Assembly (NCBI GenBank): GCA_019747735.1
Contig: JAIEQL010000040.1
Coordinates: 3,179-67,178 of the forward strand
Source: Chthoniobacterales bacterium
GTDB taxonomy: Bacteria > Verrucomicrobiota > Verrucomicrobiia > Chthoniobacterales > UBA6821
DNA: 64,000 nucleotides
Direction of reading: 5' to 3'
Shown here one piece after another: positions 1 through 64,000 of the stretch (within the stretch, counting starts at the first letter, position 1; every line of letters starts with the position of its first letter). Made by a program: the position numbers and the translations under genes. Under the pieces are notes generated by a model. The model made no database searches, had not been told where the DNA came from, and worked only from the letters and a program-made list of their open reading frames with translations.

Positions 1-1
1 T

Positions 2-664
2 CCGAGGGTTTTATCGATCCCTATTTGTGAGAACAAAGAACCGCTCGTCGACCTTAGAAAAGAAAAAATTATTCTCATTGGTCCTTCTCCAGAAATTCCA
101 AACAATACCGATTATACTTTTGTCAGAAAAAGCGTCGCCGAAAAATTACGTCAGGCTCAAAAAAAGTTACCTTCTGGTTTGAAATTTCAACTTTATGAAG
201 GGTATCGCAGCTTAGCGCTCCAAAAAAAACTCTTTGATACTTATTTTGCCAAGGTTAAAAAGCAACATCCTTCTTGGAGTGATAAGCAACAATTTGTAGA
301 AACGACGCGTCTTGTTTCTCCTGTAGTGAATCTCAATGGAACACACAACATCCCCCCTCATTCGACGGGAGCTACCATTGATATTTACTTGGTCGATGCG
401 CAAGGAAAGCCAGTGCCAATGGGTATTCATCCTAAAGATTGGATGCAAGATTTGGATGGGGTTCTCTCTTTGCCGAATTCGAAAAAGATTTCTGCAGAGG
501 CTCGCCATTACCGCAAGATCATGCATGATGCTTTGGAATCAGTGGGCTTTGTCAACGTTGACACAGAATATTGGCATTGGTCTTATGGCGATCGTTACTG
601 GGCTTTTAAGAAAAAGCAACCTTGTGCCATTTATGGAACTGTTGCCAGTAAACAAAATGGATAG
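2..664 (+). CDS. D-alanyl-D-alanine dipeptidase (peptidase M15D, VanX/DdpX-like); 5' end cut by window edge
   Basis: Frame 2 is open from nt 2. Motifs PPHSTGATIDIYL and EYWHWSYGD fit the Zn-binding SxHxxGxAxD and ExxH signatures. Track ORF 179..664 is only the part after an internal TTG. Confidence 0.75.
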   Translation, partial: PRVLSIPICENKEPLVDLRKEKIILIGPSPEIPNNTDYTFVRKSVAEKLRQAQKKLPSGLKFQLYEGYRSLALQKKLFDTYFAKVKKQHPSWSDKQQFVETTRLVSPVVNLNGTHNIPPHSTGATIDIYLVDAQGKPVPMGIHPKDWMQDLDGVLSLPNSKKISAEARHYRKIMHDALESVGFVNVDTEYWHWSYGDRYWAFKKKQPCAIYGTVASKQNG

Positions 665-675
665 AAATCTTTTCG

Positions 676-697
676 TATCCGTTCACGGGAACGGATA
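676..697 (+). terminator. Perfect 9-bp stem / 4-nt loop hairpin just after the dipeptidase stop (no U-tract)
   Basis: tatccgttc-acgg-gaacggata lies 12 nt after the TAG at 662..664. It is followed by agtaaag, not a T-run, so intrinsic-terminator status is doubtful. Confidence 0.3.
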
Positions 698-702
698 AGT
701 AA

Positions 703-836
703 AGAGTGAAGAGTAAAGGGTGAAGAGTATTTTGAGGTTGAAAATAAGATCAATGCTTTCAATTCATTCTTTTTTAAGAAAAAGGATCATAGAAAATTTT
801 GTTTTCACACTCTTCACCCTTCACCCTATACCCTTC
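703..836. repeat. Inverted pair of heptamer word arrays (agagtga/agggtga versus ctcttca/cccttca)
   Basis: The left arm has four 7-nt words (703..730). The right arm has four complementary 7-nt words (809..836). The perfect 12-bp core agggtgaagagt (717..728) pairs with actcttcaccct (809..820). Confidence 0.7.
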
Positions 837-904
837 ATAATCGTTCTGCTGAACGGTTACATCTTTTTGCTCCCCTTTTGCTTCCTTTTTGCTACCTTTA
901 AGGC

Positions 905-1210
905 ATGTCAACTTTAGTCATTAAATCAGTCCCCAAAGAGATTCATCAATTCTTAAAAGACTCAGCACGTGCTAATCGCCGTTCTTTGACGCAAGAAGTG
1001 ATTACACTCTTGGAGCAGCTTGTAACAAGCCTCAAAAAGGAAAAGAAGGTTCCTGTAAAAAGAAAATTGACTCCTGAAGAGATGAAGTTACTCACTTTTT
1101 CTGGGAGAAGAAAATTGGTGCCTGGTTATTTGGAATCTTATGCAGCAGGCGCTTTCGCTGGAGGGACAGATTCGTCGGTGATGATTTCTGAAGAGCGTGA
1201 TGCCCGATGA
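905..1210 (+). CDS. Ribbon-helix-helix (Arc/CopG/FitA-like) antitoxin
   Basis: N-terminus VIKSVPKEIHQFLKDSARANRRSLTQEVITLLEQ is typical of RHH antitoxins. A 4-nt ATGA overlap joins it to the downstream PIN gene. Confidence 0.6.
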   Translation: MSTLVIKSVPKEIHQFLKDSARANRRSLTQEVITLLEQLVTSLKKEKKVPVKRKLTPEEMKLLTFSGRRKLVPGYLESYAAGAFAGGTDSSVMISEERDAR

Positions 1211-1647
1211 AAACAGCTTATTATGATGCGGCATTTTTGTGTAAGCTGATTTTCCCTGAAGCAGGCTCAGAAAAAGTCGTTATTCATGCCAATCAAATGC
1301 ATCATCTCTTTTGTTCCATGCATGGGCGTGCAGAGTTTGTCGCGACCTGCCATCGAAAAATGAGAGAGGGATCTGCAACAAAACTTCAAGTTGAAGAAGC
1401 TATGCAGCAAATTCACCAAGATACTAAATTTGGATTTATGAAGTGGCTCCCCCTCACGGAAAAGCATCTTGCTCGTGTCGAGGTGGCCTTTCGTCATGCC
1501 CCTAAAGATCTTTTCTTAAGAGCCTCGGATGCCCTTCACTTGGCGGTTGCAGCAGAGCATGGTCTCAAAGAGATTTTTTCTAACGATCGACATCTGTTAA
1601 ATGCTGCATCGCTCTTTGGATTGAAGGGAAAAAATCTTTTGGCTTGA
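1207..1647 (+). CDS. vapC: PIN-domain ribonuclease toxin (VapC family)
   Basis: Acidic PIN residues sit in the expected contexts: YYDAAFL, RAEF, RASDALHLA, SNDRHL. It is translationally coupled to the upstream antitoxin. Confidence 0.7.
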   Translation: MKTAYYDAAFLCKLIFPEAGSEKVVIHANQMHHLFCSMHGRAEFVATCHRKMREGSATKLQVEEAMQQIHQDTKFGFMKWLPLTEKHLARVEVAFRHAPKDLFLRASDALHLAVAAEHGLKEIFSNDRHLLNAASLFGLKGKNLLA

Positions 1648-1650
1648 GTG

Positions 1651-1732
1651 ATGACTATCGGCATTTCCTTAACTTTTTTTAGCAGGCCTTACAGCCTATC
1701 GCCTACAGTCCATAGCCTATGACCATCGGCAT
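1651..1732 (+). repeat. Duplicated gene start (atgacYatcggcat x2) flanking a 54-nt insert ending in four AGCCTAT-like heptamers
   Basis: 1651..1664 atgactatcggcat and 1719..1732 atgaccatcggcat match 13/14. The insert ends agcctat cgcctac agtccat agcctat directly at ATG 1719. Confidence 0.8.
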
Positions 1733-2603
1733 CATGGGAGCCATCCCCCAAGAAGTAGAGTTATACCTTGCGCGCTCACTATTTGAGTTTTTCACTGGCT
1801 ATTTTTGTCTCTAGCTTCGTTGTCAGAGCTTACGTTATGTACGCATAGCGTCTCGCTCTTTCGCCTTGCTAGAAACAAAAATCTCAGCGTGAAAAAATCT
1901 CAAATATTAAACGCGCAAGGTATAATCAAGGAAGAGATGCTGATTAAGGAAACGATAGAGCTGGGGGGCGCTTTTTTTACGTTGGGGAGTTGTATGGTTC
2001 TGAGGTGGTGTTGGTCTTTTCACGTATTGGAAAAGTAGCTGCAGCAAGTGTGGCGACAACACTCTTCAATTTTTTTGAAATCGACTTTTTGCTTTTCACT
2101 GGTGTGGCTGGAGCCGTTCATCCTGAACTAAATATCGGTCACATTATGATTGGATCGAAACTCTATCAACATGACATTGATGCAGGTCCTCTCTTTCCAA
2201 AGTTTCACATACCTCTCACGGGACGTGATCACTTTGTAGCTCATGAAGAATTTTTAAAATGCGCAGAGAGCTGTATCAATGATTTTATCAAAGAGCTAGA
2301 ACATCACCTCGAGTCAGCAATAATAGCAGAGTTTTTTGCCGAGCCTCCCAAGCTCCTTCGCGGCACGATCGCCACAGGAGCCCCTTTTATCATGCTGTAG
2401 AAATGGAGGGAGCTGCTGTGGCTCAAGTTTGCCACGACTATGACAAACCATTTTTGATCATTAGAACCATCTCCTACAAAGCCGACCACACGGCCTCGGT
2501 CGATTTTCACAAGTTTATCAAAGTGATCTCCAATCCTTTTTCCAACGGCATTGTTCAAAAACTGTTGCCGGAGTTAATAAAAGTGATGAAGCTTTTGAAA
2601 TAA
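1719..2603 (+). pseudogene. mtnN: 5'-methylthioadenosine/S-adenosylhomocysteine nucleosidase (MtnN/Pfs), multiply disrupted
   Basis: MTIGIMGAIPQEVEL...IKEEMLIKETIELGG...SRIGKVAAAS...FTGVAGA...MEGAAVAQVCHDYDKPFLIIRTIS matches Pfs across three frames. It is broken by a 161-nt MITE insertion (1764..1924), a -1 frameshift in the G-run near 1984..1987, and a TAG at 2398 with about 17 aa missing. Confidence 0.8.
1762..1924 (+). mobile_element. MITE-like element, family B copy 1 (159 bp, perfect 11-bp TIR TACCTTGCGCG, TA target-site duplication)
   Basis: The element spans 1764..1922, with TA at 1762..1763 and 1923..1924. Removing the element plus one TA restores the in-frame Pfs sequence QEVEL-IKEEM. 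Confidence 0.85.
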
Positions 2604-2605
2604 TC

Positions 2606-2902
2606 ATGTTCCTTATTTTACTCACTTACAAAAAAACGATTGAAGAAATAGAAAAGCATTTAGTAGCTCATCGAGCCTTTTTAGACGAGGGCTATAAAAA
2701 TCGTCACTTTCTTTTTTCGGGACCATTCCATCCAAGAACAGGTGGAGTGATTACCTCTCCATTAAAAGATCGTGAGCAATTAGAGGCTGTTTTAAAGCAA
2801 GATCCTTTTTGGGCAAATGATCTTGCGGACTATCAGATCATGGAGTTTACCCCCACAAAATATCTGCCTCAACTTGCTCCAGTGATGGAAAGTCTTTTAT
2901 AG
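2606..2902 (+). CDS. YciI-family protein
   Basis: 98 aa. The pattern HRAFLDEGY...SGPF...GG...DPFW...EF.P is typical of YCII-related domains. Confidence 0.55.
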   Translation: MFLILLTYKKTIEEIEKHLVAHRAFLDEGYKNRHFLFSGPFHPRTGGVITSPLKDREQLEAVLKQDPFWANDLADYQIMEFTPTKYLPQLAPVMESLL

Positions 2903-2952
2903 TTTTGAAATTAAAGTTATTTCATGAATAACGAGGCCTTCGTCTTTTAAAA

Positions 2953-3414
2953 ATGGATTCACTGACCATCAACTCTATTAGCAATCTCCTTTTCAAATTT
3001 GCCAATAATTTTGACTTGAAAAAGTGGGATGAAATGGAGCGTTGCTTAGCCTCACAAGTCGATTGCGATTACACCAGCTTGCGTGGCAAAAAAGAGATCC
3101 TCACAGCCAAAGAGTATGTGCATCAGCGCAGATCAGCATTGGAGCCCCTTCAAATGCAGCATCTTTTTTCTAATTTAGAAATAGATCTTCTCGGCGAACA
3201 TCAGGCAGCCTGCCGCTGTTCCGCATTGATCTTACGGAAACGAGAAGAAAAATTTTTTAACACTCATGCGATTTACGAATTCACTTGCGTGCGCGAGCGA
3301 GGAGTGTGGCTGATTTCAGCGATCAAGCAAACGGTGCTTTGGAATGAGGGAGATACTGAGATTCATTCGGGAGTAGCAGCCTTACTTCTCCAGCCACTTC
3401 CTAACAGGAGTTAG
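2953..3414 (+). CDS. SnoaL-like / NTF2-family protein
   Basis: 153 aa. N-terminus FKFANNFDLKKWDEMERCLASQV.DYTSL resembles SnoaL_4/NTF2-like proteins. Confidence 0.4.
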   Translation: MDSLTINSISNLLFKFANNFDLKKWDEMERCLASQVDCDYTSLRGKKEILTAKEYVHQRRSALEPLQMQHLFSNLEIDLLGEHQAACRCSALILRKREEKFFNTHAIYEFTCVRERGVWLISAIKQTVLWNEGDTEIHSGVAALLLQPLPNRS

Positions 3415-4566
3415 CAAAAATTGTTCGATAGGAATACCTCCTTCGCCAACTAATAAATTTCTAAGTGGCTTGAAGCGTGTTCTAAAAATTTCCAGAGCTC
3501 TCGTTGTAGAGTGACTGCGTCCGCTTTTAACTTCGATGCCAACGATGGTCTTTCCTTTTTTTAATACAAAGTCGACCTCGTGATTCCCTTCGCGCCAATA
3601 TTGGACTTCTATGGTGGTCCCAAAAGTTTGATTGAGCAGATGAGCTCCAACAGCTGATTCTACAAGGCGCCCCCAATGTTCTCGGTTGCTGATAGCCTCT
3701 TCTATAGTGAGTTCAGTGCTTGCGGAGAGGAGTGCTGTGTTGAACACTTGAAGTTTAGGGCTAGAAGCTCGTTGGTGTATTTTCCCATGGGTATATTTTG
3801 CAAGGCCACCTACCATTCCTGCGCTTTGTAAAAGTTGTAAATAATGAGCAAGCGTTACGGTGTTCCCAGCGTCAGTAAGCTGGCCTAACATTTTTTGATA
3901 GGAAAGAATTTGTCCTGAATAATCACAGCTAAGCTGAAAAAGCCGACGCAGGAGACCTGGTTTATCAACACGAGTCATGAGCAAGATATCTCGTGAAATG
4001 CTTGTTTCTACCAGTGACTCCAGGATGTAATGACGCCAACGTTCTGGATTTTTGATGAGTGAAGCCGCACCTGGATAGGCCCCATAATAAATGAATTGCT
4101 TAAGATCCCAGTCAAAGGCTTTTTTTATTTCACTAAAAGACCAATGAGAAATGGGAATAAGTTCAAAACGACCAGCAAGGCTTTCGGTGAGACCTGATTG
4201 AATGAGTAGAGGAGACGAGCCAAGCAAAATAACATGGAGAGAACTTTTAGTATGAGTGTCCTGATCCCATAATTTTTTGACTAGTTCTGACCACTGATGG
4301 ATTTTTTGAATTTCATCTAAAACAAGGACCCCTTTTTTCTTTCCAGCTTTTAAATGTGCTTCTTCCCATTGCTGACGAAGCCATTCTTGTCCTTGTAGAG
4401 CCGGAGCATCCGCCGAAGCGTAATGAAAAGGGATATCTAATTTTTCAAGCAATTGTTGAATCAACGTTGTCTTGCCAACTTGCCGAGGTCCGGCCAGGAC
4501 TTGAATAAAACGACGAGGTTCTTCTAGTCGATCTATAAGAAAATCAAGGAGATACTGACGAATCAT
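3382..4566 (-). CDS. AAA+ ATPase with DUF4143-type C-terminal domain
   Basis: Walker A is GPRQVGKTT and Walker B is VLVLDEIQ. The C-terminal EVDFVL...GIEVKSG looks like a PD-(D/E)xK motif, typical of the AAA_14 + DUF4143 architecture. Confidence 0.75.
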   Translation of the reverse strand: MIRQYLLDFLIDRLEEPRRFIQVLAGPRQVGKTTLIQQLLEKLDIPFHYASADAPALQGQEWLRQQWEEAHLKAGKKKGVLVLDEIQKIHQWSELVKKLWDQDTHTKSSLHVILLGSSPLLIQSGLTESLAGRFELIPISHWSFSEIKKAFDWDLKQFIYYGAYPGAASLIKNPERWRHYILESLVETSISRDILLMTRVDKPGLLRRLFQLSCDYSGQILSYQKMLGQLTDAGNTVTLAHYLQLLQSAGMVGGLAKYTHGKIHQRASSPKLQVFNTALLSASTELTIEEAISNREHWGRLVESAVGAHLLNQTFGTTIEVQYWREGNHEVDFVLKKGKTIVGIEVKSGRSHSTTRALEIFRTRFKPLRNLLVGEGGIPIEQFLLTPVRKWLEK

Positions 4567-4618
4567 AAATTTACTCAGGATTGTGAGTAAATTTACTCAG
4601 GGCGTCGAGTTAAATTAC

Positions 4619-5701
4619 TCAATGTGTTGAGTGAGTTGATGAGGTGTCTTGCAGAAAGAAGGATGTGCTAGGAATAAATTTACTGCTTACTTCTTCGGCA
4701 TAAATCTCTCCCTGTTGGAGTGGTAATTTTTTGACAGGGGCTCCTTTTTTGAGATCACATTTTTTCAGATCAACCCAAAAGACGTTAGGACGCTCACTAT
4801 TTTCAAAAAAGTAGACATCGTTTTTTAAATCAGCAGCACTTCTCCAAATGGTCGCAGCAATGTTGGGATGGACTGGATCAGTCTCTTCCATCATTGGAAC
4901 AGAAACAGTGCGCATGATAGAAAAAACAACAGCAATAGCTTCTTCGGAATTGGCAGTTTTTTTTGCGTTATTTAAAAAGTAGCTCGCTCTTACAAAACGA
5001 TCCTCAGGATTAATTGTTCCTGGAAGAAATAGTCCTTTGAGGTTTTGCCAATAGGCATTCAGCGTCAATTGCTTTTCATAAGTTGGTTCATTGGTCATGA
5101 CATTGTAGGCCTTGTTATGGTGAACAATTAACTTTCCATCGACATATTCAAAGATGGCATTATCTCCCGTCTTATCAGCAATTGCTAAATGGACTGTTGG
5201 CTCAGCTTTATTGGGAAGTTTTTGGGCAACCATGTTGAAAGAATCTTTTCCAAAATCTTCAACGGCCTCTGCAACGGTTGCGTAATTGTCTAAGAAATAT
5301 TGAGCCCAGATTAAGATGGAGATATTTTTGCGATCAGCTTTTGGTTTTCCATAATCGGTAGTTGATAGATAGAGCAAGTTGGCGCAAAGCCCTTCCGAAT
5401 TGATACCATCAGTCGTTCCTATATTGTAGCCACTGGCGATGATGCTTCCATATTTTGAAGTCCAGATAAGGCTCTTGGGATCATTACTGTTGCCACTTCG
5501 TTTGATGCCTGCAGGAAAAGCCCAAAGATCTGTTTTAATATCCTCCATCCAATCCATCGTTCGTCCCATGGCCACCATTTGATCAAGCCCTGTATAGGTA
5601 ATTCTGCTACAAGCGTTACTCTGCCCAGAGATCAAGAGTAGGAGGCTCAAGCAGAAGAAGAAAATGAAGAGTTGTTTTTTGATGCAGGATGTTGGTTTCA
5701 T
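4619..5701 (-). CDS. Secreted Ntn hydrolase, choloylglycine hydrolase / linear amide C-N hydrolase family
   Basis: The signal peptide ends SNA|CSRITYTG, which would expose an N-terminal Cys nucleophile as in penicillin V acylase and bile salt hydrolase. Confidence 0.7.
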   Translation of the reverse strand: MKPTSCIKKQLFIFFFCLSLLLLISGQSNACSRITYTGLDQMVAMGRTMDWMEDIKTDLWAFPAGIKRSGNSNDPKSLIWTSKYGSIIASGYNIGTTDGINSEGLCANLLYLSTTDYGKPKADRKNISILIWAQYFLDNYATVAEAVEDFGKDSFNMVAQKLPNKAEPTVHLAIADKTGDNAIFEYVDGKLIVHHNKAYNVMTNEPTYEKQLTLNAYWQNLKGLFLPGTINPEDRFVRASYFLNNAKKTANSEEAIAVVFSIMRTVSVPMMEETDPVHPNIAATIWRSAADLKNDVYFFENSERPNVFWVDLKKCDLKKGAPVKKLPLQQGEIYAEEVSSKFIPSTSFFLQDTSSTHSTH

Positions 5702-5730
5702 AAGTGGTAGGTTTTTTGTAGGTTAAAAAA

Positions 5731-6786
5731 TTATTCTTTCCCAAGCGATGCCATATCGATGACAAAACGATAGTGTACATCGCCTTTGATCATCCGTTGG
5801 TAAGCAGTGTTGATTTCTTGAATAGGAATGAGTTCGATCTCTGCAGCAATGTTTTTTTCTCCACAAAAATCGAGCATCTCTTGAGTTTCCTTTATTCCAC
5901 CAATCATCGAGCCTGCAACGGTTTTACGACCATGAACGACATCGAATAAATCTAGTTCTAGAGCTTGGGAAGGAAGACCAACGGTGATTAGTTTTCCATC
6001 ACGTTTTAAAAGTGAGAGATAAGCTTCCAATTTATAAGAAGCAGAGATCGTACTCAAAATAAGATCAAAGCTATTGGCATGTTGGGCCATATCAGCTGGA
6101 TCTTTGGAAACAAGAATTCCTTCCGCTCCCAATTGAAGTGCATCTTGCTTTTTATGAGGGGAGGTGGTGATCACATAAGTCTTCGCTCCAAAAGCATGAG
6201 CAAATTTGACTCCCATATGACCTAGTCCTCCGAGGCCGACAATACCTACCTTCTGGCCTGGTCCCACATGCCAATGCCGCAAAGGAGAGTAAGTTGTGAT
6301 CCCTGCGCAGAGAAGGGGAGCTGTTGCTGCCAATGATAAATTTTCTGGAATGCGCAGCACAAAATCTTCTGTCGTTACAATGCTTTCGCAATAGCCCCCA
6401 TAGGTTGGAGTTTTTTTATCTTGTTCGGTGCTGTTATAGGTAAAGGAAGCTCCTTTCTCACAATATTGCTCTAGATTTTCTTGGCACGAGCTACAGCGAC
6501 GACAAGAATCTACGATCACTCCGACACCAACACGATCTCCTATTTTAAATTTACTCACACTAGAGCCGATCTCTTTTATATGCCCTACAATTTCATGACC
6601 TGGTACCAGCGGATAGACGGCCCCGCCCCATTCATTACGCGCTTGGTGAAGGTCGCTATGACAAACTCCGCAGTAGTCGATGGCAATGTCCACATCATAA
6701 GGTCCTAGAGCGCGACGGTCTAATACGTAAGGTTCCAGTGGTGTGGTGGCGTCGAGAGCAGCGTAGGCTTTGGTTTTGTTTTTCAT
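5731..6786 (-). CDS. Zn-dependent NAD(P) alcohol dehydrogenase (cinnamyl-ADH/YahK-like)
   Basis: Motifs GVCHSD, GHEIVG, CxxCxxCxxxxxxxC and GxGGLGH are all present. 351 aa. Confidence 0.9.
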   Translation of the reverse strand: MKNKTKAYAALDATTPLEPYVLDRRALGPYDVDIAIDYCGVCHSDLHQARNEWGGAVYPLVPGHEIVGHIKEIGSSVSKFKIGDRVGVGVIVDSCRRCSSCQENLEQYCEKGASFTYNSTEQDKKTPTYGGYCESIVTTEDFVLRIPENLSLAATAPLLCAGITTYSPLRHWHVGPGQKVGIVGLGGLGHMGVKFAHAFGAKTYVITTSPHKKQDALQLGAEGILVSKDPADMAQHANSFDLILSTISASYKLEAYLSLLKRDGKLITVGLPSQALELDLFDVVHGRKTVAGSMIGGIKETQEMLDFCGEKNIAAEIELIPIQEINTAYQRMIKGDVHYRFVIDMASLGKE

Positions 6787-6818
6787 AAAAATTTAATAGT
6801 GGATAATTGTTTCAAAAA

Positions 6819-7160
6819 TTATTCATTTTTCACATAAACCCAAGCAGAGTTTCCTGAACGGAGTGGAGCATAGACTCTTTTATAATCTTTCACCTCATAG
6901 CAATCTGCTTGGAGGATTTCTTGGCAAGTAACTTCCAACACGGTTCCTTCCACAGCGTCTTGCCCATTGCCAGTAAAAGTCACCATCGGATGAAACTCTT
7001 TTCCGCTCGTTGCTAGCACGTGAGGGTTTGTGATTTTGAGCATCGAGAGCTTGTACCCAACAAGGGCATCTTGAGTACCAGTCAGTTTACGTCCAAAGGT
7101 TGCTAGCTGGACTTCTTCTTGTTGCAACGTTCCATAGGAGAAAAGGTTTTCTGTGTTCAT
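6819..7160 (-). CDS. Gamma-glutamylcyclotransferase (AIG2/GGACT-like) family protein
   Basis: Start MNTENLFSYGTLQ (YGTL motif). The start is moved to Met28 of the track ORF, which removes the overlap with the upstream gene. Confidence 0.55.
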   Translation of the reverse strand: MNTENLFSYGTLQQEEVQLATFGRKLTGTQDALVGYKLSMLKITNPHVLATSGKEFHPMVTFTGNGQDAVEGTVLEVTCQEILQADCYEVKDYKRVYAPLRSGNSAWVYVKNE

Positions 7161-7173
7161 GAGGATGATTATT

Positions 7174-7491
7174 TTATTCGTGATGAGTATAGAAATAAAA
7201 CCTAAAAACTTCCTTAAGCTCCTCAAAGGCTTTAGCGCCATCTTCTCCTCCTTCAGAAATTTGAAAAGCTAGCTCGATGATTCTTTTGAGGTCTGGGTTT
7301 TTATTTAAGATTTTTTCTGTTTTTGAAGGACAGTATGCATTGCTATGAGCATCCATTGCGCTTAGGGCCTTAAAAAGACGGCGAGCAATCTTGTTAATTA
7401 TCTGTGACCGCAATCTAACGCGCTGTTGTTTTGATGGTTCTTTTATTAGATGAGCAAGTATCTTGCCAGCTGATGTAGGCTTAAGGTTCAT
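7174..7491 (-). CDS. Hypothetical protein (105 aa)
   Basis: Fits the gap between flanking genes. No recognisable motif. Confidence 0.3.
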   Translation of the reverse strand: MNLKPTSAGKILAHLIKEPSKQQRVRLRSQIINKIARRLFKALSAMDAHSNAYCPSKTEKILNKNPDLKRIIELAFQISEGGEDGAKAFEELKEVFRFYFYTHHE

Positions 7492-7563
7492 TCGTTAAAA
7501 ATCTTTGATTCCTATTTTTCATCAACAGATTCTTTTTCAACAATAAACTAAACCATTTTTTCT

Positions 7564-8166
7564 ATGCATGTTTTTGAAGCGATTCGTACACGTCGGGCTA
7601 TTAAAAAATTTGACCCCAACTATGTCATGTCGGAAGAGGAAATAAAGCAGCTCCTCTCCCTTGCTTTGGAGGCTCCCACGGCTTTTAATATTCAACATTG
7701 GCGCTTCTTACTTGTGCGCAATCCAGAGATTCGAAAACAAATCCGTGCAGCAGCCTGGGATCAAGAGCAAGTGACCGATGCGTCCCTGCTCATCCTTCTT
7801 TGTGCCAAGCTTTCTGCATGGGAAGACCGTCCTGAGCGTTATTGGGCCAATGCCACGCAAGAGGCTCGAGATTTCATCTTGCCTGCCATTCACAATTACT
7901 ATTATGGAAAGCAGCAGGTCATTCGCGATGAGGTGATGCGTTCTTGTGGACTAGCGGGACAAACCATCATGCTAGCGGCAAAAGCCATGGGGTTGGATTC
8001 GTGTCCTATGGATGGTTTTGATTACGATGCTGTGGGAAAAATCATTAATCTTCCTGAAGATCACACCATCAGCTTTATGATTGTCGTGGGCAAGAAAGCT
8101 CAAGAGCCGCATGCCAAGCCGGGGCAGCTCCCTTACCAAGAAGTGGTCAAAATCGACAGATTTTAA
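7564..8166 (+). CDS. Nitroreductase-family oxidoreductase
   Basis: N-terminus RTRRAIKKFD, then APTAFNIQHWRF and the C-terminal pattern typical of NfsB/FRase-like nitroreductases. Confidence 0.85.
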   Translation: MHVFEAIRTRRAIKKFDPNYVMSEEEIKQLLSLALEAPTAFNIQHWRFLLVRNPEIRKQIRAAAWDQEQVTDASLLILLCAKLSAWEDRPERYWANATQEARDFILPAIHNYYYGKQQVIRDEVMRSCGLAGQTIMLAAKAMGLDSCPMDGFDYDAVGKIINLPEDHTISFMIVVGKKAQEPHAKPGQLPYQEVVKIDRF

Positions 8167-9419
8167 TCTTTGTAATGAAACAATTGTTTTGAACTAATGG
8201 TCAACAAGGCGACAAGAGCCAGCAGCGCAAAGAAGCAGATATAAAGCGCAGGGACCCAGACTAAACCAGTGACTTTTACTAGCCATGTTAAGATCATTTG
8301 AGTCAATCCTGTGATAAGGCCAAGGCTGAGATTCCAGGCAATGGCGGCTCCTGTAAAGCGCACTCCCACGGGAAAAAAAGAGGCTACAAAGACGGGGAAA
8401 CGCCCGCAATTGATGCCAATGACAAATAAAATGAGACTGTGAAAAAAGAAAATTTGAGAGAGGCTTAACCTGCCGTAATTCCAGAAAAGAAGAAGGCTTG
8501 CGACGCTTAATCCTATGCAGAGAAAAAAGAAAAATTTCTTCCCAAACAGATAGTGCCATCTGCCTGCGATCAAAGAACCAGCTGAAAAAATGAGAATGCT
8601 ATAAGAATTGAAGGCCATGAGCCGCTCCAACGGCAGGTGATAAAAAAAGGAAAGATAGTTGGGAATGTAATAGGTAAAAAGCGCTATGGCACTTGCCAAG
8701 AAGGCTCCCAGCCCAATGAGTTGAAAAAGTGCTTTTCTGTGTTTTTTAAAAAGCAGTTGTAGAGGTACTGTTTCTTTCTGAAGCAAGAGTTTGTATTCTA
8801 GAAAAGCAGGAGTTTCGACCAAGGTGCGACGCAACGCATAACTGATGATTCCAAAAAGGCCTCCCAGCCCAAAAGCAATCCGCCAACTCTCTGCATATTG
8901 CCAGTGGAATTTTAAGAGCAGTGTGCAGATGAGCGAAGAGGAAAATAGGCCCAAATTAGTTCCCATAACAACAAGGGCGACGTTGAAAGCTCTACGTTTG
9001 GGACTTGATAATTCATATCCAAAAACAACCGATCCTGGCAACTCACCTCCTATAGCGAAGCTTTGAAGGATCCGTAGGGTAATCAATAGGATGGTGGCCC
9101 AAATACCAATGGATTGGGCGCTAGGAATCAGGGCGATCAAAAAAGTAGGAACGGCCATCAGTAAGATGGTGTAGACAAATGTATATTTTCTTCCACGAGT
9201 GTCTCCCAGATGAGCAAAGAGAATGCCTCCCAATGGACGACAGAAGGATCCTGCTGCAAAAATGGCATAGCTTAACAACAGGTTGAGCCATTCGTTTTTG
9301 GCAGGAATCAATGCTTTTCCCAACATTGGGGCTAAGTAGATAAAAATCCCAAAGTCGTAATACTCGAGAATCGAGCCAAGGCTGATGAGGAAGAGGAGGC
9401 GTTTGCTATCGAGTTTCAT
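8163..9419 (-). CDS. MFS transporter
   Basis: 418 aa, about 12 hydrophobic segments, and a GDTRGRK motif in the loop after TM2. Confidence 0.8.
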   Translation of the reverse strand: MKLDSKRLLFLISLGSILEYYDFGIFIYLAPMLGKALIPAKNEWLNLLLSYAIFAAGSFCRPLGGILFAHLGDTRGRKYTFVYTILLMAVPTFLIALIPSAQSIGIWATILLITLRILQSFAIGGELPGSVVFGYELSSPKRRAFNVALVVMGTNLGLFSSSLICTLLLKFHWQYAESWRIAFGLGGLFGIISYALRRTLVETPAFLEYKLLLQKETVPLQLLFKKHRKALFQLIGLGAFLASAIALFTYYIPNYLSFFYHLPLERLMAFNSYSILIFSAGSLIAGRWHYLFGKKFFFFLCIGLSVASLLLFWNYGRLSLSQIFFFHSLILFVIGINCGRFPVFVASFFPVGVRFTGAAIAWNLSLGLITGLTQMILTWLVKVTGLVWVPALYICFFALLALVALLTISSKQLFHYKD

Positions 9420-9440
9420 TTAGAGTGGATTAAAGCTAAA

Positions 9441-9592
9441 AACGTGAATGAAAATAAAAAATTTTACGCAATATAATCTGGTTTAAACTGTTCGTTCTCA
9501 TGCCTCACTAACCGTGCAGGTTAGCCACGGCCTTATAACAACCAGTTTTAAATCAGCCTTCTTACGCAAACTTTCTCATTTTCATTCACGTT
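9441..9592. mobile_element. MITE-like nested palindrome, family C copy 1 (TIR AACGTGAATGAAAAT)
   Basis: Left end aacgtgaatgaaaat matches right end attttcattcacgtt. Inner inverted repeats are ctggtttaaactg/ccagttttaaatcag. The TIR is shared with 36012..36203. Confidence 0.7.
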
Positions 9593-9602
9593 ATAACTTT
9601 AT

Positions 9603-10070
9603 TTAACGTGGTCTAGTTCTTGGGAGTATGTGGAAGCCTTCTTTTTTGGCGAGGGCTGCTTGCTTTTGATCAAAGCTAATGAAGGTCTTAATTTTTAGGT
9701 GAAGTGCCGTAGCAATGTGGAGCATATCCATCGTGCGATGTCCCTGAGTGAAGGTATGCTTAGCGCTGAGCCGTTCTGCAAGGCTGTGCACATCGACCCA
9801 ATTGACAATAGGAATGACAAAAGTGCCATTAGCGAAATTTTCATCGAATAATGCCAGCATGGTATCTGCCACCCTTTTTGAAAATACTTGCGAACGATCG
9901 CTCGCGAATCGGAATGCTTGGAGGCGCACTGATTGGCGAAATTCAAAGACTACAAGGGAAGAGAGGTGGATAGAATTGTTGGCAGAAGTAATGAAAGATT
10001 CTGCTAGTTTGTTATTGTCCTGTTCTCGATAAAGAGCACACAAGAAAGAGGTGTCGGCAAAAAAACTCAT
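9603..10070 (-). CDS. vapC: PIN-domain toxin (VapC family)
   Basis: Start MSFFADTSFLCALY. The other acidic PIN positions are FEFRQS, TMDMLHIATA and SFDQKQ. The ATG overlaps the antitoxin stop (TAATG). Confidence 0.7.
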   Translation of the reverse strand: MSFFADTSFLCALYREQDNNKLAESFITSANNSIHLSSLVVFEFRQSVRLQAFRFASDRSQVFSKRVADTMLALFDENFANGTFVIPIVNWVDVHSLAERLSAKHTFTQGHRTMDMLHIATALHLKIKTFISFDQKQAALAKKEGFHILPRTRPR

Positions 10071-10366
10071 TACTCTTCTCCTAATTCCCAAGCTCTCATT
10101 TCTTCCACTTCTTTCATCGTAAAAGGTCGGCGGTTACCCCATATTTTTTTGCGTTGCGCGGCAAAATCAGGCATCTTAAATGGCTTCTTTTTTGTAGCAG
10201 GGGGAGGGGTAAGCTGAGCAAAAATAACTCCATGGCGCGTGATGTTAACGGGTTGTCCATTCTCAATCCAAGCGGAGACACGGCGAAAATTATTTCTTAA
10301 ATCAGCTACTGTGGCAGTTTCAATCGGTGCTTCTTGTTCTTTTATCATGATAGGGAAATCTATCAT
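10070..10366 (-). CDS. Phd/YefM-type antitoxin
   Basis: ATVADLRNNFRRVSAWIENGQPVNITRHGVIFAQL fits the Phd/YefM N-terminal fold pattern. It sits immediately upstream of the PIN gene. Confidence 0.6.
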   Translation of the reverse strand: MIDFPIMIKEQEAPIETATVADLRNNFRRVSAWIENGQPVNITRHGVIFAQLTPPPATKKKPFKMPDFAAQRKKIWGNRRPFTMKEVEEMRAWELGEE

Positions 10367-10409
10367 AATGCCAATTCCTTAACAAGTTGAAAAAAGAGAA
10401 TGAGATTTT

Positions 10410-10854
10410 CTAATTAAAATGAGTTGGCAACTTTGGATGAAGATGCTGCTCATAAGCGCGTAAAAGGTCTTCTTTGTGAGTGCGATTAAAGTCAAGGGGT
10501 GGAAGGTCGTGGATAGGATGGAAGGCAATCTCACTTATTTCAATATTGGGTTTTGGAGTTCCATCAATAAGGTGGCAGAGAAGAAAGGCCTTATAGATGG
10601 TAAAAAGCTGTTTGGGATAATTCGCTTTTTCCATCTCTATAATTGAAACAAGTGATTGGGCTCGTACAGAGTAACCTGTCTCCTCAAGAAATTCTCGTTC
10701 TACATTTTCACGAGGAGTCATGTTGATATCAGCCCAGCCGCCAGGCAGCGTCCAGTTTTGAGAAGAGCGTTCTTTTACCAGGAGTACCCTATCTTTTTGA
10801 AAAAGAGCGCGGCGAACATCGATTTTTGGAGTTGTGTAACCCTGTTCTTCAGGC
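10410..10854 (-). pseudogene. Nudix hydrolase (ADP-ribose pyrophosphatase-like), N-terminally truncated with in-frame TAG
   Basis: Nudix box is GGWADINMTPRENVEREFLEETGY. The frame is open upstream only to a TAG at 10855..10857. There is no start codon before Met (10721), which lies inside the Nudix box. Confidence 0.55.
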
Positions 10855-10934
10855 TATTGGAAGTCAGCATGGCTTGGATCGTGGAGAAGCTCACTTTTTT
10901 TCGAAACCGGCACTGAATTGGTTTTATTAACACT

Positions 10935-12491
10935 TCACTGTTGATCCTGGCACAGGCTCTTCTTAATGATCTCGGCGAGTTTGAAGCCAATCCCTTTAGC
11001 CGCAGCAATTTCTTCTAAGCTGCTCTGGCGGAGGCGGCGGACGCTTCCAAATGTTTTTAATAAAAATTTTTTCTTGGCGCTACTGATGCCGGGAACATCA
11101 TCGAGAGCGCTTTCTGAGATGCGTCGACGCAAGAGGAGTTCGTGATAACCATTGGCAATGCGGTGGGCTTCATCGCGGATGCGTTGGAGTAGACGTAAGG
11201 CTCCTGTGTTCTTATGAAGCCTGATGGGAGCAGCTTCTCCTGGGCGGTAGATTTCTTCAAACTCCTTGGCTAGTCCAATAATGGGAATACCGCTCAAACT
11301 TAAAATCTGAAGCTCGCGGCATGCACAACTCAATTGGCCTTTTCCTCCATCGACAATGATCAAGTCGGGAAGGGGACTTCGTTTTCCTAAAGCCGAATAG
11401 CAACGATGTAGAAATTCAGGAATAGACTCTTGAGAGCCCTCATTGGTTTGGTCGATCTTTTCTTGTGCCTCAGTGAGGATACGCCGATAGCGACGACGCA
11501 CGACTTCAGCCATGCTTGTGAAGTCATCTTGAGTCTTTGTTGTCGTGATGCGATAGCGGCGATAATTTTTTTTCTCAGGGAGTCCATTGCGAAATTGCAC
11601 CATCGAAGCAACGATGTGCGTGTTGGAAATATTGGAAATATCAAAACATTCCATGACTCGTGGTTCTCTGGGGAGTTGCAAGAGCTGCTGCAACTCGATC
11701 AGATCCGCTTGGGGATCAATGCTGTTAGGGAGCGATTTGCGGGTAAAGCGGCGAGTGGGTTCTGTGGTGGCTTGCAAGCTTGTGAGAAGATTGCGTAGGG
11801 AGGCCGCTTTTTCAAAATCGAGACGCTCGGCAGCGCGTTGCATCTCTTGTTCGACTTCCTCAAGCATTGCTCGTGATTTTCCTTCAAGAAAATCACAAGC
11901 TGCCACAATGCGTTGACGATATTCTTCTCGGGTGACTCGATGTATGCAAGGAGCTGAGCAGTTTTGAATGATATGATCGAGGCAATGCTTAAAATCTTTT
12001 TCGGTTGGCTCAAGGGGAGTGCAAGAGCGAATACCAAATTTTTTGATCATTGCTCTGAGCGTTTGACGTAATGCTGGAGCATTAGGGAAGGGCCCAAAAT
12101 AACGAGCACCATCTTCTTTGCGTAAACGAGTCAGTTGAAACCGAGGATAAGGCTCGTTGAGTTGAGTGCGTACCAGCAAGAAGCGCTTGTCATCGCGAAA
12201 ACTGATATTGTATTTGGGGCGCCATTCTTTGATCAGTTTGCCTTCATACAAAATGGCTTCAGCATCACTTTTAACCAGGTGATATTCAAAATCGTGAATG
12301 CTTTCGATAAGCGCTTTGGTTTTGAGATCGGCTCGCGTAAGGCGGGAAGGTGTAAAATAGTTAGCCAATCGTTTGCGTAAATCGCCTGCCTTCCCCACAT
12401 AGATAATCCGATGAAAGCGATCGCGCATGATATAGACACCGGGCTGATGGGGGACGGTACGCAGCTTTGCTACTAGATTAATTTTAAGCAT
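10935..12491 (-). CDS. uvrC: Excinuclease ABC subunit C
   Basis: GIY-YIG N-terminus (GVYIMRD...IIYVGKA), UVR motif (EKAASLRN), C-terminal endonuclease and HhH regions. Confidence 0.9.
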   Translation of the reverse strand: MLKINLVAKLRTVPHQPGVYIMRDRFHRIIYVGKAGDLRKRLANYFTPSRLTRADLKTKALIESIHDFEYHLVKSDAEAILYEGKLIKEWRPKYNISFRDDKRFLLVRTQLNEPYPRFQLTRLRKEDGARYFGPFPNAPALRQTLRAMIKKFGIRSCTPLEPTEKDFKHCLDHIIQNCSAPCIHRVTREEYRQRIVAACDFLEGKSRAMLEEVEQEMQRAAERLDFEKAASLRNLLTSLQATTEPTRRFTRKSLPNSIDPQADLIELQQLLQLPREPRVMECFDISNISNTHIVASMVQFRNGLPEKKNYRRYRITTTKTQDDFTSMAEVVRRRYRRILTEAQEKIDQTNEGSQESIPEFLHRCYSALGKRSPLPDLIIVDGGKGQLSCACRELQILSLSGIPIIGLAKEFEEIYRPGEAAPIRLHKNTGALRLLQRIRDEAHRIANGYHELLLRRRISESALDDVPGISSAKKKFLLKTFGSVRRLRQSSLEEIAAAKGIGFKLAEIIKKSLCQDQQ

Positions 12492-12852
12492 GAGGAGAAA
12501 AGATTATAGGGATGGAAGCAGTAGAAAGAAAAAATAAAGTAATGGGTAATGAGTGCTTTTAGACTGAAAAAAATTAGGTTTCAGGAAATTTCATTTTTAC
12601 AGAACATATTTTCAAAACAAGCATCTCTAGAACAGCTTGAGCTGCGATTCATCACTGGCCAGCAGTTACTTTTTTTACTGCTTGGCAACATAACATTATA
12701 AAGCGCAAAGCGCCTTTTTGCACTTCAACTTCAACTTTCGTCGTTTCGCAAAGAAATTAACTTCCTTTTCAAAAAATCGCTCCAAAATCCCCTTAACTTA
12801 CTGCTTCGGGCTAGCCGTAACTTAAGGAAGGTGATAAAATCTTGGTCTTTTT

Positions 12853-14244
12853 ATGCCCAGTTTTTTTATTAAGACCTATGGTTGTCAGATGAACGAGCGT
12901 GACTCCGAGCAGGTCGCTCGTGATTTGATTGCTCGTGGTTATGAAATGGCTTCGCATGAAAAAGAGGCTGATGTCATTTTGCTCAATACTTGTAGTGTGC
13001 GTGAAATGGCCGAAAATAAGGCGATTGGCAAAATGGGGTTTTTGCGCAAGCTTCGTCGTAACAAACCGCAGCTTGTGCTCGGGCTTTTAGGGTGTATGGC
13101 CCAGCGCTTGGGAGAAACACTCACCAAAAAAACACCTTATGTTGACTTAATCGTAGGGACTCAAAAATTTCACCGTGTTGCCGACTATGTTGAGGAAGCG
13201 CTGCAGCGTAGGAAACAAGAGGAAGAAGAGTATGACGAATTTCATCAGCTGACAGCTTCTTTTCATGCGCCCATTGTCGATGTAGGAGCCGAAGAAGATT
13301 CGCAAAACACTATTCGTGAACATCTCACTACGCCCCAGCAAGCGACGGCGTTTATTTCCATCATGCAGGGATGCAACATGCACTGTACATTTTGCATTGT
13401 TCCCACGACACGAGGTCCTGAGCGAGGACGTCCGATTCAGGATATTGTCCAAGAAGCCAGAGCACTCGTTGCTCAAGGCATTAAGGAGGTGACCCTTCTT
13501 GGCCAAATTGTCAATCTCTATGGGCGTCATGAAATACCGCGCCGTGATGCAAAAAGTCCTTTTGTGCAGCTTCTCGAAGCATTGCATGAAGTCGAGGGAC
13601 TTGAACGTATTCGATTTACCTCTCCTCATCCTATGGGTTTTCGACGTGATCTCATTGATTGTATTGGACGACTTCCAAAAGTCATGGAGCATATTCATCT
13701 TCCGCTACAATCAGGTTCTGATCGCATCTTGCGCCAAATGCATCGTCCTTACACAACAGCTGCTTATCGCAAGCTGGTTGCAGAGCTGCGTGGGGCACGT
13801 CCTGGTATTGCGATCACTACTGACATTATCGTTGGTTTTCCTGGCGAAACCGAAGAGGACTATCTCGCCAGCCGTACTCTTGCTCAAGAACTCGAATTTG
13901 ATGGGGCCTTTATTTTTCGTTATTCTCAACGAGGTGACACTCCTGCTGCTACCATGGAAGGTCAGCTTCCTGAAGAGATAAAAGAATTTCGCAACAAAGA
14001 TCTTTTGGAAGTAGTTAATGCCTCTGCCTCCCAAAAATTAAACGCCTGTGTCGGAACCCTTCAGGAAGTTCTTTGTGAAGGCCCAAGCCGTCATGATGCT
14101 TCCCAGCTGGCAGGACGCACCCGCACCAATAAGATTGTTATTTTTGAAGGGGGATCTCGTTTTCACCGTGAAATTTTTCATCTTCGTATTACGAGAGCCT
14201 CTTCATCGACGCTTTATGGCACTCCTGCGTTGATTGAGGAATAA
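12853..14244 (+). CDS. miaB: tRNA-2-methylthio-N6-dimethylallyladenosine synthase
   Basis: UPF0004 N-terminus (FIKTYGCQMN), radical-SAM CNMHCTFC and a TRAM C-terminus. Confidence 0.9.
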   Translation: MPSFFIKTYGCQMNERDSEQVARDLIARGYEMASHEKEADVILLNTCSVREMAENKAIGKMGFLRKLRRNKPQLVLGLLGCMAQRLGETLTKKTPYVDLIVGTQKFHRVADYVEEALQRRKQEEEEYDEFHQLTASFHAPIVDVGAEEDSQNTIREHLTTPQQATAFISIMQGCNMHCTFCIVPTTRGPERGRPIQDIVQEARALVAQGIKEVTLLGQIVNLYGRHEIPRRDAKSPFVQLLEALHEVEGLERIRFTSPHPMGFRRDLIDCIGRLPKVMEHIHLPLQSGSDRILRQMHRPYTTAAYRKLVAELRGARPGIAITTDIIVGFPGETEEDYLASRTLAQELEFDGAFIFRYSQRGDTPAATMEGQLPEEIKEFRNKDLLEVVNASASQKLNACVGTLQEVLCEGPSRHDASQLAGRTRTNKIVIFEGGSRFHREIFHLRITRASSSTLYGTPALIEE

Positions 14245-14254
14245 ACAGCTTCTG

Positions 14255-15214
14255 ATGAGTGTTTTTTTTCATCATTTCTTTGCTGTGAGAAAAATAGACA
14301 AGCAAGCAAGAAGTAGAGTGTTCTCTTTCTTGTTGTCCTTATCTATCCATCTGCTTTTTGTTTTGCTCCTCTGTGTCGGTATCCTTCCTTTTGCTTCACG
14401 CTCTCTTGAGCCTGTGCCTAACAAAGAAAGTTCTCCTCCTCCTGAAGTTATTTTTGACCTTTCTCCCTCGACCACAATGGTGCCGACTACCGTCAGGACA
14501 GATTCTGAGCATCCATTAGAGAAGCCTCCAGAGCATCCTGCTTTTGAATCTCACGAAAACACCGAGGCCTCCAGTGAGCTTCCTGCTACCGGTTCGCTGC
14601 CTCTTCCCACACAAGAAGGAGTTGAGAGTGAGGGAGTCGAACTAAAAACATCAGAAACTCTTGGAAGAAAAACACCCGACTCCACAGTAACTGCCGAAGC
14701 AGCTCCCACTACCACACCAACTCCTTCCCCTACTGGATCAACGTCAGTAGATGCTCCCGCGGTAACGCCGATGGCTACCGCTTCCTCAGATCGCCCAGTG
14801 ATGGGTATACTTTCTTCTTCGGCCAAAACTCAGAGCGAATCCTCGGGGGCGCATCCCTCGATGATTCATGGAGCTATTTCTAATAAAGGAAAATCTTCTG
14901 TCACTGCTGAAGCGACACCGTTAGGGCGCTATAAAAAAAATTTGGCAGATGCCATCAGCTCGCATTGGTACTACGCAATTGATCAGCGAATGGAGCTGCT
15001 CAGCTTTGGAACGGCAACAGTTATTTTTTATGTCACTCAAAATGGAAAGGTAGAAGAACTCCGTATTATTTCTAATAGCTCCAATCAGACTTTTGCCGAC
15101 TGTTGTATTGAGTCCATTACAGGAGCCAAGCTTCCTAGCATTCCTCCAGAAATAGCCCAAACACTTGATCGTGGGCGGTTGGAGATAGAGTATCGATTTA
15201 CGATTTATCCGTAG
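14255..15214 (+). CDS. Membrane-anchored Pro/Thr/Ser-rich protein with possible TonB-like C-terminal domain
   Basis: N-terminal TM helix, a long low-complexity P/T/S/E linker and about 90 aa of C-terminal globular region. The start is moved to Met8 to clear the miaB stop. Confidence 0.4.
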   Translation: MSVFFHHFFAVRKIDKQARSRVFSFLLSLSIHLLFVLLLCVGILPFASRSLEPVPNKESSPPPEVIFDLSPSTTMVPTTVRTDSEHPLEKPPEHPAFESHENTEASSELPATGSLPLPTQEGVESEGVELKTSETLGRKTPDSTVTAEAAPTTTPTPSPTGSTSVDAPAVTPMATASSDRPVMGILSSSAKTQSESSGAHPSMIHGAISNKGKSSVTAEATPLGRYKKNLADAISSHWYYAIDQRMELLSFGTATVIFYVTQNGKVEELRIISNSSNQTFADCCIESITGAKLPSIPPEIAQTLDRGRLEIEYRFTIYP

Positions 15215-15289
15215 AGCATGTCCCAAAAGGCCTAAAATCTCGCACTGCAGCGTCGCCGTAATGCGCAATTTTAGTCTTTTCAAGACACC
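15212..15289 (+). repeat. MITE family A-related fragment (TA|GAGCAT end joined to the ...cgccgtaatgcgcaattttagtcttttcaagacacc module)
   Basis: It shares the GAGCATG terminus with family A. Its 3' 45 nt match 38590..38633. The TA of the upstream gene's TAG stop (15212..15214) is the junction. Confidence 0.65.
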
Positions 15290-15350
15290 TTCTTAAGAAC
15301 ACCTTGCTGAATAGTCGCTAGTTTCTTATCTTTGGCAGCAATCATTTTGT

Positions 15351-16202
15351 ATGCAAATTTACATCGACGGAAAATTTTTTTCTAAGGAAGAAGCAACCAT
15401 CTCCGTTTTTGATCATGGGCTTCTCTACGGAGATGGGATTTTTGAAGGAATTCGTTTTTATGGGAGAAAGATTTTTTGCTTAGAGGCGCACATTAAGCGC
15501 CTCTATCACTCAGCAAAGGCATTGCAGCTGGGCATGCCTTTAGAGCCACAACAACTTCAAGAAACGATTTGCGAGTGTGTGAAGCGCAATGATCTTACTG
15601 ATGGATATATTCGTGTGATCGTAACACGTGGCAAAGGCTCTCTGGGATTGAGCCCCAAGAGTTGCCCTCAGGCTTCGCTTATTATTATTGTCGCAGAAAT
15701 TGCGCTTTACTCTCCAGAGGCTTATCAAAAAGGGCTTTCCATTATTACCTGTGCTACACGGCGGATGACTCATGGGGCTTTGAGCCCGCAAATTAAATCG
15801 CTCAATTATCTCAACAATATTATGGCCAAGCAGGAAACACTACGTGCTGGTGTTGAAGAGGGATTAATGCTCAATGAGCAAGGATTTGTTTCGGAGTGTA
15901 CCAGCGATAATATTTTTATTGTTCGTGAAGGCAAGGTGATTACTCCTTCGCTTGGTGCTGGTGCATTAGCAGGCATTACGCGTGCTGTTGTGATCGAGCT
16001 CGCACGTTCTCTGGAGCTAGTAGTGGAAGAGGCCTTGTTGACTTGTTACGATATTTACACCGCCCAAGAATGCTTTCTTACCGGCACTGCTGCTGAAATT
16101 ATTCCTGTTGTTAAACTGGATGAAAGGCTTATTGGAACTGGAGCTCCTGGACCTATCACTCAACGCTTGATCGAAACATTTAGAACTCTTGTAGCGGCGT
16201 AG
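15351..16202 (+). CDS. ilvE: Branched-chain amino acid aminotransferase (class IV)
   Basis: FDHGLLYGDGIFEGIR, the YIR...TRG pattern and a size of 283 aa are typical of short IlvE. Confidence 0.85.
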   Translation: MQIYIDGKFFSKEEATISVFDHGLLYGDGIFEGIRFYGRKIFCLEAHIKRLYHSAKALQLGMPLEPQQLQETICECVKRNDLTDGYIRVIVTRGKGSLGLSPKSCPQASLIIIVAEIALYSPEAYQKGLSIITCATRRMTHGALSPQIKSLNYLNNIMAKQETLRAGVEEGLMLNEQGFVSECTSDNIFIVREGKVITPSLGAGALAGITRAVVIELARSLELVVEEALLTCYDIYTAQECFLTGTAAEIIPVVKLDERLIGTGAPGPITQRLIETFRTLVAA

Positions 16203-16229
16203 TTCTAAAAGTTGAAGGTGTTTTTTTAA

Positions 16230-18014
16230 ATGGATGGGAATACACATAATCTAATGATAATTCCTTCTAAATCTCAGGTGGTTGCCGTTTTTGAAAAGAT
16301 AGCGCAATTGCTAGAATTGGAGGGAGAAAACCCTTTTAAAATCCGCGCTTATCTACGTGCCGCGCAAGCCCTGGAGGCCCTTTCTGAGCCGCTAGAAGAG
16401 CTTGTGAAGGAAGAGCGATTGGGTGAAGTTGATGGTATTGGTAAAGCCATTAAAGAAAAAATTACGGAACTCATGACTACAGGGCATTTGCCCTACTACG
16501 AAGAATTACGGAACCATTTTCCAGCAACGCTTTTTGAACTCTTCGAGCTGCAAGGATTGGGCGCCAAAAAAATTCGCATGCTTTACAAGGAGCTAAAGGT
16601 TGCTTCGATTGATGATCTTGAAAAGGCCTGCCAATCAGGCTCTGTTGCTCAACTAGCTGGTTTTGGTCCAAAATCAGCAGCTAACATCGAAAAAGCTATT
16701 GCCTTTTATCGCTGTCACACAGGGCTCTTTCGGCGTGATCAGGTGACGCTCTTAGCGGGAACTTTGTTGGATGATTTACGTGCTCATCCTCATGTGAGCG
16801 AGTGTCAGAGTGCAGGGAGTTTTCGTCGTGGCAAAGAAGCAATGGGCGATCTTGATCTTTTAGTTTCCTCGACAAAGCCAGAGGAGATAACACAATTTTT
16901 TATTCATCACCCACTTGTTGCTGAGATCCTCATGCAAGGCCCAACCAAATCGAGTGTGCGTTTAAAAAATGTAGACCGTCCTGATCAACAAGGCGGAATT
17001 CAATGCGATCTCCGTATTGTGCGTCCTGAAGAATTTCCTTTTGCACTCGTTTATTTTACTGGCAGCAAAGAACACAACATTCGCTTGCGCAGTCGTGCTC
17101 TTGAATATGGATGGTCTCTCAATGAATATGGTTTTACGCCACAAAGAGGAGCAGCCGCTGCACCCCTTATTCATGAGGAACGCGAGCTCTATCATGCTGT
17201 AGGATTGCAAGAGATTCCCCCCGAATTAAGAGAAGACCGTGGGGAAATTGCCGCTGCAGAAAAGGGACTCATTCCTCGTTTGATCGAGCTCGGCGATCTC
17301 AAGGGAACCTTTCATTGTCATACAACCGAGAGTGATGGGCAACATACGCTCCTGGAAATGGCTGCAGCTGCTCAGGAGTTAGGTTTATCCTATTTGGGTA
17401 TTGCCGATCATAGTAAGAGCTCTGTACAAGCCCATGGAATGAGCGAAGAGAGGTTGAGCAAGCAACTTCATGAAATTAAAAAACTTAATGAAAGCTTTGA
17501 AGACTTTCATCTTTTTGCCGGAGTGGAATGCGACATTCTAAAAGAGGGAACACTCGATTTTTCCAATGAGGTGCTTGCCTCGCTCGATTATGTGGTAGCC
17601 TCAGTCCACTCGTCTTTTACATTAGGAGAGGCTGCGATGACTAAGCGTCTCATCCGCGCTATGGAAAATCCCTATGTTACGATACTGGGTCATGTTACAG
17701 GACGTATTCTATTTTCACGAGAATCGTATCCTGTCAATGTTCCTGCGGTTCTCGATGCAGCAGCAGCCACAGGAACTATTATTGAACTTAATGCCTCTCC
17801 TTATCGACTTGATATGGACTGGCGTTGGTGGCTATTGGCGAAAGAAAAAGGAGTGCGCTGTGTCATTAACCCTGATGCTCACTCAACAGCAGGACTTCAT
17901 AATCTGCTTTTTGGAGTAACTATTGCCCGTAAAGGATGGCTCACAAAAAACGAGGTGATTAATACGCTTTCGGCTAAGGCTGTCCAAGAGGTACTAAAAA
18001 TGAAGAAAAAATAA
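16230..18014 (+). CDS. polX: Family X DNA polymerase with C-terminal PHP domain
   Basis: HhH motifs (GIGKAI, GFGPKSA), pol-beta nucleotidyltransferase motif GSFRRGKEAMGDLDLLV and a PHP domain (FHCHTTESDG...ADH). Confidence 0.85.
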   Translation: MDGNTHNLMIIPSKSQVVAVFEKIAQLLELEGENPFKIRAYLRAAQALEALSEPLEELVKEERLGEVDGIGKAIKEKITELMTTGHLPYYEELRNHFPATLFELFELQGLGAKKIRMLYKELKVASIDDLEKACQSGSVAQLAGFGPKSAANIEKAIAFYRCHTGLFRRDQVTLLAGTLLDDLRAHPHVSECQSAGSFRRGKEAMGDLDLLVSSTKPEEITQFFIHHPLVAEILMQGPTKSSVRLKNVDRPDQQGGIQCDLRIVRPEEFPFALVYFTGSKEHNIRLRSRALEYGWSLNEYGFTPQRGAAAAPLIHEERELYHAVGLQEIPPELREDRGEIAAAEKGLIPRLIELGDLKGTFHCHTTESDGQHTLLEMAAAAQELGLSYLGIADHSKSSVQAHGMSEERLSKQLHEIKKLNESFEDFHLFAGVECDILKEGTLDFSNEVLASLDYVVASVHSSFTLGEAAMTKRLIRAMENPYVTILGHVTGRILFSRESYPVNVPAVLDAAAATGTIIELNASPYRLDMDWRWWLLAKEKGVRCVINPDAHSTAGLHNLLFGVTIARKGWLTKNEVINTLSAKAVQEVLKMKKK

Positions 18015-18135
18015 TTTGGCTAGTCAAGAGTATATGAATTAATGCGTTGACCTTGCTCACACAATCTCACATAGAGACTATGAAGATAAAAAAGAGAGAG
18101 CAAGAGTGGGACAATTTTCGTCTTCATCGGCGCCT

Positions 18136-18309
18136 TAGAGCATATTAAAAAATTCTGTAGCCGCTCATTGCGTCGTCGCTTCGGTGCTCGCTCCATCGAG
18201 TATTGGCTATACACTTCCTCGCTGTGTGGCTCAGCTCCTGGCACTGCATCGACTACAAAAATTTTTAATGATGCTCTAAAATGGCTATAGTTTTATTTAA
18301 AATGCTCTA
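18136..18309 (-). mobile_element. MITE-like element, family A copy 1 (GAGCAT...ATGCTC termini, TA flanks)
   Basis: About 170 bp with TA at both ends. It is near-identical, as reverse complement, to 32229..32402. The TA at 18308..18309 is part of the GH1 stop codon. Confidence 0.8.
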
Positions 18310-19635
18310 AGGTTCCGGATAAGCCTTAATAAACTTGCTGAACCAAATCCCTGCAGGAGTGATGTGGCGTTCGTGGGTTTTTTTGTCGTAGAAAAAAAGT
18401 CCAAACTGACCTTTCCATCCTTCCGTCCATTCGTAGTTATCCACCAGTGTCCATGGGAAGTAGCCTCGCACATCCACCCCATCATTTATAGCGCGTCGCA
18501 TCTGAGCAATATGATTACGGAAGAAAGCGATGGCTTTTTGGGCGCTTTGAGTGGCAATTCCATTTTCGGAAATCACAATGGGCTTGTGATAGCGGTCATT
18601 AACACTGCAAAGAACACGATAGAGTCCTTCAGGATTAATTTCCCACCCCATTTGGGTATAGAGAGAGCTCCGCTCTCCACCGCTACGAAGAAGAAGCTCA
18701 TGAATACTAGAGCTTTTGGAATAATAATAATTTACTCCAATGATGTCACAGGTATCAGCGACCATATCCAAGTGGTCATAGTTTTGGCGTTGATAGATGT
18801 TATAAATGAGCGCTGTGGGATCATGGGTAAAAGAACGCGTGCACTCTGGAAGAGAGTAGATTCCCATAACAATGGCATCAGGGCGCTCTTTGCGTAGGGT
18901 AGCAGCTGCATCGCGAAACATTGCTGCTGCGGTTTTCATAGCTTTTTTATAACTGAAAGGATGTAAGAGAAGTCCAGGCGGCCAATGTCCAGCGATCCAA
19001 CCAAGCTGCAAGGCACCATTGGGCTCGTTTTGGGGGACATAAATTTTTACATAAGGTGCCATGGCGTGGGCTACTCGTTGCACATGGGCATGCCAGGCAG
19101 CCTCAACGTCAGGATGGCAAAAATTGGAGTGCGCTTTATCGTGCGTTTTGTAAAGCCAATCGGGAAAAGTAAAATGCCAGAGGGTAACGATGGGTTCAAT
19201 TCCTGCGGCTTTGAGTTTGCGTGCCATCGTGACATATTGGGCAAGAGCTTGGTGGTTGATGATGCCCGGGCGTGGCTCAATCCGCGCCCACTCTACACCA
19301 AAACGGAAATGATTGACGCCAAGCTGCTGTAGGGCTTGGAGGTCTCGATCAAATTCACTCCACGAAAAGACAGCCTCATCGCCACGTAATGGAACAACTC
19401 CTTCTTCGGCATAGCGATCCCAGTCTGTTTTGAAATACCAAGGTGAATCTTTGGGATAGCCGCGATCTTCATTTTGAAAAGGAGCTGTGGAGACACCCCA
19501 CCAAAATGTTTGTTTGGGAACTGGCTTCAAAGCAGTTCCCTTAACAGAGCAATGATAAGCGGAAGGTGGAGTAACGCAGCTACTGAAACAAACTGTAATA
19601 AGAGCAAGAGATAGCCAAAATATTGTACGCTTCAT
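18307..19635 (-). CDS. Secreted glycoside hydrolase family 1 (beta-glucosidase-like), paralogue A
   Basis: Signal peptide present. Acid/base motif is QNEPN and nucleophile motif is ISENG. Also RFGVEWARIEP and DNYEW. Confidence 0.85.
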   Translation of the reverse strand: MKRTIFWLSLALITVCFSSCVTPPSAYHCSVKGTALKPVPKQTFWWGVSTAPFQNEDRGYPKDSPWYFKTDWDRYAEEGVVPLRGDEAVFSWSEFDRDLQALQQLGVNHFRFGVEWARIEPRPGIINHQALAQYVTMARKLKAAGIEPIVTLWHFTFPDWLYKTHDKAHSNFCHPDVEAAWHAHVQRVAHAMAPYVKIYVPQNEPNGALQLGWIAGHWPPGLLLHPFSYKKAMKTAAAMFRDAAATLRKERPDAIVMGIYSLPECTRSFTHDPTALIYNIYQRQNYDHLDMVADTCDIIGVNYYYSKSSSIHELLLRSGGERSSLYTQMGWEINPEGLYRVLCSVNDRYHKPIVISENGIATQSAQKAIAFFRNHIAQMRRAINDGVDVRGYFPWTLVDNYEWTEGWKGQFGLFFYDKKTHERHITPAGIWFSKFIKAYPEP

Positions 19636-19648
19636 TAAGAATTTTTTT

Positions 19649-19728
19649 AAGAGTTTAAGGGTTGAAGGGTTTAAGAGGCAACAATACGATTCTCCTAAAC
19701 TTCTAAACTCTTCAACTCTTAAACTTTT
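19649..19728 (+). repeat. 29-bp-stem hairpin built from 8-nt word arrays, filling the divergent intergenic region
   Basis: 19649..19677 pairs with 19700..19728: 24 Watson-Crick, 4 G-U and 1 A-C when read on the + strand. The right arm ends 2 nt before the GTG start at 19731. Confidence 0.7.
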
Positions 19729-19730
19729 TA

Positions 19731-20612
19731 GTGAAACTAACCATTCTATTATTTTTAAGTGGCCTTATCGCCTGCCATGCCATCAACCACCTCTCTCCTG
19801 ACGAGGTTATTATGAATGATGGAACACATTACAAGGGGCTTATTATCAAAAATGATGCTCGTGAAATTATTTTGCAGCAAGAGACGGGAGAGCATGTAAT
19901 TCCAAAAGCAGCTATTCAAAGAATTGATGATGCTTCCAAAAGCATGATTTATTTTTCTGACTTGGTATCCCCTAACAAAGCACCTTCCTGGCGGATGATA
20001 GCTCAAGATATGCGCTGCAATGATGCGGTCAAATCCTTCATTCAAATACCAGCAACAACGATCTCAGCAGGGTATTTAAAAAATGTTCCTTATCTTTCTT
20101 TTCACATTAATAAGCACGCTGAGATGAATATTTATGGGGACCCTAACAATCCAGCCTGTGTCGAATTTGGAACTTATAATCAAAACAAAGAGCATCTTAA
20201 AAAATTCCAAGAGATTTCTAGACAGCTTCTTGCCGGTTATCTCTCCTCACGAGACGCTATTAAGACGCTCTACAGCCTTAATCTCAAGGGGGATGAAAAA
20301 CCAGTAGGGCCATTTCTTTTTAGAATCATGCCCCCCAGTGATCCTTCCTCTAGTGGAGGATGGTGGATTTCCATTTATGATCCTGTTCTTCTCAAGAAAG
20401 CTCGCGTCAGTGATGCTCATTATCAAAGACTCACACTGCCAGAAGACCAAGTGAGAACGCACCATGGCACGTTACGTTACGATTTGGAGGCGCTTCATCT
20501 CTCCTTTCTTAATAGTTCGATGAAGCATTGGCTTGGTAAGCTTTCTGGGTTTCGTGGTTTTTATAGAAACCAAAATAATGAGCTGAAGATGATGAGTAGT
20601 TCCTCGATGTAG
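19731..20612 (+). CDS. Hypothetical secreted protein (293 aa)
   Basis: GTG start and a signal-like N-terminus, MKLTILLFLSGLIACHA. No recognised domain. Confidence 0.4.
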   Translation: MKLTILLFLSGLIACHAINHLSPDEVIMNDGTHYKGLIIKNDAREIILQQETGEHVIPKAAIQRIDDASKSMIYFSDLVSPNKAPSWRMIAQDMRCNDAVKSFIQIPATTISAGYLKNVPYLSFHINKHAEMNIYGDPNNPACVEFGTYNQNKEHLKKFQEISRQLLAGYLSSRDAIKTLYSLNLKGDEKPVGPFLFRIMPPSDPSSSGGWWISIYDPVLLKKARVSDAHYQRLTLPEDQVRTHHGTLRYDLEALHLSFLNSSMKHWLGKLSGFRGFYRNQNNELKMMSSSSM

Positions 20613-20619
20613 GAAGAAA

Positions 20620-20710
20620 TTCACCACAAAGATCACAAAGCCGCTTAACGCGGCATACAAAGAACACAAAATAAAAAAAATCTTTTGTGTTCTTTGTGTT
20701 CTTTGTGGTG
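20620..20710. repeat. Nested palindrome of CACAAAG-type words with a central gccgc-ttaa-cgcggc hairpin
   Basis: tcaccacaaagatcacaaag pairs with ctttgtgttctttgtggtga. The inner pair is acaaagaacacaaaa / ttttgtgttctttgt. The same words recur at 43806..43950. Confidence 0.7.
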
Positions 20711-20755
20711 AGTTCTTTTTTGAAATGAAATGACGTTGGTAGTTACAGAGCTTTT

Positions 20756-22126
20756 ATGAATTTCTTCAAATTTTTTTTTATTCTCTCAGCAGTATGCCTT
20801 CTCACAGGCTGTGTCCTGCTTGATCCCTTGGGGCCTCTTGATAGAGCTCCTAAGCATGAATTTAAGAAGCTTTCAAGCTATAGGCCTTTTGCATGGGGGA
20901 TTTCGACAAGCAGCCTGCAATATGAAGACCGTGCTGTGCGCCCCGGAGAAAAAGATTATTTTTTGCGCGATTGGGATCTTTTAGTAGCGCAAAAAAAAGC
21001 ACCTGTTGTCGGAGATGCTCTTTCCAGTTGGTCCTATTTTAATAAGGACTTGGAAGCGCTCCAAAAAATTGGCGTTAACTCTTACCGCTTCAGTATTGAG
21101 TGGGCCCGTGTAGAGCCGCATCCAGGAGAGTATAATGAAGAAGCCATTCATCGTTATGTAGAAATGGCTCGAAAGCTCAAGGAAGCAGGAATCGAGCCCT
21201 ATGTTTGCCTTTGGCATTTCACCTTTCCTGCATGGCTGGTTGATTCAACATCAAAAGGAGAAACAAATTGGCTTCATCCTCTAGCGCGTTCTCATTGGAA
21301 TGCTTATGTCACTAAAATGGTGAAAGCTTTGTCTCCTTATGTGACTTACTATGCTCCCGAGAATGAACCCAATGGCCAAATTCTCACGGCTTATATTGTA
21401 GGGTTATGGCCTCCTAATCACACTATGGATTTTGGCGGCTACAAAAAAGCGATGGCTGCTTCTGTGCTCTTCTTTCGTGATGCAGCTGCTCGCATTAAAG
21501 AGATTGAGCCCAATGCCAAAATCCTCAGTGTAGAGGCTATTCCTTATTGGTACCGTGGTCCTCTGGATCCTGCTGGTATTATTTATAACACGGTGGAGCA
21601 TGATACCTTCGACCATCTTGATAGAATCTATGATGTTTGTGACATCATCGGATTTAATTACTACTACAGTCAAATAGCAGGTCCTTTAAGCATGCTGACG
21701 CAGCCATCTCATCATGGAACTCATTTTACGATGATGGGTTGGCACATTGATCCAGCCGCACTGGGAAAACTGATTCGTAAAATTGGGAAACGCTATGACA
21801 AGCCAATGATGATTACAGAAAATGGGATTGCTAGTCTTGATGAAAAAAAACGAATTCAATATCTCCATGATCATATTGAACAACTCCGCATCACGATGGC
21901 AGAAGGGTATGATGTCAAAGGGTATTTTATTTGGTCTCTTGCCGATAACTACGAATGGCATTACGGTTATATTCCAAAATTTGGCCTCTCTACCATGAAT
22001 CCTAAAACTTTTGTGCGCGAACTGAAACCTTCAGCCTTTTATTATCACGACGTGATTAAGGCTTCCGAGAAAGAGGGGGTAGTCGATCCGGATCCGTATC
22101 ATTTCCATTTTTCTGAGAAAAATTGA
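20756..22126 (+). CDS. Glycoside hydrolase family 1 lipoprotein, paralogue B
   Basis: Lipobox is LLTGC. Motifs are ENEPN and ITENG. Roughly 45% identical by eye to paralogue A. Confidence 0.85.
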   Translation: MNFFKFFFILSAVCLLTGCVLLDPLGPLDRAPKHEFKKLSSYRPFAWGISTSSLQYEDRAVRPGEKDYFLRDWDLLVAQKKAPVVGDALSSWSYFNKDLEALQKIGVNSYRFSIEWARVEPHPGEYNEEAIHRYVEMARKLKEAGIEPYVCLWHFTFPAWLVDSTSKGETNWLHPLARSHWNAYVTKMVKALSPYVTYYAPENEPNGQILTAYIVGLWPPNHTMDFGGYKKAMAASVLFFRDAAARIKEIEPNAKILSVEAIPYWYRGPLDPAGIIYNTVEHDTFDHLDRIYDVCDIIGFNYYYSQIAGPLSMLTQPSHHGTHFTMMGWHIDPAALGKLIRKIGKRYDKPMMITENGIASLDEKKRIQYLHDHIEQLRITMAEGYDVKGYFIWSLADNYEWHYGYIPKFGLSTMNPKTFVRELKPSAFYYHDVIKASEKEGVVDPDPYHFHFSEKN

Positions 22127-22213
22127 AATGAGTTGAAGTTGGAAGTTGAAGTTGAAGTGAATTCTTTCAGCTGACATTTTTTTTATTCTAATTATCTTTG
22201 GCGGTTTTATTTC

Positions 22214-23788
22214 ATGGCGCGTCTTTTTTTTCTCCCGCTCATTCTTAGTGTATGTCTCTTCGTGGGCTGTTCTCCTAGCAACAAAAGAGCAGACCTCATT
22301 GCTATTAATGGAGTAGAGCCCGAGACATTGGATCCTGCTCTTTTTATTGGAGAGGCAGACCAAAGAGTGATCAGTGAGCTTTTTGAAGGGCTCACACGAT
22401 TTAATCGCGCTGGCTTGCCAGAACCTGGCATGGCTTCTTGGTGGGAGATCTCATCAGATCATCGAACCTATCTTTTTCACATGCGTCCTGGAGTTTGTTG
22501 GTCTGATGGAACCCCGTTGACAGCTCATGATTTTGTCAAGTCATGGCGACGCACCTTGCAGCCAGAGACAGCTTCAGCCTATAGTTATCAGCTTTTCTGC
22601 CTACAAGGAGCCGAAGATTTTGCAGCGGGAAACAATGCTGATTTTTCTAAAGTTGGTGTTGAGGCTCTCGATGCGGCGACATTAAAAGTAACACTGGCGC
22701 GGTCTGTGCCTTATTTTTTGCAGCTTTGTGCGTTCCCGACTTATTTTCCCGTTCCTGTTGACCTTATTGAGCGAGTCGGAGATGACTGGACAAAACCAGA
22801 GCATATGATCTGCAATGCTGGTTACACCTTGGCTGCTTGGCGGATTAATGACAAAATCACGCTCAAAAAAAACCCCTTTTATTGGGATGCTCAGCATGTT
22901 GCTTTAGAAAAAATCGATGTGCTTCCAATCAGCCAAGCTAATGTAGCTTACAATTTTTATGCCTCAGGAGAAGCTGATCTGCTCTTAGATAAAGCGCTGG
23001 CTCCTCCTTCCTTGCTTGATGAATTACGCAAGCGAGATGATTTTCATTCTTTTCCTTTCTTGGGAGATTATTTTTTGCGTTTCAATTGTAGCAAAGGGCC
23101 CTTTGCTGATGCGCGCGTTCGGAAAGCTTTTGCGCTCTGTTTAAATCGGAAAAATATCACCGAAAAAATAGCGCGTGCAGGAGAGCTTCCGGCAGAAAGC
23201 ATGGTTCCACCTGGCATTCCTGGCTACCAGCCAGCGCATGGTCTTGGTTGCGATCCAGAGTTGGCCCGTCGTCTGTTGGCAGAGGCAGGTTATCCCGGAG
23301 GAAAAGGTTTTCCCCTGACGACCTATCTTTACAATGAGGGAGAGCTCAATGAAGGAATTGCTGTCGAGCTCCAAGCCGTATGGCAGCGCGAGCTGGGCGT
23401 TTCGATTTTATTGGCACGGCAAGAATGGAAGGTTTACTTAAATTCCCTAACGACCATGGATTATGGTATTGCTCGTTCTAGTTGGGTAGGGGACTATGCG
23501 GATCCTAATACCTTTCTCGATATGTTTGTGAGTGATGGTGGCAACAACCGCACGGGATGGAGTTCCAAGCAATATGATCAGCTCATTGGAGAGGCTGCCA
23601 ATGCTTTTGATCCAAAGAAACGTTTTGAAATCTTTCGCCAAGCAGAAGAGTTACTATTATGCGAAGGGGTCCCTGTAGCGCCCCTCTATTTTTATGTTGG
23701 TGTGCAGATTTATGATCCGCGAAAGTGGGGAGGGATTGAGGGGAATGTCCTAGATAAGCATCCGCTGTGGCAGGTTTATCGAAGATAA
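22214..23788 (+). CDS. Peptide/oligopeptide ABC-type substrate-binding lipoprotein (family 5, OppA/DppA-like), copy 1
   Basis: Lipobox is FVGCS. The pattern EPETLDP...LFEGL...W(S)DG.P.TA.DF is typical of SBP_bac_5. Confidence 0.85.
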   Translation: MARLFFLPLILSVCLFVGCSPSNKRADLIAINGVEPETLDPALFIGEADQRVISELFEGLTRFNRAGLPEPGMASWWEISSDHRTYLFHMRPGVCWSDGTPLTAHDFVKSWRRTLQPETASAYSYQLFCLQGAEDFAAGNNADFSKVGVEALDAATLKVTLARSVPYFLQLCAFPTYFPVPVDLIERVGDDWTKPEHMICNAGYTLAAWRINDKITLKKNPFYWDAQHVALEKIDVLPISQANVAYNFYASGEADLLLDKALAPPSLLDELRKRDDFHSFPFLGDYFLRFNCSKGPFADARVRKAFALCLNRKNITEKIARAGELPAESMVPPGIPGYQPAHGLGCDPELARRLLAEAGYPGGKGFPLTTYLYNEGELNEGIAVELQAVWQRELGVSILLARQEWKVYLNSLTTMDYGIARSSWVGDYADPNTFLDMFVSDGGNNRTGWSSKQYDQLIGEAANAFDPKKRFEIFRQAEELLLCEGVPVAPLYFYVGVQIYDPRKWGGIEGNVLDKHPLWQVYRR

Positions 23789-23928
23789 CTTCTGTCCTAA
23801 ATTCTACTGATGAGGCGAAGAGCTGTGTCGCGCCAGTGCTCGCGTCGTCGAGTATGTTCATATACACTCCTCCGCTGTGCGCTGTCGCTCCTTGCTCTTT
23901 ATCTCCATCAGCGAATTTTGAACAGAAG
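23789..23928. repeat. 140-bp palindromic element related to MITE family A (TIR CTTCTGTYCWAAATTC..CTGATGRAG)
   Basis: It starts 1 nt after the oppA-like stop. The central gtgctcgc..tcgagtat..catatacac.tcctc.gctgtg resembles the family A centre. Confidence 0.65.
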
Positions 23929-23962
23929 TTAGACGGGTTCTCTTTCCATCTTTTTTAAAATC

Positions 23963-25576
23963 ATGAAAAACGTTGTTTATCTTCTGTTATTTCTTTTTGT
24001 GGGTGGAATGAGCGCTTTTCTTGTCGGTTGTCATGATCGACACCAAAAAGCGGATCTGGTTTTTATTAATGGCGTTGAGCCAGACAGTCTTGATCCAGCT
24101 TTGATTACAGGCCAAGCGGATGGGCGGATTGTTTCGGAACTTTTTGAGGGGTTGCTTCGGTTTAATCGAGCCGGTATGGCAGAGCCGGGTGTAGCTGCTT
24201 TGTGGGAAATTTCTCCCGATAAAAAAATTTATCTTTTTCATCTTCGTCCCTCAGCGCGTTGGTCTGATGGGCGTACTGTGACTGCTGCTGATTTTGTCAC
24301 TTCTTGGAAAAGGATGTTACAACCTACGACAGCTGCTCCTTATCGTGATCAATTTTTTATTATTGAAGGAGCTGAAGAGTTCGCTTCTGGAAAGGATCAT
24401 GATTTTTCTCACGTTGGCATTGAGGCGCTTGATGAGCAGACGCTCAAGGTGACGCTCAAAAATCCTACAGCTTATTTTTTACAGCTCTGTGCGCTTTGGC
24501 CTTTTTTCCCTGTGCGGAGCGACCTAATTGAACGTGTCGGCGATAATTGGATTAGGCCACAAAACCTTATTAACAATGGATCCTACTCTTTGTCAGCGTG
24601 GAATATTAACGACAAGATCACTCTCAAAAAAAATCCTTTCTATTGGGATGCCCTGCATGTGGCTTTAAACACAATCGACGTGCTTCCCATTGATCAAGCA
24701 AATGTGGCTTATAACTTTTACGCCACGGGTGTAGCTGACTTAATCATGAGCAAAGGGCTTGTGCCTCCCTCTTTGCTAGATGCCTTAAAAAAGAAACCTG
24801 ATTTTCATGCCTCTCCTTTTTTAGGGACTTCCTTTATCCGCTTTAATTGTACTAAACCTCCTTTTCAAGATCCTCGCATCCGTCAAGCCTTTGCCTTGGT
24901 GATTGACCGCCATCGCATCACAGAAAAAATTACACGTGGTGGAGAGTTGTGCGCAGAAAGCTTTGTGCCTCCTGGAATCCCTGGCTATAAGCCTCCTGGA
25001 CTACTTGGCTATGATCCAGTGCGTGCACGGCATCTTCTAGCAGAGGCAGGATATCCGAATGGAAAAAATTTTCCTTTGACTAACTTTATCTACGTTGATG
25101 GAGCCATCAGTGAAGGAATGGCCGTTGAGTTACAAGCGATGTGGCGCCAAGAGTTGGGGGTCTCTATTTTGTTAGCACGTCGTGAAGCCAAGACCTATCT
25201 CAGTTCGATGAACACCTTGGATTTTAATATGGCCAATTCTAATTGGATCGGAGATTACCTCGACCCCAATACTTTTTTAGAAATTTTTGTAACAGGAAGT
25301 GGCAACAACCGGACAGGATGGAGCTCCCCCACCTACGATCAACTGCTCATGGCAGCTAGTTTGGAGCCTGATGCTACCAAACGCTTTTCCTTGCTCAGAG
25401 AGGCAGAGGAATTGCTCATCGTTAAAGAGGCTCCGATAGTACCCCTCTTTTTTAATATGGAAATGCAACTCTACGATTCTAAAAAGTTCAAGGGCATTGA
25501 AGGGAACTTGCTGGATAAACATCCACTTTGGGAGCTTGTACCCGTTCAGAGAACAGGCAAGAAGAGAGGAGATTGA
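23963..25576 (+). CDS. Peptide/oligopeptide ABC-type substrate-binding lipoprotein, copy 2
   Basis: Lipobox is LVGCH. It is collinear with copy 1 and about 60% identical by eye. Confidence 0.85.
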   Translation: MKNVVYLLLFLFVGGMSAFLVGCHDRHQKADLVFINGVEPDSLDPALITGQADGRIVSELFEGLLRFNRAGMAEPGVAALWEISPDKKIYLFHLRPSARWSDGRTVTAADFVTSWKRMLQPTTAAPYRDQFFIIEGAEEFASGKDHDFSHVGIEALDEQTLKVTLKNPTAYFLQLCALWPFFPVRSDLIERVGDNWIRPQNLINNGSYSLSAWNINDKITLKKNPFYWDALHVALNTIDVLPIDQANVAYNFYATGVADLIMSKGLVPPSLLDALKKKPDFHASPFLGTSFIRFNCTKPPFQDPRIRQAFALVIDRHRITEKITRGGELCAESFVPPGIPGYKPPGLLGYDPVRARHLLAEAGYPNGKNFPLTNFIYVDGAISEGMAVELQAMWRQELGVSILLARREAKTYLSSMNTLDFNMANSNWIGDYLDPNTFLEIFVTGSGNNRTGWSSPTYDQLLMAASLEPDATKRFSLLREAEELLIVKEAPIVPLFFNMEMQLYDSKKFKGIEGNLLDKHPLWELVPVQRTGKKRGD

Positions 25577-25594
25577 AGATGGGAGATATAGGAG

Positions 25595-26677
25595 CTAATT
25601 TGCTTCTACTATGTGCAAATCCAAGCATGCATGATCATTACCAGAAGAGCTTTTTTGAAAATTAAAATATTTTAAGATATCATGAGTCTCTGTTGTTTGT
25701 TTGTCGTCAATGGTAGTGGTAGTAGTCTGCGTGGTAGTCCAATAAATTTCTTTCGGCCAGTTACCTCGCCAAAAATAAGCCACACCGCCGCCTCCGGCTT
25801 TGCAAGAGGTAATTTCATTAGGGTAAGGAACCGTAATATTTCCCTCGCTATCATATTGAAGCCATATTTTTACTTCGACTCCGTTTTGAGTCACCATGCG
25901 CCAGTAATAGTTAAAGTTTTTTTGTGGATGCCCTTTGAGAAAAGAAACTACTTGATCAGCTGTATCAAAAGGGTGATCAGACCAGCCTTTTAGATCTTCC
26001 CAGGCAGTGTTCTCGTCGTACCAGCTATTGAGATTCGTGTTAGCCATATTATCGTTTTCAAAATAGATGGTCGAAGGAGGTTGCAGATACGAGAGGTTTT
26101 TAAGAGCAGCTGCAGTCGCTTCATCTCCTGCAAGCTTAGCACGGAGGTAATCACACATTTGTCCTACCGAGGGAGAGTGTCTCCATCGTTTGAAATCGGT
26201 GCGAATAGAGAGAGAATTAACGGTATCAATGATATCGTTTTCATGGCCAGGCTTCACACTGTATTTAAAATAATAATCAAAGACGTCACTAAAATCGGTC
26301 TCTTTTTTTATTTGTTCACAAAAAATACAATAATCGTCTTTTTTTGTATCTCTATATCCAGGAATTGTATTGTACCAACGATCATCAGCGGTTCTCATAA
26401 AAGAAGGTTCATATACCTCTGAATAAAGCCAACCAGAAGGCCACCAACTAGGAGGACCCAATGAGCCGAGTCTATCAGTATTATTCCAGTATCGATTATA
26501 ACGATTGGCGCAGTAGCTAGCGTATTCCGAGGCGGTCACCTCTTCTCCTGGCTTATAATCAAGGGCGCTCTCATTATAAATTGAGTTCCAATGACGTACT
26601 GATGGCTGTGTCTCTTGTGCTCGAAGTCCTCTCGTAATAAGAAGAAAACAAATCAATAAGTAAAATTTTTTTTTCAT
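25595..26677 (-). CDS. Hypothetical secreted Trp/Tyr/Asn-rich protein (360 aa)
   Basis: Signal peptide present. No recognised motif. The C-terminal part has a poly-Thr run (TTTQTTTTTID). Confidence 0.45.
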   Translation of the reverse strand: MKKKFYLLICFLLITRGLRAQETQPSVRHWNSIYNESALDYKPGEEVTASEYASYCANRYNRYWNNTDRLGSLGPPSWWPSGWLYSEVYEPSFMRTADDRWYNTIPGYRDTKKDDYCIFCEQIKKETDFSDVFDYYFKYSVKPGHENDIIDTVNSLSIRTDFKRWRHSPSVGQMCDYLRAKLAGDEATAAALKNLSYLQPPSTIYFENDNMANTNLNSWYDENTAWEDLKGWSDHPFDTADQVVSFLKGHPQKNFNYYWRMVTQNGVEVKIWLQYDSEGNITVPYPNEITSCKAGGGGVAYFWRGNWPKEIYWTTTQTTTTTIDDKQTTETHDILKYFNFQKSSSGNDHACLDLHIVEAN

Positions 26678-26796
26678 TATAGCTAAGTTAAAGTAGAATC
26701 CTGTTTTGTCAAATTACCCTCTTTCACGCCCGATTACATTAATTGTCAGAGTCACTTTTTTGTAAGGAGAGGCCCAATGCAACGGTGTTGAAAAGG

Positions 26797-27056
26797 TTAA
26801 TCATAGACCTCTCGACGATGGGCCACTTTCAAAACTAATACTAGCAACTCATGATCCTTGATTTTGCAAATCAACCGATAGTTGCTCACGCGATATCTCC
26901 AACAACGGCTAAACTCCCCAATCAAAGGTTTTCCAAAACGACGTGGATCTTCAGCTGTATTGATCCTTGTTTTCAAATAAGCAGCGATCCTTGCTTTACT
27001 TGTGTGATCAAGCTTATGAAATTGTTTTTGTGCCGATTCAGAGAAATCAACTTTTC
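26797..27056 (-). pseudogene. RelE/ParE-family toxin with a start-proximal frameshift
   Basis: The 85-codon open frame KVDFSESAQKQFHKLD...RRFGKPL...WRYRVSNYRLICKI...LVLVLKVAHRREVYD is RelE-like. The only ATG (27054..27056) is out of frame by one A in the run atgAAAAg. Confidence 0.55.
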
Positions 27057-27230
27057 ATTTCACAAGCCGTGTTCCTTTATTAAATCATCAAGGCTTATGC
27101 ACTTTCCTGGATTCGCTAATACTTTTATCGCATCAGCAAGATCTTCAGCATCTTCTAGTGCTTCCCTCAACATACTAAGCTCTTGTTCAGAAAGCTTCGG
27201 TATTTCTTCTACTATTTCAAGTGCACTCAT
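27045..27230 (-). CDS. Putative antitoxin partner of the RelE-like gene (61 aa)
   Basis: ATG at 27230 is preceded by agggagagc. The product is acidic and helical (MSALEIVEEIPKLSEQELSMLREALEDAEDLADAIK...). It overlaps the toxin start. It is not listed in the supplied ORF track. Confidence 0.5.
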
Positions 27231-27309
27231 GCTCTCCCTCTTACTCTAAGTTATTTCGTTAGTCAAGAAATTTGCTACCTCAGTAGATACAACACAGAAA
27301 ACTCCACTC

Positions 27310-28110
27310 ATGCCTTCTTTTCAATTCCAAAACTCTTGCGCCCTCATTACAGGGGCTTCCTCGGGCCTCGGAGCTGAGTTTGCGCGGCAGTTGGCTCCTC
27401 ATGCGAAAAGGTTAATTTTAGTCGCTCGTCGGGCAGAGCGCTTGAAAGCCTTATCCCAAGAGCTCCGACAGGCTTATCCTCATTTGTGTATTGATCAAAA
27501 AGCAGCCGATCTTTCTTTGGCTCAAGAGCGGGAAAAATTGGCAGCTTGGATTGAGCAAGAAAAGTTACCGCTCAACTTTCTCATTAATAATGCCGGCTTA
27601 GGAGATCTCGGTGATTTTTTTCATGCGTCGTGGGAGCGACTTGAGGAGATCATTGAGCTCAATATCACAGCGTTGACGCATCTCACGCACCTCTTGCTAC
27701 CTGCGTTGCGCAAGCAAGCACCGAGTGCTTTACTTCAAGTTGGATCGATTGTCGGATTTTTCCCGCTGCTCAATTATGGAGTCTATGCAGCTTCCAAAGC
27801 CTATGTGAATAGTTTTAGTCAAGCGTTACACATCGAAGAAGCCTCTCATGGTGTCACCGTCACATTGCTTGCTCCTGGGCCTACTCCTACAGAATTTTTT
27901 GAACAAGCAGCTCGTCTAGGTAAAAAAATTTCGGTCACTTCTCGCGCTCCTGCTTGTTTCATCACCTCACAAAAAGAGGTTGTTGCTGTTGCCTTAAAAG
28001 CCATTTTGCGCAACCAAGCTATTATCATTCCTAATAAAAAGCTTTCCATCATGGTTTCTCTTTTACGACGAATTCCTTTTTGCTTGTTTCAGAAATTTAT
28101 CTCAAAGTGA
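27310..28110 (+). CDS. Short-chain dehydrogenase/reductase (SDR)
   Basis: Motifs TGASSGLG, NNAG and YxxxK (YAASKAY). Confidence 0.85.
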   Translation: MPSFQFQNSCALITGASSGLGAEFARQLAPHAKRLILVARRAERLKALSQELRQAYPHLCIDQKAADLSLAQEREKLAAWIEQEKLPLNFLINNAGLGDLGDFFHASWERLEEIIELNITALTHLTHLLLPALRKQAPSALLQVGSIVGFFPLLNYGVYAASKAYVNSFSQALHIEEASHGVTVTLLAPGPTPTEFFEQAARLGKKISVTSRAPACFITSQKEVVAVALKAILRNQAIIIPNKKLSIMVSLLRRIPFCLFQKFISK

Positions 28111-28814
28111 TCGCTCTTTTTTCCAAAGTAAGTAACGTTCTCCTAGAGCTTTTTTACCCTCTTCATTGTGACGGTTGTGATGTGGCTCTTTTTGAAAAAT
28201 CGCATCTCTGTCAAGAATGTTGGGGTAGCTTAAAACCGCTTGCAAAGCCATTTTGTGAGATCTGTTCTTGCAAAATAGTAGCAGACGCTCGTTGTCCTAA
28301 TTGTGCTGATCGTAAGCTTCATTTTGTGGCTGGAGTGAGTGCTTTTCAATATGACGGTTTGATGCGTACATTGTTATATCGTTTGAAATATGGACGGGAT
28401 CAACGTCTTAAAAAAGTGATGGGAGAGCTCTTAGTTCCTGCCTTGCAGGATGAGCGTTTGCAGGGGATTTTTTTTGAAGCAATTGTCCCGGTTCCATTGC
28501 ATCCTCGCTCAGAACGAGAGCGAGAATTCAACCAAGCACAGCTGCTTGCTTGCGAAGTTGCCCTTCACTACCAGCGGCCTTTGAAGTCTCTTCTGCAATG
28601 CCTTCGGCCAGCTTCTCCACAAGCTCGTTCTGATCGTAAAAAGAGAATGGAACATCGGAAAAATCTTTTTTCACTTCGTTTGCCTCAACAACTCTCAGGA
28701 AATTATCTCCTCGTCGATGATGTTCTCACTACAGGAGCCACGCTCGATGCCTGTGCTAAAGCCCTTCTTGAGGCAGGAGCTGAGGGAGTATGGGCGATTA
28801 CTGTTGCGCGTTAA
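28107..28814 (+). CDS. comF: ComF-family protein (phosphoribosyltransferase-like)
   Basis: N-terminal Cys pairs (CDGC...CQEC...CxxC) and C-terminal PRT motif [16 protein letters not shown] start overlapping the SDR stop (GTGA) is preferred over track start 28080. Confidence 0.7.
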
Positions 28815-28858
28815 AAAATCACCTTGCTGCCCAGGTCGATTTTTTTTACCTTCTGCTG

Positions 28859-29389
28859 ATGCAACCATCCACTACAAGTACTCCGATTGGTTACGATTCT
28901 AAAATTGAAGGAAACGTAATCATCACCAAGTTAGATGCTGCTATCAACTGGATGAGAAAAAATTCTCTCTGGCCTATGCCGATGGGACTCGCTTGTTGTG
29001 CTATTGAGCTGATGGCGGCTTCCTCCTCGCGGTACGATATATCACGCTTTGGAGCTGAAGTAATGCGTTTCTCTCCTCGTCAAAGCGATGTGATGATTGT
29101 GGCAGGAACAGTCACTTATAAAATGGCACTTGCTGTTAAACGAATTTACGAACAAATGGCAGAACCAAAATGGGTCATTGCGATGGGGGCCTGTGCTTCT
29201 AGTGGAGGGATGTATCGCAGTTACTCTGTCTTGCAAGGAGTAGATCAAGTGATTCCTGTTGATGTCTATATTTCCGGATGTCCACCACGACCAGAAGCCC
29301 TTCTGGACGGCCTCATGAAGCTGCAAGAAAAAGTCATGAAGGAACATTCCTTCTTGGATCAAAAACGAGCTTTGCTCAACTCCTTGTAA
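28859..29389 (+). CDS. nuoB: NADH-quinone oxidoreductase subunit B
   Basis: [16 protein letters not shown] and SGCPPRP supply the four Cys ligands of cluster N2. ATG at 28859 is preferred over the upstream extension. Confidence 0.9.
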
Positions 29390-29396
29390 TTATTTT

Positions 29397-30005
29397 ATGA
29401 ATTTGTCAGATGCACTTCGTCAACTCGAAGAAAAATACTCGTTCGCACTTCTGGAGAAAAAAGAATTTCGTGGGGAGACAACGCTTCTTTTAAAAAAAGA
29501 GTATCTTTATGAGGTTGCTCAATTTTGCCGCGATCTCCTTGGGTTTAATATGTTACTTGATATTTCGAGTGTGGATCAATGGGGACAGGATCCTCGCTTT
29601 GAAATGGTTTATGAACTTTATTCGCTAGAAGAAAAAAGTCACCTTCGTTTAAAGACACTCTTGTCGGAAGAAGATCCCGTTATTCCTACGGTGAGCACTC
29701 TTTGGGCCACGGCCAATTGGCACGAGCGAGAAGTTTATGACATGATGGGAATTCGCTTTGAAGGACATCCTAACTTACGGCGTATTCTCATGTGGGATGG
29801 ATATCCTTACCATCCTTTGCGTAAAGATTTTCCCCTTGAAGGAAAACCCAGCGAGATGCCTGAAGTGGCTTTTTCTCAAGAAGCACCACTTCAAGGTGGC
29901 CCTTTTGTAAGCAGCCCATCTTCGGGAAATACACAAGTCAGGGAGCCGCGCTATCGCTCTGCTGAAAACTTACCCCCTCAAGAAACTTTTATTGCTGAAC
30001 CTTGA
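29397..30005 (+). CDS. nuoC: NADH-quinone oxidoreductase subunit C
   Basis: The pattern ANWHEREVYDMMGIRFEGHPNLRRIL is diagnostic of the 30-kDa subunit. Confidence 0.85.
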   Translation: MNLSDALRQLEEKYSFALLEKKEFRGETTLLLKKEYLYEVAQFCRDLLGFNMLLDISSVDQWGQDPRFEMVYELYSLEEKSHLRLKTLLSEEDPVIPTVSTLWATANWHEREVYDMMGIRFEGHPNLRRILMWDGYPYHPLRKDFPLEGKPSEMPEVAFSQEAPLQGGPFVSSPSSGNTQVREPRYRSAENLPPQETFIAEP

Positions 30006-31054
30006 TTGCCGACCAAACTAGTTATGAAGAGTTTCTTTCCTTTTTAGAAACTCAAACAGAGATCGCTTTAGATACTGAGGCAGATAGTTTGCATTGCTAT
30101 TTTGAAAAACTTTGTCTCATTCAAGTGGGAGCTTCTGAGCAATTTTCCCTCATTGATCCATTAGTTCAACTTCCGCTAACGCAGTTTTTTTCAGCATTGG
30201 AAGGTAAGCGTCTGATTTTTCATGATGCTGATTATGATCTAAGGCTCTTACGGCGTTCAGGCTCTTTTCCTGATCAATCTATTTTTGATACGATGCTTGC
30301 TGCACGGCTCTGTGGAGAGCCGAGGCTTGGCTTAGCAGCTCTTGTCGAAAAATATTTTGACGTGTCCCTTTCCAAAGCCTCTCGTAAAGCCAATTGGGGG
30401 CAGCGACCACTTTCCTCTCAGATGCTTGAGTACGCTCTTAACGACGTTCGTTATCTTTCTGGATTGGTATCTATTTTTGAAGAAAAATTGCACGAGTTAG
30501 GGCGCCTTGAATGGTTTTATCAATCATGCAATCGAATGGTGCACGCTACTCGTGCGATTCGGGTTAAAGAGGAAGATCATCTTTGGCGTCTTTCAGGCTA
30601 TGTGGCATTGCCACCCCAAAGTTGGGCTGTCCTGAAGGCTCTCTGGTGGTGGCGTGATGGAGAAGCTCGTAAGTGCGACAAGCCTTCTTTTTACATTATG
30701 TCTCATGAAGAGATGCTTTCTATTGCTGAAAAAGCTCCTCAAGGAAAAAAATGGGAACTTCGCAAGCTACCCAAAGCGCGTGAGGAAGAAATAGAACAAA
30801 TCATCGTAGCAGCATTGCAATTAAAAGAAGAAGAATGGCCTCAAGCTCTTCCTCGAATCAAAAATCATATGAACAAAGATGAGCAACATCGCTTTCAGAA
30901 ATTGCAACAACAACGTGATCGTGTTGCCCAAAAAATTGCTTTGGATCCTTCTGTTATCGCTTCCAAAAATGCCATGGAAGCAGCAGCGCGTGATAAGAAC
31001 ACTCCTTTGCTCTTGCCGTGGCAGCGGGAGTTGTTAGGGATAGGGTTAAGTTAA
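30002..31054 (+). CDS. rnd: Ribonuclease D-like 3'-5' exonuclease with HRDC region
   Basis: DEDDy motifs are ALDTEAD, FHDADYDL and YALNDVRYL. The only available start is a TTG overlapping the nuoC stop. Confidence 0.75.
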   Translation: MIADQTSYEEFLSFLETQTEIALDTEADSLHCYFEKLCLIQVGASEQFSLIDPLVQLPLTQFFSALEGKRLIFHDADYDLRLLRRSGSFPDQSIFDTMLAARLCGEPRLGLAALVEKYFDVSLSKASRKANWGQRPLSSQMLEYALNDVRYLSGLVSIFEEKLHELGRLEWFYQSCNRMVHATRAIRVKEEDHLWRLSGYVALPPQSWAVLKALWWWRDGEARKCDKPSFYIMSHEEMLSIAEKAPQGKKWELRKLPKAREEEIEQIIVAALQLKEEEWPQALPRIKNHMNKDEQHRFQKLQQQRDRVAQKIALDPSVIASKNAMEAAARDKNTPLLLPWQRELLGIGLS

Positions 31055-31108
31055 AGAGGTCGAGTTTGAACGGTTTTTAAAAAGAATTAGTTTCACATGC
31101 TTTTTACA

Positions 31109-31210
31109 GTGAAAGTTGAAGTTGAAATTATTTGGACTTTGCCTTCGGCAAAAAAATCTATTGTTTAGCCCCGCTAGTGGCCTAATGGTGCTTCAACTTC
31201 AACTTTTCAC
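31109..31210. repeat. Inverted pair of GTTGAA hexamer word arrays around a ttgcc-ttcg-ggcaa mini-hairpin
   Basis: gtgaaagttgaagttgaa (31109..31126) pairs with ttcaacttcaacttttcac (31192..31210). The right arm continues to within 10 nt of the nadC start. Confidence 0.75.
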
Positions 31211-31228
31211 TTCAACTTAATTTCATTG

Positions 31229-32095
31229 ATGAACCCTTCCACCCTAGCACTCATTAAAACTGCCCTTGCCGAGGACATCGCTACAGGTGATATCACTTCT
31301 ATGGCCTTTATTCCCGAAGCGATGAGAAGTCACGGACGTATCATCACTCGTCATCCAGCGGTGATTGCAGGATTAGCAGTGGCAATAGAAGTTTTTCGCC
31401 AAGTTGATTCTAATAATGAGGTCACCCTTTGTGCTGCAGAGGGAGAGGGTTTGGAGGCAGGTGCACCTTTATTGGAAGTGAGTGGACCAACACGAAGCTT
31501 GCTCACAGCAGAAAGAGTTGTTTTGAATTTTTTGGGACGCCTTACTGGAATTGCTAGTCTCACGCGTCGTTACGTTGATGCCGTTGTAGGAACAGGAGTT
31601 CTTATTTTGGACACCCGTAAGATGACTCCCGGTTGGAGAATCCTGGAAAAAGAAGCTGTGAAAGCCGGAGGAGGGAAAAATCATCGTCAGGGGCTCTTCG
31701 ATGCCATCTTGGTGAAAGATAACCATCTTGTGGCACTCGGGCCTGAGGGATTATCGAGACTTCCTCAGGTGCTTCAAAAAATACGAGCAGATCATCCAAC
31801 GTTGAAAATTGAAATAGAAGCAGACACCCTCGAACAAGTCTCTTTTTTCTTAGAGCAGCGCGAGGTCAATACCATTCTCCTTGATAATATGAGCCTTGAG
31901 CAGCTGCGTACTGCAGTAGCGTTGCGCCAGCAAAAGAATCGTAATGTACGTCTTGAAGCCAGTGGTGGAATTACCTTGGAGAAAATTCGAGCCGTCGCAG
32001 AGACAGGCATTGATGAAATTTCTTTGGGAGCGTTGACTCATTCGGCAGTGTGGGCAGATTTGTCAATGGAGTTTGAATATACCTTTGTCGGATAA
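31229..32095 (+). CDS. nadC: Nicotinate-nucleotide pyrophosphorylase (carboxylating)
   Basis: Typical QPRTase pattern: EDI..GDITS, LTAERV.LNFL, KDNH, EASGGI. Confidence 0.9.
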   Translation: MNPSTLALIKTALAEDIATGDITSMAFIPEAMRSHGRIITRHPAVIAGLAVAIEVFRQVDSNNEVTLCAAEGEGLEAGAPLLEVSGPTRSLLTAERVVLNFLGRLTGIASLTRRYVDAVVGTGVLILDTRKMTPGWRILEKEAVKAGGGKNHRQGLFDAILVKDNHLVALGPEGLSRLPQVLQKIRADHPTLKIEIEADTLEQVSFFLEQREVNTILLDNMSLEQLRTAVALRQQKNRNVRLEASGGITLEKIRAVAETGIDEISLGALTHSAVWADLSMEFEYTFVG

Positions 32096-32228
32096 ATTTT
32101 AGGTTTTTTTTACGCAGGAATTAATTCCTAAAATTCATTCGAGAAAGGTATAAACTCTTTGTTATTCTGAGGAGCAATGAAAAAAGCGTTCATTTATCAA
32201 CAAGACTCTTTTGCTGGTACACTCGGGC

Positions 32229-32402
32229 TAGAGCATTTTAAATAAAACTACAGCCATTTTAGAGCATCATGAAAAATTTTTGTAGTCGATGCAGTGCCAG
32301 GAGCTGAGGCGCACATCGAGGGAGTGTATAGCCAATACTCGATGGAGCGAGCACCGAAGCGACGACGCAATGAGCGGCTACAGAATTTTTTAATATGCTC
32401 TA
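32229..32402 (+). mobile_element. MITE-like element, family A copy 2
   Basis: TA|GAGCATTTTAAAT...ATTTTTTAATATGCTC|TA. It differs from the reverse complement of 18136..18309 at only about 10 positions. Confidence 0.8.
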
Positions 32403-32579
32403 GAAGGGAATGCCTGCTCTACTAAAAGAAGCTATCTACTCTTCTTTTCATGAAGGAGTGTCGCGTTTATTTCTTTTGACTCACTTTTCAAAAAAACATT
32501 GTTTTGAGATGTTGAGTTAAGTTGATTTATAAGTATTGGTTCCAATTTTCTAGAAATTTCTAGCCAACTCTAAAAAATC

Positions 32580-35500
32580 ATGAAAAAACTTCCCCTTGTT
32601 TTTCTCCTGGGCACTCTCGCGCTCGCACCTGTGCGCGTGAGTGCGATGACGGAAGCGGACAAAAAAGAAGAGCATAAAAAGTCGGGTGATTCAAAAGGAA
32701 CCCTCCCAAAAAACACCGACGAGAAATGGCTCAAAGCTCATGAAAAAGCCATTGGGGAAGTTAATAGTCCTCCAGTTAACAACAACACGGAAACTGAGAT
32801 TGAGGTATTTGTTGAGAAGGGTGAAATCATCGAGGATAACACTCTGAAACCGACTTCCAATGCTGATGCTCAACCCAACTCGTCACTAGTTAACGCTGAT
32901 GAAGAAAGTGAAAAGGAAGATCTTTTCAATCTAGATGTTTTAGAACAAAGACTACAAGAGGCTCGAGAGGTCGTTGCTGATTTACGAGGAAAGGGGACTG
33001 CGCTTTCAGAACAAGAACTCAGCGGTCTTTATCAAAAGTGGACTAATCGATACGAACGTTACGAAAAAAAGTCAGATATTTTTGAGCGAACGAATAACAT
33101 TGGAACCATCGCAGGGCAGCAAATTGAAGAGCGACTAAAAAAGCTTTTAAAAACTTCTGCTGAGGCTATGCAAGCGCTTAAGCAAAGCTTAGAAAACATT
33201 ACTCAAGGTTGCGCAACACGCACTGATGATGTCGGCCACTTTCACTTTAAAAAAGAGGAACCTAACTTAGAAGCGCTTGTTAGTTCCTACGATTACAGCA
33301 CCACAGAGAATCATTCAGTCTTTTGGACAGGATGGCATCCCAATTCTTCTCAATGCAATTTTGAGCGAGCTAAAGAATATGCAACACGCACTAATAAAAA
33401 AGTTTTAGAGATAACTCCAGGAGGAGAGAGGCTGGGAGCACAGGGTTTTCATAATCCAGAGTCTTACCTTAATAAGCGTGATGCCGATTTTATTTGGGGA
33501 GTTGCTTCTAGGAGATTTGTTGAAGGAGCTTCGGGACATGTGGTCGCTTTTGTGTTAGAGAAAGTCGATCCCTTTACAACTTATCGCAAAATGGAAAAGC
33601 CAGTATTGAAGAGCAAGGAAACGGCTTTCTTGAGCGAAGTTATTGTTAAGCGAGATCAGAAGCTATTGCTCACAGAGGCTGAGCAAGAGTTATTTGAGCG
33701 CGAGCAAGCAGTAGAAAAAAAGCTTCATCCTCTTTTTCAAAACGTCAGAACTGCATGGGAGAAGATAGGGAATTATTCCGCCTTTCATCCCGATAACATT
33801 CGCGACTTTTTAGGGAGCATTGATGTTAAGAACCAATCGACCTCAGTCCAGCAGGAGCTCTCTCAGTTTGCTTCCCAGCTAAATCCCTTTACTAAAAAAG
33901 TGAAGGCTCTCTCCGAGGCTTGGGATGAGCTTCGTAAGGCCATTTACAGTTTTCAGCATGAGGGTTTAGAAAATGCACATATTCAGCAAGTGAGTAAGGT
34001 GCGAGAAAAATTTCGCGAGTTAGAGCAGCTTGAGACGGTTTCTAAAACATGGAGTGAAGAATATGACCGCTTTAGGGAGGCTATGCAGTTTTTTGATTAT
34101 CAAATTTTCAAAGCTTATCAAGAGAGGGGCGAAATGGACAAAGCAGCTCGATGGAAAGAAGAGACGAGGATTTATGAAGAAAAACAACAACAACAAATGC
34201 TACAGCAATCTGCTGCACAATTTATCAGAGGGAAGATTATCACAGGGCTTTCTCACTTTGATGACTCTCAAGATTCAAAAAAAGAGTGCTTCCAACAAGA
34301 AGTCTCCATTGATGATATGCCTCCTCTTTTTTCTCAAGAGAAACAATCAGGAACAGTTATTCCAGAAACACCTCCCTATTTGAAGAGCTTCAATAGATTA
34401 AAATTCATTAATCCAATGTTTGCTCTTATAAGGCTGCTTGGCGATTTGCAACAATACATAAAACCAATTGAAGAAAAGGAAGGGTTAGCCAAAAGTTTTT
34501 TTATAACGAGTCCATTGCTAGATAATTACAGGACTTTCTTTGGTAGGCCTACTTATAAAGAGACTATCAATTTTCTTGTCGAGAAATTAGAAGAGGTTCA
34601 AGAATCAAAAATTGAAGAAAGTCTCAATAGTATTACGAAAGACAATGCTATCCTCCAAAGTTACAGCACGACTGCTGAGCTAAAAAATCTCTTAGCTTGG
34701 ATAAAAGAGGAGCATGGTAAATACCGACAAGAAAAACAATGCCTTAAAGAACACGCTGAATCTATTCGAGATGATGAAAAGACAGACTATTCTGACTTTG
34801 ACTGTTGGATATATAAAAAGAAAAAAGAAGAACTCTCACGCCTAGAAAATGAGAAGGAACTTTTGCCTAGTCTATCGTCAAGAATTGACGCTGTCATTTT
34901 AGAAATAGAGAAAACAACAAAAATAGCAAACGACGACTATCATTATACAATAAAAAAACTTACTCCTGAAGCTAGACATGAAGCTGCCATTGCTGAAGGA
35001 GAGAACAGGATTGAACAAGCTGATGCAGCTATGGAACAAAGTGAAGGAAGCTCTTTTTCTAAAAAAGCTACTAAAGAAGATCCTTATGCACCTTATCAAA
35101 AGTTTTATAACTTACTGGACATCTTTGATAAAAAAACAAAACAGCATGCAGAGGCTACTAAAGAAACAATTCGTGCTTACAAAGATACGATTGATGTTTA
35201 CAAAACGCCCCCTAAGGAAAACGGGGAAGAAGTCTCTCCCGCCATTCCTTACGCAGAATGTTTTGAAAGTACTCAGTGTTTAAATGAGGAAAACTTATTA
35301 CTAATAGGAAATGGGGGAAAGAGAACTTTATCAAACAACAGACTGGAAGATATTGTAAAAAAAGATAGTGATAAGGCGAAGGAAAAGGAAAAGGAAGTAA
35401 TTAATAAAAGCTCTTTTTGGGAATATCGAGTTTGGGGTTCTCCTAGCCTTAATGAAGCACGTGAAAATGTTCAAGCTGCTGAAAAACAAATTGAAAGACG

Positions 35501-35966
35501 TGAGAATATTTCCAGGAAGATTACAGAACAAGCAACAGAAATTCAGAAGACTCAAAACACGTTAGCTCAAAAAAAAGAAGCTGAAACAGAGCTTGCTAAA
35601 GAAAAAGAAAAAGTTACAAAGCAAGCTGAAGAAGAGCGACAAAAGACCTTAAAAGAAAACCAAAAAGAGATAGAAAAATTTTCAAAAAAACATGAGAAAG
35701 ATTTGAAAGATTTGTCTTGCGAACTCTCTAATCAGGAAAGCTTAGAGCAACATAATAAGCACATAAAAAGCAGAATAGTCAATCTTAGTAAAGAGATAAA
35801 AGAAAAAAAAGATGAGATAAAAGAGATAAGAGAAAAAAATAATATAACTACTGATACACCCCTTCTTGATCTCTATAATGGAATCAAAAGTTTGTTTTCT
35901 TGTCCTTCGCATATAACATCTAATGAGGTGAAATGTGCACCACCTCCAGAAGATTTAAATAATTAG
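32580..35966 (+). CDS. Secreted 1128-aa coiled-coil protein with an ADP-ribosyl cyclase/CD38-like domain (about aa 215-358)
   Basis: Signal peptide is MKKLPLVFLLGTLALAPVRVSA. Motifs VFWTGW, EYATRTNKKVLEITPGG, FIWGVASRRFVEGASGHVVAFVL and TTYRKMEKPVL parallel the Aplysia cyclase / CD38 motifs. The rest is K/E-rich helical sequence. Confidence 0.7.
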   Translation: MKKLPLVFLLGTLALAPVRVSAMTEADKKEEHKKSGDSKGTLPKNTDEKWLKAHEKAIGEVNSPPVNNNTETEIEVFVEKGEIIEDNTLKPTSNADAQPNSSLVNADEESEKEDLFNLDVLEQRLQEAREVVADLRGKGTALSEQELSGLYQKWTNRYERYEKKSDIFERTNNIGTIAGQQIEERLKKLLKTSAEAMQALKQSLENITQGCATRTDDVGHFHFKKEEPNLEALVSSYDYSTTENHSVFWTGWHPNSSQCNFERAKEYATRTNKKVLEITPGGERLGAQGFHNPESYLNKRDADFIWGVASRRFVEGASGHVVAFVLEKVDPFTTYRKMEKPVLKSKETAFLSEVIVKRDQKLLLTEAEQELFEREQAVEKKLHPLFQNVRTAWEKIGNYSAFHPDNIRDFLGSIDVKNQSTSVQQELSQFASQLNPFTKKVKALSEAWDELRKAIYSFQHEGLENAHIQQVSKVREKFRELEQLETVSKTWSEEYDRFREAMQFFDYQIFKAYQERGEMDKAARWKEETRIYEEKQQQQMLQQSAAQFIRGKIITGLSHFDDSQDSKKECFQQEVSIDDMPPLFSQEKQSGTVIPETPPYLKSFNRLKFINPMFALIRLLGDLQQYIKPIEEKEGLAKSFFITSPLLDNYRTFFGRPTYKETINFLVEKLEEVQESKIEESLNSITKDNAILQSYSTTAELKNLLAWIKEEHGKYRQEKQCLKEHAESIRDDEKTDYSDFDCWIYKKKKEELSRLENEKELLPSLSSRIDAVILEIEKTTKIANDDYHYTIKKLTPEARHEAAIAEGENRIEQADAAMEQSEGSSFSKKATKEDPYAPYQKFYNLLDIFDKKTKQHAEATKETIRAYKDTIDVYKTPPKENGEEVSPAIPYAECFESTQCLNEENLLLIGNGGKRTLSNNRLEDIVKKDSDKAKEKEKEVINKSSFWEYRVWGSPSLNEARENVQAAEKQIERRENISRKITEQATEIQKTQNTLAQKKEAETELAKEKEKVTKQAEEERQKTLKENQKEIEKFSKKHEKDLKDLSCELSNQESLEQHNKHIKSRIVNLSKEIKEKKDEIKEIREKNNITTDTPLLDLYNGIKSLFSCPSHITSNEVKCAPPPEDLNN

Positions 35967-36011
35967 GGTATTAGTGAAAATGTTGTTCGAATAGGGACAA
36001 AAATGAATTAT

Positions 36012-36203
36012 CCTTAAAACGTGAATGGGCATGAATAATATTTTGTAAGGAGTTGGTTCCAATAGGTTTTTTCAACCGGTGCGGCGTACCTTAAGCCATA
36101 GCTTGCTGTGGCGCTCCTTTTTATACATAAGCTTGCGGTTGGAAAAAATTATTGGGGCCAAGTATATTGCAAAAGATTATCATGATCCGTTCACGTTTTT
36201 AGG
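36012..36203. mobile_element. MITE-like nested palindrome, family C copy 2
   Basis: CCTTAAAACGTGAATGGGCATGAATAAT pairs with ATTATCATGATCCGTTCACGTTTTTAGG. Inner repeats are gttggttccaatagg / ccaataatttt..ccaacc. It ends 2 nt from the stop of the convergent SUMF1 gene. Confidence 0.7.
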
Positions 36204-36204
36204 A

Positions 36205-38457
36205 TTATCGGAATCTCCAAAAAAGATTTAGAAGACCATCTATGGTAATACCAAAACCAGCCATAGCATTCTCAATATCTTTTCCGTAATAAGCACAAAC
36301 AAGGCCTCCTACAATTAATCCGCCAGGGATAAGAATATCAAGAGGAGGTGGCAATAGTAGAGCAGCTTCAGCAGTAGCTTCGATAGCAGCTTCGATAGCA
36401 GGGGTAGCAGCAGCTCCTTCCTCCACGACGGCTTCTTCTAGTAAGGAAGCTGTGGTTGGCGTTGCCCTCACACCAATCCACGTTTTTAGGTATCGTTGTA
36501 TAGCCTCCGGAATGATAAGACCAAAAGTCCAATTTAAGATATTCATACTGGCAGTACTTGCATTCTCAGCAAAATAGGATGGTGACAAATCGTTCCAAGT
36601 TTGCTTAAGGCCATCCCAAAAACGAGCACCTAGTCTTAGCACTCCATACTCTACCTTATGAGCAGGTGATTCTGGTGGTGGTGGAACATTGTAGACCAAA
36701 CGGAATCCAATGGTATTGGTTTTGGTACCTATAGGAATAATCCTTCGCATCGAAGTAATACCTATTTCTCCGGTAATAGGATTAATATTACCATCAAGAC
36801 TCTCGCCACTGTCACTACTCTTTATCTCTGATTTCCACGAACCACCTCGCAGAGCAAAGTCCCATCTCGGCTTAACACTACCTTCAATCTCAATGGTAGC
36901 ATTACGAAACAAAGTCCATTGATCCACGTTCCCAGACATATCATAGAGACCAAAAGGGCTTTTCGTTTTTTTAAAAAATCCTACAGGAGTTATGTAAGGT
37001 GCATTACTCTGAGTATAATGACCATCTAAACAAAAGTTAGCATCATTATTGTTTCTTGTTGCCAGTTCTATACTATTTGTTGGTAGCTCGTCAGTTCCTG
37101 TTCCATACTTATAATAACATTGATTAGTACCTGGAAAACCATCCCAATCTACTGTTGCTTTTTGATAGTATGCAGCCTTATACCACTGGCTTTCTGTGGG
37201 AAGAGACCATCGTGCACCAACATTGGCTATCACAGTGATAGAGATAGCTCTTCCTGTTTTAATTGTTGTTACAGTTCCTTCACTAAGAGTCCCATTAAAA
37301 CTCTTGATAGGAGGATTAGTAATAGTCTTATAAATATCATTAGTTGTATAAATAATATCAAAAGCTCCCGTTTGTGTTGTCCCAGGCCCCTCTTCTCCAA
37401 GTGGTTGTCCATTTTCTATCCAGTTACAAAAAGAAGCAGCTCGGACTCCTGAAATATAGGTAATTGGAAACTTTTCTCGTCCTGGTATCACTTCATAATC
37501 ATAAGGATTGGTCTCTCCAATGCGAGTGATACAGGCAATATTACTATCAGACCCCATGTTGGTATCATACAGTTCATAACGATCATTATTGGTAGCCACT
37601 GCTTTTAAAAAAGCACAGTACTGCTGGGCAGTAACATCAGTAACGCCGATCTGAAAAACATTAGATACAGAACCCAAACCACCCCACTGGAGCTGGTCAT
37701 GTTGATTGCCAGGATCATCAATAGTCGCTAATTCAATTTTAATTGGTTTTGTATTTTTTATTATGACTGGTAGAGCATCATTTCCAGATGTAGATGAGTT
37801 ATCAGGTGAATCCATCAGAAGTGGACTTCCTCCTAGTAAAGGAATGATAGCTCTATTGTTTTCTGGACTTTCTATTGTTGATAAAGAATTGCCTATCGAA
37901 AAAGGAATACCCTTATTTTCGATCATAGCATCACTGCTATCCACACAATCTATTACAAAGTTGGCTCCACTACTCCCTAAGCCAAGCATTGGATCAACAT
38001 TACTTAATGCATTATTACTACTTAGGCGATAGTGAGCATTGGGTGTTGGTAAGAATTGAAAAGCAAGAGCATCACCTCCATTAGTTATGGAAGTTAGGTC
38101 ATAAACACCAGTTTCTGTGTTAGCATCTCCTCCTCCATTTTCCTTCCAATTACAAAACCGAGCTTGCGATATTTTATTAACATAAGTAATAGCAGCAGTG
38201 GTACCTCCTAAAATAGAATAATGATAGGCCCCAGGATGTCCATATCGCTTGATCATTGGAAGGGCATATTGCATTTCAGGATCGTAAAGATGATAAAGAT
38301 CAGTAGTGGCTACCTTGTTAAGAAAATGACAATAGTCATCAAGGGTCACGAGACTTGTAACATATTTAATATCTTCTCGTGCAGAACCAACCTGGTGAAA
38401 GGCCATTAGGAAAAAACTGCAGCAAAAAAAGAATTTTTTTAAAAAAGAAGAAACCAT
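36205..38457 (-). CDS. SUMF1/FGE (formylglycine-generating-enzyme-like) repeat protein with signal peptide and C-terminal membrane anchor
   Basis: Two N-terminal FGE half-domains (FLNKVA...ARFCNW and FLKAVA...ASFCNW) plus the C-terminal signature LYDMSGNVDQW...LRGGSW. The hydrophobic tail is ILIPGGLIVGGLVCAYYG. Confidence 0.75.
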   Translation of the reverse strand: MVSSFLKKFFFCCSFFLMAFHQVGSAREDIKYVTSLVTLDDYCHFLNKVATTDLYHLYDPEMQYALPMIKRYGHPGAYHYSILGGTTAAITYVNKISQARFCNWKENGGGDANTETGVYDLTSITNGGDALAFQFLPTPNAHYRLSSNNALSNVDPMLGLGSSGANFVIDCVDSSDAMIENKGIPFSIGNSLSTIESPENNRAIIPLLGGSPLLMDSPDNSSTSGNDALPVIIKNTKPIKIELATIDDPGNQHDQLQWGGLGSVSNVFQIGVTDVTAQQYCAFLKAVATNNDRYELYDTNMGSDSNIACITRIGETNPYDYEVIPGREKFPITYISGVRAASFCNWIENGQPLGEEGPGTTQTGAFDIIYTTNDIYKTITNPPIKSFNGTLSEGTVTTIKTGRAISITVIANVGARWSLPTESQWYKAAYYQKATVDWDGFPGTNQCYYKYGTGTDELPTNSIELATRNNNDANFCLDGHYTQSNAPYITPVGFFKKTKSPFGLYDMSGNVDQWTLFRNATIEIEGSVKPRWDFALRGGSWKSEIKSSDSGESLDGNINPITGEIGITSMRRIIPIGTKTNTIGFRLVYNVPPPPESPAHKVEYGVLRLGARFWDGLKQTWNDLSPSYFAENASTASMNILNWTFGLIIPEAIQRYLKTWIGVRATPTTASLLEEAVVEEGAAATPAIEAAIEATAEAALLLPPPLDILIPGGLIVGGLVCAYYGKDIENAMAGFGITIDGLLNLFWRFR

Positions 38458-38463
38458 ATCTCT

Positions 38464-38633
38464 TAGAGCATGTTAAATAAAACCACAGCCATTTTAGGGC
38501 ATCATTAAAAATTTTTGTAGTCGATGCAGTGCCAGGAGCTGAGGCGTACAGCGAGGGAGTGTATAGCCAATACTCGATGGAGCGAGCACTGGAGCGACGC
38601 CGTAATGCGCAATTTTAGTCTTTTCAAGACACC
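38464..38633 (+). mobile_element. MITE-like element, family A copy 3 (chimeric 3' end)
   Basis: The first 125 nt or so are collinear with copy 2. The 3' end is replaced by the module also seen at 15245..15289. It begins 6 nt upstream of the SUMF1 gene ATG. Confidence 0.75.
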
Positions 38634-38714
38634 CTCTACAGTTCGATGAGGAGTGGAGGGAAAACGGTCATTAGCTTTATGCCTCTCAATCCGTATCTTC
38701 TCTGCCTACTCTAC

Positions 38715-39314
38715 TCAAAGAAGGGAATTCAGTGGTAGTGCAGTAATGACTTTTTCAATGCGGGTATCAGGTATAAGCCAAAACAATGCCACCAGCACAT
38801 AGACTCCTCCGGCAATTCGAGGATTAATAAACGAGAGACCGATTCCAACAAGGTAAAGAAACAGAGAGGCCTTTCCCTTCCAATCGTTGCCTAAGGCCTG
38901 GCCTAATGTTGATTCACGTCCCCCCTGGTCTCTCACGATGAGATTCTGAAGGATGAAGTAAGCTTGAGCCGCCAGAAAAAGAACACCCCCATAGATTGCA
39001 TAAGGAAGTTTAGTAAAATGATTCTGACCTACCCACCCTGTAACAAAAGGAAAGAGGGAGAGCCAGAAAAGGAGATGGAGGTTCGCCCAGAGAATACCAC
39101 CAGTGACTCGGCGGCAAGCCTTAATGAGATGATGATGATTGTTCCAATAGACACCGACATAAAGAAAACTCAAGATATAGCTTAGAAAAACAGGTAAGAG
39201 TGGTCTCAAATCTGAGCACTCAGTACCGTGTGGGACCTTCATTTCGAGCACCATGATAGTAATGATGATGGCGATTACACCATCACTGAAAGCTTCAAGC
39301 CGGTTCTTTTCCAT
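38715..39314 (-). CDS. TMEM175-family potassium channel (DUF1211)
   Basis: [24 protein letters not shown] matches the RxxxFSDGV signature in TM1. Six TM segments. The start is moved to Met46 of the track ORF. Confidence 0.7.
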
Positions 39315-39906
39315 GAATTTTAATAGCAATCTCGGCAACATGTCGGCCTTGAAAGCGAGCAATCGCCAACTCCTTCGCGCTTGGTTGTCGGGAACCGTCC
39401 GCTCCAGCAATGGTACCAGCTCCGTAGGGACTTCCCCCCTTGACCTCACTGAGATCGTTTAATTCAGGACAGGAATAAGGAACCCCAGTAAAGATCATCC
39501 CGTGATGAATCAACGTCGGCAGAAAGCTCAGGATAGTCGACTCATTGCCTCCACCGGTTCCGGTGCTGGTGAAGACACCAGCAACCTTGCCAACAAGTTC
39601 CCCTTTGACCCAGAGGCCCCCAGTCTGATCAAAAAAATTCCGCATCTGGGCGGCCATGTTGCCGAAGCGCGTAGGTGTTCCGAAGAGAAAGGCATCATAG
39701 TGGGCAAGTTCTGCTGGAGATGCGATCAATGCCTTTTGCTCGGTCTTAACTCCATGCCTCTTGGCAATCTCCTCTGACATCAGCTCGGGAACACGTTTTA
39801 TGGTTACCTCGACCCCGTCGACAGAACGGGCGCCTTCGGCCACAGCCTCGGACATAGTTTCGATGTGACCGTACATGGAGTAGTAGAGAACGAGTAGTTT
39901 TGTCAT
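39295..39906 (-). CDS. wrbA: NAD(P)H:quinone oxidoreductase, type IV (WrbA flavodoxin-like)
   Basis: [25 protein letters not shown] and the PTRFGNM...F.D motif. Confidence 0.9.
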
Positions 39907-40022
39907 GATGGTTTTAAGTTGAGTTTATAGTAGTAATTTTTAACAACATCGCTCTAAAAACTCGATAAAAAAGGATGTGCATGCTAGTTGGACGGGCTCT
40001 ATGTAAAGGAAGGCGCTCCCTT

Positions 40023-40913
40023 CTATCGCTTCTGCTCTTGTGAAGGTATTCTTTCTTCATTTCGCCTCTTACGCCTCGTTTTTGGAGGCTTTGCAGGTTT
40101 TTCTTGCCCAAAACAGTGAGGGCAACTTTCCTCGATTTTGAAATGAGGATGTTGTTGCTCTTCGAGTGTTAAAGGCATCTGGCACGCAAAGCACATGACA
40201 GAAGTTGTTTCTTCTAGCTGCGGATTAACACCAACGCGTTGATCAAAGACAAAGCATTCGCCTTGATAATGAGCTCCTCCACATTCTTTGAAATAATTGA
40301 GTATTCCTCCTTCGAGTTGAAACACCTGTTGAAATCCTTCTCGTTCTAAAAAAGGAGCCGCTTTTTCACAGCGAATTCCTCCTGTGCAAAAAGTCACCAT
40401 AGTTTGATTTTTCCATTCTGGAGGTAATTTTTTGATAGCCTCTGGAAAGTTTCTGAAATGACGAATTTTAGCTGGAACTGCATTTTTAAATGTTCCCATG
40501 CGTACCTCGTAATCATTGCGGGTATCCAAAAGAACGAGAGGCTTTCCTTCATCCAGCCAGGTTTTTAATGTCTGTGGCTTGAGATAGGGAGAAGTATGAC
40601 GTGCAGGGTTGATGCCCTCGACGCCAAAAGCAATGATCTCTTGTTTAACTTTTACAAGCATTCGGCGAAAGGGTTGCTTATCACTTTCACTTTCTTTGGC
40701 TGTTAAGTGAGGAAGTTCTAAGATCGTTCTCAACTCTGTCATCAACTGATCAGTGGCTTCTCTCCTGCCAGCCACAAAAAAGTTAATCCCTTCTGGAGCT
40801 AGTAAAATAGTTCCTTTGAGGTTTAATGCATGGCAGAGGTTACGAAGTTGCTCTCGAAGTTGAGGGAGATTTTCAAGAACTAGAAAATGATAACAAGAGA
40901 GGTTAATGAACAT
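40023..40913 (-). CDS. trhO: Rhodanese-domain tRNA uridine(34) hydroxylase (UPF0176/YceA family)
   Basis: LLAPEGIN, the rhodanese loop FCTGGIRCEKA and a C-terminal Cys cluster. The start is moved to Met14. Confidence 0.75.
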   Translation of the reverse strand: MFINLSCYHFLVLENLPQLREQLRNLCHALNLKGTILLAPEGINFFVAGRREATDQLMTELRTILELPHLTAKESESDKQPFRRMLVKVKQEIIAFGVEGINPARHTSPYLKPQTLKTWLDEGKPLVLLDTRNDYEVRMGTFKNAVPAKIRHFRNFPEAIKKLPPEWKNQTMVTFCTGGIRCEKAAPFLEREGFQQVFQLEGGILNYFKECGGAHYQGECFVFDQRVGVNPQLEETTSVMCFACQMPLTLEEQQHPHFKIEESCPHCFGQEKPAKPPKTRRKRRNEERIPSQEQKR

Positions 40914-40972
40914 GAAAGGGTGGAGAGTTAACTGACAACTGAGAACCGACAACAGGCAACTTCATTATTGAT

Positions 40973-42034
40973 TTATTCAACAATGCAGCTAAGTACATTC
41001 ACCGATTCAATTTCGGCTGTTTGAGGAAACATATCCAGTGGCACTGATTTTGTAAGATGATAAGAGCTTGAAAGGCGCTTGATATCTCGTGCTAACGTTG
41101 CTGGGTTGCAAGAAACATAAATAAGTTTTGTCGGTGGAGCTTGAAGGATGGCCTGCACAACAAGTTGAGAAACTCCTTCTGAAGGAGGGTCAAGGATTAG
41201 CGTGCATGGACCTTCAGAGACCGTAACAAGGGCTTGTGGCAGCATTTCTTCCACACTTCCTTCCAAAAATTCTTCGTGAGGAGAGGCTTCTTTTCGGGCC
41301 AGAGCAACAGAACCTTCTGAACGCTCAATGCCAATCACCTTTTGAAAGCGAGATGCTAGCGCATGGGCAAAAAAACCTGCCCCACAGTAAGCATCAATGA
41401 GTGATGCACCTTCACCTGCTTCTCGGCAGACTTCTTCTAGTAAAAGCCCAGCAACACTATTATTGACCTGGCGAAATCCTCCGTAGCGCTTTTTTTCTGC
41501 GAGAAGATAATCACCATCACGCACTCTTGCTGCGCGAAGCTTGCTGAGTGCTTGATTGACCTCCTGCGAAGCTAGTAAACAAGCGTCGATTGGGACTATT
41601 ACTTTTTCTTGTTCGCGAAAAAAACCAACTTCTCCATCACGAACATGAACCGTAATCCGGTTGCGATAATGGAATGGTTCTGGTGAAGGAATGATGGTGG
41701 CTACTGGAGGTTGAGGAATTCCAGCAATGCGTTGGAGGGCATCGCGCAGTTGCTTTTCTTTGATCTGCACTTGATGCGCATAATCAATATGTTGGTAAGC
41801 ACATCCTCCACATTTTAAAAAATAAGGGCAGGGTGATTCTTGCCTATGAGGAGAAGGTTTCAGGACCTCCAGAAGGTCTGCTTCTAGAAATTGCTTCCGT
41901 TTTTTGCGCACACGTACCCTAACCTTTTCGCCATCGATAACGCCTTTGGTGAAGCAAACCATTCCATCAATCCTCCCTACGCCTTTGCCACCAAAAGCCA
42001 CATCCAAAATAGAAACCTCTCCTTCCTCCATCAT
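40973..42034 (-). CDS. TRAM-domain RNA (uracil-C5)-methyltransferase, RlmD/TrmA family (short form)
   Basis: N-terminal TRAM-like region, Fe-S Cys cluster CPYFLKCGGCAYQH, SAM motif DAYCGAGFF and catalytic YVSCNPATLARD. Confidence 0.7.
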   Translation of the reverse strand: MMEEGEVSILDVAFGGKGVGRIDGMVCFTKGVIDGEKVRVRVRKKRKQFLEADLLEVLKPSPHRQESPCPYFLKCGGCAYQHIDYAHQVQIKEKQLRDALQRIAGIPQPPVATIIPSPEPFHYRNRITVHVRDGEVGFFREQEKVIVPIDACLLASQEVNQALSKLRAARVRDGDYLLAEKKRYGGFRQVNNSVAGLLLEEVCREAGEGASLIDAYCGAGFFAHALASRFQKVIGIERSEGSVALARKEASPHEEFLEGSVEEMLPQALVTVSEGPCTLILDPPSEGVSQLVVQAILQAPPTKLIYVSCNPATLARDIKRLSSSYHLTKSVPLDMFPQTAEIESVNVLSCIVE

Positions 42035-43089
42035 GGCTGTTTGTTAAACACTTCTTCTGCTAGTAAATCAGCTGCAGAAGCAGTTGCTATCTGATGTTTC
42101 TCTGCATAAGAAAAAACAAGAGCAAGTTTTTCTGCGATTTTTTCTGTATGTTTTAAAACATGATTTTCGGAAAAGGGGGTGCCATCACGTGTAGCATATT
42201 CGTAATAGACGCGAATAAGACCACCTGCATTGATCACATAGTCGGGAGCGTAAAGAATATTGGCATCACTTAATAAAACCCCATGATAAGCTTCTTTGAG
42301 CTGATTATTAGCGGCTCCAGCAATGATGGAAACTTTAAGGCGTTGAATGGTTTTGTCATTAATGACCGCTCCTAAGGCGCAAGGAGCAAAAACGTCCGTC
42401 TCGGCATCGTAGATGGCATCAGGGTCAACAGCGATGGCTCCAAAGTTTTCTACAGCTTGCTCAATTTTGTGATTATCTTTATCGGTGACATACAAGTGAA
42501 CTCCTTGGTCATGCAACAGCTTGCAAAGATGATATCCAACATGACCAAGCCCTTGCACAGAGACTTTGAGGCCACGTAGCTCTTCGCGGTGAAGGCGGTG
42601 TTTTACGGCTGCCTTAATACCAATGAAGACACCATAAGCAGTGGTTGGGGAGGGATCTCCTGAACCTTTGTTGTCATGAAAAAGGCCTGTGACGTAATCA
42701 CACGATTCACTCATGATGTTCATATCCTCCACGCTTGTTCCCACATCTTCTGCAACGATGTAATTTCCCTTAAAAGATTGGACGCACTTTGCCATGCTTC
42801 GCATCATGTCAGCGCGTTGCTGAGTTTTAGAATGACCAATGATGACCGATTTTCCTCCACCGAGAGGAACGTCTGCTAGAGCGGCTTTGTAGGTCATCCC
42901 TTTGGAAAGACGAAGGACATCATAGAGTGCCTCTTCATCATTTTTATAAGGCCACATACGGCATCCCCCTAAAGCAGGTCCCAAGTTGCTATTATGAATT
43001 GCAACGATGGCTCTTAACCCTGTTACTGGGCAGCTAAAAAAGGAAACTTGTTCATGATTGTCGAATTGGGAGTGAGTAAAAAACGGCAT
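42031..43089 (-). CDS. ldh: Leucine (Glu/Leu/Phe/Val family) dehydrogenase
   Basis: Active-site region KGMTYKAALADVPLGGGKSV, Rossmann motif GLGHVG, and 352 aa. Confidence 0.8.
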   Translation of the reverse strand: MPFFTHSQFDNHEQVSFFSCPVTGLRAIVAIHNSNLGPALGGCRMWPYKNDEEALYDVLRLSKGMTYKAALADVPLGGGKSVIIGHSKTQQRADMMRSMAKCVQSFKGNYIVAEDVGTSVEDMNIMSESCDYVTGLFHDNKGSGDPSPTTAYGVFIGIKAAVKHRLHREELRGLKVSVQGLGHVGYHLCKLLHDQGVHLYVTDKDNHKIEQAVENFGAIAVDPDAIYDAETDVFAPCALGAVINDKTIQRLKVSIIAGAANNQLKEAYHGVLLSDANILYAPDYVINAGGLIRVYYEYATRDGTPFSENHVLKHTEKIAEKLALVFSYAEKHQIATASAADLLAEEVFNKQP

Positions 43090-43170
43090 GCAGAAAAATT
43101 TAGAGCTTTAACGCTTACATTACCAGTCTCTAAATTTTGAAAGAACATCTAACTTTTTCCTTGCCGTTAC

Positions 43171-43722
43171 TTGCTCTTCACACCAGTTTTCTCAACCATG
43201 ATTCCTTCCGATAATTTTCATTATGCACTCGAAAACACACGAGTCATCGTTCCTCCTTCGAGTTTTATTGAAACTTTTGGTCAAACCTCTTTTCAATTTC
43301 ACCTTGTGACAGAGCCTATGGATGAAGTAGGAGCGGTTCGCATTCGCGCTGGAAGAATTTCTGCAGAGCGTCCCCGTATCATGAGCCCTCAGCATATTGA
43401 GCAATTTCTTTTGGAAGGATTTGGTGAAAAGGCCCATCAATTCTTGGAGTTTTTAGAATCGCATTCAGAGCATTTTAAGATCCTGCGTTACGGTTTTATT
43501 TTTAAGAAAACAGATGTTTCTGAAACTCTCCTTCAAGAGCCAAAAGAAAAAGTATTATATCGCCTCAAGGAGGAAATTGAGCAAGGCGAAGATCGTATGG
43601 TCACCTTAATCGAAGGGATTGACGATGCGTGGGAGGCGTGTCTGATTAAATTTACGATGGACTTGATTCAGCGCTCTACTCAGGGCAATCTAGCTGAATG
43701 GAAAAAGAGGGGCTTTATTTAG
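43171..43722 (+). CDS. Hypothetical protein (183 aa)
   Basis: Long ORF with neighbour-compatible spacing. No recognised motif, and the start is uncertain (TTG 43171 or ATG 43198). Confidence 0.4.
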   Translation: MLFTPVFSTMIPSDNFHYALENTRVIVPPSSFIETFGQTSFQFHLVTEPMDEVGAVRIRAGRISAERPRIMSPQHIEQFLLEGFGEKAHQFLEFLESHSEHFKILRYGFIFKKTDVSETLLQEPKEKVLYRLKEEIEQGEDRMVTLIEGIDDAWEACLIKFTMDLIQRSTQGNLAEWKKRGFI

Positions 43723-43762
43723 AGTTTTGTCCAAGAATGATAAAAAACAGAAGAACTATTCA

Positions 43763-44004
43763 CAGGGATGGAAGCGATAGAAGGGATGGCAGAAAAAAAT
43801 GAATAGCCACAAAAGAACACAAAGAAACGCAAAGATGCCAAACAAAAAAATGTCAGCGGTGTCAGCGGAATAATTAGCTAACTTTAAAAAAATAATGTGC
43901 CTTTTTCTTTGAGTTCCTTTGAGTTCTTTTGTGGCTATTTCTTACATTGATTTTGGACAGAAATGACTCAAACTTCTTTATCCCTTCTATCGCTTCCATC
44001 TCTG
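43763..44004. repeat. 242-bp doubly nested palindrome of GGATGGAAGC and CACAAAG word arrays
   Basis: Outer arms are cagggatggaagcgatagaagggat / atcccttctatcgcttccatctctg. Middle arms are aatagccacaaaagaacacaaagaaacgcaaag / ctttgagttcctttgagttcttttgtggctatt. Confidence 0.8.
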
Positions 44005-44026
44005 TTAGTTTCTTTTTTTTAAAAAT

Positions 44027-44926
44027 ATGCGCATTTTCAAAATTGCTCTTCTCTTCATCGTTGGTTTTTGCCTTTTTGGATCAGTAGGGTTTTTTGCTTA
44101 CCAGGTTTTTTGGAAGCCTTATGGCAAATCTCTTTCCTGTTCTTTTTTATGCAGGAAAAAAAGTAATGCTCCCACAACTTCCTTGCCAGTTGCTGATCCT
44201 TCCTTAAGAGATTTTGAAAGTGCGGTGGCCTTACAGCAGGAGGGAAAGTTGTTGGAGGCACAGCAGGCCTGGCAATCATGGCTACAGACTTATCCTAACT
44301 CAGCCAAAAAAAAGGAAGTGCTAGATGCTTTAGGAAAAATAAATATGGAGCAGCTCTCTTCTCCCTCTTCAGCAGCAGATAAGGAAGTTTATACTGTCAT
44401 CAAAGGAGATTCTCTAGACCGCATTGCGCGTAAGAAAAAATCGAATGCGGAGCTGATTCAAAAAATCAATGGGCTCTCTGGCATCAATCTTCAAATTGGA
44501 GAAACACTTCTTATTCCTCAGCTCCAAATAAGCATGGAGATCGATCGTCAAGAAGGTCTGCTCTTGCTACGTAACAAAGGAGCTTTTTTTAAAAGTTACT
44601 CATTGCTCTCTATCCCTCCTGGGGGAAGCTCTGAGAAGCCTCTAGAAACAGTCATTGTCGATAGGATCGCGATGAATGGAAACAAACGAACTGCTTTTGG
44701 AGATAAAAAATATCCAGAGAGCCAGCAGATGATTCTCCTTCGTTCTGCAGGTAACATTGTGACTGCTACTCCTAAACCACCGACAACCACTGCTGCTACT
44801 TCTCTCTCATCCACCACTGCTGCTGCCTCTAGTGAAGCCATGCCACCAGGATTTGTCCTCGCTCCCACGGACATGAGGGAAGTTTTTCTATTTGTTTCTC
44901 AAGGTACGCCTGTGATGATTCGCTGA
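44027..44926 (+). CDS. LysM-domain membrane-anchored protein
   Basis: N-terminal TM helix and a LysM domain, YTVIKGDSLDRIARKKKSNAELIQKINGLSGINLQIGETLLIP. Confidence 0.7.
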   Translation: MRIFKIALLFIVGFCLFGSVGFFAYQVFWKPYGKSLSCSFLCRKKSNAPTTSLPVADPSLRDFESAVALQQEGKLLEAQQAWQSWLQTYPNSAKKKEVLDALGKINMEQLSSPSSAADKEVYTVIKGDSLDRIARKKKSNAELIQKINGLSGINLQIGETLLIPQLQISMEIDRQEGLLLLRNKGAFFKSYSLLSIPPGGSSEKPLETVIVDRIAMNGNKRTAFGDKKYPESQQMILLRSAGNIVTATPKPPTTTAATSLSSTTAAASSEAMPPGFVLAPTDMREVFLFVSQGTPVMIR

Positions 44927-44970
44927 GCGTTATTGAATGAATCAACAACTTTTACCTTCAACTTATTTTC

Positions 44971-45918
44971 ATGACTCCACAACCTCTCGATTTTGAACAA
45001 CCGTTACTTGAGTTAGAGAAACGCCTCGCAGAGCTCATTTCACGGACTCCTGAAGATACAAAACGCATTGCCAGCATTCAGGAAAAAATCGTCCTTATGC
45101 GTGAAGATCTCTACAAAAATTTAACACCATGGCAGCGCGTCCTCATCGCGCGCCATCCTGCACGTCCTTATGCTCTCGATTATGTAGAGCGCTGCTTTAG
45201 CGATTTTGTCGAGCTCCATGGAGATCGCTACTATGGCGATGACAAGGCGATGCCTGCAGGCATTGCGCGTCTAGGAAAATACCACTGCGTCGTGATTGCT
45301 CAGCAAAAGGGACGTGATGTGAAAGAAAATGTATTGCGCAATTTTGGGTGTGCTCATCCAGAGGGATACCGCAAGGCACTTCGGTTAATGCGTCTGGCAG
45401 AAAAATTTTCGCTTCCTGTCATCACTCTGATTGATACTCCAGGTGCCTTCCCGGGGATTGGGGCGGAAGAACGCCACATTGCAGAAGCCATTGCTGTGAA
45501 TTTGCGAGAGATGATGATTTTAAAAACACCGATTGTTTCTATTGTGATTGGGGAAGGGGGCTCAGGTGGCGCTTTGGGAATAGGGGTTGCGGATCGCCTC
45601 TTGATGATGGAAAACGCCTACTACTCCGTGATTAGTCCGGAGGGATGTGCTGCCATTCTTTGGAAACATCGCAAACATGCTCCAGAAGCAGCGGCTGCGC
45701 TCAAGTTAACAGCTCATGATATGAAACAGCTTGAGCTCATTGATGGTATCATTGAAGAACCAATGGGAGGAGCTCATCACGATCTTAATAAAACAGCTGC
45801 TGCTCTCAAGAGTGCCATAGAATCAGCTCTCGAGGAACTTACAAACACGAAACTCCCAGCTCTATTAGAAGAGCGCTATGCTAAGTTTCGCAAGATGGGT
45901 GTTTTTTCGGAAGAATGA
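44971..45918 (+). CDS. accA: Acetyl-CoA carboxylase carboxyltransferase subunit alpha
   Basis: RHPARPY, DTPGAFPG, EERHIAEAIA and GEGGSGGALG. Confidence 0.9.
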   Translation: MTPQPLDFEQPLLELEKRLAELISRTPEDTKRIASIQEKIVLMREDLYKNLTPWQRVLIARHPARPYALDYVERCFSDFVELHGDRYYGDDKAMPAGIARLGKYHCVVIAQQKGRDVKENVLRNFGCAHPEGYRKALRLMRLAEKFSLPVITLIDTPGAFPGIGAEERHIAEAIAVNLREMMILKTPIVSIVIGEGGSGGALGIGVADRLLMMENAYYSVISPEGCAAILWKHRKHAPEAAAALKLTAHDMKQLELIDGIIEEPMGGAHHDLNKTAAALKSAIESALEELTNTKLPALLEERYAKFRKMGVFSEE

Positions 45919-46607
45919 GATTCCTGCTCTTCGGGATGAGGATGAAAGACTAAAGTGATTTCTCCTTTTACTCCTTTTTCAGAAAAATGAGCCAACACTT
46001 CAGTAGGCGTGCCATGAACGTATTCTTCAAATTTTTTGCTGAGCTCGCGAGCCACGCAGAGTCGTGCCATGGGCATGAGAAGCTCACAATCTTTAAGACA
46101 TGCTAAGAGCCGATGAGGCGATTCAAAATAGAGAGAAGTAATGCCGCGCTGGCAAGCAGCCTTGATTTCGGCACGTCGCTTCGATCCTGAGTTGGAAAGA
46201 AATCCCCCAAAATAAAAAGGAACGGGAGGTAAGCCACTGGCAACCAGGGCGGTTGTTACCGCAGAAGGGCCAGGAATGACGCTGTAGGGAATTTTGTTTT
46301 CTAAGCAAGCACGCACCAAGCGATATCCGGGGTCACTGATGGAAGGCATACCGGCATCAGTGATGAGAACAGTTTTTTTTCCTTGGTTTAGCCCGCTGAC
46401 AATTTGAGGGAGGCGCTGCTCTTCGTTATGCTCTTGAAAGCTGAGTGTTCTTTTTTGCAATCCTAAATGATTGAGTAACTGCTCCGCGCGGCGTGTATCT
46501 TCAGCAATGACAAGATCAGACTCCGCTAACGCTGATTCTACGCGGTGCGAAAGGTCACCGAGATTTCCGATAGGGGTAGGTAAGATGAGTAATAAGGGAT
46601 GGGGCAT
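45876..46607 (-). CDS. rsmI: 16S rRNA (cytidine1402-2'-O)-methyltransferase
   Basis: The N-terminus LILPTPIGNLGDLS and AEDTR match. The start is moved to Met28. The 3' end overlaps the accA 3' end by 43 nt. Confidence 0.85.
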   Translation of the reverse strand: MPHPLLLILPTPIGNLGDLSHRVESALAESDLVIAEDTRRAEQLLNHLGLQKRTLSFQEHNEEQRLPQIVSGLNQGKKTVLITDAGMPSISDPGYRLVRACLENKIPYSVIPGPSAVTTALVASGLPPVPFYFGGFLSNSGSKRRAEIKAACQRGITSLYFESPHRLLACLKDCELLMPMARLCVARELSKKFEEYVHGTPTEVLAHFSEKGVKGEITLVFHPHPEEQESHSSEKTPILRNLA

Positions 46608-46765
46608 GAATAAAGATAGGCTGGAGGCTAGAGGCTGGAGTGTTGTCTGATCGAAAATCAAGTATAATTTCACAACCAATTTTTGCACATAACTTCATAA
46701 GCTTAAAAACAGCAGTACTCAAAAAAAGAGTGATTTGAGAGTGTATGATGAATTAACATCTCATA

Positions 46766-47215
46766 ATGCTACTTGAAAAATGGATGGTTTATGCGCTCTT
46801 GGCAGCGATGCTCTGGGGAGCTAGTTATGCAGCCTGCGGGCCTATTCTTCGCATGGGAATGCCACCATTGGTATTTTATTTTTTTTATTCCTTGGTGGGG
46901 TTTCTGATGACACTGATTCTGCTGATTGTTCGTGGAAAAATAGGAACGCTCTGTTCCCAACTTCATGAGCTTGGCTCTAATACTGGTTGGTTCTTCTTTT
47001 CTATTGTAGGAGCCTCTCTTGGGGGAATCATGACTTACTTAGCCATTGGAGAAAAAAATGCCACGTTAGCTTCGCTAGTTGAGATTTCTTACCCTTTGTT
47101 TGTCATTTTATTTACTTGGATTTTTTTTCAAGAGGTAGAACTCAATGTGATAACGACCGTAGGTGCATTTTTAGTGATATTAGGAGTAAGTCTCATTTGT
47201 TTGAATGCTCATTAA
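46766..47215 (+). CDS. Small DMT/EamA-like membrane protein (149 aa, about 5 TM)
   Basis: Hydrophobic profile and a length equal to one EamA half. Confidence 0.5.
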   Translation: MLLEKWMVYALLAAMLWGASYAACGPILRMGMPPLVFYFFYSLVGFLMTLILLIVRGKIGTLCSQLHELGSNTGWFFFSIVGASLGGIMTYLAIGEKNATLASLVEISYPLFVILFTWIFFQEVELNVITTVGAFLVILGVSLICLNAH

Positions 47216-47383
47216 CTTATTTATAAGGTTGGGTTAGGCGCTTCATGATTAAGTTCATCAATGTGCTTTAGCAGCGAAGCTGACTCAAACTGCTAACACT
47301 CAAACTTTCTTCTCTTCAGCATTACTAAAATTTTTTTGAAAGTAAATCGGTTGAAATTCTCCTTAACTTAGTGCCACTCTACT

Positions 47384-49183
47384 ATGCCTCTCTTCCAACT
47401 TTATCAGGTAACACTGGCTTACGGATCCTTGCCCCTTCTCGATCACGCCGATCTTCAAATAGAGCCTGGTGAGCGAATCTGTCTTGTCGGTCGTAATGGA
47501 ACTGGGAAGACAAGCCTCATGCGTCTGATGACGGGCGAAGAGACTCCCGGAGAGGGAGAAGTTTTTCGTGCTCCCGGAACTGTTGTAACTTACCTGAGTC
47601 AAGAGATTCCAGAAAATATTACTGGTTCTGTCATGGAGGTGATGCACTCAGGATTGCCTTTGAACGGTCATGAAGAGCAGTGGGAGAGCGATGTTCGCCT
47701 CGAGGCTTTAGCAGAGACGATGAATCTACCTGCTGATACAGCTTTCACCTCGCTTTCCGGAGGATTAAAGCGTCGCGCGCTTTTAGCGCGTGCTCTTGCA
47801 GGAAAACCAGATCTTCTTCTTCTGGATGAACCGACCAATCATCTTGATCTCGAGACGATCATTTGGCTGGAAGAATTTTTATTAACAACCTCGATTACAC
47901 TTTTTTTTGTCACTCATGATCGCGCTTTTTTGAAAAAACTAGCAACACGCATTGTCGAATTAGATCGTGGGCGTCTTACGAGTTGGAATTGTGACTACCC
48001 AACTTATTTGGAACGCAAAGCTGCTTCTCTTCATGCGGAAGAAAAAGAGTGGGCTGCTTTTGACAAGAAGCTGGCTCAAGAAGAGCTCTGGATAAGACAA
48101 GGGGTGAGGGCACGCAGAACTCGGAACGAAGGACGGGTTCGAGCGCTCCAACAGTTGCGACGAGAGCGAGGAGAACGCCGTGAGCGCGAGGGAAAAGCGA
48201 AGATCGCATTGCAAACAGGAAATCTCTCCGGTCAAAAAGTCATCGAGGCGAAAGATGTCTGCTTTTATTATGATGACACGCCTATTATCCAACATTTGAC
48301 AACGACGATTTGGCGTGGTGATAAGATTGGAATCATCGGTGCCAATGGTAGCGGTAAGACGACCTTACTCAAACTGCTGCTTGGAGAAATAGCTCCCACT
48401 TCTGGCTCGGTGCATCTTGGAACAAAACTAGAAGTTGTTTATTTTGATCAACTGCGAGGGAAGATCGATGGAGAAAAGAGCGTGGCTGCCAATGTCGCCG
48501 GCGATGCTGATACAGTGCTCTTTCAAGGACGATCACGCCATATTCATAGCTATCTCGAAGATTTTTTGTTCCCTCGCGATCGGATTCGCATGCAAGCTAA
48601 AATGCTTTCAGGAGGAGAACGCAATCGACTGCTGCTTGCCAAACTTTTTCTTCAGCCAGCAAATGTCCTTGTCATGGATGAACCGACCAACGATCTCGAT
48701 GCGGAAACATTAGAGCTGCTGGAAGAGTTGTTGCTCGATTATCAAGGGACTCTTCTTCTTGTCTCTCACGACCGCGCCTTTCTCAATAGTGTGGTGACAA
48801 GCACGCTTGTTTTTGAGGGAGAGGGAAAAATCGGTGAATACTGTGGAGGATACGATGATTGGGTAGCACGGCGTCCCACTCCAAAAGTTGTTGTGACTCC
48901 ACCGATCACTCGCATTGAACAAAAGTCAGAACGCCCATCACGTCCCATTGCTTTTCTTAAGCGGGAACAACGTGAACTGGAAGAGTTGCCGCTGCTTATC
49001 GAGCAATGGGAGAGGGAGAAAGAATCGCTTTCAGAGATGCTTTGTGATCCTGAGCTCTATCGAGGAGACGCAAAAAAATTCTCAGAAATTCAAGCTCAAC
49101 TCCATGCTCTTGAAGACCGCATTGCAAAAAGCTATCTCCGATGGGAAGAATTAGAAGAGAAACGGAGTGCCCTGGTAATTTAA
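47384..49183 (+). CDS. uup: ABC-F family ATPase (Uup-like, two ABC domains plus C-terminal coiled coil)
   Basis: Two Walker A sites (GRNGTGKTS, GANGSGKTT), two LSGG signatures, a basic linker and a coiled-coil tail. Confidence 0.85.
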   Translation: MPLFQLYQVTLAYGSLPLLDHADLQIEPGERICLVGRNGTGKTSLMRLMTGEETPGEGEVFRAPGTVVTYLSQEIPENITGSVMEVMHSGLPLNGHEEQWESDVRLEALAETMNLPADTAFTSLSGGLKRRALLARALAGKPDLLLLDEPTNHLDLETIIWLEEFLLTTSITLFFVTHDRAFLKKLATRIVELDRGRLTSWNCDYPTYLERKAASLHAEEKEWAAFDKKLAQEELWIRQGVRARRTRNEGRVRALQQLRRERGERREREGKAKIALQTGNLSGQKVIEAKDVCFYYDDTPIIQHLTTTIWRGDKIGIIGANGSGKTTLLKLLLGEIAPTSGSVHLGTKLEVVYFDQLRGKIDGEKSVAANVAGDADTVLFQGRSRHIHSYLEDFLFPRDRIRMQAKMLSGGERNRLLLAKLFLQPANVLVMDEPTNDLDAETLELLEELLLDYQGTLLLVSHDRAFLNSVVTSTLVFEGEGKIGEYCGGYDDWVARRPTPKVVVTPPITRIEQKSERPSRPIAFLKREQRELEELPLLIEQWEREKESLSEMLCDPELYRGDAKKFSEIQAQLHALEDRIAKSYLRWEELEEKRSALVI

Positions 49184-49214
49184 ACATACCTTTCTCAATT
49201 GAAGATTTGACATT

Positions 49215-49252
49215 GGGGTTGAACACGTAGATAGTGTCACCCCTTTAATTTT
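49215..49252 (+). terminator. Possible intrinsic terminator between the uup-like gene and typA
   Basis: ggggttgaacac-gtagata-gtgtcacccc is followed by tttaatttt. The stem has one bulge. Confidence 0.35.
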
Positions 49253-51085
49253 ATGGCATCTACTCTGGAATCTATTCGCAACATCGCTATTATTGCTCAC
49301 GTTGATCATGGCAAAACAACACTCGTTGATCAGCTGCTTAAGCAGGCAGGTACTTTTCGAGCTAATGAAGCAAAGGCTTCGGAAGAGCGCATCATGGATT
49401 CCATGGATCTAGAGCGAGAAAAGGGGATTACGATTAAGGCTAAGAATGCTGCTTTTCACTGGAAAGATTATCACATCAATATCGTTGATACTCCCGGCCA
49501 CGCTGACTTTGGTGGCGAAGTAGAACGGATTATGAAAATGGTTGATGGCGTGCTCTTGGTCGTCGATGCTCATGATGGGCCACAGGCTCAGACAAAATTT
49601 GTCTTGAAAAAAGCACTTGAGAATGGGGCTAAGCCCATTGTGGTCATCAACAAAATCGATCGCGAAAATGCACGTCCGCATAAAGTGCTTGACATGATTT
49701 TTGAACTCTTTTTAGAACTCGGCGCTAACGATGAGCAGCTTGATTTTCCAGTTGTCTATGCCAGCGCCAAACAAGGGTATGCTAAGAATGAAATTGATCA
49801 GGAGAGCGGCACTATGGAGCCTCTCTATGAAGCGGTCGTTAAACATATTCCGTGCCCTAAAAAAGCAGATGTTTCCTACTTCCAAATGCTCGTCTCCAAC
49901 CTCGATTGGAGTGACTATCTAGGACGTATTGCCTATGGCCGCATTATTAGTGGACAAGTCAAAGTAGGTGATAACATTGTTTGTATTCATAAAGATGGCA
50001 AACGCGAAAAGAAAAACATCACGGCCCTTTTTGGTCACCAAGGATTGGCCAAGATTGAACTTAAGGAAGCCTCTGAAGGGGATATTATCGGTCTTGCAGG
50101 GTTTGAAGATGTTTTCATTGGAGAAACATTGACGGACAATGAAGAGCGTCCTGCATTAGCCTTTGTCGATATTGATCCTCCCACCATCACGATGAAAATT
50201 TGTATCAATGATGGACCTCTGGCAGGAAAAGAAGGAAAACTTCTCACTGCTCGCCAAATCAGTGAGCGTCTCATTCGCGAGACTCGCACCAATGTTTCTA
50301 TCGAAGTGAGCGATACTGATATTGCTGGCCATTTTCAAATCAAAGCCCGTGGTGAGATGCAAATTGCCGTCATTGTCGAGCAGATGCGCCGCGAAGGCTT
50401 TGAACTCTTGGTTTCACGACCTGAGGTTATTTTTAAACGGGATGAGCATGGTACCCTCATTGAGCCACTCGAGAGCGTTTACATCGATGTTCCCAAAGAT
50501 AATCTTGGCGATATTTTACAAAGCTTAGCTTCTCGTAAAGCAGACATTATCTCGATGGAGCACCAAGCACACAGTGTCACTGTTGAAGCTATTGTTCCGA
50601 CACGAGGATTGATCGGTTTTGAAACAGATCTCGTCAATGCCACGAAAGGACATGGCATCATGTCACATATTTTCAAAGAATATGCTCCTTACAAAGGAGA
50701 GATTCCCACGCGAAACAATGGTGTTCTCATCTCGATGGAAAATGGAATCAGTATGGCTTATGCCCTGGATACAATTCAAGAACGGGGCCGTCTTTTCATT
50801 GGGCCTCAAGAAGAAGTTTATATCGGTATGGTCATTGGTGAAAACGCACGCCCTGATGACATGCCTGTCAATCCTTGTAAGGCCAAAAAACTTTCTAACA
50901 TGCGTAGCACCGGCGATGGCAAAGGAATCTCACTGACGCCACCCCTTAAAATGAGCCTGGAGCGCTCCCTTGAGTATATCGCCAACGATGAGTATGTGGA
51001 AGTGACGCCACTTAGTTTGCGTCTTCGCAAAAAAATTCTTGATGCAACTGCGAGGAAGCGTTCGAGCACGACGCCAACAGCATAA
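49253..51085 (+). CDS. typA: Translational GTPase TypA/BipA
   Basis: IRNIAIIAHVDHGKTTLVD, DTPGHADF, NKID and full-length collinearity with BipA. Confidence 0.95.
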   Translation: MASTLESIRNIAIIAHVDHGKTTLVDQLLKQAGTFRANEAKASEERIMDSMDLEREKGITIKAKNAAFHWKDYHINIVDTPGHADFGGEVERIMKMVDGVLLVVDAHDGPQAQTKFVLKKALENGAKPIVVINKIDRENARPHKVLDMIFELFLELGANDEQLDFPVVYASAKQGYAKNEIDQESGTMEPLYEAVVKHIPCPKKADVSYFQMLVSNLDWSDYLGRIAYGRIISGQVKVGDNIVCIHKDGKREKKNITALFGHQGLAKIELKEASEGDIIGLAGFEDVFIGETLTDNEERPALAFVDIDPPTITMKICINDGPLAGKEGKLLTARQISERLIRETRTNVSIEVSDTDIAGHFQIKARGEMQIAVIVEQMRREGFELLVSRPEVIFKRDEHGTLIEPLESVYIDVPKDNLGDILQSLASRKADIISMEHQAHSVTVEAIVPTRGLIGFETDLVNATKGHGIMSHIFKEYAPYKGEIPTRNNGVLISMENGISMAYALDTIQERGRLFIGPQEEVYIGMVIGENARPDDMPVNPCKAKKLSNMRSTGDGKGISLTPPLKMSLERSLEYIANDEYVEVTPLSLRLRKKILDATARKRSSTTPTA

Positions 51086-51216
51086 TGGGCATTGTACAAC
51101 AATATCCATTAAACTGAGTTGAAAGTGTGCCACTGTGAAGTTAGCGGCATCCCTGCTGGTTCTCGCCTTCGCGAGAACGACATAGGAATCCAGCTATGGA
51201 ACTAAGCTTTGCTTAA

Positions 51217-51336
51217 AAAAGTTGAAGTTGAAGCAACAGATTTTCTGAGTAGCTTAATTTTGTTTTTCAATTTAGAGATCTTTATTTGCTGCGAAGCAGC
51301 CACTAATTAACTTAAACTTTCAACTTAAACTTTTTT
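51217..51336. repeat. Inverted pair of GTTGAA/GTTTAA word arrays abutting the yebC start
   Basis: aaaagttgaagttgaag (51217..51233) pairs imperfectly with cttaaactttcaacttaaactttttt (51311..51336). An internal gctgc-gaa-gcagc hairpin is present. The yebC ATG is at 51339. Confidence 0.65.
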
Positions 51337-51338
51337 CC

Positions 51339-52067
51339 ATGGGACGCCAATGGCTCTTAGCAAAACGTGAGGTTTCTTCACTTAGAAAATCAAAGACAAC
51401 GGGCAAATTTGTTCGTGAAATTACTATTGCTGCACGTCAAGGGGGAGCTGATCCTGCGGCCAATGCACGCCTAGCAGCTGCGATTGAAAAAGCAAAAAAA
51501 GAGAGTGTTTCACGTGATGTTATTGAACGTGCCATCAGCAAAGGAGCTGGTGTTGGCGGCGAGAAGGCAACGCTCGAGCATATTCTTTTTGAAGGATACG
51601 CACCTCACAAAGTTCCTGTGATCGTGGAAGTCTTCACCGATAACAACAATCGAACGGCTCCTGAGATTCGTGTTCTTTTCCGCGATGCTCAGCTCGGGAA
51701 TCCTGGAAGCAATAAATTTCTTTTTGACCACGTTGGTTTAGTGGAGGCTTATACGACTAATCTCAAAGCCGATCTTGAAGAAGCCGCCATCGAAGCGGGA
51801 GCAAATGAAGTGGAACGACTCACTCATGATCAAAATGATGATATCCCTTTAGAGGTCACCGGAGCCCGTTTCATCACAGATCGCACGACGACTCACGCCG
51901 TTTCCCAATGGCTTCTAGAACAGGGATGGAAAGTCGTTACGAGTGAAATTGGTTACTTGGCAAAAAACTTTCCAGTGCTCGACGAGAATCAACGTGGAGA
52001 GGTGGGGGCTTTTCTTCAAGCTCTGGAAGATCACGATGATGTGCATCGTGTTTGGGCGGCACTATAG
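51339..52067 (+). CDS. yebC: YebC/PmpR-family transcriptional regulator
   Basis: The pattern AKR......K....GK........AAR.GG.DP..N.RL is present. 242 aa. Confidence 0.9.
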   Translation: MGRQWLLAKREVSSLRKSKTTGKFVREITIAARQGGADPAANARLAAAIEKAKKESVSRDVIERAISKGAGVGGEKATLEHILFEGYAPHKVPVIVEVFTDNNNRTAPEIRVLFRDAQLGNPGSNKFLFDHVGLVEAYTTNLKADLEEAAIEAGANEVERLTHDQNDDIPLEVTGARFITDRTTTHAVSQWLLEQGWKVVTSEIGYLAKNFPVLDENQRGEVGAFLQALEDHDDVHRVWAAL

Positions 52068-52229
52068 TGTATTAAATTGAGAAGGGTACACTATAAGCTT
52101 GCGCTTTTTTCCTAGGACTGAGTTTTAAGCCCTTACGTTATCTTTAGATAGCGCTTCGATCTTAAAGCCTTGTCCTAAGAAAAAAATCTCAGCGCTTCTA
52201 ACGCGCCCTTTTCAATTCAATCCACTATA
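52063..52229 (+). mobile_element. MITE-like element, family B copy 2 (TIR TAGTGKATTRAATTGARAAGGG, TA flanks)
   Basis: The element spans 52065..52227, flanked by TA at 52063..52064 and 52228..52229. Its first three nt are the yebC stop TAG. It shares the conserved about 65-nt core with 1764..1922. Confidence 0.8.
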
Positions 52230-52281
52230 GTTGTGTGATTAGGAAATTATTTCTAAAAATTGTATCTGCGCGGAAACGCTC

Positions 52282-52444
52282 TATATTCAAATTACTTAGA
52301 AAGTACATGAAAGAACGCAGAGATTTTTAGAAAAGGCAAGGCCGAAGAGCGAGCGCTATATCTTATAACGGGAGTAATGAGAACGCGGTCTTTTCCTGAA
52401 AAGATCAAGTCAATTTTGTGTGATTTCTAAGTAATTTGACTATA
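52282..52444 (-). mobile_element. MITE-like element, family B copy 3 (reverse orientation, different TIR)
   Basis: Arms are tatattcaaattacttagaaa / tttctaagtaatttgactata. The reverse complement of the interior carries CCCGTTAT..ATAGCGCTCGCTCTTCGGCCTTGC..AAAAATCTCTGCG. Confidence 0.7.
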
Positions 52445-52451
52445 ATATGGC

Positions 52452-53135
52452 ATGAACTTCACTTACTACGGTCACTCTTGTTTTCAAATCGATGTTGCGG
52501 GAAAGAAGCTTCTTTTTGATCCTTTTATCACGCCCAATCCACTTGCTTCTGGTGTTGATATCACTCAACTAAAACCCGATTACATTTTTTTATCCCATGG
52601 GCATTATGATCATGTTGCCGATGTAGAGCGTATTGCCAGTCAAAGTGAAGCCGTTATTGTGGGATGTTATGAGGTTGTCGAATGGTTTCGTGCTAAGGGG
52701 TTCGAGAAAAATCACAGCATGAACATCGGTGGCTCTTGGGAGTTTGATTTTGGAAAGGTCACGCTTACCCCAGCAGTTCATTCTAGCAGTATGCCAGATG
52801 GTTCTTATGGAGGGGTTGCTGGCGGTTTTTTAATCAAAACAGAGGAAGGCTTTTTTTATTACAGCGGTGATACGGCTCTTTTTTCTGACATGAAATTGTT
52901 AGCAAGCAAGGGAGCATTAGCGTTTGCAGTCCTTTGCATCGGGGGTAATTTTACCATGAACGCCAAAGAGGCTCTGCAAGGTGCTCAGTGGCTAGGATGC
53001 AAAGAAATCATAGGCGTACATTATGATACTTTTCCTGCGATTAAAATAAATCACACTGCAGCACAGAATCGCTTTCAAAAGGAAGGGAGTCAGCTTCACT
53101 TGCTGCCTATAGGAGAAAGTTTATCTTTTTCATAA
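52452..53135 (+). CDS. Metallo-beta-lactamase-fold hydrolase (UPF0173 family)
   Basis: YYGHSCF, the LSHGHYDH motif, and 227 aa. Confidence 0.8.
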   Translation: MNFTYYGHSCFQIDVAGKKLLFDPFITPNPLASGVDITQLKPDYIFLSHGHYDHVADVERIASQSEAVIVGCYEVVEWFRAKGFEKNHSMNIGGSWEFDFGKVTLTPAVHSSSMPDGSYGGVAGGFLIKTEEGFFYYSGDTALFSDMKLLASKGALAFAVLCIGGNFTMNAKEALQGAQWLGCKEIIGVHYDTFPAIKINHTAAQNRFQKEGSQLHLLPIGESLSFS

Positions 53136-54916
53136 TGCCAAAAACTTCCTTTTTTCGTAAATCCCATCTGCCCAAAAAAATCTCGGCAGATAAAATTGGC
53201 AGGAGTTTCTATGACCTCAGCAGTAATCACAGCGCCATTGAGATGGTGGATGATGCGCGTGAGTACTGACTTCTCGATATCTAGTCCAAGGACACGGCAG
53301 CTCATGACAAACTGTAACAAATGATGATCCTGAATAAGAACCACACCTACTAAGCCATAGGTAGTGAATTTATCTGCTACTTGGAACACATAGAAAAACC
53401 CTTTTTTCTTAAAAAAATCAGTACATTCTTCCGGGGTCCATCGTTTGCCAGTGGTGTTAAATTGATTTGTTTTGTTCAACAATTCAAAAGCACGAGCAAA
53501 ATGAGGGTGTGCCGTATGATCAATTTTCATGATTTCAATACGGAGTTGAAGTGATTCTAAAAATTCCTCTCGCGTTGTGAAACTCGCTTTCTGTGCATGT
53601 TCACGTTGCGCTTGAATAGATTGAGTGCGTTGAGAGGATTCTTGGGAAATGTGGGGCGCTTGTAGCTCTGGGGCCCAAAGTAACACTCTTTTGATATGAT
53701 AAAGATCCGCTCCCAATGTTCTAATTTCTGGAAAAGCTCGTTGCACCTTCTCTCGTTCCACAGGATTATCATCAAGAAAAAGAGCGTTGCCAGGAAGAAG
53801 ATGTACTTCTTGTAAGATTTCTTGAATGTTGTCGCACTTATCTCTTCTGTTAATTTTTTTGACGACAAAATCTTCTGGCCTTAAATAATTTTGAAAAAGA
53901 GTTTGCCATTCTTTAAGAATCAGCTCCTCCTCATTGTTGCTAGCAATGGCAAGGAGAATCCCTCTTTTTTTTAGAAACAGAAGAGCCTCCATCACTCCTA
54001 AAGGCCATCCTTCTAGCCCTGGCCCTAGCATTCCCTCTTCGGCAAAAACTCCTCGCCAGAGCGTATCGTCAAGATCGCAAATGACTATTTTGATGGCATC
54101 TTGTTGACGGAGGGTCTTGTAGTGAGCGGCGATTTCATGCCAGAGGGCATCAATGAAGCTGTCGGCTCTTAAAGTGTACCCTTGGGAATATCTTTTAGGG
54201 GGATGTAATCTTTTTTGGTCGTGCCGAAAATCACTATCACTTACGAGGGCTCCATGACTGGCGACGTGAAAAATATCATCTTGAATATAGCGACGCCCTA
54301 GTGAAGCCGCTATTTCATTGGCATCGATAAAGTAGACATTTGATCTTGCATGAACTAACTCCGAAAGCCTTTTGTTGAGCTGATCTATGTAATAAGAGAT
54401 ATTTCTTAAATCGTAAGCAGGGAGAAAGCGGCCCATTAAGTTTTGTTGAGGAAGGAAAAAATTGGTAACAAAAGTCGTGAGGTGATGTTCTGTATTATAT
54501 TGAAGAAGATAATCAAAAAATAACTCTAGGAGTTTTACTGATTCTTCAAAAGCTTCCCTGTGTCCCTTGATGTCGTGATAATCTAGATGCAAATAAGAGC
54601 TCTCGTTCATAATAACCCTGAGCGGGATCTGCACTATCTGAAAAGAATATTCATCAATCGCTTTTGGAGGTGAACTGGGAAGGGGCGCAATGTGGTGGGT
54701 GACTATATGATCAACAGAGGCCTCTTTACTGGCTGTAAAAACTTTCCTTTTAAATTGTAATGCAAGCGCGTTTGAAAAACAGGCACCTATAAGAAGTATA
54801 TTTTTAATCGGCACTTCTTCTCTGCTAAGATCAATCGGAGCCCTGTGATAAAGCTCATCACGGAGTGAGGGTGAGGGCTTCTTGTTTTTATTGCTGACTA
54901 GCTGTAAGGGTATCAT
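53096..54916 (-). CDS. FkbH-like protein (HAD-IIIC phosphatase core with N- and C-terminal extension domains)
   Basis: The HAD motif I context is VICDLDDTLWRGV, with FLDDNP as motif IV. The 606-aa length and tripartite layout match FkbH-domain proteins. Confidence 0.7.
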   Translation of the reverse strand: MIPLQLVSNKNKKPSPSLRDELYHRAPIDLSREEVPIKNILLIGACFSNALALQFKRKVFTASKEASVDHIVTHHIAPLPSSPPKAIDEYSFQIVQIPLRVIMNESSYLHLDYHDIKGHREAFEESVKLLELFFDYLLQYNTEHHLTTFVTNFFLPQQNLMGRFLPAYDLRNISYYIDQLNKRLSELVHARSNVYFIDANEIAASLGRRYIQDDIFHVASHGALVSDSDFRHDQKRLHPPKRYSQGYTLRADSFIDALWHEIAAHYKTLRQQDAIKIVICDLDDTLWRGVFAEEGMLGPGLEGWPLGVMEALLFLKKRGILLAIASNNEEELILKEWQTLFQNYLRPEDFVVKKINRRDKCDNIQEILQEVHLLPGNALFLDDNPVEREKVQRAFPEIRTLGADLYHIKRVLLWAPELQAPHISQESSQRTQSIQAQREHAQKASFTTREEFLESLQLRIEIMKIDHTAHPHFARAFELLNKTNQFNTTGKRWTPEECTDFFKKKGFFYVFQVADKFTTYGLVGVVLIQDHHLLQFVMSCRVLGLDIEKSVLTRIIHHLNGAVITAEVIETPANFICRDFFGQMGFTKKGSFWHYEKDKLSPIGSK

Positions 54917-54961
54917 CTCAACTTTTCAGAAAAAAAGATGGCTTTAGAGCAAGCGAGTCAT

Positions 54962-55026
54962 GAGCAATGGATTCAGTCTCAGCTAATTCATGGCTGAGTC
55001 TATGAATTAGTTGGGACCCGTTGTTC
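54962..55026. repeat. Palindromic element, family D copy 2 (GAGCAATGG... arms)
   Basis: gagcaatggattcagtctcagctaattcat pairs with atgaattagttgggacccgttgttc. It shares the arm start with 62059..62126, and an extra half-arm gagcaagcgagtca lies just upstream. Confidence 0.6.
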
Positions 55027-55119
55027 AAAGCAATCCTTGGATATTTTCCAGGATTTTTGAGGTGATACCTGCAATGCTAACGACGTCTTTGAAATGCCTC
55101 CCATGGGAGCACGCCTTAG

Positions 55120-55443
55120 CTAAACTTTGTTAATTGCTTTACGCAGTGCTGAGGTGCTTGATTCTAAAAGATCCTCAAGATGCCGAGAGGCTTTTCCCAA
55201 TAGAGCATGAGCTTCTTTGTGAAAAGTATCGCGTGCTTTATCAGTAGTTCGATGAGATTGCTTAACGCTCTTACGTAAGAAATCCGAAGCAGTGTCAATC
55301 AACTTGATAGCTTCTTTTGCGAGGCGATCATTAACAGTGTGCTCTTTTTTTGTAAGAGGCTTGGAAAGAGTCTTTTTGCTCACAACATTTTTTTTGTGAG
55401 ATGTTGTTTTCTTTGTGTTTTTGGTAGTCGTTTTTTGAGGCAT
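55120..55443 (-). CDS. Small basic protein (107 aa) with a K/T-rich N-terminal tail and helical C-terminus
   Basis: MPQKTTTKNTKKTTSHKKNVVSKKTLSKPLTKK is followed by amphipathic helices. No family assigned. Confidence 0.4.
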   Translation of the reverse strand: MPQKTTTKNTKKTTSHKKNVVSKKTLSKPLTKKEHTVNDRLAKEAIKLIDTASDFLRKSVKQSHRTTDKARDTFHKEAHALLGKASRHLEDLLESSTSALRKAINKV

Positions 55444-55526
55444 TTCTAAAAAGTAGCAGTTTTTTTCCTCTTTGCCAAGCTAGGAAAATGTCTTTCAAAA
55501 AATGGATTTTTTGAGAAAGGTATATT

Positions 55527-55850
55527 ATGCCATCCTTACTAAAAATTATTATCACTACTTTTAGCGACCAAGAAGTGGCAACCTCTGTGCTTCAGACTCT
55601 TCTTAAAGAGAAGTTGGCAGTATGTGGTACCATCCTTCCTCAAGCTCATTCTATTTATCATTGGCAAGGTAAAATTGAAGAAGCAGAAGAGGTTGTTGTT
55701 TGGATTAAAACTTCTCAAGACTTATTAGTCTCTTGTCAAAATCGCCTCACTCTTCTTCATCCTTATAAAATTGCTGAGCTGATTGTGCTGGAGCCTCTTT
55801 TTGTTGGTGAGGCTTATCAGCGGTGGATTGAAGAGACTCTGGCTGGGTAA
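55527..55850 (+). CDS. cutA: Divalent-cation tolerance protein CutA
   Basis: AVCGTILPQAHSIYHWQGKIEE...KT...HPY fits the CutA1 signature. Confidence 0.85.
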   Translation: MPSLLKIIITTFSDQEVATSVLQTLLKEKLAVCGTILPQAHSIYHWQGKIEEAEEVVVWIKTSQDLLVSCQNRLTLLHPYKIAELIVLEPLFVGEAYQRWIEETLAG

Positions 55851-55994
55851 TGAGTGATGAATAATGGGTAATGGGTAGTACCATTTTCAAAAATCCTCCA
55901 CTTGCGAACAGTAATATAGATTGTGATATTAATGGTAAAATAGTTACGTTTTCTATTGAGAATTTTAGAAGGAACTATACAATCAGCCCTCCTT

Positions 55995-56951
55995 ATGAAG
56001 TTGCTCTTAGTAGATGGTCATTATTATCTCTATCGATCTTTCTTCGCTATTGGTGAATTGAGCAATTCTCGAGGAGAGCCAACCAATGCTATTTATGGAT
56101 TTATTAGGGCTCTGCGCAAGATGCTGGTTGATATCAAGCCTGATTTAGCTGTTGTTGTCTGGGATGAGGGATTACCAGAGCGGCGCACAACGCTCCAACC
56201 TGAATATAAGCAACATCGAGAAGAGATGCCTAATGAGTTGCAAGCACAACAAGCACCACTGCGTTTATTGGTCTCTCAATTTGGAATTACAAATGTTTCT
56301 GCTCCCAATACAGAAGCCGATGATCTCATTGCTTCCTATGTTACAGATGCTCTTACAAAGAAGATAAAATGCGTCATTGCTACCAATGATAAAGATATCA
56401 TGCAGCTTGTTAGTGATGATGTCGTGATTTACTCTGTAGCAAAGGCTGATTTAACAAAAGCTGATGCTACCATTGCAGATAAACCTCAACTTGCTCAGCA
56501 AGCCAAAGAAAATTATTCTTATGCATTGCTTGGAGTTGCGGAAGTCAAAGAAAAATGGGGCGTTTCTCCTCCACAGTTACTGGACTTATTGGCGCTTACA
56601 GGTGACGCTGCTGATAATATTCGAGGTCTTACTGGGGTTGGAAAAAAAACAGCAGCAACATGGCTTCAACGCTATGGCTCTTTGGAAGAGTTGCTCTCTG
56701 CTAGAGACCTTCCGTTAAAAATTAAGGAAAAGGTAGAGTCTTCTTGTCAACAATTGAGGCAAAACCGTCTCATGATTGAACTTGATCGTGACTTACCTCT
56801 TCCTGTGCCACTAGAGAATTGTGAAATTGTCCCGGACTATCCTTCCTTAATCTCAACTCTCCAACAATTAGAATTTCGCTCCTTAGCGACAGAGCTAGAA
56901 AAAGAAGCTCAACGCCTAGGGATCGATACAAAATCGATATTACCATTATGA
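55995..56951 (+). CDS. Stand-alone 5'-3' exonuclease (Pol I N-terminal/FEN-like)
   Basis: MKLLLVDGHYYLYRSFFA, EADDLIA, and an H3TH region (LTGDAADNIRGLTGVGKKTA). There is no polymerase domain. Confidence 0.85.
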   Translation: MKLLLVDGHYYLYRSFFAIGELSNSRGEPTNAIYGFIRALRKMLVDIKPDLAVVVWDEGLPERRTTLQPEYKQHREEMPNELQAQQAPLRLLVSQFGITNVSAPNTEADDLIASYVTDALTKKIKCVIATNDKDIMQLVSDDVVIYSVAKADLTKADATIADKPQLAQQAKENYSYALLGVAEVKEKWGVSPPQLLDLLALTGDAADNIRGLTGVGKKTAATWLQRYGSLEELLSARDLPLKIKEKVESSCQQLRQNRLMIELDRDLPLPVPLENCEIVPDYPSLISTLQQLEFRSLATELEKEAQRLGIDTKSILPL

Positions 56952-57583
56952 TGAAACGACGTATTGTTCATGAAATTGGAAAAAGTCAGCGCCTTTCCAT
57001 CTTAGAGCTTTTAAAACGATCAGCTAATGGAATGGCCGTAGCAGATATTGCCCTCTCTCTGTCGATGAGCTACATGGGCATTAAAGCGCATTGTATTGAA
57101 ATGCATCAACAAGGGTATCTAGAAACATGGCGCCAGCCAGGAATGCGTGGACGTCCTCTCATGTATTACCGTTTGACAGAAAAAGCGCATGAGCTTTTTG
57201 CAGAAGAAAATTATCAACTGGTTTCTTCCTTGCTCCAAGTCTCAAAAACGCTCTTTGGTCCAACAGCCCCCTTAAAGCTCTTAATGCTCCACTTTCGTTC
57301 TCTGGCCACAAATTATCAAGAGCGTATTAAAAAAGAGAGTGTCATGGAGCGCGCTCGTGCGCTTTCACTCCTGCGTGAAGCTGATGGATCAATGAGCCAA
57401 TTTGAAGAGGGAACTCCTTGGAAAATCATAGAAAGTCATGATCTTTATCAAAATCTTTTGACCGATTATCCTGAAGTTGAAGCTCTCGAGCGCCAAATGA
57501 TAAGCGATGTCATTGGTGTTCCTGTACGCCGTGATATTACTCGAGTCGCCGGTCTTTATCGGGCTGTTATTACTCCGGAATAA
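56948..57583 (+). CDS. Winged-helix (ArsR/SufR-like) transcriptional regulator
   Basis: The N-terminal wHTH is RLSILELLKRSANGMAVADIALSLSMSYMGIKAHCIEMHQQGYLE. An ATGA overlap joins it to the exonuclease gene. Confidence 0.5.
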   Translation: MMKRRIVHEIGKSQRLSILELLKRSANGMAVADIALSLSMSYMGIKAHCIEMHQQGYLETWRQPGMRGRPLMYYRLTEKAHELFAEENYQLVSSLLQVSKTLFGPTAPLKLLMLHFRSLATNYQERIKKESVMERARALSLLREADGSMSQFEEGTPWKIIESHDLYQNLLTDYPEVEALERQMISDVIGVPVRRDITRVAGLYRAVITPE

Positions 57584-57619
57584 CATTGTAGATTGTTTTG
57601 GACAGCTATGAGTCCGACT

Positions 57620-59617
57620 CTACTCCATCAAACATTCGCCATCTTCTGAAAAGTTCGGTGAGTAGTCTCCCTTCATCGAAAAGGGATTATAATTGTAGTG
57701 CAACATGACAGCCCAAGAGGTAGAAACCGTGCTTGGTAAAGGATTCGCATACCAATGAAACGGAAGTAAGTAGCGTTTGCTGGCGTAGAGATAAGCCAAT
57801 TTAGTAGTAGGAATAAAAACTAAGGAAGAATAATCCTGTGGTCTTACGGAATCAAATTGAGTTTCTCCAGGATACTGATCGGTGCGCAAGCTCTGGAGGT
57901 GTTGAGCCATGCTATCATGATCTTTTTGGAGGCTAGCAACAAATTCACGTGCCTTATTCTGATTCTCTTCTGAGGGGGTGTTAGAGGTAATGACATTCCC
58001 ATATTGAGTGATAAGTGCCCGCACCATATTGATAGCGCCTGCAGTCCACTCAGCAGATAAAATTCCGGTATGGTCCTCTGGATGGACGTTTCCATAACCA
58101 TCAAGATCCCGGTTCGAATAGCCAACACCCCAAAGCTCTCCATTCACTTGATAAGCACCCCAAATTTTTACATTTTCCCAAAGATAATAAGCAGCTCCAA
58201 ATCCATGAGCCTTATCAATGAGAGGCTGCCCTAGTACAGCCAATCCCCATGTGTTGACGTCAACAGCTCGTAATTCGCAAGTATCAGGATGAAGATCTCG
58301 AATTGATTTCCATGGCTTATTTGCTGTGGGATTATTGGCTTCTCCTGATAAGAAAAATTCACCATGTTCCAGCCCTAATGGATGAACATCCCATGCATCG
58401 TTTATTAAAAAAGACAACAATCCTTCTGTGTGATGTGTTTTGTGCTCTTTACAAAAACAATCTCCGCCGTGAATCATAATTTTAATGATAGCCAGCGCGT
58501 TCTCAATTTTTCTTTTTTTCTCAATGTCATTGACAACCGTAGTAAAAATATTCCCTACATTTCTCTTTTTCTCCAGATCATTTAGAAGCGTGCTGCTTAA
58601 TTGTTGTTGGGTTAGTAACGTTAGCACTTTTTTAAAAACAAGGAGTCCTGCTAGTGCCGAAATATTGTTTTCGATGGAAACAGTGTAAGGGGTAATCGAT
58701 GCTTTCTTAGGATCGTTGTTTTGAACAAGACTTGCTGGAGCATAATAAATGGCGCCTGTTTCTGACTGCATTTTTTGAAATGTTGGTAACATGCTTAGGG
58801 CGCTTTGAATCGCTGGAGAATCAAAAGAAACAGGTTTTTTTGTTGACTGACTTTCAAGTAATGCTGCGTGGAGAGGACCAAGTAAAAAAGCCCATGCATT
58901 TTCTCCTGTGATGGGATTCCAATCGCGCCAAGGAACAGGGGTAGGAGATTCATTTAGAGGATCAGAGTTTTCATAAGAACGGGGAACCTGTCTGAAATAA
59001 TAGGCCTGACTGACATCATTAATAATATGTTCATTGTAACAAAATTTTCCTTCTGTATTATAAGTGGCCCTGTTTTTTCCTAACGAAATTTCTGAAGAAT
59101 TACCATCATACCCAGCGGCCAATAATTTATTTTCATTTCTTGCAAGAGAAAATAAATTCTCTCCATTAGCGTCTACTACATAGTCATGGACAGCTGCTAG
59201 GCTCAGGGCGATTTGCCACGTTGCTGCATCATAAATATTACAGCCGCTATGAATGTTAACTCGCTCTAAAACTTGCTCTGAAACGCTATCTAATTTCATT
59301 TGATCGCGTGCTTGCGTTGGATCAAGCCCTCCTTTTGGAACATAGAGATTTTCTGCATACTGAGACCAATAATCTGCAGTGCAGTAGTAACTCAGCGGCA
59401 GCGGCAATCCACTAAGAGCTCCAGCTGTGCCCATGTAAGTGACTCCTGCTTGATCAACATCAGATGTTAAAAAACAAATGATTTTTTGAATATCCTCTTT
59501 GGAGTCACACGAATGGAAAGGAAGGGTCGGTTCTGTGCCCTCAAGTGCCGCGGCGAAGATTAGGCTATTTAAAAAGAATAAGAGCAGAAGCTGTTTAACC
59601 TTTTTTTCCAGTCGCAT
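57620..59617 (-). CDS. Secreted 665-aa protein, possibly an (alpha/alpha)6 six-hairpin glycosidase-like fold
   Basis: Signal peptide present. Recurrent helix-hairpin Trp motifs (DAATWQIAL, GENAWAFLL, VNTWGLAVL, SAEWTAGAI, STSWAVML). Internal duplication LNDLEKKR / VNDIEKKR. Confidence 0.4.
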   Translation of the reverse strand: MRLEKKVKQLLLLFFLNSLIFAAALEGTEPTLPFHSCDSKEDIQKIICFLTSDVDQAGVTYMGTAGALSGLPLPLSYYCTADYWSQYAENLYVPKGGLDPTQARDQMKLDSVSEQVLERVNIHSGCNIYDAATWQIALSLAAVHDYVVDANGENLFSLARNENKLLAAGYDGNSSEISLGKNRATYNTEGKFCYNEHIINDVSQAYYFRQVPRSYENSDPLNESPTPVPWRDWNPITGENAWAFLLGPLHAALLESQSTKKPVSFDSPAIQSALSMLPTFQKMQSETGAIYYAPASLVQNNDPKKASITPYTVSIENNISALAGLLVFKKVLTLLTQQQLSSTLLNDLEKKRNVGNIFTTVVNDIEKKRKIENALAIIKIMIHGGDCFCKEHKTHHTEGLLSFLINDAWDVHPLGLEHGEFFLSGEANNPTANKPWKSIRDLHPDTCELRAVDVNTWGLAVLGQPLIDKAHGFGAAYYLWENVKIWGAYQVNGELWGVGYSNRDLDGYGNVHPEDHTGILSAEWTAGAINMVRALITQYGNVITSNTPSEENQNKAREFVASLQKDHDSMAQHLQSLRTDQYPGETQFDSVRPQDYSSLVFIPTTKLAYLYASKRYLLPFHWYANPLPSTVSTSWAVMLHYNYNPFSMKGDYSPNFSEDGECLME

Positions 59618-60019
59618 AGTTACCCTTTCCTATTTTTGCTTATGAGAAAAAATAAAGTTGTAATGGATTAAACCGAATACTTCATCACTTGCTGGGAGGG
59701 TAATGAACATTCAGGTTAAGGTGTTAAAATGCGTTAACTTGAAAAAGTGGTCGTTGATCCTAGTGAGGTGCGTAAAGGAAAAAAAGCCAAATTTTAATTT
59801 TTTTTGCTAAAAAAAAGGAGCCTGCATCCCTTGATTTTATGCATCTCTTCGGTAGTTTTTTAAACTCCGATCAATAGTGTATCCTTTCTCTCCTTCGTAA
59901 TAGTGGCTTTCTTTTCTGTTGCTTCGCTGAGTGCAGAGCCAGTAAGAGGTTGATTTGACTCGCAGAGAAGGGCTTCTTGACCTGAATGATTTTGCAAGCT
60001 TAGAAAATTCCTCAGCACT

Positions 60020-60679
60020 TCAACTATTTTGATAAACTGTCGGATCTTCTACTCCGGCAAGTGAGAATGCCTCACGTCGCTCCACACATGTCCCACAGCG
60101 GCCGCAATGCACTTCTTCTCCTTTGTAACACGACCAGGTTTTTGAATAATCCATGCCTAACTCAATACCACGTTGCACAATTTCGCCCTTGTTCATCTTC
60201 ACAAAAGGACGCAACAGTTGGATAGCAGCATCAGTTCCTTCACGCAGGGCTTCAGCCATTGGTTTTAAAAATTCCTCACGGCAATCACGGTAGATAAAAT
60301 GATCTCCGGTATGAGGGCCATAGGCCACTCCCTCCGCCCCATGGCTCTCTGCAAAGCCTGCAGCAATAGAAAGCATGATGGCATTACGAGCTGGCACCAC
60401 CGTGGATTTCATATTCTCCGCTGCATAGTGTCCTTCAGGAATCGCTCCTCCTGATTTTAAAAGGTCAGAGGAAAAATAGTCATTGATGAATGCCATCGGA
60501 ATGGTGAGGTGCGAGATTCCGAGTTTGTTGCAATGATAAGCAGCCATAGGAAGCTCTCGGTGATTATGTTTAGCGCCATAATCAAAACTTAAGGCAGCAA
60601 CAACTTCATGGTCTCGCTCCATTTCATAGAGGAGGGTAGTCGAATCAAGCCCGCCGCTTAATAGAACAATGAGCTTCAT
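60020..60679 (-). CDS. queC: 7-cyano-7-deazaguanine synthase
   Basis: The PP-loop is LLSGGLDST and the C-terminal Zn site is CGRCGTCVER. Confidence 0.9.
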   Translation of the reverse strand: MKLIVLLSGGLDSTTLLYEMERDHEVVAALSFDYGAKHNHRELPMAAYHCNKLGISHLTIPMAFINDYFSSDLLKSGGAIPEGHYAAENMKSTVVPARNAIMLSIAAGFAESHGAEGVAYGPHTGDHFIYRDCREEFLKPMAEALREGTDAAIQLLRPFVKMNKGEIVQRGIELGMDYSKTWSCYKGEEVHCGRCGTCVERREAFSLAGVEDPTVYQNS

Positions 60680-61158
60680 TTATTTTTTTTATCGCTTCCA
60701 TCCTTGTGAATTTTTTCTGGATAACTGGCTTCTACACAAAGGCCAATGCCGCCTCGTGGAGTAAAGTCTCCGGTAACGGTGATGCTGCGTGGAGAAAGGA
60801 CCTCCACAAGATCATCAAGCATCCGATTGACAATGCTCTCGGCAAAAACTCCTTGATTGCGGAAAGAGCCAAGATAGAGCTTCAGCGCTTTGCTTTCAAC
60901 GCAACGTTCTTTGGGGACGTAACGAATAGTGATTGTGGCATAATCAGGTTGTCCTGTGATAGGACACATAGAAGTAAACTCGCTTGTGCGAAAGCAAATT
61001 TCAAAACGACGCTTTGGTGCTGGGCTGACAAAGGTTTCCAGCAATGCTGTTGAAGGAACGTCAACTTGAGGGAGTGACCCTGCTCCAAGTAAGGTAAGAC
61101 CTTTTGTATTAGAAGTGAGTGGCTTTGAGATTGATGGGGAAGGGGCTTTTTTAGGCAT
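60676..61158 (-). CDS. queF: NADPH-dependent 7-cyano-7-deazaguanine reductase (type I)
   Basis: EFTSMCPITGQPDYATI, the QueF motif ESKALKLYL, and TPRGGI. An ATGA overlap joins it to queC. Confidence 0.85.
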   Translation of the reverse strand: MPKKAPSPSISKPLTSNTKGLTLLGAGSLPQVDVPSTALLETFVSPAPKRRFEICFRTSEFTSMCPITGQPDYATITIRYVPKERCVESKALKLYLGSFRNQGVFAESIVNRMLDDLVEVLSPRSITVTGDFTPRGGIGLCVEASYPEKIHKDGSDKKNK

Positions 61159-61197
61159 AAAGGTGTGTGATTAATTAGAATTCATTAATGATGATCC

Positions 61198-62040
61198 TTA
61201 GTTATTTTTCTTGGGCCGCGCGACTAGATAAACACTGAGGCTAAAGGTGAACAAGCCAAAGAGCGCTGTGATAACAAGCGAAAGCAAATAGTGAGAAAAC
61301 GTAGTGGTCGTTCCTAGAGTCAGTGCATCGCGAATGGCAGAGACGGAGTAACTCACAGGATTGAGCAGCCCGACCCAATAGAGCCAACCGCTTCCTGCTG
61401 GCATAGGAAACAAGGCTCCCGACATCATCCAAAGCGGCATGAGAAAAGTCATCATGACAGCATGGAATCCTTGGGTGGAATCCATGGGCCAGGCCACCAG
61501 AAATCCAAGCCCAGTCATGCTAAAGCCAACTAAAATGAAAGCAGGAAAGAGGAGGACGATTTGCCACCATCCAATGGGAATACCGGCAAGAGGAGCTAAG
61601 AGGCAAAAGAAGAATGCTTGCAATACGGCTAAGGTCATTCCTCCTAAAAATTTCCCCAGGGGAATCGTTGCGGCAGAAATAGGAGCGACAAGAGCACCTT
61701 GAAGAAACCCTTCGCGTCGATCTTCAATGACCGAGACGGTAGAAAAAATAGCAGTAAAGAGCATGATGAGGGTAATCGTTCCTGGGAAAAAATAGGTGAG
61801 GTAAGTGCCACTGGCCCCCATTTCTGGATTGTGAAAGGAAGGATTAAATCCAAAACCAACGAGCAACCAAAAAATAAGAGGCGTTGCCAGAGCACTTACA
61901 ATGCGGTTGCGCTGCCGTAGGAATCGCACCACATCCCGCCACCATAACGCATGGACCGGAATCCAGAGGAGGCCACCGCTATGCGGCAGCAGGTCGCAGG
62001 TCACAGATTGCAGGTTGCGGGTATCAGATTGTTGGTTCAT
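61198..62040 (-). CDS. ABC-2 type transporter permease
   Basis: Six TM segments. The ABC-2 layout begins WWRDVVRFLRQRNRIV. It is paired with the upstream ATPase. Confidence 0.8.
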   Translation of the reverse strand: MNQQSDTRNLQSVTCDLLPHSGGLLWIPVHALWWRDVVRFLRQRNRIVSALATPLIFWLLVGFGFNPSFHNPEMGASGTYLTYFFPGTITLIMLFTAIFSTVSVIEDRREGFLQGALVAPISAATIPLGKFLGGMTLAVLQAFFFCLLAPLAGIPIGWWQIVLLFPAFILVGFSMTGLGFLVAWPMDSTQGFHAVMMTFLMPLWMMSGALFPMPAGSGWLYWVGLLNPVSYSVSAIRDALTLGTTTTFSHYLLSLVITALFGLFTFSLSVYLVARPKKNN

Positions 62041-62058
62041 TTACAAAAGTATAGTTAT

Positions 62059-62126
62059 GAGCAATGGGGTCAGTACCAGTCAATTTGCAGACGCAGTCGC
62101 AAATTGGGGGACTGACCCGCTTGCTC
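62059..62126. repeat. Palindromic element, family D copy 1, inside the ABC ATPase-permease spacer
   Basis: gagcaatggggtcagtaccagtcaatttgc (62059..62088) pairs with gcaaattgggggactgacccgcttgctc (62099..62126). Confidence 0.7.
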
Positions 62127-62135
62127 GAAATTTTT

Positions 62136-63116
62136 CTACGAGCTACTGTGTTTTATGGAAGTTGGTTCCACTTCCTCATTGCCAAACATACGCCCTGTGC
62201 GCGCAATAAAGACATCGGCTAAGGTTGGGCGAGCAATGCGCAATGCAGTGATGGCACCTGGAAATTCAGCTGACAAGCGGGCTGCGAGCTCATAGGCCTG
62301 GGGATGTTCCAGTCTGACTTCTCCCTCGACCACCACAGCGGCAAGATTGTAGCGCTCATTAATTTTTTGCGCTAATTGATCAGCTCCTTGATCGGTAGAG
62401 AGGCTTAAGACATCACCATGGAGAGCAGTTGTCAGTTCCTTGGGCGTTCCAAGAGCCACAAGCTTGCCAGAGCTAAGAATACCCACGCGATCGGCTCGTG
62501 CAGCCTCTTCCATAATGTGAGTGGTGCAAAGAATGGTGACCTTTTGCTCGGCACGGAGTTTTTCTAAAGCGGCCCACAAGTCAAGACGTGCTGCAGGATC
62601 AAGGCCAGTTGAAGGTTCATCTAAAAGCAGTACTTGAGGGCGGATGAGAAGGCATTTGGCAATCTCAACACGTCGTTGCAACCCACCAGAGAGATTTTCA
62701 ACGCGATCTTGGAGGCGCTCGATGATTTGGAGAGCGGCAGCAGCATATATCAGTCGATTTTCGAGTTCTTTTCCTTTCAATCCATAAAGAGCACCACCAC
62801 AGCGTAAATTTTCGCGCACAGTGAGCTTGGCATCGAGACTAGGTGATTGAAACACCACTCCCAGACTTGTTCTGACTTGAGAGGAAGCCGTAACAACATT
62901 GTATCCCATGATTTCAGCACTTCCCTCATCGGGTTGGAGCAAGGTGCTTAAGATGCGAAAGAGCGTGCTCTTGCCGCCACCATTGGGACCAAGCATGCAA
63001 AAAATCTCGCCACAAAAAATTTCTAGATTGAGATGATCAAGGGCACGTCGAGCGCCATAATTTTTGACTAAATCTCGGATGATGATTGCAGGAGAAGGAT
63101 GATGAGAATCGCTCAT
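62136..63116 (-). CDS. ABC transporter ATP-binding protein (DrrA/NodI-like)
   Basis: Walker A is GPNGGGKST, the signature is LSGGLQRR, and Walker B is LLLDEP. Confidence 0.9.
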   Translation of the reverse strand: MSDSHHPSPAIIIRDLVKNYGARRALDHLNLEIFCGEIFCMLGPNGGGKSTLFRILSTLLQPDEGSAEIMGYNVVTASSQVRTSLGVVFQSPSLDAKLTVRENLRCGGALYGLKGKELENRLIYAAAALQIIERLQDRVENLSGGLQRRVEIAKCLLIRPQVLLLDEPSTGLDPAARLDLWAALEKLRAEQKVTILCTTHIMEEAARADRVGILSSGKLVALGTPKELTTALHGDVLSLSTDQGADQLAQKINERYNLAAVVVEGEVRLEHPQAYELAARLSAEFPGAITALRIARPTLADVFIARTGRMFGNEEVEPTSIKHSSS

Positions 63117-63158
63117 AGAGGGGCAATGATAAAGGGAAAGGTGTTGTGTGGTACAGCT

Positions 63159-63956
63159 TCAATTTTTTTGGCGGAGTCCCAAAAAATTTCGCACATAGCC
63201 TCGCTCTTCTTGTGAAAAAGGAGTTGGCTCTAGACGTACCCAGAGAGCAGTCGAGGAGCCTCCATCAAGGTTAAGAGCCCGTTTCATTTTTGTGGTTTTG
63301 AAAAAAGAGGGAGCTACGGCGAGTAGGACTTGAGAGGCTTCAGCCAGCGTGACTGGAGAGATGGTGCCCATGAGACAATTTCCGTGCTCATCCGTTGCGA
63401 TAAAAGTACGCCATGCCGTGTGCGTGGTTTCTAAGCCATTGACAACGGCGGCATGGTCCACAAGAAAAGGACCTGCTTGCACTGCCTCTTTAATGTTCTT
63501 AGGGAATTTTTCCGTCGGACGGAGCAAGAAGATATTATCCCGAGTCTCCAGGAGCAAGCCGCTTAGTAGCTTGGCTCGTTCCTGAGGGTGGATAACTTTT
63601 CCATGGGTCATGACAAGCCCAAGCGGAGTGCCATTGGGGTGAAAATAACTCGCATTGATTCCTGCAACGCATCCGGCCGACTCCATGACTTGAGATAGTT
63701 TTTGATTGCGTGCAGGAACATCCAGGAGTTGCAGATGAAAAAAAGCTGCAGAAAAAAGAAGAGCTTTAACAGTTGCCTGCTGGCAAAGGCCCTTTTGATC
63801 ACATTGCTCAAGTGTTACTGAGCGTAAAGATGCATTGCCAGGAAGTGTCCCAAGAGTTGTTTCTTTGGTGACATGCCATTGTGAAGAAGGAGAAGCTGCT
63901 TGCAGTGCAGCAGCTAAAAAAATTCCGCAAAAAAGAAGAGAGCTAATTTTTTTCAT
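63159..63956 (-). CDS. Secreted phosphodiester glycosidase-family protein (DUF2233/NAGPA-like)
   Basis: Signal peptide present. GINASYF and the C-terminal LNLDGGSSTALW are typical of the family. Confidence 0.65.
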   Translation of the reverse strand: MKKISSLLFCGIFLAAALQAASPSSQWHVTKETTLGTLPGNASLRSVTLEQCDQKGLCQQATVKALLFSAAFFHLQLLDVPARNQKLSQVMESAGCVAGINASYFHPNGTPLGLVMTHGKVIHPQERAKLLSGLLLETRDNIFLLRPTEKFPKNIKEAVQAGPFLVDHAAVVNGLETTHTAWRTFIATDEHGNCLMGTISPVTLAEASQVLLAVAPSFFKTTKMKRALNLDGGSSTALWVRLEPTPFSQEERGYVRNFLGLRQKN

Positions 63957-64000
63957 AGAATTTTACAATCGCTTCCACTAACCCAGGAATGTCATGCTGA

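What the first reader, a model, noticed from the sequence alone, without database searches (positions are those of the whole stretch)
32229..38633. 6.4-kb two-gene block bracketed by direct copies of the same MITE, with a third element between the genes
MITE family A copies 2 (32229..32402) and 3 (38464..38633) share orientation and are collinear for about 125 nt. They bracket exactly two convergent genes:
- the CD38-like coiled-coil protein
- a double-SUMF1 membrane-anchored protein

A family C palindrome (36012..36203) fills the gap between the two stop codons. The coiled-coil gene looks more A/T- and Lys/Glu-codon-rich than the flanking housekeeping genes (judged by eye, not computed).

The layout resembles a composite, recombination-prone cassette carrying secreted or surface factors. 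It may have been horizontally acquired, or it may be excisable by recombination between the direct repeats.
Basis: partly seen in the sequence, partly recalled or inferred. Interest (0 to 1): 0.6.

Follow-up and report, generated by a model that had tools for sequence, protein, structure and literature searches.

The report
Accessory gene pocket flanked by MITEs
Two lineage-specific surface or secreted protein genes (one with a CD38-like NAD-destroying domain) lie between copies of a small repeat that litters this freshwater Verrucomicrobia genome. Nothing shows that the repeats make the pair a mobile or excisable cassette.

Summary
Two same-orientation copies of one MITE-like family (32229-32402 and 38464-38638) match at 93% over 147 nt. 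They flank two convergent genes, with a 196-nt palindrome between the two stop codons.

[quoted passage not shown] The block is also the most compositionally deviant stretch of the 64-kb window (FGE gene GC3 0.256, against 0.389±0.045 for the other genes).

The cassette reading is not supported:
- The repeat family is dense here (four core-bearing copies 5.7-8.4 kb apart) and in related freshwater Chthoniobacterales. A direct pair around two genes or fewer is expected 10-28% of the time.
- The two flanking copies belong to different subfamilies. Copy 2's nearest relative is the inverted copy 1, not copy 3.
- Both genes belong to families expanded within the same genome (at least 5 ARC giant proteins, at least 3 FGE paralogs), and these are not paired elsewhere.
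- Each gene is simply the last gene of one of two converging gene strings.
- Relatives have nadC-birA-tsaD, so the left edge is an old synteny break sitting in a repeat hotspot. It is not an empty insertion site.

Verdict: an ordinary accessory-gene pocket colonised by MITEs. Deletion between the copies is possible (40-nt exact runs) but undemonstrated.

The parts
32078..32152 (.). 'E' palindrome (TATACCTTT...AAAGGTATA). Its left arm encodes the last 5 codons and the stop of nadC. It marks the synteny break with relatives.
   Evidence: Both arms found by pattern search. Hairpin z = -5.8. The motif recurs in L089 and L102. The Logan contigs of this strain end exactly at 32152.
32229..32402 (+). 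MITE-like element, A-type, copy 2. Both termini are TAGAGCAT...ATGCTCTA, and the left terminus is duplicated at 32260.
32411..32431 (+). 21-nt motif TGCCTGCTCTACTAAAAGAAG. It is a direct repeat (19/21) of 38703-38723.
   Evidence: 2 matches found, 0.01 expected by chance.
32580..35966 (+). Gene for a 1128-aa K/E-rich protein with a predicted Sec signal peptide (by eye). The N-terminal 230 aa are shared with a paralogue. GenBank MBX9743287.1, locus tag K2W99_07120.
33282..33614 (+). ADP-ribosyl cyclase / CD38-like (Tox-ARC) domain, aa ~235-345. Motifs VFWTG, LEITPGG, IWGVASRRF and MEKPVL are present.
36010..36205 (.). 'C' palindrome, a MITE-like long hairpin between the two stop codons. It contains one terminator-like site.
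   Evidence: z = -8.4. (stem 36095-36112 followed by a T run). Related copy in L101. Fragment at 9431-9475.
36205..38457 (-). Gene for a 750-aa FGE-sulfatase (SUMF1-like) domain protein. It has an N-terminal signal peptide, a partial N-terminal domain duplicate and a C-terminal hydrophobic anchor. GenBank MBX9743288.1.
   Evidence: GC3 is 0.256, the lowest in the window.
38464..38638 (+). MITE-like element, copy 3. It is an A-left / B-right hybrid lying 6 nt upstream of the FGE start codon.
38703..38723 (+). Second copy of the 21-nt motif. It overlaps the TMEM175 stop codon.
18136..18309 (-). MITE-like element, A-type, copy 1. It is inverted and 97% identical to copy 2.
23786..23931 (-). MITE-like element with the same core but a third terminus type (TAACTTCTG...CAGAAGTTA).
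15212..15295 (+). Short (84-nt) A-left / B-right derivative that lacks the core.

Best explanation
The block is an accessory-gene pocket, not a cassette. It sits where two co-directional strings of housekeeping genes converge. These are the + string 27310->35966 (nuo, rnd, nadC) and the - string 43089->36205 (glutamate dehydrogenase-like gene, rumA, rhodanese, wrbA, TMEM175).

The last gene of each string belongs to a family that has expanded within this Chthoniobacterales genome.
- One is a Sec-exported, K/E-rich giant protein. Its N-proximal Tox-ARC (CD38-fold) domain most likely hydrolyses NAD(P)+ outside the cytoplasm. This function is inferred from conserved catalytic residues and from characterised homologues.
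- The other is a membrane-anchored FGE/SUMF1-like protein of unknown substrate.

All three intergenic spacers of the pocket have been colonised by small palindromic MITE-like elements whose termini begin with TA. These elements are abundant in this genome and across freshwater Chthoniobacterales.

The same-orientation pair around the two genes is a by-product of that density. The gene 3' ends here are insertion hotspots. The nadC/birA adjacency kept by relatives was broken at such a hotspot.

Shown: the repeats, the gene content, the ARC fold, the paralogy, the composition and the synteny break. Inferred: incidental bracketing, export, NADase activity, and repeat-associated rearrangement as the origin of the junction.
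For: Repeat density and chance.
- Four core-bearing copies lie 5.7, 8.4 and 6.2 kb apart, alongside other palindrome families.
- Simulation gives P = 0.10-0.28 for a direct pair around two genes or fewer.

The family is widespread and looks mobile.
- It occurs in 51 JGI freshwater contigs plus two related MAGs.
- Near-identical B-type copies sit in different flanks, some copies form tandem arrays, and one copy lies in frame inside an ORF.

The two flanking copies are not sisters.
- Copy 2 vs copy 1 is 97% over 174 nt. Copy 2 vs copy 3 is 93% over 147 nt, with different right ends.

Paralogy.
- ARC giant proteins K2W99_07120, _08160, _03585, _07330 and _02890 are all in the same MAG.
- FGE paralogues are 61% and 56% identical in the same MAG. 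Their accession numbers place them away from the ARC genes (an inference).

ARC fold.

Synteny.
- L001, L002, L003, L004 and L115 all have nadC-birA-tsaD.
- L003 and six more distant loci also keep the upstream nuoB-nuoC-rnd-nadC order.

Hotspot at the nadC 3' end.
- The E palindrome supplies the nadC tail in the window.
- A B-type MITE terminus sits at the same codon in the 85%-identical relative L114.

Low GC3 is typical of secreted or accessory genes in relatives: L057, 0.26-0.31; L110, 0.23-0.28 against 0.43-0.53; L083, 0.36 against 0.43-0.58.
Against: - The block really is the compositional outlier of the window. That would also fit recent acquisition.
- Logan assemblies of the same strain recover nadC, wrbA and other long genes. 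They hold neither block gene in full. Their contigs stop at 32152 and 38686 in several runs. The right-hand stop is not explained by any repeat I could identify, so population-level variability of the block is not excluded.
- The outer ends of the block (A-left, B-right) are the same end combination as in the stand-alone hybrids (copy 3 and 15212-15295). A transposase acting on those ends could in principle move the whole block.
- A significant 21-nt direct repeat lies just right of both MITE copies and is unexplained.
- I could not read the rest of the MAG, so genome-wide copy number and the contexts of the paralogues are unknown.
Confidence: 0.6

Rival explanations
1. Composite, MITE-bounded mobile cassette. 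A transposase that recognises the A-left end of copy 2 and the B-right end of copy 3 moves the 6.4-kb segment as a unit. Alternatively, RecA-type recombination between the direct copies excises it as a circle.
For: Direct orientation, with 147 nt at 93% identity and exact runs of 40 and 38 nt. The outer end combination A-left/B-right also exists in the stand-alone elements at 38464-38638 and 15212-15295. Compositional atypicality.
Against: There is no second copy of the block, since the paralogues are at most 61% identical at the protein level. The two genes are not paired at other loci (L057). Copy 2 is closer to copy 1 than to copy 3. The bracket is expected by chance. The TA termini make target duplications uninformative. 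No junction evidence exists.
Confidence: 0.07
2. Recently acquired foreign island. The two genes came by horizontal transfer from a lower-GC donor and landed downstream of nadC. The MITEs arrived afterwards or came with them.
For: Lowest GC3 and largest codon-usage and tetranucleotide deviation in the window. The coiled-coil protein has almost no full-length homologues. Synteny breaks at this point.
Against: The closest homologues of both genes are paralogues in the same MAG and proteins of related Chthoniobacterales. Low GC3 also marks accessory or secreted genes in related contigs, so it looks like a class property rather than a donor signature. Part of the deviation comes from amino-acid composition (K+E 24%). 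No integrase, tRNA or att-like feature is present.
Confidence: 0.12
3. The palindromic elements are functional parts of the locus. Copy 3 would supply the 5' UTR or promoter of the FGE gene, the C palindrome would act as a bidirectional terminator, and the conserved core would be a regulatory RNA or a protein-binding site.
For: Copy 3 ends 6 nt from the FGE start codon. The C palindrome sits exactly between the two stop codons and contains a terminator-like stem with a T run. The core is conserved across subfamilies that have different arms. Pairs 54-114 and 72-97 inside the core covary.
Against: The elements show no consistent orientation relative to neighbouring genes (copies are -, -, +, + among differently oriented genes). 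There is no Rfam match. Promoter-like hits are fewer than in shuffled sequence. Core invariance is partly forced by the pattern I searched with. Covariation of the arms is what inverted terminal repeats give anyway.
Confidence: 0.1

Closest known systems
Bacterial MITEs and related palindromic repeats (Correia/NEMIS, RPE of Rickettsia, REPINs, IS630/Tc1-derived MITEs)
   Same: They are 85-175 nt long with long inverted arms and fold as a single hairpin. They are multi-copy, mostly intergenic, and carry no ORF. Subfamilies and internal-deletion derivatives exist. Termini begin with TA, as in IS630/Tc1 targets. One copy lies in frame inside a gene, as RPEs do.
   Different: No partner transposase was identified. 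A ~60-nt apical core is shared by subfamilies whose arms and termini differ (A, B and at least two others). Some arms carry GTAG, as REP/REPIN elements do. I found no published description in Verrucomicrobia. PMC3733652 reports only short GTAG REPs in Opitutus.
Composite transposons and MITE-flanked mobile insertion cassettes
   Same: Two related elements in direct orientation flank passenger genes.
   Different: The flanking copies are different subfamilies and are not each other's closest relatives. There is no second copy of the unit, no recognisable target duplication and no transposase.
Tox-ARC / CD38-fold NAD(P)+ glycohydrolase toxins (Zhang et al. 2012, PMC3482391; Pantoea ananatis PAAR-ARC, PMC12605009; PMC12356396)
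   Same: Significant profile and fold matches. The W, E...TPGG, W..S and catalytic E motifs are conserved.
   Different: Here the domain is N-proximal (aa ~235-345), after a Sec-type signal and a 200-aa leader shared with a paralogue. It is followed by ~780 aa of K/E-rich sequence. It is not a C-terminal tip on an Rhs, CDI, T6SS or T7SS carrier. No adjacent immunity gene is present. At least five such proteins occur in one genome.
FGE-sulfatase / SUMF1-EgtB-PvdO domain family (PF03781)
   Same: One full domain, E = 2.9e-14.
   Different: It has an extra partial N-terminal repeat and a C-terminal membrane anchor, and it belongs to a lineage-specific paralogue family. Catalytic residues were not examined.

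Membership tests
[quoted passage not shown] | Small size (<~300 nt) and no coding capacity | tested here: met
   Lengths are 174, 175, 146 and 84 nt, with no ORF.
[quoted passage not shown] | Terminal inverted repeats | tested here: met
   TAGAGCAT.TTAAA is found at both ends. The arms pair in 93.6% of cells across 40 copies, and 15 of 20 arm pairs change on both sides.
[quoted passage not shown] | Multiple dispersed copies in different flanking contexts | tested here: met
   Four core-bearing copies in the window. 51 metagenome contigs plus two MAGs, with near-identical B-type copies in different flanks.
[quoted passage not shown] | Target-site duplication | tested here: inconclusive
   All termini begin and end with TA. 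That TA could be a TA duplication or part of the repeat itself. No empty site was available.
[quoted passage not shown] | A cognate autonomous element with matching ends | not tested
   No transposase turned up among the proteins I scanned near the block. The rest of the MAG could not be read.
Composite transposon / excisable cassette | Flanking elements that are copies of one element, with the unit found at more than one site or with junction evidence | tested here: not met
   The flanks differ in their right ends and are 93% identical, while copy 2 is 97% identical to copy 1. Neither gene has a second copy above 61% protein identity.
Composite transposon / excisable cassette | Deletion or circle junctions in the population | not testable with these tools
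The Logan contigs stop at 32152 and 38686, which is uninformative.
ADP-ribosyl cyclase / Tox-ARC (PF02267 superfamily) | Significant sequence relationship to the family | tested here: met
   The query alone gives no direct Pfam hit. Homologues hit PF02267 (27.3 bits against a cutoff of 25). The family profile hits 9ro8 at 6e-15, Aplysia cyclase at 1e-8 and CD38 at 2e-7.
ADP-ribosyl cyclase / Tox-ARC (PF02267 superfamily) | Fold | tested here: met
   AF2 model with pLDDT 83.6. Top Foldseek PDB hits are 9ouf, 9ro8, CD38 and Aplysia cyclase, all with probability 1.00.
ADP-ribosyl cyclase / Tox-ARC (PF02267 superfamily) | Catalytic Glu and the conserved W/E/S positions | tested here: met
   E135 of the domain (protein E339) is invariant. 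E73 (E277), W102 (W306) and F44 are nearly invariant and are present in the window protein. The equivalence to CD38 E226/E146/W189 rests on my own knowledge.
ADP-ribosyl cyclase / Tox-ARC (PF02267 superfamily) | NAD(P)+ hydrolase or cyclase activity | not testable with these tools
   A biochemical assay is needed.
Polymorphic toxin system | C-terminal toxin on a trafficking carrier, with an adjacent immunity gene | tested here: not met
   The domain is N-proximal. No Rhs, PAAR, CDI or WXG module was found. The next feature downstream is the C palindrome, followed by the convergent FGE gene.

The most novel reading that the evidence does not exclude
The 'MITE' is not plain selfish DNA. Its ~60-nt apical core (...GCGCACAGCG..GAGTGTATA....ATACTCGA.G..GCGAGCAC...) is kept across subfamilies that have swapped their arms and termini. 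It occurs throughout freshwater Chthoniobacterales. It could be a functional, undescribed structured module (an RNA or a single-strand DNA hairpin) that hitch-hikes on several mobilisation systems and reshapes gene ends and gene order. In this genome that would include the placement of its NADase and FGE effector-like families.
Probability: 0.15. Interest if true: 0.5.

Novelty: new member of a known kind. Interest (0 to 1): 0.3.

Why it matters
The flagged feature does not need a special mechanism, which saves chasing a "cassette" that is probably a coincidence of repeat density.

Three by-products are more useful:
- A previously undescribed, widespread palindromic repeat superfamily in freshwater Chthoniobacterales. 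It alters gene 3' ends and can sit in frame inside genes.
- A genome with at least five Sec-signal, N-proximal CD38-fold NADase giant proteins. This architecture differs from the C-terminal polymorphic-toxin format in which bacterial ARC domains were recently characterised, and it hints at an extracellular or host-directed use.
- A concrete read-mapping test on named SRA runs that would settle whether the block varies in the population.

Tried and rejected
- Exact-protein look-ups of the FGE gene, nadC (TTG start) and the NCBI paralogues P0004, P0006 and P0002 returned nothing. The contexts of the paralogues therefore stayed out of reach.
- Rfam found nothing in the window, in the copy 2 region at E<=10, or in five loci with an extra GNRA-hairpin module. 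I had guessed that module was a group II intron domain V. That guess is rejected.
- Pfam and PDB searches with the ARC region alone found nothing, and the single-sequence AF2 model was useless (pLDDT 34). Only the exhaustive HMMER search and the profile built from it worked.
- I first read the Logan contig ends at 32152 and 38686 as signs of an insertion/deletion polymorphism. The left end coincides with the terminus of the E palindrome, a repeat family, so I withdrew that reading for the left side. The right side remains unexplained.
- I considered the A/B hybrid copy 3 as a footprint of recombination at this locus. I rejected this because a second A-left/B-right element exists at 15212-15295.
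- I considered the 21-nt repeat as part of another dispersed family. No further copy was found in 115 loci.
- The L057 neighbour of an FGE homologue shares only a signal-peptide-like string with the ARC protein, so a recurrent ARC-FGE pairing is rejected.
- The inverted repeat at 20188-20272 lies inside an ORF and lacks the core, so it is not counted as an element.
- NCBIfam and a PDB search of the K/E-rich tail gave nothing useful.
Full report
**Source.** The window is part of a 79.7-kb contig of an NCBI metagenome-assembled genome labelled 'Chthoniobacterales bacterium', locus tags K2W99_. The two block proteins are MBX9743287.1 and MBX9743288.1. Its nadC is 65-75% identical to other Chthoniobacterales MAGs and 85% identical to one short Logan contig.

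**Observation.** The repeat finder confirms the direct pair 32229-32375 / 38464-38610, 93% identical over 147 nt. It also confirms an inverted third copy at 18136-18309, 97% identical to copy 2 over 174 nt.

Copies 1 and 2 carry TAGAGCAT.TTAAA at both ends. Copy 3 shares the left 147 nt, then switches to a different right terminus...TTTTCAAGACACCCTCTA. That terminus also ends a short element at 15212-15295.

A fourth element at 23786-23931 has the same central core but a third kind of arm.

Exactly two convergent ORFs lie between copies 2 and 3. The gap between their stop codons is filled by a 196-nt palindrome that folds far better than shuffled sequence (z = -8.4).

**The two genes: the ARC protein.** The 1128-aa protein has no Pfam or NCBIfam hit and only one partial homologue in the word-indexed search. 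That homologue is a paralogue sharing the N-terminal 230 aa.

An exhaustive HMMER search with residues 205-370 found 244 relatives.
- Some hit Pfam ADP-ribosyl cyclase (PF02267).
- Others sit at the C-termini of RHS or haemagglutinin-repeat proteins.
- A 21-sequence profile hits PDB 9ro8 (ADP-ribosylcyclase toxin, 6e-15), 9ouf, Aplysia cyclase (1e-8) and CD38 (2e-7).
- With that alignment, AlphaFold gives pLDDT 83.6, and Foldseek returns the same structures first.
- The invariant Glu (E339) and the nearly invariant E277 and W306 are present.

So 'CD38-like' is correct. This is a Tox-ARC domain (Zhang et al. 2012, PMC3482391), whose bacterial members deplete NAD(P)+ (PMC12605009, PMC12356396).

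The architecture is unusual. It has a Sec-type signal (read by eye), a 200-aa leader, then the ARC domain, then ~780 K/E-rich residues. There is no carrier module and no adjacent immunity gene. Four more ARC giant proteins are encoded in the same MAG.

**The two genes: the FGE protein.** The 750-aa protein has one full FGE-sulfatase domain and a partial N-terminal duplicate. It has two paralogues in the same MAG, 61% and 56% identical. By accession numbering (an inference), the ARC and FGE paralogues are not neighbours elsewhere. An FGE homologue in Logan contig L057 has unrelated neighbours.

**Composition.** GC3 is 0.321 for the ARC gene (z = -1.5) and 0.256 for the FGE gene (z = -2.9, the lowest of 42 genes). 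The other genes average 0.389±0.045.

The FGE gene is the most deviant long gene in amino-acid-conditioned codon usage. All eight most deviant 6.4-kb tetranucleotide windows overlap the block.

However, accessory or secreted genes in related contigs show the same low GC3 relative to their neighbours. Both genes also have their nearest relatives inside the clade. The signal therefore reads as a gene-class property rather than as a foreign-donor signature.

**Synteny.** Seven relatives keep nuoB-nuoC-rnd-nadC upstream. None of 56 nadC loci has TMEM175, wrbA, rhodanese or rumA within 10 kb downstream.

The five closest loci with readable flanks (L001-L004, L115) all have nadC-birA-tsaD. Neither birA nor tsaD is in the window.

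The break falls in the last codons of nadC.
- In the window, a 75-nt palindrome (E, 32078-32152, z = -5.8) supplies the nadC tail and stop codon.
- In the 85%-identical relative L114, a B-type MITE terminus is inserted at the same codon.

There is therefore no 'empty site' to compare with. The left edge is an older rearrangement point located in a repeat hotspot.

**Gene orientation.** The ARC gene is the last gene of the + string that runs from 27310. The FGE gene is the last gene of the - string that runs from 43089. The C palindrome marks the point of convergence. Seen this way, each gene is a terminal addition to a different string, not half of a unit.

**The repeat family.** A pattern taken from the core found 51 JGI freshwater-metagenome contigs. 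BLAST found copies in the related MAG loci L001 and L002.

Aligned, 40 copies show a conserved apical core and long arms that differ between subfamilies yet always pair. Arm cells are 93.6% paired, and 15 of 20 arm pairs change on both sides. All terminus types begin with TA.

Other features of the family:
- Near-identical B-type copies sit in different flanks.
- Tandem arrays with a 144-nt period occur in L064 and L066.
- Elements abut one another in L086, L098 and L113.
- One copy lies in frame inside an ORF in L093.

There is no Rfam match. These are MITE-like mobile palindromes. The mobilising enzyme is unknown. TA ends suggest IS630/Tc1, while GTAG in some arms recalls REPINs. Neither idea was tested.

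Part of the core's invariance is forced by my search pattern. Two internal pairs (54-114 and 72-97) do covary.

**Is the bracket meaningful?** Core-bearing copies lie 5.7, 8.4 and 6.2 kb apart. Random placement of 3-4 copies among 38-56 gaps gives a direct pair around two genes or fewer in 10-28% of trials.

Copy 2's closest relative is copy 1, not copy 3. Copies 1 and 2 are therefore the better recombination substrate, and the outcome would be inversion of 14 kb. Copies 2 and 3 share exact runs of 40 and 38 nt, so deletion is possible, but nothing shows that it occurs.

**Independent assemblies.** Logan contigs 100% identical to the window come from runs SRR15085116, -120, -121 and -128. They recover nadC, wrbA, and the 524-, 537- and 665-aa genes.

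They hold neither block gene in full. In several runs they end at exactly 32152 and 38686.

The left end is the terminus of the E palindrome, a repeat seen elsewhere, so a repeat-induced break is the simpler reading. The right end is unexplained. It lies 17 nt from one copy of a significant 21-nt direct repeat (32411-32431 / 38703-38723), which is also unexplained. These points keep population-level variability of the block open. Only read mapping can settle it.

**Verdict.** The block is a compositionally distinct, lineage-specific accessory pocket encoding a secreted CD38-fold NADase-like giant protein and a membrane FGE-like protein. It lies in intergenic DNA saturated with MITE-like palindromes. 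The cassette, composite-transposon and excision ideas have no positive evidence and several points against them.

Noticed in passing
window 18136-18309, 23786-23931, 32229-32402, 38464-38638; loci L001, L002, L063-L113: A palindromic repeat superfamily with a conserved ~60-nt apical core and at least four different arm/terminus types. It was found in 51 JGI freshwater metagenome contigs and two related MAGs, and sometimes forms tandem arrays with a 144-nt period (L064, L066). There is no Rfam match, and I found no published description.
   Followed up: partly
L093:971-1113 within ORF 565-1221: A copy of the repeat lies in frame, without stop codons, inside a 218-aa Cys-rich ORF downstream of a rhodanese gene. 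This resembles Rickettsia palindromic elements found inside genes.
   Followed up: partly
window 32078-32152; L114:1040-1065: The 3' end of nadC is a repeat hotspot. In the window a 75-nt palindrome supplies the last 5 codons and the stop. In the 85%-identical relative a B-type MITE terminus is inserted at the same codon and gives a different C-terminal tail.
   Followed up: yes
window 32411-32431 and 38703-38723: A 21-nt direct repeat (19/21) lies just right of both flanking MITE copies. The second copy overlaps the TMEM175 stop codon. It is significant against shuffles, and no other copy was found in 115 loci.
   Followed up: partly
window 32152 and 38686 (ends of L059/L060 and L061/L062): Independent Logan assemblies of the same strain stop at identical positions on both sides of the block and contain neither block gene in full. 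Other long genes of the window are recovered.
   Followed up: partly
window 18136-18309 vs 32229-32402: Copies 1 and 2 are inverted repeats, 97% identical over 174 nt, that enclose 13.9 kb including the nuo-rnd-nadC genes. They are a better substrate for inversion than copies 2 and 3 are for deletion.
   Followed up: no
same MAG, other contigs (P0153, P0154, P0155, P0158; P0004, P0006): The genome encodes at least five giant proteins (1128 to 2470 aa, two of them partial) with an N-proximal ARC domain, and at least three membrane FGE-domain paralogues. This looks like an expanded secreted or surface arsenal.
   Followed up: partly
L065, L069, L071, L079, L082, L102: A second small module made of three short hairpins with GNRA-like loops (...GACTGCCGAAGGCAGCCCCAAAGGGGCGAGCCTCGCGGGAGCGAGCGAG...) is inserted in or next to repeat copies, for example between atpF and atpH in L071. 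It shows a compensatory change (CTCGC/GCGAG to CTCAC/GTGAG). It has no Rfam hit and is absent from the window.
   Followed up: partly
window 32178-32246: A 22-codon ORF (MKKAFIYQQDSFAGTLGLEHFK) with a good Shine-Dalgarno sequence runs into MITE copy 2 and stops inside it. It may be the remnant 5' end of a disrupted gene.
   Followed up: no
window 32580-32650; L057:3385-3460; P0002 N-terminus: Unrelated secreted proteins of this clade share a near-identical signal-peptide string (..GTLALAPV[RH]VS[AG]M[TM]..).
   Followed up: no
window 38715-39449 and 39295-39906: The longest TMEM175 ORF (GTG start at 39449) overlaps the end of wrbA by 155 nt. Logan gene calls give 199-208 aa, so the true start is probably further downstream.
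   Followed up: no

Follow-up and report, generated by a model that had tools for sequence, protein, structure and literature searches.

An N-proximal ADP-ribosyl cyclase-fold domain in a large protein of a Chthoniobacterales bacterium with a predicted Sec leader and a variable tail

The window, a 64 000-nucleotide stretch of Chthoniobacterales DNA, encodes an 1128-residue protein with a domain of the ADP-ribosyl cyclase (ARC) fold at residues 215-358. The domain belongs to the ARC family and its active site is conserved; the protein is one of a set of paralogues and no immunity gene lies next to its own gene. Our preferred reading, to which as a whole we give a probability of roughly 0.6, is that the protein is a Sec-exported, catalytically competent minimal ARC, one of at least five paralogues, that would be deployed extracellularly as an NAD(P)+-depleting effector or exotoxin. 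As toxins, CD38-fold domains have already been found widely in bacteria; what is new here is the layout, with the enzyme at the front, a long variable tail, at least five copies and no adjacent antidote gene.

Gene organization and predicted leader

The complete gene (32580..35966, + strand; locus K2W99_07120) is present in the list of open reading frames. Its product matches exactly both P0001 of the retrieved sequences and the NCBI entry MBX9743287.1, which comes from a Chthoniobacterales MAG and is labelled 'hypothetical protein'. A terminator-like hairpin lies downstream at 36095-36112. The distinctive part of the protein is its architecture, which consists of a Sec leader, an N-proximal ARC domain, a helical module (residues 359-528) and a variable tail.

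The predicted Sec-type signal peptide (residues 1-22, MKKLPLVFLLGTLALAPVRVSA; 32580..32645, +) was read from the sequence. The leader, which is followed by Met, shows by eye a basic n-region, a 14-residue hydrophobic core and V-x-A at positions -3/-1, with no lipobox Cys, and cleavage is predicted after VSA. It is also kept in the paralogues P0002, P0005 and P0006. The signal peptide proposed in the earlier note on this DNA stands as a prediction. The N-terminal linker (residues 23-214; 32646..33221, +), delimited by blastp of the paralogues and a heptad test, comprises an acidic/polar stretch and then short heptad segments at residues 108-145 and 180-213. It is conserved only in the paralogues of the MAG, among which blastp similarity covers residues 1-585, and a search of Pfam and NCBIfam gave no match to it.

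Identification of the ARC domain

The earlier note had aligned by eye a segment at 33222-33653 (+) with CD38 and the Aplysia cyclase. These positions correspond exactly to residues 215-358 of the 1128-residue protein, and the motifs quoted in support (SVFWTGW, KEYATRTNKKVLEITPGG, DFIWGVASRRFVEGASGHVVAFVL and TTYRKMEKPVL) are all found in the sequence. The segment was assigned to the Tox-ARC/CD38 fold with HMMER (HMM envelope 215-365), hhalign, AlphaFold2 and Foldseek. The profile, profile-profile and structure searches all confirm an ADP-ribosyl cyclase/CD38-like domain, and we regard its ARC fold as close to certain.

The resemblance is significant only via intermediate sequences. The window protein alone gave no match to PF02267 even at E <= 10 and nothing in Pfam, NCBIfam or the PDB sequences, and a pairwise BLASTP comparison with CD38 returned only a 16-residue match (E 0.029). 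A phmmer search with residues 195-420 against 1.84 billion proteins yielded 214 matches at E <= 1e-3, centred on residues 233-349. The relatives P0011 and P0012, which match the window protein with E values of about 1e-11 to 2e-11, exceed the PF02267 gathering score of 25 bits (27.3 and 26.3, respectively). PF02267 is matched by 26 of the 42 alignment members, and the paralogues P0003 and P0006 give near-threshold matches across most of the model. The match to PF02267 expected in the earlier note was therefore obtained with relatives and not with the window sequence alone, and sequence comparison points to membership of this family transitively, via the relatives and the family profile.

Against a family HMM built without it, the ARC domain scored 133 bits (E 4e-43), and hhalign against CD38 gave a probability of 94.7% (E 6e-8). 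When the family profile was searched against the PDB, the significant chains were all from the ARC family: the bacterial Tac1 (9OUF, 5.4e-20) and Pantoea (9RO8, 2.7e-18) chains, and the metazoan Aplysia cyclase (1LBE, 3.9e-13), bovine CD38 (8e-10), human CD38 (1e-6) and BST1 (5e-4). The window domain has its closest counterparts in the minimal bacterial ARCs, which are some 145 residues long, and not in CD38. No second ARC copy was found within the window, and an Rfam search of the window gave no matches.

The description of the family as essentially metazoan is out of date. Bacterial Tox-ARC domains were described in polymorphic toxins by Zhang et al. (2012), who argued that animals had acquired the fold from bacteria (PMC3482391), and two bacterial ARC toxins, Tac1 (PMC12356396) and Pantoea ARCtox (PMC12605009), were solved and assayed in 2025. 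In the 2025 papers some 1075 homologues are counted, and a non-toxic form secreted via Sec, Nac1, is described (PMC12356396, PMC12605009). Most of the surprise of finding the domain here is removed because its nearest counterparts are these already known minimal bacterial ARCs.

Predicted structure

AlphaFold2 with the alignment gave a model of the ARC domain with four strands plus helices (pLDDT 89.8, pTM 0.82), while prediction from the single sequence gave a poor model (pLDDT 39). In the alignment-based model the domain appears to adopt a two-lobed alpha/beta fold, with a helical lobe, a four-stranded sheet and a cleft between them. The structural comparison with CD38, BST1 and the Aplysia cyclase that had been proposed bore out the assignment: the top 21 Foldseek matches were all ARC enzymes, the best being 9OUF (E 2.2e-6, TM 0.61). 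Within the domain of about 145 residues there is a single Cys (C259), in line with the earlier remark that the eukaryotic disulfide pattern is absent; C211 lies just upstream, and neither position is kept in all paralogues.

A chance similarity of motifs, with no ARC fold behind it, would be in keeping with the empty direct Pfam and PDB searches, the 16-residue BLASTP match to CD38 and the poor single-sequence model. However, the profile, profile-profile and structure searches converge exclusively on ARC enzymes. Chance similarity is refuted by the family profile against the PDB, Foldseek, the window-excluding HMM and hhalign, and we consider its probability negligible.

Conservation of the active site

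Alignment with HMMER, using an HMM that excluded the window sequence, equates W249, E277, W306, S310 and E339 with W125, E146, W189, S193 and E226 of CD38. The pairing of motifs with CD38 and the Aplysia cyclase made by eye was reproduced by both HMMER and hhalign, and every catalytic or substrate-stacking residue listed on that basis is kept at an equivalent position. The catalytic Glu, E339 (E226 in CD38, E179 in the Aplysia cyclase, E573 in Tac1 and E356 in ARCtox), is present in 146 of 146 relatives and S310 in 146 of 149. The W306 position is Trp or Phe in 147 of 149 relatives (135 Trp and 12 Phe), and the E277 position, which lies in a TLEDT-type motif and corresponds to E146 of CD38 and E516 of Tac1, is Glu or Asp in 141 of 149 (129 Glu and 12 Asp). 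An aromatic residue occupies the W249 position in all 145 relatives compared. The W-E-W-S-E set is kept in all paralogues, and T279, G282 and G319 are also family-invariant and present in the window protein. The W/E/W/E spacing is 28/29/33 in the window protein compared with 26/24/33 in Pantoea ARCtox. The retention of the catalytic and stacking residues and of T279, G282, G319 and E339 in the window protein and its paralogues points to purifying selection on catalysis.

These residues bear on whether the domain might be catalytically dead, or a repurposed binding module in a fibrous structural surface protein. The bulk of the protein is low-complexity and helical with no enzyme signature, and the window domain alone falls under the Pfam threshold, as such a module might; yet the catalytic and stacking residues are all kept in the window protein and in every paralogue. 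We reject a pseudo-enzyme on the conservation of all catalytic residues, and hold the dead or repurposed module to be very improbable.

By analogy with characterized homologues, the ARC domain is probably an active NAD(P)+ glycohydrolase. Both Tac1 and ARCtox act as NAD(P)+ hydrolases for which the catalytic Glu is indispensable (PMC12356396, PMC12605009). Loss of the Glu equivalent to E146, as in Tac1 E516A and in Nac1, shifts the product towards cADPR (PMC12356396). As E277 is retained, the main product expected of the window domain is linear ADP-ribose (phosphate), with little cADPR released, and the domain would thus be a glycohydrolase and not a dedicated cyclase. In the mechanism suggested by these homologues, NAD+ or NADP+ would occupy the cleft that separates the helical lobe from the four-stranded sheet and would stack on W249 and W306, and E339 would stabilize a ribosyl oxocarbenium or covalent intermediate while nicotinamide leaves.

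Helical module, tail and paralogues

The ARC domain is followed by a subfamily-specific helical module (residues 359-528; 33654..34163, +), defined from alignments of the paralogues and relatives, with W393, I396, W448, A466, Y507, I509, A522 and W525 as invariant positions. Among the 150 retrieved relatives the module is restricted to P0001-P0008, and searches with it found no homologues in the protein database and no match in the PDB.

The remainder of the protein is a variable K/E-rich tail (residues 529-1128; 34164..35963, +), delimited by composition and the heptad test, across which the G+C content falls to 35%. The 763 residues after the HMM envelope contain 13.6% Glu and 11.7% Lys, with Pro and Gly together at 5.9%, and the tail is probably helical. 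In a rough heptad test, strong periodicity was confined to residues of about 954-1093 and short patches. The description of this part as some 770 residues of K/E-rich coiled coil thus holds for its composition, whereas a clear heptad coiled coil covers only the segment at about 954-1093. The tail has no Pfam match at E <= 10 and shows neither a recognizable domain nor a sorting signal at its C-terminus. The tails of the paralogues are divergent and share no common C-terminal motif, and Pfam searches with the tails of paralogues and relatives returned nothing credible. A trimeric-autotransporter or M-protein-like anchor was considered and rejected on the grounds that Pfam detects no anchor domain and that no C-terminal motif is shared.

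At least five paralogues of 1100-2500 residues are encoded in the same MAG, the other copies lying on other contigs, and paralogous expansion is seen in two Chthoniobacterales MAGs. A scan of the genome contigs with the full 1128-residue protein found no relatives. The paralogue set combines a conserved enzymatic head with diversified tails. The helical module and the long variable tail most likely serve as a stalk or an anchor, or take part in delivery or in binding to a target.

In about 125 of the 150 relatives the protein stops no more than ten residues past the ARC domain, whereas the ARC domain of the window protein is not C-terminal. Outside the subfamily, the nearest relatives are toxin domains at the C-termini of RHS, filamentous-haemagglutinin/CdiA-type and other long proteins; P0174, a Verrucomicrobia RHS protein, also has an ARC domain. 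Leaderless relatives with the same head-plus-tail layout occur on ORFan-rich contigs, where a gene for a eukaryote-type TIP41 protein is present as well, and one cluster of relatives has members in protist transcriptome sets.

Genomic neighbourhood and alternative readings

The genes within about 10 kb are housekeeping genes. The interval of 238 bp between the stop codon at 35966 and the convergent gene at 36205 contains no ORF of at least 60 residues that could be an immunity gene, and an adjacent cognate immunity gene, typically Imm74, is thus lacking at the locus. The upstream neighbour on the same strand is nadC (PF01729/PF02749), as noted earlier. The 484-bp spacer between the two genes holds a palindromic dispersed repeat of about 176 nt (32229..32404, +), recognized as an inverted repeat and given here as context only. 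The hairpin has a z of -5.2, and a second copy, about 96% identical, lies at approximately 18134-18309 (-). Operonic coupling with nadC was rejected because of this repeat-bearing spacer; with the paralogues also lying on other contigs, nothing favours a functional link between the ARC gene and nadC.

The protein could in principle be a conventional antibacterial polymorphic toxin whose immunity gene lies elsewhere or was missed and which uses unrecognized contact-dependent delivery. The C-terminal toxin domains among its nearest relatives outside the subfamily and the ARC domain of P0174 speak for such a toxin, and signal-peptide ('T2SS') delivery has been listed for Tox-ARC (Zhang et al., 2012; PMC3482391). 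Polymorphic toxins combine a C-terminal toxin with an N-terminal trafficking domain, while here the ARC domain is N-proximal (residues 215-358 of 1128) and no RHS, PAAR, LXG, TPS/FHA or other trafficking domain was detected in the protein with Pfam or NCBIfam. The downstream interval without an immunity ORF also argues against this explanation, as does the tail, which is variable where the toxin is not, the reverse of polymorphic-toxin logic. Since the ARC domain is not C-terminal, the delivery logic of these toxins is not directly transferable, and we think a polymorphic toxin of this kind improbable.

Slightly less improbable, although still unlikely, is a non-toxic secreted ARC comparable to Nac1, acting in signalling (through cADPR or NAADP) or in scavenging external NAD+ to nicotinamide and ADP-ribose for uptake; the adjacency of nadC would then reflect a shared theme of NAD economy. 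According to Colautti et al., some bacterial ARCs stand apart from conflict systems and have no immunity gene, among them the Sec-secreted, cADPR-making Nac1 (PMC12356396). The locus in the window has the same context, with a Sec signal, no immunity gene and a housekeeping neighbourhood free of conflict systems, and the next gene upstream, in the same orientation, is nadC. Against this, the cyclase bias of Nac1 is attributed to an Ala, and the window protein and its paralogues keep the Glu (E277), as do the hydrolytic toxins. It is not obvious why scavenging or signalling should require five paralogues of 1100-2500 residues with diversifying tails, and the 484-bp repeat-bearing spacer and the location of the other paralogues on other contigs weaken the argument from nadC.

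Proposed function

With its ARC domain placed behind a Sec-type leader, the protein is most naturally read as an exported NAD-consuming enzyme. The leader would take the protein out of the cytoplasm, and an immunity gene would then be dispensable. Sec export in a diderm reaches the periplasm only, and neither the protein nor the window revealed a secretion system, an anchor or a sorting signal; we judge extracellular deployment of the protein as an effector or toxin to be about as likely as not. Its targets might be a eukaryotic host or prey, or bacteria.

A more specific version of the effector reading is that the proteins form an unrecognized class of ARC effectors, inverted AB-toxin-like or fibril-like, in which a conserved N-proximal NADase head and a private helical module with a regulatory role are carried on long tails that diversify rapidly and that bind or enter eukaryotic cells of protists or invertebrates, so that PVC bacteria could drain host NAD(P)+ or inject cADPR/NAADP-type calcium signals. 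The hints are circumstantial, namely the expansion in two MAGs, the leaderless relatives on the TIP41 contigs and the cluster with protist transcriptome members, and we offer the idea as speculative and doubtful.

With this analysis a 'hypothetical protein' becomes a testable candidate NAD(P)+ glycohydrolase, and Verrucomicrobiota (Chthoniobacterales) join the lineages in which the CD38 fold is used. Should the tails be delivery or targeting devices, they would represent a new way to deploy NAD-depleting enzymes and provide a handle on the interaction partners of uncultured Chthoniobacterales. Should the protein be a simple secreted NADase, it would be an ordinary addition to a family whose wide distribution has already been demonstrated.

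Comparison with known ARC proteins

The best profile and structural match is Tac1, an LXG/T7SSb toxin of Streptococcus parasanguinis (9OUF; Colautti, Kim & Whitney, 2025; PMC12356396), which has the same minimal core of about 145 residues. The two proteins have in common both catalytic Glu residues and the stacking Trp (E516, W540 and E573 in Tac1; E277, W306 and E339 in the window protein), and by analogy with Tac1 the window protein is expected to hydrolyse NAD(P)+ as well. The domain of Tac1 is C-terminal on an LXG protein that is exported by a T7SS and partnered by Imm74, whereas in the window protein, which belongs to a diderm Verrucomicrobium, the ARC domain is N-proximal: a Sec leader precedes it, a unique helical module and a tail of some 600 residues come after it, and there is no immunity gene. 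Pantoea ananatis PAAR-ARCtox (9RO8; Martinkus et al., 2025; PMC12605009) shares the fold and the W/E/W/E tetrad with near-equal spacing but, unlike the window protein, is a PAAR-fused C-terminal toxin of a T6SS with a cognate immunity protein.

The genomic context finds its closest precedent in Nac1 ('non-toxic ADP-ribosyl cyclase') from Actinophytocola oryzae (PMC12356396), which likewise has a Sec signal, lies outside conflict loci and has no immunity gene. In Nac1, which releases cADPR, the position equivalent to E146 is Ala, whereas the window protein and all of its paralogues keep the Glu. The published description presents Nac1 as an enzyme with a signal peptide and a Tac1-like fold and mentions no long tail, in contrast to the 1128-residue multi-module protein of a paralogous family found here.

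CD38, BST1 (CD157) and the Aplysia cyclase (PF02267) have a homologous catalytic core with equivalent active-site residues and are exported or ecto-enzymes, as the window protein is predicted to be from its leader. These metazoan enzymes are about 250 residues long with extra helices and a framework of five or six disulfides; the window domain is a minimal bacterial core that has none of these additions and lacks those Cys residues.

The RDTND (DUF1) domain of the Vibrio vulnificus MARTX toxin (8K9Z/8KA1; PMC11266601), an ARC-like NADase, is one of the internal modules of a giant secreted toxin directed against eukaryotic cells. It is distant from the ARC domain (Foldseek E about 2e-3, profile E 0.4) and provides a precedent for a non-C-terminal ARC-like domain that relies on an adjacent module. 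RDTND is activated by calmodulin binding via the adjacent RID and is delivered by the MARTX repeats, a T1SS and autoprocessing (PMC11266601), none of which is present in the window protein.

Bacterial ARCs have been published in two forms, as a C-terminal warhead with a delivery domain and an immunity partner, or as the Nac type outside conflict systems (PMC12356396, PMC12605009, PMC3482391). The N-proximal ARC subfamily fits neither form: it has no adjacent antidote gene and combines a plain Sec leader with a private module of about 170 residues and long variable tails, in at least five copies in one genome.

Homology and active site of the ARC domain

The ADP-ribosyl cyclase (ARC; Pfam PF02267) domain occupies positions 33222-33653 (+ strand), which correspond exactly to residues 215-358 of the product of a 1128-codon ORF in the ORF list of the window (32580..35966, +). 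The encoded protein matches MBX9743287.1 (locus tag K2W99_07120) exactly; that entry is annotated as 'hypothetical protein' and derives from a MAG labelled Chthoniobacterales bacterium, phylum Verrucomicrobiota. All of the motifs quoted in the earlier note are found in it.

Searches with the window sequence alone against Pfam, NCBIfam and the PDB sequences returned nothing relevant, even at E ≤ 10. BLASTP against human CD38 (in a sequence identical to PDB 9gox_A) gave a sole match to a 16-residue W-x3-SRRF-x-E-x-A stretch (E = 0.029 for a single comparison), and the model obtained with AlphaFold from the single sequence was unusable (pLDDT of 39). Direct comparison thus failed, but the domain could be identified through its relatives. 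An exhaustive phmmer search with residues 195-420 against 1.84 billion representative proteins (E ≤ 1e-3) retrieved 214 relatives, with matches centred on residues 233-349. Two of these, P0011 and P0012 (similarity to the window domain at E of ~2e-11), exceed the PF02267 gathering score of 25 bits, with 27.3 and 26.3 bits, respectively. Individual PF02267 matches were obtained for 26 of the 42 members of A1, a trimmed alignment of ARC domains. When the A1 profile was compared with all PDB sequences, the only significant matches were ADP-ribosyl cyclase enzymes: Tac1 (9OUF, 5.4e-20), the Pantoea ARC toxin (9RO8, 2.7e-18), Aplysia cyclase (1LBE, 3.9e-13), bovine CD38 (3GH3, 8e-10), human CD38 (9GOX, 1e-6) and BST1 (1ISF, 5e-4). 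Alignment of A1 with CD38 in hhalign gave a probability of 94.7% (E of 6e-8), and an HMM built from A1 minus the window sequence recovered the window domain with 133 bits (E of 4e-43). The window domain is thereby shown to be a member of the ARC fold, and the CD38-like identity proposed in the earlier note is correct. A chance resemblance to ARC is refuted.

Residue equivalences were read from the HMM of A1 without the window sequence, with CD38 aligned to the same columns. Among 150 retrieved relatives, the position of W249 (CD38 W125) is aromatic in 145 of 145 (71 W, 71 Y and 3 F), that of E277 (CD38 E146) is E in 129 and D in 12 of 149, and that of W306 (CD38 W189) is W in 135 and F in 12 of 149. 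S310 (CD38 S193) is conserved in 146 of 149 and E339 (CD38 E226) in 146 of 146, with T279 (149/150), G282 (150/150) and G319 (148/149) also near-invariant. The pairing of these five residues with CD38, originally made by eye, is accurate: CD38 shares the HMM columns of the window domain, and the motifs do not fall at non-equivalent positions. Because the residue equivalence, the W/E/W/E spacing and the size of ~145 residues agree, the domain assignment is confirmed. The active site is shown to be complete, and its full conservation argues against a pseudo-enzyme.

Architecture and paralogues

The ARC domain is N-proximal, preceded by a predicted Sec-type leader (putative sequence MKKLPLVFLLGTLALAPVRVSA|M) and a 190-residue linker. 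The 763-residue tail is rich in K/E and low in Pro and Gly. It had been described as about 770 residues of K/E-rich coiled coil; the composition holds, but the coiled-coil extent does not, as strong heptad periodicity is confined to residues ~954-1093 and a few patches (in a rough test with shuffled controls). The tail-coding DNA (34001-36000) has a G+C content of 35%, compared with 42-45% elsewhere, and a strong positive AT skew (0.25). This composition fits a wealth of Lys, Glu and Asn codons, and a foreign origin need not be assumed.

The closest relatives of the window protein are four paralogues from the same MAG (P0002, P0003, P0005 and P0006), which have in common the leader, the linker, the ARC domain and ~170 further residues (31-40% identity from residue 1 to ~585). 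Beyond residue ~585 the tails are divergent, and no C-terminal motif common to them was found. Lengths in the set range from 1128 to 2470 residues, and two more members are partial. ARC-plus-tail proteins also occur in a second Chthoniobacterales MAG. P0001 (the window protein) to P0008 continue directly from the ARC domain into a conserved helical module (33654-34163, +; residues 359-528 of the window protein) in which W393, I396, W448, A466, Y507, I509, A522 and W525 are invariant. Among the retrieved relatives the module is confined to these head-plus-tail proteins; sequence searches of the protein database and the PDB gave no match to it. One possible role is regulation or the binding of a partner.

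Two further relatives were noted. P0038, an ARC-plus-tail protein also of 1128 residues, lacks a signal peptide and has Phe in place of W306. Its gene (8001-11387 in L005) lies in contigs (L005-L007; JGI metagenomes 3300063001, 3300062495 and 3300061954) that consist nearly entirely of ORFans, plus a TIP41-like (eukaryote-type) gene and YecM. Such a gene content is suggestive of a bacterium associated with a host, or of a large virus. P0028 has an N-proximal ARC domain, and its cluster includes members from protist transcriptome collections (MMETSP and EukProt), which could be real eukaryotic genes or protist-associated bacterial sequences.

Genomic neighbourhood

The ARC gene is present as a single copy in the window, with no immunity gene next to it: its stop codon is followed by just 238 bp, which include a terminator-like hairpin, and then by a convergent gene (36205-38457, -) for a 750-residue protein with an FGE-sulfatase (SUMF1-like) domain. 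This protein has a hydrophobic N-terminal leader and an Ala/Gly/Ile-rich hydrophobic C-terminus. Two genes downstream of the ARC gene is a bacterial homologue of TMEM175-family endo-lysosomal potassium channels (38715-39449, -; PF06736, E of 1e-31). The wider neighbourhood is otherwise housekeeping (NuoB/C, RNase D, NadC, WrbA, rhodanese, tRNA methyltransferase, AccA, ABC-F ATPase and BipA), the TMEM175-type channel being counted with these.

A functional tie to nadC has no support beyond proximity, and is countered by the location of the paralogues on other contigs and by a palindromic dispersed repeat of ~176 nt (32229-32404, +) in the 484-bp spacer between the two genes. A second copy (~18134-18309, -) is ~96% identical. 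The repeat folds as a long hairpin (z = -5.2), matches no Rfam family at the gathering threshold and looks like a MITE/REP-like element. Four contigs from independent assemblies of the same genome (L001-L004; Logan SRR15085116-121) all end at ~32155, just past nadC and ~75 bp short of the repeat, and therefore lack the ARC gene; an exact-match query with the protein returned no contig.

Proposed function

We read the window protein, by analogy with characterized ARC enzymes, as a candidate effector that is deployed extracellularly and depletes NAD(P)+. In both NAD+ and NADP+ the ARC domain would cut between nicotinamide and ribose, E339 being the putative essential catalytic Glu. The E516A mutation in Tac1 and a natural Ala in Nac1 shift the product toward cADPR (PMC12356396); as E277 is kept in the window protein, its main product should, on this analogy, be linear ADP-ribose. 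Sec export would hold the enzyme outside the cytoplasm of the producer, so that an immunity protein would be unnecessary. The combination of a conserved head and diversified tails suggests that the tails may provide anchoring, spacing or target binding.

Nac1 itself is a Sec-secreted 'non-toxic' enzyme producing cADPR (PMC12356396). The genomic context would fit a similar non-toxic secreted cyclase or NAD scavenger, but three features speak against this: E277 is retained, the tails are giant and variable, and the paralogy is five-fold. The NAD(P)+-depleting effector is therefore the preferred reading.

Comparison with known ARC systems

The earlier note regarded the family as essentially metazoan, which is not the case. 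Tox-ARC was defined in polymorphic toxins of numerous bacterial phyla, usually paired with the immunity protein Imm74, and animals and fungi were proposed to have gained the fold from bacteria (Zhang et al. 2012, PMC3482391). Structures and activity assays of bacterial ARC toxins came from two groups in 2025, for Tac1 on an LXG/T7SS carrier (PMC12356396) and for ARCtox on a T6SS PAAR carrier (PMC12605009), and ~1075 homologues were reported on T5SS, T6SS and T7SS carriers (PMC12356396, PMC12605009). Bacterial ARC enzymes are now a well documented and widespread toxin family, and the significance of the window protein is therefore lower than first estimated. Verrucomicrobiota is not among the phyla named in the surveys cited here.

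The W/E/W/E spacing of the window domain (28/29/33) is nearer to that of Pantoea ARCtox (26/24/33) than to that of CD38 (21/43/37), and its length equals that of the minimal core crystallized for Tac1 (residues 458-602). In ~125 of the 150 retrieved relatives the ARC domain lies within 10 residues of the C-terminus, for example in RHS and filamentous-haemagglutinin proteins. The position of the domain in the window protein argues against a classical antibacterial polymorphic toxin, as do the missing adjacent immunity gene and the failure of Pfam and NCBIfam searches to detect a trafficking domain. Within the bacterial ARC family, the window protein is best regarded as a variant with a new architecture, which stands out for its inverted head-and-tail layout, private helical module and paralogous expansion.

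Follow-up and report, generated by a model that had tools for sequence, protein, structure and literature searches.

The three short elements harbored by the window (i.e., the whole stretch of 64,000 nucleotides under analysis, from a Chthoniobacterales MAG of the Verrucomicrobiota) are non-autonomous insertions flanked by TA, and they are members of a family of hairpin elements that spans at least seven phyla. The elements share an interior (core) whose helices vary by compensatory substitution while its loops stay conserved. Alignment shows the Correia element (NEMIS/CREE) to be a probable reduced relative of the family, and the window copies are read as putative Correia-superfamily MITEs with a strand-specific folded module. 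The elements and their cores are listed below; the scores are those of the covariance model R1, and since copies 1 and 2 were part of its training set, theirs must be read accordingly.

1762–1924, sense strand minus: copy 1, whole element, 163 nt including the TA at each end
1793–1892, minus strand: core of copy 1, 78.2 bits, full length
52063–52229, sense strand minus: copy 2, whole element, 167 nt including the TA at each end
52096–52197, minus strand: core of copy 2, 63.2 bits, full length
52230–52281, no strand: spacer between copy 2 and copy 3, 52 nt
52282–52444, sense strand plus: copy 3, whole element, 163 nt including the TA at each end
52313–52411, plus strand: core of copy 3, 68.0 bits

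An earlier, sequence-only reading had proposed three elements, one of them reversed, with unlike terminal repeats around a common core. They were found essentially where that reading had placed them, with the ends refined to those listed, and the sense strands of copies 2 and 3 diverge, pointing apart. The left and right arms are, respectively, TATACCTTGCGCG and CGCGCAAGGTATA in copy 1, TATAGTGTATTAAATTGAGAAGGG and CCCTTTTCAATTCAATCCACTATA in copy 2, and TATATTCAAATTACTTAGAAAG and TTTCTAAGTAATTTGACTATA in copy 3. Those of copies 1 and 3 are 31–32 nt long, with a complementarity of 84–88%, and those of copy 2 are paired with each other in the predicted fold. In pairwise comparisons of the three copies, the arms exhibit 43–57% identity vs. 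64–73% in the core. Like MITEs, all three elements are shorter than 300 nt, contain no ORF, possess terminal inverted repeats and occur in multiple copies, i.e., three in 64 kb and at least four in the related MAG SKS3.bin34. The latter (L009, L067, L068 and L090), together with L150, are near-identical relatives of copy 3. TA is present on both flanks of every copy, those of SKS3.bin34 included.

The genes surrounding the copies are the following:

1719–2400, plus strand: pfs/mtnN-like (MTA/SAH nucleosidase) gene, interrupted by copy 1
51339–52067, plus strand: yebC, 242 aa; its final codon and stop (CTA TAG) extend into copy 2
52452–53135, plus strand: metallo-beta-lactamase-fold hydrolase gene (Pfam Lactamase_B), directly 3' of copy 3

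Copy 1 is not intergenic, as it splits the pfs/mtnN-like ORF: the N-terminus MTIGIMGAIPQEVEL (1719–1763) is similar to that of E. coli Pfs (30 residues up to LGG), and the gene continues at 1925 as IKEEMLIKETIELGGAFFTLG; a second lesion, a frameshift near 1985, is followed by ELYGSEVVLVFSRIGK. When 161 nt are removed in silico and one TA is left at the site of copy 1, the sequence reads GAG TTA ATC AAG and ...PQEVELIKEEM... is back in frame. This restoration of the frame points to a TA duplication upon insertion and to real mobility; thus, as far as copy 1 is concerned, insertion in the genome of the window duplicates TA. Copy 2 provides the stop codon of yebC, as had been suggested, the TAG (52065–52067) lying within its terminal TATAG. 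The YebC of the window is 100% identical to that of a Chthoniobacterales MAG (P0121); YebC relatives have 243 aa and end in AALK* or AAVK*, and the nearest relative reads GCA CTG AAG TAG, carries no element and is followed by DNA that cannot be aligned. The pre-insertion end AALVV* is a predicted one, which would follow from an assumed TA duplication. A true empty site was not recovered via the YebC and hydrolase homologues, their synteny being unconserved and their contigs ending at the repeat. Lastly, the end of copy 3 is separated from the ATG of the hydrolase gene (52452) by just seven nucleotides. A TATAAT (52441–52446) straddles the boundary between copy 3 and its flank, and a simple consensus scan called no sigma-70-like promoter at 51900–52600.

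The core had been estimated at about 65 nt. Its real extent is about 95–100 nt, flanked by lineage-specific arms of about 33 nt each, and a fourth box also belongs to it, CTTGATCTTTTT (on the strand originally written), which is distinct in copy 3 but degenerate in the other two copies. On that same strand, AAAAATCTCWGCG is exact in all three copies, and the window contains two occurrences of GCCTTG-N9-AAAAATCTCWGCG when up to three mismatches are allowed, vs. 0.06 expected. Folding of each element gives a single long hairpin, with Z-scores against dinucleotide shuffles (again on that strand) of -10.6, -8.5 and -3.5 for copies 1, 2 and 3. It is the complementary strand that folds better: -76.6 (minus) vs. 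-68.9 kcal/mol (plus) for copy 1 and -49.5 (plus) vs. -35.6 kcal/mol (minus) for copy 3. On this sense strand, the order in the core of copy 1 is CGCTGAGATTTTT, helix P1, CAAGGCG, apical hairpin (CGCTATG-CGTA-CATAACG), CAACGAAG, P1' and AAAAATAGCCAG; in copy 3, the corresponding parts are:

52316–52328, plus strand: box CGCAGAGATTTTT
52337–52343, plus strand: box CAAGGCC
52354–52370, plus strand: apical hairpin
52382–52388, plus strand: box AACGCGG
52399–52409, plus strand: box AAAAGATCAAG

From base to tip, the sense-strand rod consists of an outer helix, an internal loop with 5' (C)GCA opposite 3' AA(G), two pairs (GA:UC), a tandem G·A, a U5:A5 stretch running on into the variable P1 helix of about 8 bp, the internal loop B with 5' CAAGGCG opposite 3' CAACGCAG, and a variable apical hairpin. 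In the Verrucomicrobia subfamily, a C·A mismatch is conserved in the sense strand of the latter (CGCUAU...AUAACG), where the opposite strand would have a U·G pair.

The idea that the core is a folded DNA or RNA under selection, rather than neutral filler, was examined on an alignment of 29 cores from about 15 lineages and at least six phyla, each in its better-folding orientation. Standard pairs occupy 88.3% of the cells, compared with 68.6% after shuffling (0/500 shuffles as high) and 43–51% with slid partners; both-side changes were counted in 121 cells vs. 42 in shuffled alignments (0/500), and the covariation score is 0.527 vs. 0.157. The stems originally quoted are real, almost all of their positions differing between copies with pairing kept. 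The same strand is the more stable one in 28 of the 29 cores (mean difference 7.8 kcal/mol), and the sense strand bears 65 G·U/U·G pairs vs. 14 A·C/C·A; such strand-asymmetric pairing is not explained by a double-stranded palindrome alone. The covariation and the pair-type counts thus uphold selection on a fold, and a recent shared origin of the copies as the cause of conservation is excluded, because the stems differ nearly everywhere and the hosts belong to several phyla. It is known that intrastrand template switching homogenises long palindromes, and MITEs transfer horizontally; a functionless palindrome might hence keep its symmetry by templated (quasi-palindrome) correction, with the core maintained by descent and horizontal transfer. 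This explanation is very improbable: templated correction would erase two mismatched loops of constant sequence rather than keep them across phyla, it predicts no G·U excess on one strand, and the stems have diverged to saturation with the loops unchanged. The covariation and the G·U/A·C counts refute it in large part. The scan pattern demanded the 5' boxes CGCWGAGATTTTT and CAAGGC, so that their invariance in the fetched loci is built in; only the 3' boxes, the helices and the matches beyond the training set lend independent support.

The pattern scan of genome contigs placed the core in at least about 45 loci; the pattern is permissive, and about 60 of the 111 loci among the matches listed, which do not include the genome of the window, are due to chance. 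R1 yielded 49 matches (26–88 bits) in 734 kb. Its matches beyond the training set include L122 (a viral contig, 70 bits), L150, L143 and L135, as well as second copies in L003, L053 and L091. By pattern scan and covariance model, the hosts of the core comprise Verrucomicrobiota, Spirochaetota, Bacillota, Bacteroidota, Gamma-proteobacteria, Bdellovibrionota, a CPR bacterium and the viral contig; a metagenome scan revealed only three true members of the Verrucomicrobia subfamily. Outside the genome of the window, the arms are different or missing; the termini around the core are of four or more unrelated kinds, and some cores have none. Relative to the flanking genes, 18 MITE-type copies lie in the same orientation and 21 in the opposite one, i.e., without any bias, which argues that a function in host read-through transcripts is not what conserves the core. 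Rfam provided no family: at the gathering threshold, neither the whole window nor the elements of 18 loci gave a match (in these loci, nothing but rRNA and tRNA genes scored), at E ≤ 10 there was only long-hairpin noise, and a gamma-proteobacterial copy gave nothing at E ≤ 1; the miRNA matches obtained reflect long hairpins only. BLAST searches of plasmids, phages and E. coli genomes with cores from gamma-proteobacteria, Clostridia and Defluviitaleaceae returned nothing, a Microvirus match being due to chance (9 bits), and a literature search by sequence string returned nothing relevant.

Neither a cognate autonomous element with matching termini in the window nor a transposase homologue in the window or the remaining loci was found; a cognate was recovered for the Spirochaete branch only. 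Here, the MITEs (L012, L014, L091 and others) carry the same core, 5-bp duplications and GGGCACCTCTAAAAA termini, and an IS1182-family element in L091 (Pfam DDE_Tnp_1_6/DDE_Tnp_1) has the terminal repeat GGGCACCTCTAAAAA in common with the local MITEs. Its right end, CGTGAGCATTTTGACAACGCAG...GGAAAAG, corresponds to the 3' half of the local MITE core, and about 35 nt of the left end in L125 are also common with the MITE. This might suggest that the core arose by fusion of the two subterminal regions of a parental, IS1182-like IS (promoter, leader and transposase 3' end), whose functions, and not those of the MITE, would account for the conservation. Such an origin is quite unlikely: the left end of the IS lacks the 5' half of the core (CGCAGAGATTTTT...CAAGGCG), R1 finds no match in L124 and L125, all four boxes are missing from the three other IS1182-family elements examined (L161, L162 and L164), and the lack of transposase homologues in window and other loci and the variety of the termini, or their absence, also speak against it. 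A tblastn of the Spirochaete transposase against the 64-kb window gave nothing. The core as IS1182 ends was therefore dismissed as a partial match in one lineage. Being located, in Spirochaetes, within IS1182-ended MITEs, the core behaves as cargo rather than as a transposase-binding end. The IS1182-family MITEs thus share the core with the window elements and have the termini of local IS1182-family elements, but they duplicate 5 bp instead of TA, and the core is not general to IS1182 ends.

As for other element classes, the TA-duplicating MITEs (IS630/Tc1-mariner and IS5-group; RUP, Nezha) are likewise small, non-coding and bounded by inverted repeats. An ordinary MITE family is recognised by its termini, its interior being arbitrary and usually regarded as filler, whereas here the interior is conserved and the termini vary. 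REPIN/REP sequences also form hairpins, are multi-copy and long-lived in their lineages, and depend on single-strand structure, but they consist of 20–40-nt units with conserved heads, do not duplicate TA and are linked to a RAYT gene; the size, TA ends and single long hairpin of the elements do not fit this class. In a study of REPINs, Correia constitutes a sequence group of its own (bioRxiv 10.1101/2021.07.10.451892).

The closest likeness concerns the Correia element, described in 1986–88, for which the literature gives neither a transposase nor a mobilising mechanism (PMC2649163). R1, which had no Neisseria in training, matches nine of nine Correia elements fetched by a terminal-repeat pattern and a tenth copy (L119), with modest scores of 14–28 bits (E from 3e-4 to 0.5) confined to model positions 13–92, i.e., to P1 and loop B. 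Every match aligns alike, as UUUAAAUCAGGA-CAAGGCG...CAACGCCG-UACUGGUUUAAA. In the directional conserved core of Correia (TCAGGACAA end and CCGGTACGG end), the outer loop is missing and the remaining interior cannot be aligned with R1. Both kinds of elements have TA at each end and duplicate their target (TA in Correia; PMC2649163), are 100–170 nt long, form a long hairpin, have no ORF, occur in numerous copies and insert beside and within genes; they may also share TATAG termini and a directional interior, with CAAGGCG on the 5' side and CAACGC on the 3' side of helix P1. The right end of copy 2, in reverse complement TATAGTGGATTGAATTGAAAAGGG, was set against the Correia repeat TATAGTGGATTAAATTTAAA (PMC5039591), the 26-bp reference form of which is TATAGTGGATTAA(CAAAAA/ATTTAAA).... 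The two ends of copy 2 (TATAGTGGATTGAATTGAAAAGGG and TATAGTGTATTAAATTGAGAAGGG) match it at 69–72% over 29 nt, the first 11 nt being identical at one end, and the copy 2 end TATAGTGGATTGAATTG parallels TATAGTGGATTAAATTT of Correia; copies 1 and 3 have only TATA(C/G/T) in common with it, their arms being unrelated to those of Correia. Moreover, neither the CGCAGAGA/GAUCAAG loop nor the U5:A5 helix is present in Correia. Its long forms contain an IHF site, its transcripts are cut by RNase III and its ends carry promoters (PMC10969869, PMC2649163); no IHF site was recognised in the window elements. In the cited literature, Correia is described from Neisseria spp. only, while the window derives from a Verrucomicrobiota MAG and the present family crosses phyla.

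Within rRNA operons, the core is found in eight sense copies, all in the transcribed orientation, ending 0–6 nt before tRNA-Ile, tRNA-Ala or 16S; these copies are arm-less and belong to several orders. Their flush position ahead of the spacer tRNAs and 16S suggests a role in RNA processing. The RNase III hairpins of rRNA precursors are likewise long duplexes with internal loops, placed in rRNA spacers near stable RNAs, and the RNase III sites of phage T7 early mRNAs resemble the core in shape. However, RNase III sites are not known to have a sequence conserved across phyla, unlike the core; the likeness is one of position and shape only, and cleavage of the core is putative. The E. coli rrnB spacer, which contains CAAGGCG...CAACGCG 5' of tRNA-Glu (verified at 100%), was dropped as a homologue, R1 giving no match with filters off. 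Other candidates were not supported either: the plasmid ssoA (CS-6 TAGCGT in the apical loop) and the HUH nick site CTTG/AT both sit on the worse-folding strand, the boxA-like UGAUCUUUUU is antisense to rRNA, the flanks of an IHF consensus at GATCAAG do not fit, and a K-turn in the outer loop would have AA instead of GA on the non-bulged strand.

An action of the core as RNA is the likeliest, though still tentative, reading. Transcription would come from read-through or, as in Correia, from promoters in the ends of the element, and the transcript would fold into a discrete rod that is processed, recognised by a host factor of broad conservation, or both; in Correia, RNase III-type processing is documented for the long duplex (PMC10969869, PMC2649163). 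The rod would provide a portable module, usable by MITEs with different transposases. At the RNA level, hints are the placement in rRNA operons, the G·U-rich helices with tandem G·A and the Correia transcripts as RNase III substrates; G·T pairs and tandem G·A do not discriminate RNA from ssDNA, which tolerates both, and the C·A mismatch of the Verrucomicrobia apical hairpin, the unbiased orientation of the MITE-type copies and the lack of a called sigma-70-like promoter at 51900–52600 are counted against an RNA. The complete proposal, in which the core is a phylum-spanning structured module, most likely a small, processed RNA rod whose two internal loops are conserved, and in which its recognition by a universal host factor lets Correia-type and other hairpin MITEs persist or move, is more doubtful.

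Alternatively, the core may be a ssDNA structure, one strand of which folds, for example when it is the lagging-strand template or in the course of DNA uptake, with the conserved loops as a recognition site for widely conserved mobilising machinery and arms that need only pair. It is known that rRNA operons are co-oriented with replication, and the single orientation of all the rRNA-operon copies would make the sense strand the lagging-strand template. Strand-specific folding independent of the orientation of neighbouring genes, the same core with unrelated arms or none, and the missing transposase of Correia (PMC2649163) are also in keeping with ssDNA. We nevertheless consider it rather unlikely, in view of the GC skew of the window, which indicates the plus strand as leading throughout, yet the sense strand is minus in copies 1 and 2 and plus in copy 3. 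The known single-strand transposases (IS200/IS605, IS91) do not duplicate their target, in contrast with the TA duplication of copy 1 and the 5-bp duplications of the Spirochaete elements with DDE-type IS1182 ends; besides, as DNA, a helix containing two to four G·T pairs is weak.

In the genome of the window, the insertions have cost a pfs-like gene its activity and given yebC a new end, and copy 3 now constitutes the entire 5' region of the hydrolase gene. More generally, the interior of these MITEs is their conserved, covarying and strand-specific part, found again between unrelated ends across at least seven phyla; the Correia elements are thereby probably tied to a far larger family, and those of their nucleotides under long-term constraint (CAAGGCG, CAACGC and the flanking helix) are marked. 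If the proposal of a processed RNA rod recognised by a universal host factor were true, it would explain the repeated pick-up of the core by different transposon families and the fixation of arm-less copies right 5' of tRNA-Ile, tRNA-Ala and 16S, and it would offer a handle on the mobilisation of Correia and on the role of its conserved interior.

Three palindromic, MITE-like elements, each including a TA at both ends, are present in the window:

1762-1924, sense (better-folding) strand minus: copy 1
52063-52229, sense strand minus: copy 2
52282-52444, sense strand plus: copy 3

Each element folds into one long hairpin, whose stability greatly exceeds that of shuffled controls (z = -10.6, -8.5, and -3.5 for copies 1, 2, and 3, respectively). 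The sequence-only reading had proposed differing termini around a common core, and this is borne out by the identity between copies, i.e., 43-57% in the terminal arms (about 33 nt) and 64-73% in the interior (94-97 nt). None of the three copies has a mismatch in AAAAATCTCWGCG, and GCCTTG-N9-AAAAATCTCWGCG occurs twice in the window at three or fewer mismatches (0.06 expected).

The analysis of the insertion sites showed that these are mobile, TA-duplicating hairpin elements. Copy 1 interrupts a pfs/mtnN-like gene (1719-2400): the ORF starting at 1719 (MTIGIMGAIPQEVEL) enters the element and the protein continues from 1925 (IKEEMLIKETIELGGAFFTLG); once 161 nt and one TA are taken out, the site reads GAG TTA ATC AAG, in an unbroken frame. 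The gene is probably a pseudogene, as a second frameshift near 1985 suggests. Just 5' of it lies a pair (905-1210 and 1207-1647) that, judging from the translations, may be VapB/VapC-like. Copy 2 provides the stop codon of yebC, as had been proposed; by the same TA logic, the pre-insertion end of yebC might have been AALVV*. However, YebC relatives terminate with AALK* or AAVK*, and in the nearest relative the downstream DNA differs and the element is absent. The window belongs to a MAG of the Chthoniobacterales (Verrucomicrobiota); its YebC is 100% identical to that of a Chthoniobacterales MAG (P0121) and 81% identical to that of the related MAG SKS3.bin34, which harbors four near-copies of copy 3. 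Copy 3 stops 7 nt short of the ATG that opens a metallo-beta-lactamase-fold hydrolase gene; TATAAT straddles this junction, where the consensus scan called no promoter. The Logan short-read contigs encoding an identical hydrolase (L126 and L127) all end 36 nt upstream of the gene, within copy 3, as expected for a multi-copy repeat.

Several MITE-like families are present in this genome. One repeat, presumably the "family A" of the sequence-only reading, has three copies (18136-18309, 32229-32402, and 38462-38610; 149-174 nt, 91-97% identity), one of which is inverted with respect to the other two; inverted ends of 35 nt bound one of the copies (18128-18317). There are also unrelated palindromes with inverted arms of 27-34 nt, at 9441-9592, 702-835, and 43802-43939 (nested in 43762-44005), the last containing AAAAATGTCAGCG without matching the covariance model of the core (R1). 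A weak match of the model (53117-53191, minus strand; 11.7 bits, E 1.3), containing GAGAUUUUU...AAAAAGAU and placed where the hydrolase gene and a 606-aa ORF converge at their ends, is probably due to chance, but could be a decayed remnant.

A pattern scan of 185,579 species genomes with the box originally read in the window returned at least 111 loci, many of them chance matches; among the matches listed, about 45 agree well beyond the scan pattern. They share the order (A/G)CTTGATCTTTTT, short helix, (C)TGCGTTG, variable hairpin, CGCCTTG, second helix half, and AAAAATCTCTGCG. Since CAAGGC and CGCWGAGATTTTT were required by the scan, independent evidence comes only from the helices, the boxes that the pattern did not specify, and matches not used to train the model. 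The hosts, as named in the records, are Spirochaetota (many copies per MAG); Oscillospiraceae, other Clostridia, Defluviitaleaceae, and Selenomonas sputigena; Bacteroidetes and Flavobacteriales; Microbulbifer, Methylococcales, and Shewanella fodinae; Bdellovibrionales, Cerasicoccus, and a Candidatus Peribacteria MAG; a viral contig (L122) also carries the core. The flanking arms are of different types:

Arms flanking the core
TATAG...: Verrucomicrobia, Defluviitaleaceae
GGGCACCTCTAAAAA: Spirochaetes, Flavobacteriales
GTCCGTACCGAAATATTT: Bdellovibrionales
GTGTAAATAATAAG: one Bacteroidetes MAG
None recognisable: several Firmicutes; rRNA operons

In two Clostridia loci (L001 7600-8000 and L008 6500-6800, the latter with a 107-nt period), the core forms tandem or partial tandem duplications without recognisable terminal repeats. 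The core had no match in Rfam, and no description of its breadth and structure, or of the wider family, was found in the literature searched.

When 29 cores were folded on both strands, the reverse complement of the strand originally read was the more stable in 28 cases (mean 7.8 kcal/mol), as it was for all three full window elements. On this sense strand the core is 5'-CGCAGAGAUUUUU-[P1]-CAAGGCG-[variable hairpin]-CAACGCAG-[P1']-GGAAAAAGAUCAAG-3', where P1 is a variable helix and CAAGGCG an internal loop (loop B) facing the 3' conserved box. Covariation was assessed on a hand-defined structure (three outer pairs, GA:UC, U5:A5 plus P1, and the closing C:G). Standard pairs fill 88.3% of the cells, versus 68.6% after shuffling (0/500) and 43-51% with partners slid by 1-3 columns; both-side changes affect 121 cells versus 42 (0/500 shuffles), and the covariation score is 0.527 versus 0.157, with RNAalifold in agreement. 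Four to six pair types occur at each P1 position, and the loops are constant, except for a Spirochaete/Clostridia variant with CGC...GCG closing the outer loop. In 46 distinct model-aligned sequences, the paired columns contain 65 G·U/U·G versus 14 A·C/C·A on the sense strand, an asymmetry that a double-stranded palindrome would not produce; the Verrucomicrobia-subfamily apical hairpin, in which the sense strand keeps a C·A, is a counter-example. Thus, covariation and strand-specific pairing support the selection on a fold suggested by the sequence-only reading, although not on the strand as written there. The neutral maintenance of a palindrome fits poorly and appears very improbable.

A decayed IS1182-family element (Pfam DDE_Tnp_1_6; named matches "IS1182 family transposase") of a Spirochaetaceae MAG (L091 2990-4651) has a terminal repeat in common with the local MITEs; two MITEs are inserted in it (3476-3640 and 3819-3985), with 5-bp duplications TTATT/TTATA and TATAA. 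Its right end holds the 3' half of the core, as if the core derived from fused IS ends. This reading fits poorly and is improbable: the left end lacks the 5' half, two full-length relatives have no R1 match, and all boxes are absent from three other IS1182-family elements examined. The core therefore behaves as cargo rather than as a transposase site, and, being found with TA or 5-bp duplications, it is carried by different transposition systems. In one full-length relative (L125), long inverted segments, GGCGTAG...GGGCTGTGTCAG (700-800) and CTGACACAGCCC...CTACGCC (2440-2560), lying around a direct repeat, bracket the transposase gene, so that a large hairpin could form with the gene as its loop.

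Arm-less copies in rRNA operons always have the rRNA strand as sense strand, with 0-6 nt between their end and the stable RNA:

Before tRNA-Ile, transcribed orientation: L003 (3352-3770, a range shared with the second copy), L011 7600-7717, L016 115-231
Before tRNA-Ala, transcribed orientation: L003 (second copy), L023 2900-3017 (identical to L040 791-908), L081 19-136
Before 16S, transcribed orientation: a tandem pair (L053 5903-6148, Selenomonas; period 127), of which the second copy adjoins the 16S 5' end

The Microbulbifer epialgicus operon contains two sense copies and a degenerate antisense one (3494-3569). In the rRNA-operon copies, an outer helix of 6-8 bp reaches the base before the tRNA. 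This placement fits a role in RNA processing; it could also reflect target choice. The MITE-type copies show no orientation preference relative to neighbouring ORFs (18 same, 21 opposite). In the E. coli K-12 16S-tRNA-Glu spacer (L123 2539-2685), CAAGGCG is followed about 100 nt on by CAACGCG, shortly before the tRNA; the box order is that of the core, but the covariance model does not match.

Neisseria Correia elements (NEMIS/CREE) were retrieved from prophage contigs via their published terminal repeat (PMC5039591). R1, built without them, matched all nine and also one further copy, in L119; the ten scored 14-28 bits (E of 3e-4 at best), always with the same alignment (UUUAAAUCAGGA-CAAGGCG ... 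CAACGCCG-UACUGGUUUAAA). P1 and loop B appear to be common to both, whereas the outer loop is absent from Correia; copy 2 also has a terminal repeat resembling that of Correia (TATAGTGGATT...). Correia elements duplicate TA, have a directional conserved core and promoters at their ends, carry an IHF site in the long forms, and give transcripts cleaved by RNase III, their mobilising mechanism being reported as not determined (PMC2649163, PMC10969869). The core elements appear to be related to Correia, and the window element is a Correia-like MITE.

The core is conserved between phyla, its stems covary, and its pairing is specific to one strand; we infer that it works as a folded single strand. 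Its recognition as single-stranded DNA for mobilisation, the main rival, seems rather unlikely. We tentatively favour the idea that the core may act as an RNA, because its helices are rich in G·U and contain tandem G·A, because the copies in rRNA operons lie in the transcribed orientation, and because Neisseria offers a precedent involving RNase III.
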